From: Bacillota bacterium
GTDB lineage: Bacteria; Bacillota; Clostridia; Christensenellales; SZUA-584
Assembly (NCBI GenBank): GCA_023436115.1
Contig: JAEZKQ010000003.1
Span: 73,846 to 97,845 of the forward strand
Length of the DNA stretch: 24,000 bases
Reading direction: 5' to 3'
Shown here: positions 1 through 24,000 of the stretch, in pieces
How positions within the stretch are numbered: position 1 is the stretch's first letter
How the letters are laid out: each line of letters opens with the position of its first letter
Translations under genes and position numbers: made by a program
The notes under the pieces: model-generated
The model's input: only the letters and a program-made list of their open reading frames with translations
Told to the model about the DNA's origin: nothing
The model's database searches: none

Positions 1-2
1 GC

Positions 3-239
3 ATCGACAGCCTTGCGGAGCGCTGGGCAGACGAGCGCTATATCCCCAAGCTGATTATCCGGCCTGATTACGAAAAATACGGCAAAAGCGCCCCTTTGCG
101 CCGCAACAAGGTAATGATCGAAATTGCGGACTACGTTGTCGCCGTTTGGGACGGGCAATCCACTGGCACGAAATCCTCCATCGACTATGCGAAAAAAATA
201 GGTAAGCCCATTGAAGTGTATACGGTACGCACCCCGTAG
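3..239 (+). CDS. DUF2493 / SLOG-fold (YspA/DprA-like Rossmann) protein, C-terminal fragment; the 5' end lies outside the window
   Basis: Frame 3 is open from the window edge to TAG at 237-239. The ORF track misses it because there is no in-window start. Translation: IDSLAERWADERYIPKLIIRPDYEKYGKSAPLRRNKVMIEIADYVVAVWDGQSTGTKSSIDYAKKIGKPIEVYTVRTP. The pattern D-x-EKYGK...RN..(I/V)...D.V(I/V)A.WDG.S.GTK.SI.YAKK..KP is how I remember the C-terminal half of DUF2493. GC-rich, host-like codon usage. Confidence 0.7.
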   Translation: MDSLAERWADERYIPKLIIRPDYEKYGKSAPLRRNKVMIEIADYVVAVWDGQSTGTKSSIDYAKKIGKPIEVYTVRTP

Positions 240-300
240 GGGCGGGTTTCAATGCCCGGCCGTTAACGCATCCCGTAGGGGCGGCTTATAGCCGCCCACC
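231..300. repeat. REP-like GC-rich double-hairpin element, copy A (two CCCGTAGGGGCGG... units)
   Basis: Unit 1 stem is GGGCGGG (240-246) / CCCGGCC (255-261), loop TTTCAATG. Unit 2 stem is GGGCGGCT (279-286) / AGCCGCCC (290-297), loop TAT. Positions 232-284 match 5733-5785 at about 49 of 53 positions by manual alignment. Unit 1 supplies the TAG stop of the upstream gene. Confidence 0.75.
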
Positions 301-413
301 TTCCGCCACCGACCGATAAGTTTCACCCATTATACCAAAAATATGATATTTCCCGCTTTTTGTAGATTATTGGAATTATCTTATGTATATTGGTAGATAA
401 TTGTAGTTTATTA

Positions 414-422
414 TGTTATAGT
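414..422 (+). promoter_or_regulatory. Putative extended -10 promoter (TGtTATAGT) for the SIR2-like/DUF262 operon
   Basis: TG-n-TATAGT at 414-422 lies about 42 nt upstream of the ATG at 464 in a very AT-rich leader. TTG(G)TAGAT(A/T)ATTG-like direct repeats occur at 360-373, 390-403 and 401-415. No clean -35. Motif reading only. Confidence 0.3.
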
Positions 423-463
423 TAATTATATTTTTGAAATCAATATTTTCGAGGATAGCCAAT

Positions 464-1489
464 ATGGCAAACAAAACTTTTATTATTCTTGGCAATGGCT
501 TTTCAATTAGTCTTATTGAATCAATAAAATTAAACGATAAAATTGATCTTCGTAATTTATTTACAAAAGGAGATGAAGTTGTTTGGCCATTTAGCCACGA
601 TAAAGGCTTTCTGTCAAGGAAATTTTGTGAAAACCTGTGGACTTTAGGAGCCCGGCCAACAATGAGAACTGAGGAGAGCATTAATTTTATTTCCAACTTA
701 ATAACATGCCTAAATGTCTTTAATACTGCTAGTATTAAAAATCCCGACTTTAGACAAAATACAACGAATATATATAGAGAAGCACATAATGAATTATCTA
801 CATATTTAAAACATTTATTTATCCACTATAATTCATTAGTCTCAACAAAAGCTCTCCAAGGAATTATAGATAAATTGCCATTAATCAACTATATTCAGAA
901 TATTATATCGTGCGGCGATGAAGTGATTGTTATTTCTTATAATTATGACATTTTTTTAGAAAGGCTATTACGGATAAAAAAAGTCCCATTTGGTCTTATA
1001 GGCTTTAATAATACTATAAACAAAAGTATAAAGCTCTTTAAGCCCCATGGATCAATAAGTTTCGTAACAAAAAGTCAGACTCCATCTGGCAAAAACTTTA
1101 CTATTAAGGACACATTTGATAGTATTGAGATGAATATTAGTGATTTAAAGCTAGATTATAATTTAATGGAGGACAGATCATTAATTAATGCTATTATTCC
1201 TCCTGCCGGTGATGCTAATAGGCTTGCTCGAGGATGGGTAAAATATATAAGAACTACTCTCATGAAGGAAGTAAAATCTTCATCTGATAAGGATAGTTTA
1301 ATTATATATGGTACATCATACGATCATGTTGATAGAGTCGAAATTGATGAAATTATTACCGAGATTAATTCAGATGTAAATGCTATTTATGTGAATCCTT
1401 ATCCGTCTTCAACTTTTGACTCAGTGCTGAGTAGTATATTTAAAAATTATACACAGCTTAAATCTGGAGAATGCTTATTAGGAGTATAG
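464..1489 (+). CDS. SIR2-like (SIR2_2 / DUF4917-like) protein, putative NAD+-consuming effector
   Basis: The track ORF 434-1489 begins at a TTG. The in-frame ATG at 464 has GAGGA (451-455) 8 nt upstream, so I prefer 464. Motif series typical of SIR2_2/DUF4917 Rossmann proteins: FIILGNGFS near the N-terminus; VISYNYDIFLE (Asn codon 941-943); KLFKPHGS (His codon 1046-1048) about 35 aa after the Asn; and a C-terminal LIIYGTSYDHVD segment. About 28% GC versus about 58% in the flanks. Confidence 0.6.
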   Translation: MANKTFIILGNGFSISLIESIKLNDKIDLRNLFTKGDEVVWPFSHDKGFLSRKFCENLWTLGARPTMRTEESINFISNLITCLNVFNTASIKNPDFRQNTTNIYREAHNELSTYLKHLFIHYNSLVSTKALQGIIDKLPLINYIQNIISCGDEVIVISYNYDIFLERLLRIKKVPFGLIGFNNTINKSIKLFKPHGSISFVTKSQTPSGKNFTIKDTFDSIEMNISDLKLDYNLMEDRSLINAIIPPAGDANRLARGWVKYIRTTLMKEVKSSSDKDSLIIYGTSYDHVDRVEIDEIITEINSDVNAIYVNPYPSSTFDSVLSSIFKNYTQLKSGECLLGV

Positions 1490-1490
1490 T

Positions 1491-2570
1491 ATGAATAAAA
1501 AAAAATATAAGCGCTTTAGTACAAATATAACAATATCAAATTTTTACGAACAGCATTGTTTAAAAAAATTTAATTACGACCCAGAGTATCAAAGAGATTA
1601 TAATGTTTGGGATATTGACCAAAAATCGTTTCTCATTGATACTATCTATAAAAATTTCCCGATGCCTCCGGTTTTTTTAGAACAAAAAATAGTTAAGGGA
1701 AAGACATTTTATGATGTTATCGATGGAAAGCAAAGGTTAAATGCAATCGTAGATTTTATTAATAATAAGTTACCACTTCCAAAAGATTTTGGCGACGATA
1801 TTTATGGAAATTCAAAACTTAATGGAAAGTATTTTAAAGAAGTTTTGAGTTTAGCTGAAAAAGATGATGAAATTTCTGAGTATGTCGATATCTTTTGGAG
1901 CTATATAATTAATATCGAGTATATAGAAAAACCTGATGATAGAATAGTTGATAATATTTTTGATAGATTAAATCGGGGAGGTGAAAGATTAAATCCTGCT
2001 GAATTAAGAAAAGCGAAATACTATGATACTGCTCTATATATTTGTATTGAGGATCTGGCAAAGGAAAGTTGTACTAATAAGTTATTAAAACATCTAGATA
2101 GAGTTAGGTTACAACATATTAGCTTTTTAACCGAAATCTTTCTGTTAATTAAAACAAAGTCAGTTATTAATGGCGTTGAAAAAGATATTGATGAACTCTT
2201 CGAGAAACTCGTCGAAGAAATTGATATGGAAGAAGGTGGTAGAATAAAAGAAGAGGTTATAAAAACAATAAATTGTTTCAACAGCTTTGGGCTTAATTTA
2301 GAAAAATATAAAATTGAAGGAACTAGCCACACTTTTGCTCTATTATATTTAGCACTATATTTAAATAGTCATTCTATTGAAGTTGATAGTGCTATAAAGG
2401 ATAATCTGAATGAGTTTTATACTCTATTGCGAAACCATTCAAATAATCAATTTGTTGAAGTATACTCAAAATCAATGCAATCAGCAAGCAAATACAAACA
2501 TTCAAGAAAGAAGAGGGTTCTGGCATTATTGGGATATCTAGGATTCAAGGATATTGAAGTAGCTATTTAG
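1491..2570 (+). CDS. DUF262 (GmrSD N-terminal, ParB/Srx-like, DGQQR-type) domain protein with no DUF1524/His-Me nuclease module
   Basis: The ATG at 1491 is 1 nt after the upstream TAG (1487-1489), with AGGAG 6 nt upstream. N-terminal region: YQRDYNVWDIDQKSFLIDTIYKNFPMPPVFL...DVIDGKQRLNAI (DGKQR = 1722-1736). It is followed by FDRLNRGGERLNPAELRKA. Both are hallmark DUF262 blocks. The C-terminal 170 aa are helical-looking and carry no H..N..H nuclease motif. Confidence 0.75.
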   Translation: MNKKKYKRFSTNITISNFYEQHCLKKFNYDPEYQRDYNVWDIDQKSFLIDTIYKNFPMPPVFLEQKIVKGKTFYDVIDGKQRLNAIVDFINNKLPLPKDFGDDIYGNSKLNGKYFKEVLSLAEKDDEISEYVDIFWSYIINIEYIEKPDDRIVDNIFDRLNRGGERLNPAELRKAKYYDTALYICIEDLAKESCTNKLLKHLDRVRLQHISFLTEIFLLIKTKSVINGVEKDIDELFEKLVEEIDMEEGGRIKEEVIKTINCFNSFGLNLEKYKIEGTSHTFALLYLALYLNSHSIEVDSAIKDNLNEFYTLLRNHSNNQFVEVYSKSMQSASKYKHSRKKRVLALLGYLGFKDIEVAI

Positions 2571-2602
2571 AAAATCAAATTATTCAGTCACACATACTCC
2601 CC

Positions 2603-2630
2603 CTGCGCCCATCGCGGCGCAGTTTTTGTT
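2603..2630 (+). terminator. Rho-independent terminator after the DUF262 gene
   Basis: Stem CTGCGCC (2603-2609) / GGCGCAG (2616-2622), loop CATCGC, followed by TTTTTGTT. It is GC-rich, unlike the operon it terminates. Confidence 0.6.
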
Positions 2631-2648
2631 ACCCCCAAAAATCAACCG

Positions 2649-3818
2649 TCATACCGTCTCTCTCACTTCCCCGCATCCGTTGAACGCCGCAAACCGCGTC
2701 AGCGCGTCCTCCAGCTTGCCTTTCAATGCGCTGTCCGTCTTGCCCTCGGGCCAGAACCGCCGCAAAACAAGCGCATCCCCCTCTTTTACGATCTCGGCAC
2801 GCCCCGCAAAGCCGCTGCCATAAAGCACAGGCAGCACATAATAGCCGTATTTGCGCTGTGCAGCGGGCGTGTATATCTCCCATTTGTAATCAAAACCGAA
2901 AAGCGCTTTGATCAGCCGCCTGTCCCAAAGCATGTTATCCAGAGGCGCCAGAAACTCCAGCCGCTTCTTGTGCGGTTTGTGCAGCTCGTCCATGAGCGCG
3001 TCGTCCTGCGCCAAATAGTAAAGCGTATCGGGTATGCCGTCTACGCTGCACTGATAAATATCGCCGCGTTCCAGCAGCGCCGCAAAAGCGCGGTTTCTTT
3101 CGTCGCTTTTCATACCGCCGATGCCCAGCCACGCGTCGGAAGGCCTGTTCCAAAGCAGCCCCACCGCGCCGATGCGCCGCTTCACCTGCCAAGCCAAATA
3201 CTCATCGTCCGTCGGGTTCGGGTCTTTTTCTTGCAGCAGCTCAGGGCCTAAGTAATCCTCGGCCAGCGCGTAATATTTGATGCTGCCCTTCTTATGGTGA
3301 ATAATCAGCTCGCCCCGAAAATACAGTGTTTCCAGCGCCGCGCGCGAGAGCGTCGTGGGGCTCCAATACCAGTCCACCGTTGTCTTATGCTCAAAATCCT
3401 TGGAGCACGCAAAGCCCTGCTGCTTAATCTGCCGCTTTAGCTGCTCGCTTATTTCGTCCACATGCGTGCGGCTCGCGCCCTGCTCGCTGTGCCATTGCCG
3501 AAAGCGCTTAAAATACGGCCAGTCCTGCATGAGCCACAGGCTCATGTTCTTGTCAAAATAGTCAATGAGCCGCCTGTCCTCATACAAAAGCTCATACAAC
3601 ATGGCCTTGGTAAAGCCCTTTACGCGTGACTGCAGCACCAGCTCCGCGTTCTTGCCGCATACATCGATCGGGTCAAACTGCACACAGCCCGCCTGCCGCA
3701 CAAAATCGCAAACGCCCCGCTTGCCCGAGAATTTGTAGCCGCCCAAAAGCCCCTGCTTTAGCAGCATGAAACGACGCGCCTGTTCGTTTGTCAGCTTGCG
3801 CTCCTGCATATCTTTCAC
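2649..3818 (-). CDS. ycaQ: YcaQ-like winged-helix (HTH_42 / DUF1006) DNA glycosylase, interstrand-crosslink / bulky alkyl-lesion repair family
   Basis: 389 aa. The N-terminus (LTNEQARRFMLLKQGLL...VRQAGCVQFDPIDVCGKNAELVLQSRV) parallels E. coli YcaQ (...LLQIDTINIV...). A Q-F-D triplet at 3680-3672 matches the Q-phi-D catalytic motif described for the YcaQ-like subfamily. Its start overlaps the upstream ABC stop by 4 nt. Confidence 0.7.
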   Translation of the reverse strand: MKDMQERKLTNEQARRFMLLKQGLLGGYKFSGKRGVCDFVRQAGCVQFDPIDVCGKNAELVLQSRVKGFTKAMLYELLYEDRRLIDYFDKNMSLWLMQDWPYFKRFRQWHSEQGASRTHVDEISEQLKRQIKQQGFACSKDFEHKTTVDWYWSPTTLSRAALETLYFRGELIIHHKKGSIKYYALAEDYLGPELLQEKDPNPTDDEYLAWQVKRRIGAVGLLWNRPSDAWLGIGGMKSDERNRAFAALLERGDIYQCSVDGIPDTLYYLAQDDALMDELHKPHKKRLEFLAPLDNMLWDRRLIKALFGFDYKWEIYTPAAQRKYGYYVLPVLYGSGFAGRAEIVKEGDALVLRRFWPEGKTDSALKGKLEDALTRFAAFNGCGEVRETV

Positions 3819-5542
3819 TCCCTGAACTGGCTGTTGTACAATTTCGCGTACTCGCCGCCCCGTGCCAAAAGCGCCTCGTGCGTGCCGCGCTCGGCCACGC
3901 CCTCGTCCCCGATCACGATAATCTCGTCCGCATTGCGTACGGTAGAAAGCCGGTGCGCAATCACCAGCGTCGTGCGTCCTTTGGAAAGTTCCTCAAACGC
4001 CGCCTGTATCTTGGCCTCGGTCACGCTGTCAAGCGCGGAGGTCGCTTCGTCGAGTATGAGTATCGGCGGGTTCTTAAGGAATATGCGCGCAATGGATATG
4101 CGCTGCTTCTGCCCGCCCGAAAGTCGTATGCCCCGCTCGCCCACCTGCGTGTCGTAGCCGTTTTCCATATCGGCGATCATCTCATGTATCTCGGCGCGCT
4201 TGGCCGCCTCGACTATCTCCGCGTCCGTCGCGTCGATGCGCCCGTAGCGTATGTTCTCGCGTATCGAGCCCGCAAACAAAAACACATCCTGAGATACGAT
4301 GCCGATGTTCTGCCTTAAGGAGAGCAGCGTTACGTCTTTTATGTCGTGCCCGTCGATCGTGATGCGCCCGCCGCTGGCCTCGTAAAAGCGCGGTATCAGA
4401 TGGCACAGCGTGGTCTTGCCGCCGCCCGACGGCCCCACCAATGCCAGCGTCTTCCCGGCGTCAATCTTTAAGTTCAGGTGCTCTAATACCGTTGTTTTGT
4501 CGTTATACGAAAAGCTCACGTCCTCAAACGCGATGTCGCCTTTTACGTCTTTTAGCTCCTTGGCGTCCCGTGCGTCGGTGATATCGGGTTGCTCAAAAAG
4601 CAGCTCCCGAAAGCGGTGAAAACCCGCCATACCGCTCGTAAACTGCTCCATAAACTGAGAGAGCTTGCGTATGGGCTGCAAAAACGTACCCACATACAGC
4701 GAGAACGTGATGAGTCCCACATAATCCAGCTCGCCCTGCATAATCAGCCAGCCGCCGAAAGCGATCACCGCCACGCTAAAAAGACTCGTGAAGAAATCCA
4801 CACCGCTCACAAAAATGCCCATTGCCGAATAAAACTCGCCCTTAGAGCGCTTAAAGCGTTCGTTGCTCTCCATGAACTTATCCACTTCATACGCTTCGTT
4901 GGTAAACGCCTTGGCCACGCGCGCACCCGATATGCTGGATTCAAGCCCCGCGTTGATGCCTGCTGTGCGTTCCTTCACGCGCCTAGACGCGCTCATCATG
5001 CGCTTTCGTTGCAGCAGCGTAAACCCTAAGCCCACAGGCACTAAGATAATCAGCACCAAAGCCAGCTTCACGTTGACAGACAGCATCACGATGAACGCGC
5101 CGATGATGGTGATCAGCGATATAAACAGGTCTTCCGGGCCGTGGTGTGCCAGCTCGGTGATGTCAAACAAATCCGTGGTCACGTGGGACATCAACTGCCC
5201 CGTTCTGTTCTTGTCGTAAAATTTAAACGAGAGCTTTTGCATGTGCGTAAACACGTCGCGGCGCATATCCGCCTCCATACGCACCCCCAGCGTGTGCCCC
5301 CAGTACGTCACGATATACATAAACACCGCGCGCAGCAGATACGCCGCCACCAACGCACCCATGATGATAAAGAACGTGTCAAAAAGCTTCGCGGGCAGCA
5401 GCGTGTTCATGGCGTACCGCGAAACCAGCGGGAACGCCAAATCCACCGCCGCGATCATCAGCGCGCAAACCATGTCCAATGCAAAAAGCCGCCAGTGGCG
5501 GCGGTAATACGATACAAAGTGCTTTAAACTGCTTTTCTCCAT
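3815..5542 (-). CDS. ABC exporter, fused permease + ATPase half-transporter (MsbA/type I exporter-like)
   Basis: 575 aa. N-terminal 6-TM-type domain, then Walker A GPSGGGKTT, signature LSGGQKQR, Walker B ILILDEATSALD and H-loop IAHRLST. Confidence 0.9.
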   Translation of the reverse strand: MEKSSLKHFVSYYRRHWRLFALDMVCALMIAAVDLAFPLVSRYAMNTLLPAKLFDTFFIIMGALVAAYLLRAVFMYIVTYWGHTLGVRMEADMRRDVFTHMQKLSFKFYDKNRTGQLMSHVTTDLFDITELAHHGPEDLFISLITIIGAFIVMLSVNVKLALVLIILVPVGLGFTLLQRKRMMSASRRVKERTAGINAGLESSISGARVAKAFTNEAYEVDKFMESNERFKRSKGEFYSAMGIFVSGVDFFTSLFSVAVIAFGGWLIMQGELDYVGLITFSLYVGTFLQPIRKLSQFMEQFTSGMAGFHRFRELLFEQPDITDARDAKELKDVKGDIAFEDVSFSYNDKTTVLEHLNLKIDAGKTLALVGPSGGGKTTLCHLIPRFYEASGGRITIDGHDIKDVTLLSLRQNIGIVSQDVFLFAGSIRENIRYGRIDATDAEIVEAAKRAEIHEMIADMENGYDTQVGERGIRLSGGQKQRISIARIFLKNPPILILDEATSALDSVTEAKIQAAFEELSKGRTTLVIAHRLSTVRNADEIIVIGDEGVAERGTHEALLARGGEYAKLYNSQFRE

Positions 5543-5731
5543 AGTACTCCCCGTCCGATATTAAAAACTTTTATTCAAAGGCTATTATACGCCTGCACCC
5601 ATTGTCTGACAACTCAATGCAGCCCGTATTATTTCAAACCCGTATTATTTCAAACCCTTAACATATTTGCTGTTTTTTGTCCATATTACTCTTTACATCT
5701 GTAGAGCCCATCCCCTACAACTCGGCGACAT

Positions 5732-5806
5732 TCCCCGTAGGGGCGAATTTCAATGCCCGCCCGTTACCGCATCCCGTAGGGGCGGGTTTCCTATGCCCGC
5801 CCGTAT
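5732..5806. repeat. REP-like GC-rich double-hairpin element, copy B
   Basis: Sequence: CCCCGTAGGGGCGAATTTCAATGCCCGCCCGTTACCGCATCCCGTAGGGGCGGGTTTCCTATGCCCGCCCG. Two GGGCG(G/A)(G/A)...CCCGCCC hairpins. It lies in the divergent region between the ABC exporter start (5542, -) and the lrgA start (5893, +). Confidence 0.75.
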
Positions 5807-5892
5807 ATCACACACCTTAAACACCTTTTTATGGCTGTACGGCATCCGTCTTTCATGTATAATAGATTCATTAACGCATCTTAGGTGGTTTT

Positions 5893-6246
5893 ATGAAGTT
5901 CGTGTTCCAACTGTGCATCATACTGCTTATATCGTTCGTCGGTGAAGCGCTGCGTCTGCTCATTCCGCTGCCCATTCCGGCCAGTATATACGGCCTGCTT
6001 CTTATGCTTGTGTGCCTGATCACGAAAATAATAAAAATAGAGCACGTGGATAAAGCGGGCGGCTTTCTGCTTGAAATCATGCCGCTGCTGTTCGTCCCTG
6101 CGGCGGTCGGGCTGATCGCATCATGGAGCGCGCTGGCCCCCATACTGTTGCCCTTGCTAGCCATCACCGCGCTGACCACAGTCATTGTCATGGTGGTCAC
6201 GGGCAAAACCGCCCAGTTTATGCTCAGGAAGGATGACGACAAATGA
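5893..6246 (+). CDS. lrgA: CidA/LrgA family holin-like membrane protein
   Basis: 117 aa, four hydrophobic segments. Family-typical FxGE...P.PxSIxGLLLL...LFVPAxVG pattern. Overlaps lrgB by 4 nt (ATGA). Confidence 0.9.
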   Translation: MKFVFQLCIILLISFVGEALRLLIPLPIPASIYGLLLMLVCLITKIIKIEHVDKAGGFLLEIMPLLFVPAAVGLIASWSALAPILLPLLAITALTTVIVMVVTGKTAQFMLRKDDDK

Positions 6247-6935
6247 AACAGGCTCTTTTTGAATCCGCCTTCTTCGGCGTCGTTATCAGCATCGCGGGCT
6301 ATGCGCTGGGCATGTTTCTTCGAAAGAAGCTAAAACGCAGCTTTGTCAATCCGTTGCTCATATCAGTGATATTCGTTATCGGTGCGCTGCTGCTGTTGGG
6401 CATTGATTACGGTACCTACAACATAGGCGGCCAATACATCTCATATTTTCTGACCCCCGCCACCGTCTGCCTCGCGATACCGCTCTATCAGCAGCTCCAT
6501 CTGCTAAAAAGGCACAAGAAAGCGGTCATCTTAAGCATATTAGCGGGTGTTTTAAGCAGCGCGGGCAGCATACTGGCGCTGGCTTACCTCTTTGGGCTTA
6601 ACCACCAGCAATATGTCACGCTGCTGCCCAAATCCATCACCACCGCCATCGGCATCGGCGTGTCGGCCGAGCTGGGCGGTATACAAACCATCACCGTCGC
6701 GGCTATCATCATCACGGGAATCTTAGGGAACATCATCGCAGAGGGCGTTTTCAAGCTGTTTCGCATCACGCATCCGGTGGCGATGGGCCTTGCGCTGGGT
6801 GTCTCGTCCCACGCGATAGGCACCGCCAAGGCGCTGGAGCTGGGCGAGGTTCAGGGCGCGATGAGCAGCCTGTCCATCGCCGTTGCGGGTCTCTTAACCG
6901 TGGTGTCCGTTTCGTTTTTTGCGATGCTGCTATAA
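6243..6935 (+). CDS. lrgB: LrgB/CidB family membrane protein
   Basis: 230 aa polytopic membrane protein. Blocks: NPLLISVIFVIG..., ...LLPKSITTAIGIGVS..., ...LGVSSHAIGTAKA. Translationally coupled to lrgA. Confidence 0.9.
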   Translation: MKQALFESAFFGVVISIAGYALGMFLRKKLKRSFVNPLLISVIFVIGALLLLGIDYGTYNIGGQYISYFLTPATVCLAIPLYQQLHLLKRHKKAVILSILAGVLSSAGSILALAYLFGLNHQQYVTLLPKSITTAIGIGVSAELGGIQTITVAAIIITGILGNIIAEGVFKLFRITHPVAMGLALGVSSHAIGTAKALELGEVQGAMSSLSIAVAGLLTVVSVSFFAMLL

Positions 6936-7016
6936 TATTTGTTTAAGATGGAACGATTGCTTATATTAAAACAACAATAAAATTATTAATTAGAAAAGGG
7001 CTGTGTAAATACAGAT

Positions 7017-7330
7017 TCACTTTCGGCAGAAGTAAAAGTTTACCCCTCGTAAGAAGTCCTTACTCCAAACGCTTTTTTGGATTACACTACCTGCACTCCT
7101 AATCCTTTCCTTACTCTCTTTTATTTCCATTGATTGCCATGGTTTTTTATGGTATGGTTTATATAGAACATCAAGTAAATTTTTAGCGTCTAAATCAACC
7201 ACAAAAGCTTAGGCGCGCCTTAAGAATCTCTTCACGGTGCAGACCTTTTTGCAGCATCTCTGACATGATGAAGCGGGCTTGCTTATAGTCTAACTTTTAA
7301 ATCTGCGTATTGAATCAAAAGATAAACCTG
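7017..7330 (-). pseudogene. Possible decayed gene remnant (frame-broken minus-strand reading frames), identity unknown
   Basis: Three short minus-strand segments in different frames read as protein-like text: ...FAVTKKTGLSFDSIRRFKS*, MSEMLQKGLHREEILKARLSFCG*, and VVDLDAKNLLDVLYKPYHKKPWQSMEIKESKERIRS.... They sit in an AT-rich, otherwise ORF-poor stretch. No family recognised. Confidence 0.2.
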
Positions 7331-7520
7331 TTTTCTTGGTAACCGCAAAAATCACGAGGCGTAAAAACCGCTGTTTATCACCGCCAGAACTCGTATCGGG
7401 CTTTTGTTCCCCGACCGATTCAAGACGGTATATTTACAGAGAATTAAGCGTAAAATCTTTATTATGGCTAATAAATGTATGAAGCATTTCACATAAATCA
7501 TTATAAGGAGGTTACTGCAA

Positions 7521-8423
7521 ATGAGTGTTGAATGTCTTGTTGATATACCCCGGTTCAAAGACAAGATTGACGAATGCTTCATAAAGCCGGACTTCGCTCC
7601 CAAACACCACCTTTTTCCCGTGGTCAAACGCCACGCACCGCTCGTCGATTCCGCGTTCTGCTATGTTTTCAAGTTCTATCTGGCATATTGGAATAAAGAC
7701 AAAGTGTTTTCATCGGCCTGGATTGCAGACAGCATACTTGAAAACCCATTATTTAAAGTACTGACACCAAAAGCCGATTACACAAAAATACTCGATATGA
7801 TTGCAGCGGCAAAAAACGCTTATGAGAACTTCATGAAAACAGGCGAGCTGACGGAACCGGACATAAAAGCGCTCTTCCGGCTTGGTATGGTCGACAGCTA
7901 TTATAGAAACGGCGAATTGAAGCTGCCGCCGATATCTGCGAAGGATCTATCCGATCTTAAGCACTTAATCAACCTTCTGGAAAAAGAAAAATGGATTGGG
8001 GCCCAGCGTGTCATACTCGACCCGGGTTTTAACGAGGCCGGTTATCTGGTAGAGAGCCCTGCGTGTGATACTGTGTTTGACGACCTGCTTTTCTATATGG
8101 ACAACTCGACGCGACTAGTCTTTGACACCAAGTCGTTTCGCCGGCTTGCCGTCTACTATACTTTATACCGTATTGGCGGGCTTTGCTCTCAGAGCCTGAG
8201 CTGCGATACCGACGTGCCCATAAGCAGGCTTGGCCTGTACTACTCACGGTTTGGCGTTATCTATTCCTTTAACGTTGAGGAGATTATTTCTGAAAATGTA
8301 TTCGATCAGTTTGCCAGATGGTTTATCGATGCCTGCCGACATGAATATATTAACGACCCCACAGTCAGAAGAGCCGCGGAAAAATGCGCGGAGTATTATC
8401 AAAGCAGGTCGCCGATCGGATAA
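7521..8423 (+). CDS. Hypothetical protein with a possible PD-(D/E)XK nuclease-fold core
   Basis: 300 aa. AAGGAGG RBS about 7 nt upstream of the ATG. The segment ILDPGFNEAGYLVESPACDTVFDDLLFYMDNSTRLVFDTKSFRRLAVYYTLY resembles the D...(D/E)xK arrangement (aspartates, then hydrophobic strand + D-T-K) of restriction-endonuclease-like proteins. No other family recognised. Confidence 0.35.
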   Translation: MSVECLVDIPRFKDKIDECFIKPDFAPKHHLFPVVKRHAPLVDSAFCYVFKFYLAYWNKDKVFSSAWIADSILENPLFKVLTPKADYTKILDMIAAAKNAYENFMKTGELTEPDIKALFRLGMVDSYYRNGELKLPPISAKDLSDLKHLINLLEKEKWIGAQRVILDPGFNEAGYLVESPACDTVFDDLLFYMDNSTRLVFDTKSFRRLAVYYTLYRIGGLCSQSLSCDTDVPISRLGLYYSRFGVIYSFNVEEIISENVFDQFARWFIDACRHEYINDPTVRRAAEKCAEYYQSRSPIG

Positions 8424-8433
8424 TCATGCGTAT

Positions 8434-8460
8434 AAAAAAACGATACGGCAAAGCGTATCG
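8434..8460 (-). terminator. Rho-independent terminator (minus orientation) in the convergent intergenic region
   Basis: Stem CGATACG (8441-8447) / CGTATCG (8454-8460), loop GCAAAG. An A7 run at 8434-8440 gives a T7 tail on the minus strand. Confidence 0.5.
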
Positions 8461-8495
8461 ATCCAGCTTGCTCTGAAAACCTTCGGTTTTTCGTC

Positions 8496-8533
8496 AGGCA
8501 TGAATACGGGGACGTTTTCCCGCATTCATGCCT
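8496..8533. terminator. Long imperfect hairpin between convergent genes (possible bidirectional terminator or RNA-stability element)
   Basis: AGGCATGAATACGGGGA (8496-8512), loop CGTT, then TTCCCGCATTCATGCCT (8517-8533). 17-bp stem with 2 mismatches. No clean U-tract on either strand. Confidence 0.35.
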
Positions 8534-8543
8534 TATAAGAGAC

Positions 8544-9581
8544 TTATATTGTTTCGCTTTTTAAAGAACCCTTTATGCCGCGGTAAAGCGTCACACCCGT
8601 ATCCGACACATACCCTATGGTTGAGAGTATGACGATGACTGTGGGCAGCAGCTTCCAAAATGCCAGCGCTCCTTGGCTCGCAAACAGTTCGATTCCCGTT
8701 GCGGCATGAAGATCGGGCAGAAAGCTTTGGTTCCAGATCGCGGGCGGCAGGAATATCACGATGTTGAGAATCAGCATCGCAATGTTGATAGCTACGATGG
8801 AAAGACTTATCGGCAGTGTATAGCGCCCCGCAATGAGCCGCAGCAAATCTTTAAGCATGCCAAGGCAAATCATCACATTAATCAGCAGCAGCAGCGAACG
8901 CAGCATCTCAAGGTTGAACACTGGTACGGAAACCATCCCGTCCGTAGCCACCACATATCCCAATATCCAAGGTATCGCGTTGAATATCACCAGACCCAGT
9001 ACGCCAAACACAAGCCCCACAATGGGCTCGCTGCGTTTTATCGTCAGCGTGTCTTTCTTATTCGCCGATGGTACGGGCGGCAGATCTTTTGGATTCCAGT
9101 TCTCATTCTTCCACGGTGCATTCTTGCCGAAATGCTCGGCCAGTGCAAATGCCAGCGTCACATAGGCAAACGCCTGAACAAGCCCGCTGATGATCGATCC
9201 AAACGTATGCGCCACTGCGCTGATGGCATGCTGCGGTGGTGTGGCTACGCTGCTCACGATGAGCGCCACGACAAGAGCGAACCCTGTCGCCGCGAGCACG
9301 ATTTTGAGCACCAGCAAATAGATGTCGAAATAGTTCGGCCCGATCAAATATCTTTTACTGCCGCGATACTTCGCAGCCAAGTCCCAGGGGCGCCCCAGTT
9401 CTTTGAGTACAGCGGTCACATCCTCCACTGCGGGCGGCATGCCGCCCGTACGTGCTTGCAGCATATCGTCGATCAGGCTTCTTAATTCCTTTTCAATATC
9501 GACGCGCTGATCCTGGGGCAGCCTCCGCGTTACATCATACACATACCTGTCAATCAGATCTTTGACTTTGTAATCGCTCAT
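8544..9581 (-). CDS. PadR-associated membrane protein (HAAS / permease-prefix-like N-terminal helix domain + polytopic membrane domain)
   Basis: 345 aa. The N-terminus (VKDLIDRYVYDVTRRLPQDQRVDIEKELRSLIDDML) is the classic cytoplasmic module found downstream of PadR regulators. It is followed by about 6 hydrophobic segments. 4-nt overlap with the padR-family gene stop. Confidence 0.65.
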   Translation of the reverse strand: MSDYKVKDLIDRYVYDVTRRLPQDQRVDIEKELRSLIDDMLQARTGGMPPAVEDVTAVLKELGRPWDLAAKYRGSKRYLIGPNYFDIYLLVLKIVLAATGFALVVALIVSSVATPPQHAISAVAHTFGSIISGLVQAFAYVTLAFALAEHFGKNAPWKNENWNPKDLPPVPSANKKDTLTIKRSEPIVGLVFGVLGLVIFNAIPWILGYVVATDGMVSVPVFNLEMLRSLLLLINVMICLGMLKDLLRLIAGRYTLPISLSIVAINIAMLILNIVIFLPPAIWNQSFLPDLHAATGIELFASQGALAFWKLLPTVIVILSTIGYVSDTGVTLYRGIKGSLKSETI

Positions 9582-9904
9582 TGTTTTCCCTCCTCATGAA
9601 TGAGCCTGTTAATGCTTTGGGTCAATTCATCCCATTCACTGCATAAAAAATGATAAATCCTTTTGCCTGCGTCACTGAGCAGATAATACTTGCGTGGCTT
9701 CGGGCCGGACGTTTCCCACTCGCTTGAGAGCAATCCTTGCGTTTCCAGGCGTCTTAGCAGCGGATACAGCGTTCCGGGCTCAATGCTCATGCCAGCACCC
9801 GAGAGTTCTTCCACGAGCGCGTAGCCGTATTTAGGCGTTTTCAAACGGCTCAGCACACACAGCGTCACGGTCCCGCGGCGCAGCTCCTGCTCCAAATTGG
9901 TCAT
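9578..9904 (-). CDS. PadR family transcriptional regulator
   Basis: LRRGTVTLCVLSRLKTPKYGYALVEEL...IEPGTLYPLLRRLETQGLLSSEWE...PRKYYLLSDAGK is the canonical PadR winged helix. The track start at 9973 is the TTG inside the TTGACA -35 box, so it is spurious. Plausible starts are ATG 9904 (MTNLEQELRRG) or TTG 9925, which has GAGGTG 5 nt upstream. Confidence 0.85.
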   Translation of the reverse strand: MTNLEQELRRGTVTLCVLSRLKTPKYGYALVEELSGAGMSIEPGTLYPLLRRLETQGLLSSEWETSGPKPRKYYLLSDAGKRIYHFLCSEWDELTQSINRLIHEEGKQ

Positions 9905-9943
9905 AATTGCGTTGTAATCTTCCAAGCTCCTCACCTCATTCCG

Positions 9944-9973
9944 ATTATACTGTGTGCCGCACACTATTGTCAA
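9944..9973 (-). promoter_or_regulatory. Sigma-70-type promoter of the padR operon with an embedded palindromic operator candidate
   Basis: On the minus strand: TTGACA (9973-9968), 18-nt spacer, TATAAT (9949-9944). The spacer contains the perfect 6-1-6 palindrome GTGTGC-C-GCACAC (9952-9964). Confidence 0.6.
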
Positions 9974-10135
9974 TACTCTATTATTTTATTTTTGCTTATA
10001 ATACTATTCATTTTATAATAAAGTGATGTACATAACCAATAGATATTCGGAATACTTTAGACAAATGTAGAACAATAAATAAATTCCTTTATTCGTTTGT
10101 TTATACGCCATTTTCCTCACGAATTCATATAACTC

Positions 10136-10163
10136 TTGACATTTACAAATATCAATATATACT
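10136..10163 (+). promoter_or_regulatory. Near-consensus sigma-70-type promoter with no obvious downstream gene
   Basis: TTGACA (10136-10141), 16-nt spacer, TATACT (10158-10163). Downstream lie a hairpin (GCCATACA 10199-10206 / TGTATGGC 10233-10240) and only short, non-protein-like ORFs until hppA at 10856. Confidence 0.4.
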
Positions 10164-10855
10164 GTAACTTGGTTGAGGATTTGAATTCTTTTTTCAGTGC
10201 CATACATCGTGACATTATCAATTAAAATAACGTGTATGGCCGTGATAAATAATCATTTTATTTTAGGGAAAGTATTATGGGAGAACTGCTTAAGGGATTT
10301 TCAAACTTGTTATGGCAAAACGGTTTTGGTCCTGTTATCGGGCTTTTACCCGCTATATTTCTCATCAAAAAGCAGTCCCGACCCATGTTTTTACTTCCTT
10401 TTCTCATATCAGACCACTTTTCGTTGACGGCAATAGCCAATGCCAATCATAACACTTTATTTGGAGCAGCTTACGGCAATGTCAGGCTGCGGCCTATTTT
10501 CGGGTGTTTGGTTTGCAAAGCGCATCTGCCTGTCACATAGAAAGTGTTCCTTGCTCAGCAGACCAAAGCTCGTTCGTTTTGTCTGCCACGAGCACCTATC
10601 TATTTCTTAAAGGTAAGAGAGTCAAATTGAATACTTGTGCCCGATTGAATAACCAAGCTTGTATGCTTGTTATGAATTCTGACTGCCTGATTATGGATAA
10701 AGGAGGTTTTTATTAATAAATGGTTATAATAATGACAGTCAGTCGCATAAGTCAAAAGTCTTTCATTTCTTGCCTTGTTATAAAGCTATAATTATTTATT
10801 TTAAAATGCGGGAAAATTTAAATTTTAAATTTTTCTAACTAAAAGGAAGGACAAT

Positions 10856-12943
10856 ATGGATAATTTACTCTTGTTTGAAATTGTTGGTGTTGTTATCTCA
10901 TTGCTGGCCTTTGCTGTTGCGTTATACTTCTATCTTTGGATCAAGAAGCTGCCCAAAGGCACAGCAGACATGGAACATATCGGCATGATGATTAAAAAGG
11001 GCTCCCGGGCTTTTTTGAGAAGAGAGTATAAGACTCTTGCTTGGTTTGTCTTGGTGGCTGCAGTCATTATTTTCGTGCTTCTGCCAACACCTATATGGGC
11101 CGAGAATGTGAATATACTCGAAAATATCGCGATGACAGTTGCGTATATCGCCGGTTCCGTTTTCTCGGCATTAGCCGGAAAGATTGGTATCGAAGTGGCG
11201 ACCATCGCAAACGTACGGTCTGCCGTTGCAGCGAAGACCGGCATTGCCAAAGCGTTCTCTACGGCTTTTAGAGGCGGCGCTGTCATGGGTATGGCGGTTG
11301 TGGGTTCCGCGCTTCTGGGCTGCTCACTGCTGCTGCTCATCACGAACGATGACACAGCCGTTTTAGGATTCTCCTTCGGCGCTTCCACGCTGGCCTTGTT
11401 TGCAAAAGCAGGCGGCGGTATCTTCACCAAAACAGCGGATATCTCTGCTGACCTTGTCGGCAAGGTAGAGCTTGGCTTTGAAGAAGACGATCCGAGAAAC
11501 CCTGCCGTTATCGCAGACAACGTCGGCGACAACGTGGGTGACGTTGCCGGTATGGGCGCAGACCTGTTCGACTCGAACGTTGCCGCGTTTGCCGCAGCCA
11601 CGATCATCGGTATGATACTCAACAGAGTGGACATGGTGCTCTGCTACACAGCTATGGGTCTTTTGGCTTCCATTATCGGCGTTCTGCTCTCTAAAATGGG
11701 CAAGAGCAACGATCCCGGAAAAGCACTCAACAGAGGTACATACATCACGACCGCGCTTTACGCGATACTGACTGCGGGCGCTTCGATCCTCTTCAAATAC
11801 GACTTCCGCTTCTGGGGCGCCACATTCGTCGGCCTCCTCGTGGGCGTTGTGATCGGTCTTGCTACGGACTACTTTACAAACGATGCGAAAAAGCCTGTGC
11901 AGCATGTTGCTAAGTCGAGCCAATCCGGCCCCGCATTCACCATACTGAGCGGCGTGGCCTCCGGCTTCAGAAGCGCATTCCCGGCTTTGCTCGGTATCGG
12001 TATTTCGGCAGCTGCTGCTTACTTCATTTGCTATCCGCTGGGCGGAAACGACCCCGCGCTGTGCACGCAGTATGCGATGTTTGGAATTTCTATGGCCGCT
12101 TTGGGCATGCTGTCCATCGTTGGCATGATTGTGTCCAATGACGCGTTTGGTCCTATTGTGGACAACTCCCGCGGTCTGGCTGAAATGGGCGGACTCGGCG
12201 AAGACGTCATCAAGATCACAGACGAGCTCGACTCAGCGGGCAACACCGTTAAAGCCATCACCAAAGGCTTTGCTATCAGCGCTGCCGGCCTTACGGTTAT
12301 CGCTCTTCTGGCTTCGTTCCTCGAAATCGCGAAGGTTTACAACCCGGATATCACAGGCTTTGATATCATGAATCCGATCGTGTTCTTCGGGCTGCTGGCC
12401 GGTGTGGCTATCCCCGCTCTATTCTCTGCCATGCTGATTATGGGTGTTGACAGAAACGCTCAGCGCATGGTTACTGAAATACACAGGCAGTTTGATGAAA
12501 TACCCGGGTTAAAGGAAGGCAAGCCCGGCGCTTATCCCGAGTATGAAAAGTGCATCGATATCGCCACCAAAGGCGCTATCCGCGAGCTCATACCGGCCGG
12601 TTTAATGGCTATCGTCGTCACGCTTGTAATCGGCTTCTTAGGCGGCATTCAGGCGATCGGCGGCTTCCTCACCGGCAATATCGTGTCCGGTCTGCTGCTG
12701 GCTCTGTTCATGTCCAACTCCGGCGGCACATGGGACAATGCCAAGAAGTACATCGAAGCCGGAAACTTCGGTGGCAAGGGAAGCAACGCGCACAAAGCTG
12801 CTGTTATCGGCGACACCGTTGGCGATCCTTTCAAGGATACAGCCGGCCCCTCGATCAACACGCAGATTACTGTTGTCACGCTGGTTGCCAACCTGACAGC
12901 GGTGCTTTTCAGCTCAATATCTATTTTCGGAAACCTCTTCTAA
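10856..12943 (+). CDS. hppA: Membrane-integral pyrophosphatase, probably the K+-independent H+-translocating subtype
   Basis: 695 aa, about 16 TM segments. Signature blocks: GGGIFTKTADISADLVGKVE, NPAVIADNVGDNVGDVAGMGADLF, DNAKKYIE and GDTVGDPFKDTAGPS. The GNTVKAITKG segment carries the Lys/Thr pair reported (Belogurov and Lahti) for K+-independent enzymes, instead of Ala/Gly. AAGGAAGG RBS upstream. Confidence 0.9.
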   Translation: MDNLLLFEIVGVVISLLAFAVALYFYLWIKKLPKGTADMEHIGMMIKKGSRAFLRREYKTLAWFVLVAAVIIFVLLPTPIWAENVNILENIAMTVAYIAGSVFSALAGKIGIEVATIANVRSAVAAKTGIAKAFSTAFRGGAVMGMAVVGSALLGCSLLLLITNDDTAVLGFSFGASTLALFAKAGGGIFTKTADISADLVGKVELGFEEDDPRNPAVIADNVGDNVGDVAGMGADLFDSNVAAFAAATIIGMILNRVDMVLCYTAMGLLASIIGVLLSKMGKSNDPGKALNRGTYITTALYAILTAGASILFKYDFRFWGATFVGLLVGVVIGLATDYFTNDAKKPVQHVAKSSQSGPAFTILSGVASGFRSAFPALLGIGISAAAAYFICYPLGGNDPALCTQYAMFGISMAALGMLSIVGMIVSNDAFGPIVDNSRGLAEMGGLGEDVIKITDELDSAGNTVKAITKGFAISAAGLTVIALLASFLEIAKVYNPDITGFDIMNPIVFFGLLAGVAIPALFSAMLIMGVDRNAQRMVTEIHRQFDEIPGLKEGKPGAYPEYEKCIDIATKGAIRELIPAGLMAIVVTLVIGFLGGIQAIGGFLTGNIVSGLLLALFMSNSGGTWDNAKKYIEAGNFGGKGSNAHKAAVIGDTVGDPFKDTAGPSINTQITVVTLVANLTAVLFSSISIFGNLF

Positions 12944-12957
12944 GAACTAAGTCAAAA

Positions 12958-12983
12958 GGCGCAGCAAATGCTGCGCCTTTTTT
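12958..12983 (+). terminator. Rho-independent terminator of hppA
   Basis: Stem GGCGCAGC (12958-12965) / GCTGCGCC (12970-12977), loop AAAT, then T6 (12978-12983). Confidence 0.85.
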
Positions 12984-13098
12984 ACTTGGCGAAAAACCTT
13001 TAGTTTTCTTCCTGCCGTGTCTTGCCGGTACTGCAACCGCTCATGTCCGGGCAAGCGTCCGAATAAACTTTTATCAGAAAGTATTCGGAGGGATGACG

Positions 13099-13920
13099 AT
13101 GGGTTACTATGTTGCCGTTGAAGAGGGCGTGAAAGTTTATGTGGAAGATGTAAATCCTTCAGGTGCACATACATTGCTGCTGCTGCACGGTTGGCCGCTG
13201 GATCACAACGCTTTTGAATACCAGTTTGACCAGCTCCCCAAGCTGGGCATCCGATGCATCGGCATGGATACACGCGGTTTCGGTCAATCCGACCGTCCAT
13301 GGCACGGCTACGATTACAACCGTCTCGCGGATGATGTGCGTGCCGTGATCGACACGCTGGGCCTCAGAAACATCACACTAGCCGGGCACTCTATGGGCGG
13401 CGCCATCGCCATACGATATATAGGACGCCACGATGCCTATGGCGTAACCAAGCTTGCCTTGTTTGGCGCTGCAGCCCCGAGCTTTACTTTCCGGACCGAT
13501 TTCCCTCACGGCATGAAGCAGGATGATGTGACCGAACTGATTGCCCAGACGCGTAGCAACCGCCCAGATCTGCTGCGAAAATTCAACGACATGTTCTTTC
13601 ATCAGTATATTTCCACACCGCTTTCGGAATGGTTCTTCTATATGGGCCTTAAAGCCGCAGGCTGGGCCACGGCGGCTTGTCTCGTCACACTGCGCGACAG
13701 CACCCTGTTTGGTGACCTTGCCAAGATTCGCGTGCCCACGCTGATACTCCACGGCGTACACGACCGTGTCTGTCCGTTTGCGATCGGTGAAGCGCAACAT
13801 CATTTCATCGGCAGCTCTGTAATGGTTCCCTATGAACAAAGCGGTCACGGCCTGTTTTACGAACAGCGCGACAAGTTCAATTCCGATCTCTCCCGCTTCG
13901 TGGGCATGAATATGGCATAA
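13099..13920 (+). CDS. Alpha/beta hydrolase (non-haem haloperoxidase / arylesterase-like family)
   Basis: HGWPLDHNAFEYQ..., nucleophile elbow GHSMGG, and a C-terminal HGVHD...GHG region. The track ORF 12550-13920 is an artefactual upstream extension overlapping hppA and its terminator. GGAGG at 13087-13091 favours ATG 13099 (or 13093). Confidence 0.85.
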   Translation: MGYYVAVEEGVKVYVEDVNPSGAHTLLLLHGWPLDHNAFEYQFDQLPKLGIRCIGMDTRGFGQSDRPWHGYDYNRLADDVRAVIDTLGLRNITLAGHSMGGAIAIRYIGRHDAYGVTKLALFGAAAPSFTFRTDFPHGMKQDDVTELIAQTRSNRPDLLRKFNDMFFHQYISTPLSEWFFYMGLKAAGWATAACLVTLRDSTLFGDLAKIRVPTLILHGVHDRVCPFAIGEAQHHFIGSSVMVPYEQSGHGLFYEQRDKFNSDLSRFVGMNMA

Positions 13921-14013
13921 GGTTAGCCTGAAAGCCTCTGACGGTCACTCTGAACGTTTTAACGTGAAGAGTCGCGCTATTCGCAAAGGAACGCATAAAA
14001 AGGAAATGAGGCC

Positions 14014-14484
14014 ATGAGAAAAGCATTTCAACCGATTGTCATGCTCATTATTCTAATATTGGGGCTTCATTTGTTATTATGTGTTGTGCTGTATCCGTCA
14101 GCTAAACCCTATCAACCACCGGAACAATCAAGAGAAAAACTATATCAAGATATTTTTATTTCGTTGCTGCTGCCATACATCCAGAACGAAGTTGACCAAT
14201 ACTATTCGCAATACCTCACAGAGCCCCCTATGGTTGCTCCTTATACAGTTACTGTGCTGAGCACCGCAAGACCAAACGGATATCGGACATTCTGTTTTAG
14301 ACTAAAGCTTCAGGTTAAGTCTTATATAGGGCCGCATATCAGTGTCGGTCTTGATGAGATCACTTTGACTGTAGATGGCTCCGGAAATGTGAAAGTTGAG
14401 AAGTATGAACATATAAAAAGCTATAAGCTGCCCCCAAACTATGAGGATATCATAAAGGAAGGTTATGATAATCCGATTCCTTAA
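14014..14484 (+). CDS. Membrane-anchored/secreted small protein, DUF3888-like
   Basis: 156 aa. N-terminal hydrophobic anchor, then LLPYIQNEVDQYY...PYTVTVLSTARPNGYRTFCFRLKLQVKSYIGPHISVGLDEITLTV. I remember this pattern from the Bacillus/Clostridium DUF3888 family. About 38% GC. Confidence 0.5.
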   Translation: MRKAFQPIVMLIILILGLHLLLCVVLYPSAKPYQPPEQSREKLYQDIFISLLLPYIQNEVDQYYSQYLTEPPMVAPYTVTVLSTARPNGYRTFCFRLKLQVKSYIGPHISVGLDEITLTVDGSGNVKVEKYEHIKSYKLPPNYEDIIKEGYDNPIP

Positions 14485-14673
14485 TATATTTGGCGATGTC
14501 ATAGAAAAATGCAGATAATAAGTTGATCGATTTTGGTTCTCTGGATAAAGTACTGTAAACATATACAAAATGTATTTAGTTAAATAACGACATAACATAT
14601 AGAAGCTTCAACATAATATAACACTATATCCAATTATGTGATATAATAAGCTATACTTTTGTTGGAGTGATGA

Positions 14674-15051
14674 ATGAAAGACAGAACACTGTTGGGTGTC
14701 TATTCAGAACTATATAATCAACTACTTGGTATCAATTTGCCTACGACAGAGATATGGCAATACCCGGGATTTGAAAAACATGTGGCAAAAAAACATAAAA
14801 ACTGCCTATGCTACATAGACAAAATTAAAGAAATAATTAATAATCCCGATTACATAAGTGTTAATAGTAAGATACCAAATAGTATTGAATTTATTAAACG
14901 ATATTCAGACATAATTCTACTATCTGTTAATCTTGATATGAATAATGGTTATTTGTACGTTTCAAGCTTATATAATATAGAAGAAGCAAAACTTGATAGA
15001 AAACGGCATTCTGGTAAACTATGTCAATTATTTGACAAATGTGAATTATAG
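14674..15051 (+). CDS. Small phage/plasmid-type protein, possibly a PBECR (Barnase-EndoU-ColicinE5/D-RelE-like) nuclease domain
   Basis: 125 aa. GGAGTG RBS. The pattern ...GFEKHVAKKHKNCLCYIDKIKEIINNPDYISVN...IEFIKRY...LLSVNLDMNNGYLYVSSLYNI...KLDRKRHSGKL matches my recollection of this family: H..K(R)H, then I..II.NPDY, then Y(V/I).(T/S).Y. About 30% GC. Confidence 0.4.
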   Translation: MKDRTLLGVYSELYNQLLGINLPTTEIWQYPGFEKHVAKKHKNCLCYIDKIKEIINNPDYISVNSKIPNSIEFIKRYSDIILLSVNLDMNNGYLYVSSLYNIEEAKLDRKRHSGKLCQLFDKCEL

Positions 15052-15181
15052 ATGTATAATATCAACAAGAAAACAGTATAATCTTTTACGGATTGTTGAG
15101 GATCGGAAAAGGTGCCCGACACGCCCTAGTGGTTAAAAGGTATGCAGGATACGCCGCCCTGCCAGCAATCCGCGTTTTAAA

Positions 15182-15210
15182 GGGGAATTCAATATTGAGT
15201 TCCCCTTTTT
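15182..15210 (+). terminator. Rho-independent terminator closing the AT-rich islet
   Basis: GGGGAATTCAAT/ATTGAGTTCCCC long palindromic stem (15182-15205), followed by T5 (15206-15210). Confidence 0.7.
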
Positions 15211-15334
15211 ATATATTTTGTTGTGGTGCCATATCAAACATATCATTATCTAGATTCATCATCTGTTGTTCGCCATATTTAGGGGTGACCTTTGCAGTAA
15301 TCGGTTAAATCTGCTAATTACCCGAAGCATACCT

Positions 15335-15982
15335 CTATATATACTTACTCGCTTCCTTCACACTCAGCGTGCTCAGCTTATTTTCCGCGAGAAAATCTCG
15401 AACCCACTCCGGATTCGTTTTGGAATATTCCCGAAGCGCCCAGCCGATGGCTTTGTTGAGGAAAAACTCTTTCGTACCGCAGTTGCTCTGTATCGCGCGG
15501 CTCAAAAACGCTGTGTCTGTCTTGTCCTTGTATTTGAGCTGAAACAATATCGACACGCGCTTAAGCCACATGTTATCGCTGTGAATCCATCCCGCCACCA
15601 CCGTCTCCTTTGCTTCGGGGTGGCGCGCGCAGATATCTCCGACCACAGTCGACGCGATTAAGTCCACTGTGTCCCACCACGACTTGGTCACGATCAGCTT
15701 TTCCACGTGAATTAAGTCATCTGCTGTCAACAGTCCCTTCGCAGCGATTAAATAATCCACTGCGAGGTACTGAAATTCCCTTTCGGGCTGGTCAAACATG
15801 AGGAAAATAAAATCCCAGTCTGCCGTCTTGTCTTTCTTCTTTTGTTTTAATATCTCGCGGCTCAATTCCGCGCGCTGCGGCTTTTGTATGCCCAGAAAGG
15901 CGAACTGGTTCTTAAGATACGCCGCCATATCCGCCGCTTTCTCTTTGTCCGCTTTTGCATAATACGCTTCAAATAGCTCCAT
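15335..15982 (-). CDS. DNA alkylation repair protein (AlkD/AlkC-like HEAT-repeat glycosylase family, PF08713-type)
   Basis: 215 aa. Blocks: ...MAAYLKNQFAFLGIQKPQRAEL..., ...SWWDTVDLIA..., ...WLKRVSILFQLKYKDKTD..., ...FFLNKAIGWALREYSKTNPEWV. These are characteristic blocks of the DNA_alkylation family. Confidence 0.85.
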   Translation of the reverse strand: MELFEAYYAKADKEKAADMAAYLKNQFAFLGIQKPQRAELSREILKQKKKDKTADWDFIFLMFDQPEREFQYLAVDYLIAAKGLLTADDLIHVEKLIVTKSWWDTVDLIASTVVGDICARHPEAKETVVAGWIHSDNMWLKRVSILFQLKYKDKTDTAFLSRAIQSNCGTKEFFLNKAIGWALREYSKTNPEWVRDFLAENKLSTLSVKEASKYI

Positions 15983-16061
15983 TACTTCCTCCGCTTTGTC
16001 ACATTACCATTATTTTATCATAGAACAGATATTGTGTCCTGTTCAAAGCGTGACGACTGAC

Positions 16062-16097
16062 ATATAGAAAAACAACCACCTTGTCGGATGGTTGTTT
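16062..16097 (-). terminator. Rho-independent terminator of the acc/fab operon
   Basis: Stem AAACAACCA (16070-16078) / TGGTTGTTT (16089-16097). On the minus strand it is followed by a T-rich tail, 17 nt downstream of the fabZ stop. Confidence 0.7.
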
Positions 16098-16113
16098 ATA
16101 CTTTAATATTTCC

Positions 16114-16545
16114 TTAATCCGGGTCACCGATGGCAAACGTGAGCTCGCAGCTCGCCGCCAGCTTGCCGTTCACATACGCTTTGCCGCTCCCGAGGCCGAT
16201 GCTCTCCTTCACAGTTTCCAGCGTGGCTTCCAGCATCAGCATGTCTCCCGGCACCACCTTTTCACGAAAACGCGCGTTTTTGATGCGTCCTAGAAATGCC
16301 AGCTTGCCTTTCATTTCATCCATGCTCAGCAGCGCGATACCGCCCATCTGCGCAATAGCTTCCACGATCAGCACACCGGGCATCACCTTCTTATCCGAAA
16401 AGTGTCCCATGAAGAACCACTCGTTTCCGCTCACGGCTTTCGCACCCTTCGCTATCACACCAGGGGTCAGCTCGTCCACCCTGTCCACCATCAAAAACGG
16501 TTCTCTGTGCGGCAATATCTGTTTGATCTGTTCTATATTCAGCAT
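16114..16545 (-). CDS. fabZ: 3-hydroxyacyl-ACP dehydratase
   Basis: 143 aa. LPHREPFLMVDRV and GHFSDKKVMPGVLIVEAIAQ hot-dog dehydratase motifs. Confidence 0.95.
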   Translation of the reverse strand: MLNIEQIKQILPHREPFLMVDRVDELTPGVIAKGAKAVSGNEWFFMGHFSDKKVMPGVLIVEAIAQMGGIALLSMDEMKGKLAFLGRIKNARFREKVVPGDMLMLEATLETVKESIGLGSGKAYVNGKLAASCELTFAIGDPD

Positions 16546-16556
16546 TTACCTCTCCT

Positions 16557-17795
16557 TTATGCCCTGTTTCCCTTGAGCACCACACAACTGTTATGCCCGC
16601 CGAAACCGAACGAATTGGATATGCCGTAAACCGAATCCAGCGGCTTGGCGCTGCCCTTCACATAATCAAGGTTGCAGCCCTCGCCTTCGGTTTCTAGGCC
16701 GATCGTCGGCGGCGCTATGCCCTCCGACAGCGCCATCACGGTAATCACCGCTTCAAACGCGCCCGCCGCGCCCAGCATGTGCCCCGTCATAGACTTTGTG
16801 GAGCTGACCAGCAGCTGCTTCGCGTGGTCGCCGAAGCACTTCTCGATGGCTGCGCTTTCGCTCACGTCGTTAAGCTGCGTGCTTGTACCGTGCGCGTTCA
16901 CATAGCCAACCTGCGCTTTATCAATCCCGGCATCCTCAATCGCAAGCTCCATCGCCCGGCAAGCATATTTGCCTTCCGGCTGCGGCGCGGTAACGTGGTA
17001 CGCGTCGCATGTCTGCGCGTAGCCCGCCACTTCACCCAGTATCGTCGCACCGCGTTTTTGTGCATGTGCTTCGCTCTCGATCAGCATAAACGCCGCACCC
17101 TCGCCCATGACAAAGCCCGTTCTGTCCTTGTCAAACGGTATGCTCGCGCGCTTGGGGTCGGTGCTTTCCGACAGCGCTTGCATCTGGTGGAACCCCTGAA
17201 CGGCCAGCGCTGCCATCACGGATTCCGAGCCGCCCACGAGTATCGCGTCCATACGCCCTTCGCGCACCGCGTAATACGCTTGTCCGATTGCGTCGGTACC
17301 CGTAGCGCATGCCGTCACGACAGCCAGACAGATACCATGCAGCCCCAGCCGCATACTGATCTGCCCCGCCGTGGTGTTGATAATGCACTTGGGAATGAAC
17401 AAAGACGACACGCTGCGCGGGCCGTTTTCCTTGAGTTCATCGTATTGCTCGCATATGGTATCAAGGCCGCCCATACCGCTGCCCAGTATCACACCCACAC
17501 GCTCGTCGTTAAATTCGCCTTCCTTAAGGCCGCTTTGTTCCCATGCCTGCATGGCCGCCACCACCGCGTATTGCGTGAAGAGATCCATGCGTTTCGCTTC
17601 CCGTTTGGTTATGTATTGCGATGGATCAAAGTCCTTGACCTGTCCCGCCACATAAATACCTGTCAGCTGCGCGTCAAAGCGTTCGGGCAGGCTGATACCG
17701 CATACACCGTCCACCGCGGCGCGAAACGACGAGGCCGCATCCAAACCGATAGGCGACACCGCGCCCAAACCGGTAATATAGACTTTATTTCTCAT
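16557..17795 (-). CDS. fabF: Beta-ketoacyl-ACP synthase II
   Basis: 412 aa. Active-site VVTACATG, HGTSTQLND, GHMLGAAG and SNSFGFGGHN. Confidence 0.95.
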   Translation of the reverse strand: MRNKVYITGLGAVSPIGLDAASSFRAAVDGVCGISLPERFDAQLTGIYVAGQVKDFDPSQYITKREAKRMDLFTQYAVVAAMQAWEQSGLKEGEFNDERVGVILGSGMGGLDTICEQYDELKENGPRSVSSLFIPKCIINTTAGQISMRLGLHGICLAVVTACATGTDAIGQAYYAVREGRMDAILVGGSESVMAALAVQGFHQMQALSESTDPKRASIPFDKDRTGFVMGEGAAFMLIESEAHAQKRGATILGEVAGYAQTCDAYHVTAPQPEGKYACRAMELAIEDAGIDKAQVGYVNAHGTSTQLNDVSESAAIEKCFGDHAKQLLVSSTKSMTGHMLGAAGAFEAVITVMALSEGIAPPTIGLETEGEGCNLDYVKGSAKPLDSVYGISNSFGFGGHNSCVVLKGNRA

Positions 17796-17813
17796 ATGAC
17801 CTCCAATTAAGCT

Positions 17814-18548
17814 TTAAATCACCATGCCGCCATCCACGACCATCACCTGTCCGGTGATATAAGCGGCGCGGTCACTGCACAAAAATCCCACCAGGTTGGC
17901 GACATCCTCAGGGGCACCAAAACGTTTTAACGCAATAGACGACTTCATTTTGTCCTTCAAGTCGTCGCTTAAACCATGCGTCATAGCCGTTTCGATAAAA
18001 CCGGGCGCTACCGCGTTTACGCAGATGCCGCGTCCCCCCAGTTCTTTTGCGCAGGCTTTTGTGAGGCCGATCATCGCCGCTTTCGATGCTGCGTAATTGG
18101 CCTGCCCCGCGTTGCCCATGATCCCCACAACCGATGTGATATTCACGATGCGCCCCTTGCGTGCTTTTATCATGTAAGCTGAGGCCTCGCGTGTGCAGTA
18201 AAAACAGCTGTCGATATTGGCACGCATCACGCCGCTGTACTGCTCATCGCTCATGCGCATGAGCAAGCCGTCGTCCGTGATGCCTGCGTTGTTCACCAGC
18301 GCAAACAACCCGCCCAGGCTTTCCACGCACTGCGCGATCAGCTGCTTACAGCCTTCGCTGCTGCTTAAGTCCGCCTTTAAAATCACGGCGTTCCGGCCCA
18401 GTTCTTTTACCGCCTCGGCCACCATCGCGGCCTTGGCTTCATTGCTGTTGTAATGTATCGCGATGTCGAATCCGTCTGCTGCCAGCTGTGTACAAATACC
18501 CTGTCCGATGCCCCCTGAAGCCCCCGTTACCAAAGCAACCTGACTCAT
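17814..18548 (-). CDS. fabG: 3-oxoacyl-ACP reductase (SDR)
   Basis: 244 aa. TGASGGIGQ, NNAG, YAASKAA. Position between fabD and fabF. Confidence 0.9.
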   Translation of the reverse strand: MSQVALVTGASGGIGQGICTQLAADGFDIAIHYNSNEAKAAMVAEAVKELGRNAVILKADLSSSEGCKQLIAQCVESLGGLFALVNNAGITDDGLLMRMSDEQYSGVMRANIDSCFYCTREASAYMIKARKGRIVNITSVVGIMGNAGQANYAASKAAMIGLTKACAKELGGRGICVNAVAPGFIETAMTHGLSDDLKDKMKSSIALKRFGAPEDVANLVGFLCSDRAAYITGQVMVVDGGMVI

Positions 18549-19471
18549 TCTTGCACCTCATTTGCTTTTTTAAAATCTTCGAGTGTGGCCGCGTCACGCA
18601 CCGAAACAACCGTTGTACCTTTTTCCACACGGCGCTTTAACATCTTGGAAAGTACGTTAGACGGGCCAATCTCCACAAAGCGGTCTACGCCGCTTGCGAT
18701 CATGTGCTCTATACAGTCGTGCCAGCGCACACGGCTTCTCATCTGCTGTGCGAGCAGCGCTTTTACATCGCTGCCGCTTTCATACGGTGCGCCCAGTGCG
18801 TTGGAATAAACGATGCCGCTCATGCTGCCAAACGCTTCGCCTTGCAGCACACCTAAAAACGCTTCGGAAGCACTGCTTAGCAGCGGCGCGTGAGACGGCC
18901 CCGCCACACTTAAAAGCGAAACCATCTTGGCCCCCATCTGCTCAAATTTCTCTTTGAGCATGTGCAGCTGCGCCATGCGTCCCGCCACAACCGTCTGCTT
19001 GTCCGATAAGTGGTTCGCCACATACGCATCCGACACATCCGCAATCGCCGCTTCCACGTCTTCCACACTAAAGCCGATCACCGAGAGCATGCCGCCTTCG
19101 CCCGGCGCAAACGCGCCGTCCATAATGCGGCCTCTTTGGCGCACCAGCGCCGTGCCCTGCGCCGCGCCGATCACACCTGCCGCGCAAAGTGCGCTGTATT
19201 CCCCCAGCGACAGCCCCGCATAACAATCAGCGGCTATCAAAGCGTTTTTAACAAGCTGCAACAACGACACGGTGTGCGCAAATATCGCGCTCTGCGCCGT
19301 TTCGCCTTTGTCCATATCCTGTCCTTCGAAGCATGCCGCTTTTAAATCAAGCCCCGCGGCCTGCGCGCATGCGTCAAACGTATGCCTGTAATCAATATAA
19401 TTATTATATAAGTCCGATCCCATGCCAATGGTTTGCGCACCCTGACCGGGAAATAAAAATGCCGTCTTCAT
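18545..19471 (-). CDS. fabD: Malonyl-CoA:ACP transacylase
   Basis: MKTAFLFPGQGAQ N-terminus at ATG 19471, forming an ATGA overlap with the fabK stop. GLSLGEYSAL nucleophile motif. The track extension to 19588 lies inside fabK and is rejected. Confidence 0.92.
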   Translation of the reverse strand: MKTAFLFPGQGAQTIGMGSDLYNNYIDYRHTFDACAQAAGLDLKAACFEGQDMDKGETAQSAIFAHTVSLLQLVKNALIAADCYAGLSLGEYSALCAAGVIGAAQGTALVRQRGRIMDGAFAPGEGGMLSVIGFSVEDVEAAIADVSDAYVANHLSDKQTVVAGRMAQLHMLKEKFEQMGAKMVSLLSVAGPSHAPLLSSASEAFLGVLQGEAFGSMSGIVYSNALGAPYESGSDVKALLAQQMRSRVRWHDCIEHMIASGVDRFVEIGPSNVLSKMLKRRVEKGTTVVSVRDAATLEDFKKANEVQE

Positions 19472-20439
19472 AGCTTCACCGAAAGCCGGCCGCATACATT
19501 TTGACATACTTCCTGCAGGCGTTTTGTGTCGAAAAGCTCTTTGATGATGTCCGCTGCGCTCTGTGTTTTGTCGAGCATGCACGCGCATTGCCCGGCCATA
19601 AACGAGCCGCCTTCCGCGTCGCCGTGAATCACAGCTTTTTGCAGCGACCCTTCACCCATCTTCTCCAACTTCTGAACAGCGTTTTCCTCATACTCCACGC
19701 GGGCAAGCTCGCGTACAAGTGGGCTTCTTAAAACACGAACAGGATGACCGGTCACACGTCCCGTCACCTTGATGTCGATATCCTTGGCCTTCATCACGCG
19801 GCGCTTATATTCGTCATGCGCGGTACACTCCTCGGCAAGAATAAAGCGTGTACCCACCTGAACGCCGGAAGCGCCAAGGCAAAAAGCCGCCGCCACGGTA
19901 TCTGCATCGAATATGCCGCCTGCCGCCACCACGGGGATGTCCACGCTGCGTACGATGTCCGGCATCAATACCATTGTGGTCAGCTCTCCGATATGGCCGC
20001 CTGCTTCGCAGCCTTCGGCAATCAAGAAATCTGCGCCCATGCGCTGCATCATAATCGCGAGTGCTCGGCTTGCCACAACAGGCGCGACAATGCACCCGGC
20101 TTCCTTCCACGATTTTACGTATTCCGCCGGGTTTCCCGCACCCGTGATGACCACTGGTACATGCTCCTCGGCTACGATCTTCGCGACCGCTTCCACATGC
20201 GGGCTTAGCAGCATCACATTAAGACCAAAAGGCTTGTCCGTCTTTTGTCTGACTAGTTGAATCTGCTCTCTGACCCACTCGGGCGGTGCATTTCCTGCGG
20301 CAATCACGCCCAGACCGCCTGCCATCGACACGGCGGCGGCGAGGTTCGCATTGGAAACCCACGCCATGCCGCCCTGAATGACAGGATAGTCTATGCCCAG
20401 CAAGTCACAAATGGTGCCTTTAAGCATTTTTCTTCCCAT
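19468..20439 (-). CDS. fabK: Enoyl-ACP reductase II (FMN-dependent, nitronate monooxygenase-like)
   Basis: 323 aa. IDYPVIQGGMAWVS, GAGNP and AAGGI motifs. Located between acpP and fabD. The start could be ATG 20439 or ATG 20427. Confidence 0.88.
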   Translation of the reverse strand: MGRKMLKGTICDLLGIDYPVIQGGMAWVSNANLAAAVSMAGGLGVIAAGNAPPEWVREQIQLVRQKTDKPFGLNVMLLSPHVEAVAKIVAEEHVPVVITGAGNPAEYVKSWKEAGCIVAPVVASRALAIMMQRMGADFLIAEGCEAGGHIGELTTMVLMPDIVRSVDIPVVAAGGIFDADTVAAAFCLGASGVQVGTRFILAEECTAHDEYKRRVMKAKDIDIKVTGRVTGHPVRVLRSPLVRELARVEYEENAVQKLEKMGEGSLQKAVIHGDAEGGSFMAGQCACMLDKTQSAADIIKELFDTKRLQEVCQNVCGRLSVKL

Positions 20440-20650
20440 CCAAATAACTCACAAGCGCGCCGACCGTTTTTAAGTCCTTCACTTCTTCATTGGGGATCTT
20501 GATTCCCGTTTCCTTTTCCAGATCGATCAGCATTTCCACCATATCGAGTGAGTCCATTTCGAAATCGTCCACGAAGTTGGATTCGGGTGTGATGTCTTCT
20601 CTTTTCAGGTCAAGCTGCTCCATTAAATTTTTGATAATGAGTTCTTCCAT
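20420..20650 (-). CDS. acpP: Acyl carrier protein
   Basis: FVDDFEMDSLDMVEMLIDLE carries the DSL phosphopantetheine-attachment serine. The second ATG (20650) has GGAGGA 7 nt upstream and gives a 76-aa protein. The track start is 20665. Confidence 0.92.
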   Translation of the reverse strand: MEELIIKNLMEQLDLKREDITPESNFVDDFEMDSLDMVEMLIDLEKETGIKIPNEEVKDLKTVGALVSYLDGKKNA

Positions 20651-20675
20651 TTCCTTATCCTCCATATAAGATTTT

Positions 20676-21647
20676 TTACAATGTCCAATCTATCACCACT
20701 CCTCCGCAGGATAACCCCGCGCCAAAGCCGACCAAGGCGACTCGGTCACCTTTTTTCAGCCAGCCCTTTTCATAGGCGTCAAATATGGCAATGGGGATTG
20801 TAGCGGATGACGTATTGGCATACTCGCCGATGTTTATAAAATATTGCTCATTGGCCATGTCCATTTTTCGTATGACATAATCGATAATTTTCTCATTGGC
20901 CTGATGCGGTATGATCTTATTATAAGGCTTATCGCCGCACTTCTGCAAAAGTTTTCTTAAAACACCTTCGATGACGCTTACCGCATAGGTAAACACATCC
21001 GCCCCCTTCATATGAAGGTGCTGCGTTTTGATGTCTGAAACTTCACAAAACGGTGTGCTGCGTTTTTCTCTTAGGCCCACTATCACATCGTCTCTGTCGG
21101 CCGTTCCCTCCATGATGGCATGGTGTATGCAGGGCTTGTCGCTTTTTTTCAGCACCACGGCCCCCGCGCCGTCTCCGAACAGCACACAGGTGCTTCTGTC
21201 CGTCCAGTCAGCGTATTTGCTTAGCGTTTCACCCGCGACCACCAGCGCGTTGTCGATATGCAGCGTGTCCATAAGACTGGCCGCTGTGATCAGCGCATAC
21301 ACAAAGCCCGAACAACCCGCGCCGACATCCATACCCACCGTATCGATATCCAGCCGTTTCTTGATGTAATCAGCCATAGACGGGGTGACATATTCGCTCG
21401 TGACGGTGCTGACAACGATCAGTCCGATGTCCTTTTTATCCATACCCGCATGGTCAAGAGCCTTTTGTGCCGCCTCAAAAGCCATATCAACTGCCGTTTC
21501 TTCCACCGCGATATGGCGTGTATGAATACCTGTACGTTTGACAATCCACTCGTCACTGGTATCCACCAGCTTTTTTAAATCCAGATTTGTGACAATTTTT
21601 TCGGGTACAACCTTGGATACGCCTGCTATCTCAACTGATGCAATCAA
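20676..21647 (-). CDS. fabH: Beta-ketoacyl-ACP synthase III
   Basis: 323 aa. GAGCSGF active-site Cys, PHQANEKII, NTSSATIPIA. TTG start 1 nt after the accA stop, with GAGAGGA upstream. Confidence 0.93.
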   Translation of the reverse strand: MIASVEIAGVSKVVPEKIVTNLDLKKLVDTSDEWIVKRTGIHTRHIAVEETAVDMAFEAAQKALDHAGMDKKDIGLIVVSTVTSEYVTPSMADYIKKRLDIDTVGMDVGAGCSGFVYALITAASLMDTLHIDNALVVAGETLSKYADWTDRSTCVLFGDGAGAVVLKKSDKPCIHHAIMEGTADRDDVIVGLREKRSTPFCEVSDIKTQHLHMKGADVFTYAVSVIEGVLRKLLQKCGDKPYNKIIPHQANEKIIDYVIRKMDMANEQYFINIGEYANTSSATIPIAIFDAYEKGWLKKGDRVALVGFGAGLSCGGVVIDWTL

Positions 21648-21648
21648 T

Positions 21649-22476
21649 TTATAGTCCTCTCATCCCTAAGAATTTCTCACGCCGCTTTTCCAAAATACTG
21701 TCAGACGGGATACGCGTTAAACGGCTGAGGCTTTCCGAGATCTCGCGCCGTATGGCACTGACGCTCTCGTCCATGTTAAAACGGTCAAAGCCCTCAGGCT
21801 CCTTAATCACGCTGTCTACGATGTTGAACCGTTTCAAATCCTCCGCTGTGAGCTTCAAGTTCTCCGCCGCTTCCTGCGCCATCGAGCTGTCCTTGAACAA
21901 TATCGATGCACATCCCTCTGGTGATATCACTGAAAAATAACTGTTTTCCATCATAATCAGCCTGTCTCCCAGCGACAATGCCAGCGCGCCGCCGCTGCCG
22001 CCCTCTCCGATAATGATGGAGATCACAGGCGTTTTAACGGTCGCCATGGCCTTCAAATGCTCCGCGATCACAAGCCCCTGCCCGCGCTCCTCGGCTTCCA
22101 CCCCGCAAAATGCGCCCGGCGTATCCACAAAGCAAATCACCGGCCTGCCGAATTTCTCGGCCTGCGCCAATGCACGCATGGATTTGCGATAGCCTTCCGG
22201 ATGCGGCATGCCAAAGTTACAACGCATGCGCTCTTCCAACGTATGGCCCTTTTGCTGCCCGATCACCGTCACGGCCCATCCCTCAAACCAGGCAATGGCT
22301 GTGACGATCGAATCATCATCGCCGTAAACGCGGTCTCCCTTCACCTCAAAAACGCCGGTAAACAGCTTATTGATATAATCTCTCGACTGGGGCCGGTTCT
22401 CTTTACGGGCATTTCTCACCTTATCCCACGGCTTCTCAGCCGTATTATGCGCTTCATTATATGACATTGTCCGCAT
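21649..22476 (-). CDS. accA: Acetyl-CoA carboxylase carboxyltransferase alpha subunit
   Basis: 275 aa. PEGYRKSMRALAQAEKFGRPVICFVDTPGA and IGEGGSGGALAL motifs. Confidence 0.93.
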   Translation of the reverse strand: MRTMSYNEAHNTAEKPWDKVRNARKENRPQSRDYINKLFTGVFEVKGDRVYGDDDSIVTAIAWFEGWAVTVIGQQKGHTLEERMRCNFGMPHPEGYRKSMRALAQAEKFGRPVICFVDTPGAFCGVEAEERGQGLVIAEHLKAMATVKTPVISIIIGEGGSGGALALSLGDRLIMMENSYFSVISPEGCASILFKDSSMAQEAAENLKLTAEDLKRFNIVDSVIKEPEGFDRFNMDESVSAIRREISESLSRLTRIPSDSILEKRREKFLGMRGL

Positions 22477-23338
22477 CTTCCTTTATCAGAGATTTATATA
22501 TGCCGTCACTTTTGTCATGCAGCGCCAATATCGCCGCCAGTGTGTCTCGCAGGTCTTTTCTGTCCACGATACGGTCGATCAGGCCATGTTCATATAGGTA
22601 TTCGGCTGTCTGGAATCCTTCCGGCAGTTTGTCTTTCACCGTCTGCTGTATGACACGCGGGCCCGCAAAGCCGATCAGTGCACCGGGCTCCGCGATGGTA
22701 ATATCGCCTTGCATCGCAAAGCTCGCCGTCACACCGCCCGTTGTGGGATGCGTGAGCACATTGACATGCAAAAGCTGCTGCTCGCTGTGCTTGGCAAGCG
22801 CAATGGTCGTGCGCGACATCTGAAGCAGCGAATGAATGCCTTCCTGCATGCGCGCGCCGCCAGACGCGCAAAAAATCACAAGCGGCAGCTGATTCAGCGT
22901 CGCAAACTCGGTGATGATAACGATTTTTTCACCTACGACGGTGCCCATGCTGCCCATCATAAAATACGAATCCATGACAGCCAGCGCGGTACGCACGCCC
23001 TTGATTGTTGCTTTGCCGATAATCACGCCTTCCTGCACGTTGGACTTAGATTTTTCATTGGCGATCTTCGTTTTGTAGCCCGGAAATGACAGCGGGTCCT
23101 TGCTTTCCGCTTCGCGCTCTATCTCAATAAAGCTGCCCGAATCCACGATCATCTCGATCCTTTTGTAGGCAGGCTGACGGAACAGCGCACCGCAATACGG
23201 ACAGATGGAATCGTTCGCATGCGCGATTCCGGCAATCATATCCTTGCCGCAGCCGTTGCAGTGCAGCTTTTCTATGTGCGAATTTTCCGGCCGCTTAGCG
23301 GCTATATCATTATCTATCTTTTCTGAAAAAAGTTTCAT
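22457..23338 (-). CDS. accD: Acetyl-CoA carboxylase carboxyltransferase beta subunit
   Basis: 293 aa. N-terminal Zn ribbon CNGCGK...CPYCG, then MGSMGTVVGEK and SGGARMQEG. Confidence 0.93.
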   Translation of the reverse strand: MKLFSEKIDNDIAAKRPENSHIEKLHCNGCGKDMIAGIAHANDSICPYCGALFRQPAYKRIEMIVDSGSFIEIEREAESKDPLSFPGYKTKIANEKSKSNVQEGVIIGKATIKGVRTALAVMDSYFMMGSMGTVVGEKIVIITEFATLNQLPLVIFCASGGARMQEGIHSLLQMSRTTIALAKHSEQQLLHVNVLTHPTTGGVTASFAMQGDITIAEPGALIGFAGPRVIQQTVKDKLPEGFQTAEYLYEHGLIDRIVDRKDLRDTLAAILALHDKSDGIYKSLIKEDADNVI

Positions 23339-24000
23339 GACTTCTCCTGATTAAAACGGCTCAAGAATACCTTCTCGATCCATTTGGTATGCACTCGGCC
23401 CGATACGAAATCATTGTCGCAAAGCATCGCTTTGGCAAAAGCCGCGTTATGAGACACGCCTTCTATTCTCAGTTCATCGAGCGCCGCAATGCTTAGAGCA
23501 ATGGCTTCCTGTCTGTCATCGCCATAACAGATCAGCTTCATAATCATTGAATCATAGAACGGCGATATCTCGTCACCCGATGCGTAGCCCGTATCGATGC
23601 GCACGCCGTTGCCTCCCGGAAGGCTCATGGATATGATCCTGCCCGGTGACGGCCGAAAATTCTCATGCACGTTTTCGGCATTGATACGGCATTCGATGCA
23701 GTGGCCTTTTGCCGTAATTTCCTCCTGCGGTATACACAAATGATGCCCCAGCGCCACCTGTATCTGGGCTTTGATCAAATCAACACCGTATATGCTTTCG
23801 GTGACCGGGTGCTCGACCTGTATGCGCGTATTCATTTCCATGAAATAAAAGCGGTTATCGTTAGCCAGCAAAAATTCCACAGTCCCCGCATTCTTGTATC
23901 CCACGCACTGGGCAATACGCACAGCCGTATCCTGAATATCGGCAAGCACCTTTTCATCCACATTGACAGCCGGCGCTTCCTCCAGCAGCTTTTGATTCTT
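23335..24000 (-). CDS. accC: Biotin carboxylase, C-terminal part; the gene continues past the window edge
   Basis: The frame is open to position 24000 (KNQKLLEEAPAVNVDEK...). GTVEFLL, YFMEMNTRIQVEHPVTE and the C-terminal biotin-carboxylase domain are present. ATGA overlap with accD. Confidence 0.92.
   Translation of the reverse strand, partial: KNQKLLEEAPAVNVDEKVLADIQDTAVRIAQCVGYKNAGTVEFLLANDNRFYFMEMNTRIQVEHPVTESIYGVDLIKAQIQVALGHHLCIPQEEITAKGHCIECRINAENVHENFRPSPGRIISMSLPGGNGVRIDTGYASGDEISPFYDSMIMKLICYGDDRQEAIALSIAALDELRIEGVSHNAAFAKAMLCDNDFVSGRVHTKWIEKVFLSRFNQEKS

Follow-up and report, generated by a model that had tools for sequence, protein, structure and literature searches.

Organization of the locus

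We analyzed a window of 24,000 nts from a Bacillota bacterium (contig JAEZKQ010000003.1, assembly GCA_023436115.1). Close to its left end lies an AT-rich islet that holds two ORFs of the same orientation, designated ORF1 and ORF2 (Table 1). GC content is 0.28-0.30 at positions 401-2400, versus 0.50 at positions 1-400 and 0.54-0.59 at positions 2801-4400; the islet as a whole has ~29% GC, and its flanks are core chromosome of ~50-59% GC. The sequence-only reading of this locus had described two ORFs 1 nt apart, each with its own ribosome-binding site (RBS), in a low-GC islet that is followed by a terminator, and all of these features were recovered.

Table 1. Features of the SIR2-like/DUF262 gene pair and its islet (window coordinates)
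Feature	Position (nt)	Strand	Description
Low-GC islet	325-2590	.	~2.27 kb; gene content limited to ORF1 and ORF2
AT-rich upstream region	325-463	+	left edge of the islet, weak promoter-like site, ORF1 RBS
ORF1 RBS (GAGGA)	451-455	+	8 nt ahead of ATG 464
ORF1	464-1489	+	341 aa; SIR2-like (SIR2_2/AbiH-like) Rossmann protein, predicted NAD+-consuming effector
ORF2 RBS (AGGAG)	1480-1484	+	within the 3' end of ORF1; 6 nt ahead of ATG 1491
ORF2	1491-2570	+	359 aa; ParB-fold DUF262/GmrSD_N NTP-binding domain plus helical domain, predicted sensor/switch
Intrinsic-terminator-like hairpin and T-run	2603-2630	+	stem 2603-2622

The TAG stop codon of ORF1 (1487-1489) nearly touches the ATG of ORF2, and the AGGAG motif, being located within the 3' end of ORF1, speaks for co-transcription and translational coupling of the two genes. 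The ORF1 frame offers two alternative starts, TTG 434 and ATG 464; the former was ruled out because the N-termini of homologues match ATG 464. Chance ORFs can be dismissed, as reading frames of such lengths lie in 29% GC DNA and have hundreds of homologues. The terminator stem comprises 7 pairs, 6 of them GC, and is followed by TTTTTGTT; it is located in the GC-rich flank, between the gene pair and a convergent AlkZ-like gene. With regard to the AT-rich promoter region proposed upstream of ORF1, the AT-richness was borne out and the promoter was not: the candidate site (394-422, TAGATA-17-TATAGT with a TG element) is weak, and the number of promoter-like sites in the region (18) is not clearly higher than in shuffled sequences (12.5 +/- 3.6).

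The islet borders were searched for tRNA genes, integrases, transposases and flanking direct repeats, none of which were revealed. The neighbours of the pair in the window are the end of a SLOG-like gene and the AlkZ-like glycosylase gene; no other defence genes were found near it within the window, where it stands alone amid core metabolism. We also looked for a site without the islet in metagenomes, at loci that contain relatives of the AlkZ-like gene; the best of these relatives are only 59% identical and show no conserved synteny, so that this comparison was uninformative.

Protein families of ORF1 and ORF2

ORF1 carries the motifs LGNGFS (residues 8-13), SYNYD with N160 (941-943), KPHGS with H195 (1046-1048), and YGTSYDHVD (residues 282-290). 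These, as well as the ORF2 motifs described below, are encoded at the very codons to which they had been assigned. Across 40 ORF1 family sequences, residues G10-N11-G12, N160, D162, H195, G283 and S285 are invariant, and the family-invariant motifs, which correspond to the NAD pocket and catalytic residues (Gly-rich loop, Asn, His and GxS), read GNG(F)S, (S/T)YNYD, KPHGS and GxSY. N160 and H195 had been proposed as the catalytic Asn and His of a sirtuin. Profile alignment with the solved defence protein PsSIR2 (8w9l) is in line with this proposal, as N160 falls on the Asn of its TTNYD motif and H195 on the His of its LHGS motif; both residues are predicted to form the sirtuin Asn/His pair.

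Two Pfam families, SIR2_2 and DUF4917, had been expected for ORF1. SIR2_2 scores below threshold in ORF1 itself (17.1 bits, gathering cut-off 24.5); at the level of the family, however, 39 of 40 sequences match it at E <= 0.01, the best of them at 1.2e-8. DUF4917 gave no match at E <= 1. The top Pfam match of ORF1 is AbiH (PF14253; residues 96-307, E 1.4e-3, 19.2 bits versus a threshold of 30.9), a family matched by 12 of the 40 members at E <= 0.01. AbiH and other SIR2 proteins belong to the immune sirtuins.

The AlphaFold2 model of ORF1 is a single domain (pLDDT 90.9). When it was compared with the PDB by Foldseek, the best matches were all defence SIR2 proteins, namely SIR2-HerA (8sub, E 3e-8), KomC, ThsA and DSR2, each with a probability of 1.0 and moderate TM-scores of only 0.4-0.5; the SIR2 domains of ThsA and DSR2 had been named beforehand for such a comparison. 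The CxxC zinc ribbon, a module of deacylase sirtuins, is absent from ORF1, which also showed neither a SLOG nor a Macro domain, nor a large sensor domain at its C-terminus. Family profile and modelled fold support assignment of ORF1 to a SIR2_2/AbiH-like group of defence sirtuins, and would place it with defence SIR2 proteins rather than with deacylases.

ORF2 was confirmed as a DUF262 protein that lacks DUF1524. Its GmrSD_N/DUF262 domain (Pfam, 1.2e-27) covers residues 28-177 and contains the motifs YQRDY, DGKQR (D78 = 1722) and FDRLNRGGERL, of which D78-G-K-Q-R82 and F157-D-R-x-N-R-x-G164 are invariant in the family. The C-terminal domain (residues ~180-350) is all-helical. Neither a DUF1524 nor an HNH nuclease match was obtained at E <= 1, and no recognisable toxic domain was found in ORF2. 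The closest fold matches of the ORF2 model are BrxU and SspE, followed by ParB/Noc CTPases. In GmrSD and SspE, DUF262 senses DNA and functions as an NTPase; for Menshen, it has been proposed as the sensor.

Comparison with known defence systems

The pair had been presented as unnamed, and this still holds: no complete system in PADLOC v2 was matched, and our literature search retrieved no publication describing a SIR2-like/DUF262 pair. The companion claim, that a DUF262 protein with its effector in trans is unusual, had to be toned down, since nuclease-less DUF262 proteins with separate effectors are already known from PD-T4-2 (HEPN), Menshen (NsnB/NsnC) and Dazbog.

Among these precedents, PD-T4-2 (Vassallo et al. 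2022) shares with our pair the two-gene layout, in which a free-standing DUF262 protein devoid of DUF1524 is combined with a separate effector, and the PADLOC profile PD-T4-2_A matches ORF2 (1.3e-17, residues 25-324). However, its partner is a HEPN protein, whereas ORF1 is a SIR2-like Rossmann protein predicted to act on NAD+ and not on RNA. ORF1 gave no PD-T4-2_B or HEPN match at E <= 1, and membership was rejected because this partner is missing. In the case of Menshen NsnABC (Millman et al. 2022; Zhang-lab analysis 2025), ORF2 is similar to NsnA, and the similarity takes in both the ParB-DUF262 domain and the helical domain of ParBDB type. Residues 10-337 align to positions 48-370 of the 385-position PADLOC profile (2.4e-31), and the two systems share a sensor-plus-effector logic. 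Menshen, however, consists of three genes, including the ABC-ATPase transducer NsnB and the inPIN-nuclease effector NsnC; ORF1 matches neither of these, none was found among the window neighbours, and membership was rejected on their absence. Dazbog was rejected because neither ORF1 nor ORF2 matches DzbA or DzbB of PADLOC at E <= 1.

The type IV restriction enzymes GmrSD, BrxU and SspE have, like ORF2, a DUF262 NTPase with a DG(K/Q)QR motif, but they also possess the DUF1524 His-Me nuclease half that is missing from ORF2, and GmrSD membership was rejected for this reason. In our pair it is presumably the SIR2-like protein, acting in trans, that kills in place of DUF1524.

On the effector side, the defence SIR2 fold predicted for ORF1 is common to SIR2-HerA (Nezha), PD-T7-2, Thoeris ThsA and DSR1/DSR2, and two of these systems, SIR2-HerA and PD-T7-2, also combine their SIR2 effector with a separate NTPase. 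The NTPase of our pair has the ParB/DUF262 fold, whereas the partners in the other systems are HerA, a P-loop NTPase or TIR. No TIR or HerA genes are present in the window. Membership in Thoeris, SIR2-HerA or DSR was rejected, as the TIR protein ThsB with SLOG/Macro, HerA and the large C-terminal sensor, respectively, are all missing. AbiH of Lactococcus, a sirtuin-like single-gene abortive infection system of the immune-sirtuin group, resembles ORF1 in size (~340 aa). It acts alone, whereas the ORF1 family has an obligate DUF262 neighbour; this linkage, together with the sub-threshold AbiH score, led us to reject ORF1 as an AbiH protein.

Linkage and distribution of the pair

Co-occurrence of the two genes as neighbours across taxa, one of the predictions made for this pair, was found without exception: an ORF2 homologue lies directly downstream of the ORF1 homologue in all 82 informative loci (those with room for it), which span about ten phyla. 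Spacing ranges from -17 to +5 nt in 71 of 72 loci, and the stop and start codons usually overlap. Pairwise identities within the ORF1 and ORF2 families are correlated (r = 0.86, Mantel p = 0.001), and the GC content of the pair is lower than that of its flanks in 67 of 67 loci. The pair is a strictly conserved, horizontally acquired insert. Remote ORF1 relatives, at 21% identity, occur without a DUF262 partner. A Rosetta-stone search of 640 representatives, covering the best 150 of them, yielded no SIR2-DUF262 fusion; such a fusion would have supported a physical complex.

By a pattern-limited count, the pair is present in 92 of 185,579 species representatives (~0.05%), with a patchy distribution. 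In Escherichia coli, it was detected in 27 of 5426 complete genomes (0.5%), and one of these copies resides in a tRNA-Arg integrase island, next to what remains of a BREX system. WP_000093565 and WP_000404337 are an E. coli version of the pair. No match to the pair was obtained in the phage genomes searched, and among plasmids it appears in one record, a Sulfurovum megaplasmid.

Proposed function

The folds, conserved active-site motifs, obligate linkage, mobility signature and defence-type neighbourhoods of the pair make a role as a defence system plausible. In our preferred reading, the pair is probably a horizontally acquired anti-phage operon, in which ORF2 would be the DNA sensor/switch and ORF1 the NAD+-destroying effector. 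ORF2, with its ParB-fold DUF262 NTPase and helical DNA-binding-type domain, would most likely sense invading DNA, possibly DNA carrying base modifications, and may activate ORF1 through an NTP-dependent conformational change; ORF1, as a putative defence-type sirtuin, would then hydrolyse NAD+ and abort the infection. Points that weigh against this reading are the sub-threshold Pfam scores of ORF1, its modest TM-scores, the absence of fusions from the representatives searched, and the isolation of the window copy from other defence genes.

Restriction-modification neighbours and alternative explanations

The anticipated association with defence genes was observed, as restriction-modification (R-M) systems and integrases are frequent neighbours of the pair. 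A type II R-M system, cytosine-methylating and usually co-directional, directly adjoins it in 33 of 82 loci (~40%). C5-cytosine methylase genes are found in the flanks of 31 of these 82 loci, at <=1.3 kb in 30 and on the same strand in 27 of the 30, and the gaps between R-M system and pair are often just 17-100 nt; two loci (L013 and L014) have BsobI with an N4/N6 methylase beside the pair. A Shewanella locus (L001) exemplifies a natural four-gene cassette, with the order M-Bse634I-SIR2-DUF262. The neighbouring restriction enzymes include NgoMIV, Cfr10I/Bse634I, BsaWI, NaeI, NgoFVII, EcoO109I and HNH types, and Vsr also occurs. This association recurs in 12 of 30 ORF1 clades and involves R-M systems upstream of the pair as well as downstream; ~60% of loci, including that of the window and the E. 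coli island mentioned above, have no adjacent R-M system. PADLOC scans of the neighbour proteins were dominated by redundant methylase models and added nothing to the Pfam results.

A further reading, which we put forward tentatively, is that of a new, autonomous anti-phage system with a ParB-fold NTPase that recognises some property of the invading DNA, for which cytosine modification is plausible, and activates an NADase. Its recurrent operon-level joining with cytosine-methylating R-M systems of the CCGG/GCCGGC type would then reflect a two-layer defence, in which restriction deals with unmodified DNA and the pair kills cells hit by restriction-evading phages.

It appears unlikely that the pair is instead non-autonomous and belongs, as an accessory or second line, to cytosine-methylating type II R-M systems, with the window copy as an orphan. 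Such a module might, for example, fire on cytosine-hypermodified DNA that escapes CCGG/GCCGGC-type restriction, or upon inhibition of the R-M system. The proximity and shared strand of the C5-cytosine methylase genes favour this explanation, as does the recurrence of the association in many clades and on both sides of the pair. However, most loci have no R-M system next to them, the families of restriction enzymes vary among loci, defence genes cluster in general anyway, and a sensor reactive to 5mC would turn on its own methylated host.

Defence without NAD+ depletion is, in our judgement, an improbable alternative as well. ORF1 could modify a protein or nucleic acid by ADP-ribosylation, produce a signalling nucleotide or act as a scaffold, and the DUF262 protein could itself be the toxic effector, either as an NTPase or by binding DNA. 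Deacylases and ADP-ribosyltransferases occur among sirtuin-fold enzymes, other chemistries are known for some SIR2 domains and count against reading ORF1 as an NADase, NTP hydrolysis is known for DUF262 domains, and the TM-scores to known NADases are moderate. Nevertheless, the proteins that match ORF1 best in structure are without exception defence SIR2 proteins that degrade NAD+, and neither the zinc-ribbon module of deacylase sirtuins in ORF1 nor a toxic domain in ORF2 could be recognised.

We consider it very unlikely that the pair is a selfish addiction (toxin-antitoxin-like) module, or otherwise serves maintenance of a mobile element, with no role in phage defence. An AT-rich, horizontally acquired insert with a patchy distribution would suit such a module, and toxin-antitoxin pairs are typically overlapping two-gene operons, but here both proteins are large enzymes (~340-360 aa) of defence-associated families, plasmids contributed a single record and phages none, and the neighbours are R-M systems and defence islands. 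A housekeeping role, with a ParB-like DNA-binding protein under the control of a sirtuin deacylase, is hardly credible: the ParB and sirtuin folds would allow it, but the pair is rare among both species representatives and E. coli genomes, its composition is foreign in every locus, and ORF1 lacks the zinc ribbon and groups with defence SIR2 proteins, not deacylases.

Implications

In the anti-phage operon that we favour, a known sensor (DUF262) and a known effector (SIR2) are recombined in a combination that has no name. That known defence domains recombine as modules is by now expected, with dozens of cases reported, and the pair overturns no concept. If validated, it would add a member to the SIR2 NADases driven by a separate NTPase, and nuclease-less DUF262 proteins would emerge as exchangeable DNA sensors that are coupled to HEPN in PD-T4-2, to NsnB/NsnC in Menshen and to SIR2 in the present pair. 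Layered immunity could be tested on its frequent operon-level coupling with cytosine-methylating type II R-M systems, and the natural E. coli copies make experiments straightforward. If validated, the two compact proteins would also provide a tractable model of how a ParB-fold NTP switch conveys a signal from DNA to a separately encoded enzyme.

Organization of the SIR2-like/DUF262 islet

Both genes of the AT-rich islet, ORF1 (SIR2-like) and ORF2 (DUF262), were found where the sequence-only reading had placed them, and the motifs quoted for them occur at the claimed codons. Homologue alignments begin at ATG 464 of ORF1, which favors this start over TTG 434. Since the ORF1 TAG occupies 1487-1489 and the ORF2 ATG lies at 1491, the two genes are indeed separated by a single nucleotide, and each has its own ribosome-binding site (GAGGA at 451-455, 8 nt from the ORF1 start; AGGAG at 1480-1484, 6 nt from the ORF2 start). 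The block is low in GC as described (0.28-0.30 over 401-2400 vs 0.54-0.59 in the following 2 kb), and the proposed terminator corresponds to a terminator-like hairpin with six GC pairs followed by a T-run. The upstream region is AT-rich; the promoter proposed within it is a weak consensus match and is kept as a candidate only, promoter-type matches there (18) showing no clear excess over shuffled sequences (12.5 +/- 3.6).

The islet is flanked by a SLOG/YspA-like gene, whose 3' end faces it, and by a convergent AlkZ-like glycosylase gene. An ABC exporter, LrgAB, PadR, an H+-pyrophosphatase and a fab/acc fatty-acid operon lie in the wider surroundings, and neither a tRNA nor an integrase nor any further defence gene was found around the islet in the window.

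Other features of the window were also recorded. Two copies of a 22-nt direct repeat (ACGCAyCCCGTAGGGGCGGsTT; 91% identical, with 39 nt between them) lie immediately to the left of the islet; each includes a short CCCC-GTA-GGGG hairpin, and the first overlaps the SLOG-like gene's stop codon. A second AT-rich islet (14014-15170, GC about 0.31-0.42) is possibly a cassette of toxin type accompanied by a structured RNA. Each islet adjoins its own convergent DNA-alkylation repair gene, possibly by coincidence.

Features of the window
Feature	Position	Strand	Remark
22-nt direct repeat	227-287		two copies
ORF1	464-1489	+	SIR2-like, 341 aa
ORF2	1491-2570	+	DUF262, 359 aa
Terminator-like hairpin	2603-2622
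AlkZ-like glycosylase	2649-3818	-	convergent neighbour of SIR2/DUF262 islet
300-aa ORF	7521-8423		GC moderately low (0.40-0.49); no Pfam match
Low-GC region, ~850 bp	10000-10855		between PadR regulator and H+-pyrophosphatase genes; GC 0.31-0.39; no ORF above 90 aa; no Rfam family at threshold
DUF3888 gene	14014-14484		second AT-rich islet
PBECR3 barnase/EndoU-type nuclease gene	14674-15051		second AT-rich islet
Skipping-rope RNA motif	15091-15170		Rfam RF02924, 58.7 bits; directly after PBECR3 gene
DNA_alkylation (AlkD-type) gene	15335-15982	-	convergent neighbour of PBECR3 islet

Folds and conserved residues of the two proteins

Searched alone against Pfam, ORF1 matched AbiH (E 1.4e-3, 19.2 bits, threshold 30.9) and SIR2_2 (E 6.3e-3, 17.1 bits, threshold 24.5); of the two families predicted for it, SIR2_2 is thus matched below threshold and DUF4917 is not matched. 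No NCBIfam match was obtained, and the SIR2 models of PADLOC matched weakly. Evidence at the family level is much stronger than these single-protein matches. Clustering at 90% gives 657 ORF1 homologues, and 640 representatives of 50% clusters match at E <= 1e-3, of which 100 reach <= 1e-30; among 40 diverse members, 39 matched SIR2_2 (best 1.2e-8), 12 matched AbiH and none matched any other Pfam family. Residues G10-N11-G12, N160, D162, H195, G283 and S285 are invariant in the family alignment; in established sirtuin terms they correspond to the GAGxS loop, the TQNxD motif with its catalytic Asn, the HG motif with its catalytic His, and the GTS strand. Profile searching of PDB sequences retrieved 8w9l (E 0.026), the SIR2 component of a SIR2-HerA system, with N160 aligned to the Asn of TTNYD and H195 to the His of LHGS, in line with the catalytic positions first suggested. 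ORF1 was modelled by AF2 with high confidence (pLDDT 90.9, pTM 0.91); defence SIR2 proteins (SIR2-HerA, 3e-8; KomC, ThsA and DSR2) account for most of the model's best 50 PDB matches, which also include three sirtuin-5 entries. A CxxC zinc ribbon and any extra domain are absent from ORF1. AbiH and SIR2_2 proteins are assigned to an immune branch of NAD+-degrading sirtuins (reviews and one phylogenomic study).

Residues 28-177 of ORF2 constitute a GmrSD_N/DUF262 domain (Pfam, 1.2e-27) and neither DUF1524 nor HNH was matched in Pfam, as expected for a DUF262 protein without its nuclease half. In PADLOC, ORF2 matched Menshen NsnA (2.4e-31, near full length) and PD-T4-2_A (1.3e-17). D78-G-K-Q-R82, F157-D-R-x-N-R-x-G164 and further residues are invariant in 40 homologues. 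The model (pLDDT 88.3) combines a ParB-type alpha/beta domain with about eight helices C-terminal to it, matching BrxU (2.3e-4), SspE (5.8e-4) and then the ParB, Noc and KorB CTPases. Such a ParB-DUF262 plus helical 'ParBDB' architecture is a DNA-sensing module according to the Menshen analysis.

Known systems were ruled out: Menshen (no NsnB/NsnC), PD-T4-2 (no HEPN), Dazbog (DzbA/DzbB unmatched), GmrSD-type (no DUF1524) and AbiH (ORF1 match sub-threshold, and not a single-gene system); Thoeris, SIR2-HerA and DSR were likewise rejected. PADLOC v2 has no model specific to the ORF1 family. Full-text literature searches found no description of the pairing, nor is it mentioned in the main text of a 2026 E. 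coli 'domain-centric' screen; since subscription-only papers and supplementary tables fall outside this scope, the pair may already have been listed as a candidate awaiting validation.

Linkage and distribution of the pair

Linkage was analyzed in 80 loci from species-representative genomes and five found by exact protein look-up. The two genes proved to be co-conserved neighbours, the ORF2 homologue being the next gene in 82/82 loci with downstream room (the remaining three are cut by contig ends), with a spacing of -17 to +5 nt in 71 of 72 loci (commonest -4, -8 and -1). Pairwise identities of the two families are correlated (r = 0.86, Mantel p = 0.001), as predicted for co-inheritance as one unit. 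Remote ORF1 relatives (~21% identity) have no DUF262 partner, and therefore the DUF262-linked clade is a distinct subfamily. No SIR2-DUF262 fusion protein was detected among the best 150 of 640 ORF1 representatives.

A survey of 185,579 species yielded 92 confirmed relatives, a count limited by the search pattern. Among species-representative genomes, the hosts belong to Bacillota, Gamma- and Alphaproteobacteria, Bacteroidota, Verrucomicrobiota, Planctomycetota, Nitrospirota, Campylobacterota, Desulfovibrionaceae and Calditrichota. GC content of the pair is below that of its flanks in 67/67 loci (0.33 vs 0.44). The pair is absent from the phage collection and occurs on one megaplasmid. Of 5426 complete E. 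coli genomes, 27 contain it, labeled in RefSeq as 'SIR2 family protein' or 'hypothetical protein' plus 'DUF262 domain-containing protein'. In the one E. coli genome examined (locus L171, NZ_AP024126.1 3426637-3435459), it resides on a tRNA-Arg integrase island. A tyrosine integrase is present there together with fragments of transposases, a DEAD/DEAH helicase with a frameshift and a truncated BREX ATP-binding protein, which makes this a decaying defence island. In the close relative examined (L086, 59% identity to ORF1), a four-gene minus-strand operon with an OmpA-domain protein (2795-7892) lies beside the pair and an actin-like ALP_N/ParM gene (11363-12169) nearby, which suggests a mobile-element context.

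Association with restriction-modification genes

Of the families represented by the two closest genes on each side, C5-cytosine methylases occur most often (20 upstream, 9 downstream). Endonucleases beside the pair are NgoMIV, Cfr10I/Bse634I, NaeI, BsobI, BsaWI, NgoFVII, EcoO109I and HNH, sometimes accompanied by Vsr; integrases and HTH regulators are also near neighbours. By local iterative search, 31/82 loci have a C5-methylase, in 30 of them <=1.3 kb from the pair and in 27 of those 30 on the same strand; farther out in the 8-kb flanks, only two methylase ORFs were found, both in locus L070. BsobI and an N4/N6 methylase adjoin the pair in L013 and L014. Loci with an adjacent, mostly co-directional cytosine-methylating type II restriction-modification (R-M) system are L001, L012-L018, L021, L023, L027, L032, L041, L043, L044, L048, L049, L053, L054, L058, L059, L061, L063, L066, L069, L071, L073, L074 and L076-L078. 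The association extends over 12 of 30 ORF1 clades (55% identity), with varying enzymes on either side and gaps down to 17-100 nt. Dependence of the pair on adjacent R-M systems has real support in this operon-level association, but it is not obligatory, because R-M is absent from about 60% of loci, this window included. The adjacency may reflect functional coupling or merely island co-location.

Proposed mechanism

Most likely, the pair is a sensor-effector system, in which the DUF262 protein would bind NTP and DNA and the separately encoded SIR2 protein would take the place of the attached nuclease. Once modified DNA is recognised by GmrSD or SspE, their attached nuclease is activated in an NTPase-dependent manner; DUF262 of Dazbog is thought to recognise methylated DNA, and partner NTPases drive other SIR2 effectors (HerA; the P-loop protein of PD-T7-2). 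What the data show are the folds, motifs, gene linkage, foreign composition and neighbourhoods; defence, NADase activity, the direction of signalling and the trigger are inferred. Judging from its fold and motifs, ORF1 is predicted to hydrolyse NAD+, as in ThsA, DSR2 and SIR2-HerA, and a non-NADase chemistry of its SIR2 domain may apply instead. An addiction module or a housekeeping function fits poorly, because the pair is rare, compositionally foreign and placed on the defence-sirtuin branch. It is quite probable that the pair is a defence system of some kind, and we lean, with less assurance, towards the sensor-effector scheme in full. Both modules, and the logic joining them, are already familiar, and the least expected part of the picture is the coupling to R-M systems. 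The pair is well supported, easily testable and, to a specialist, unsurprising.
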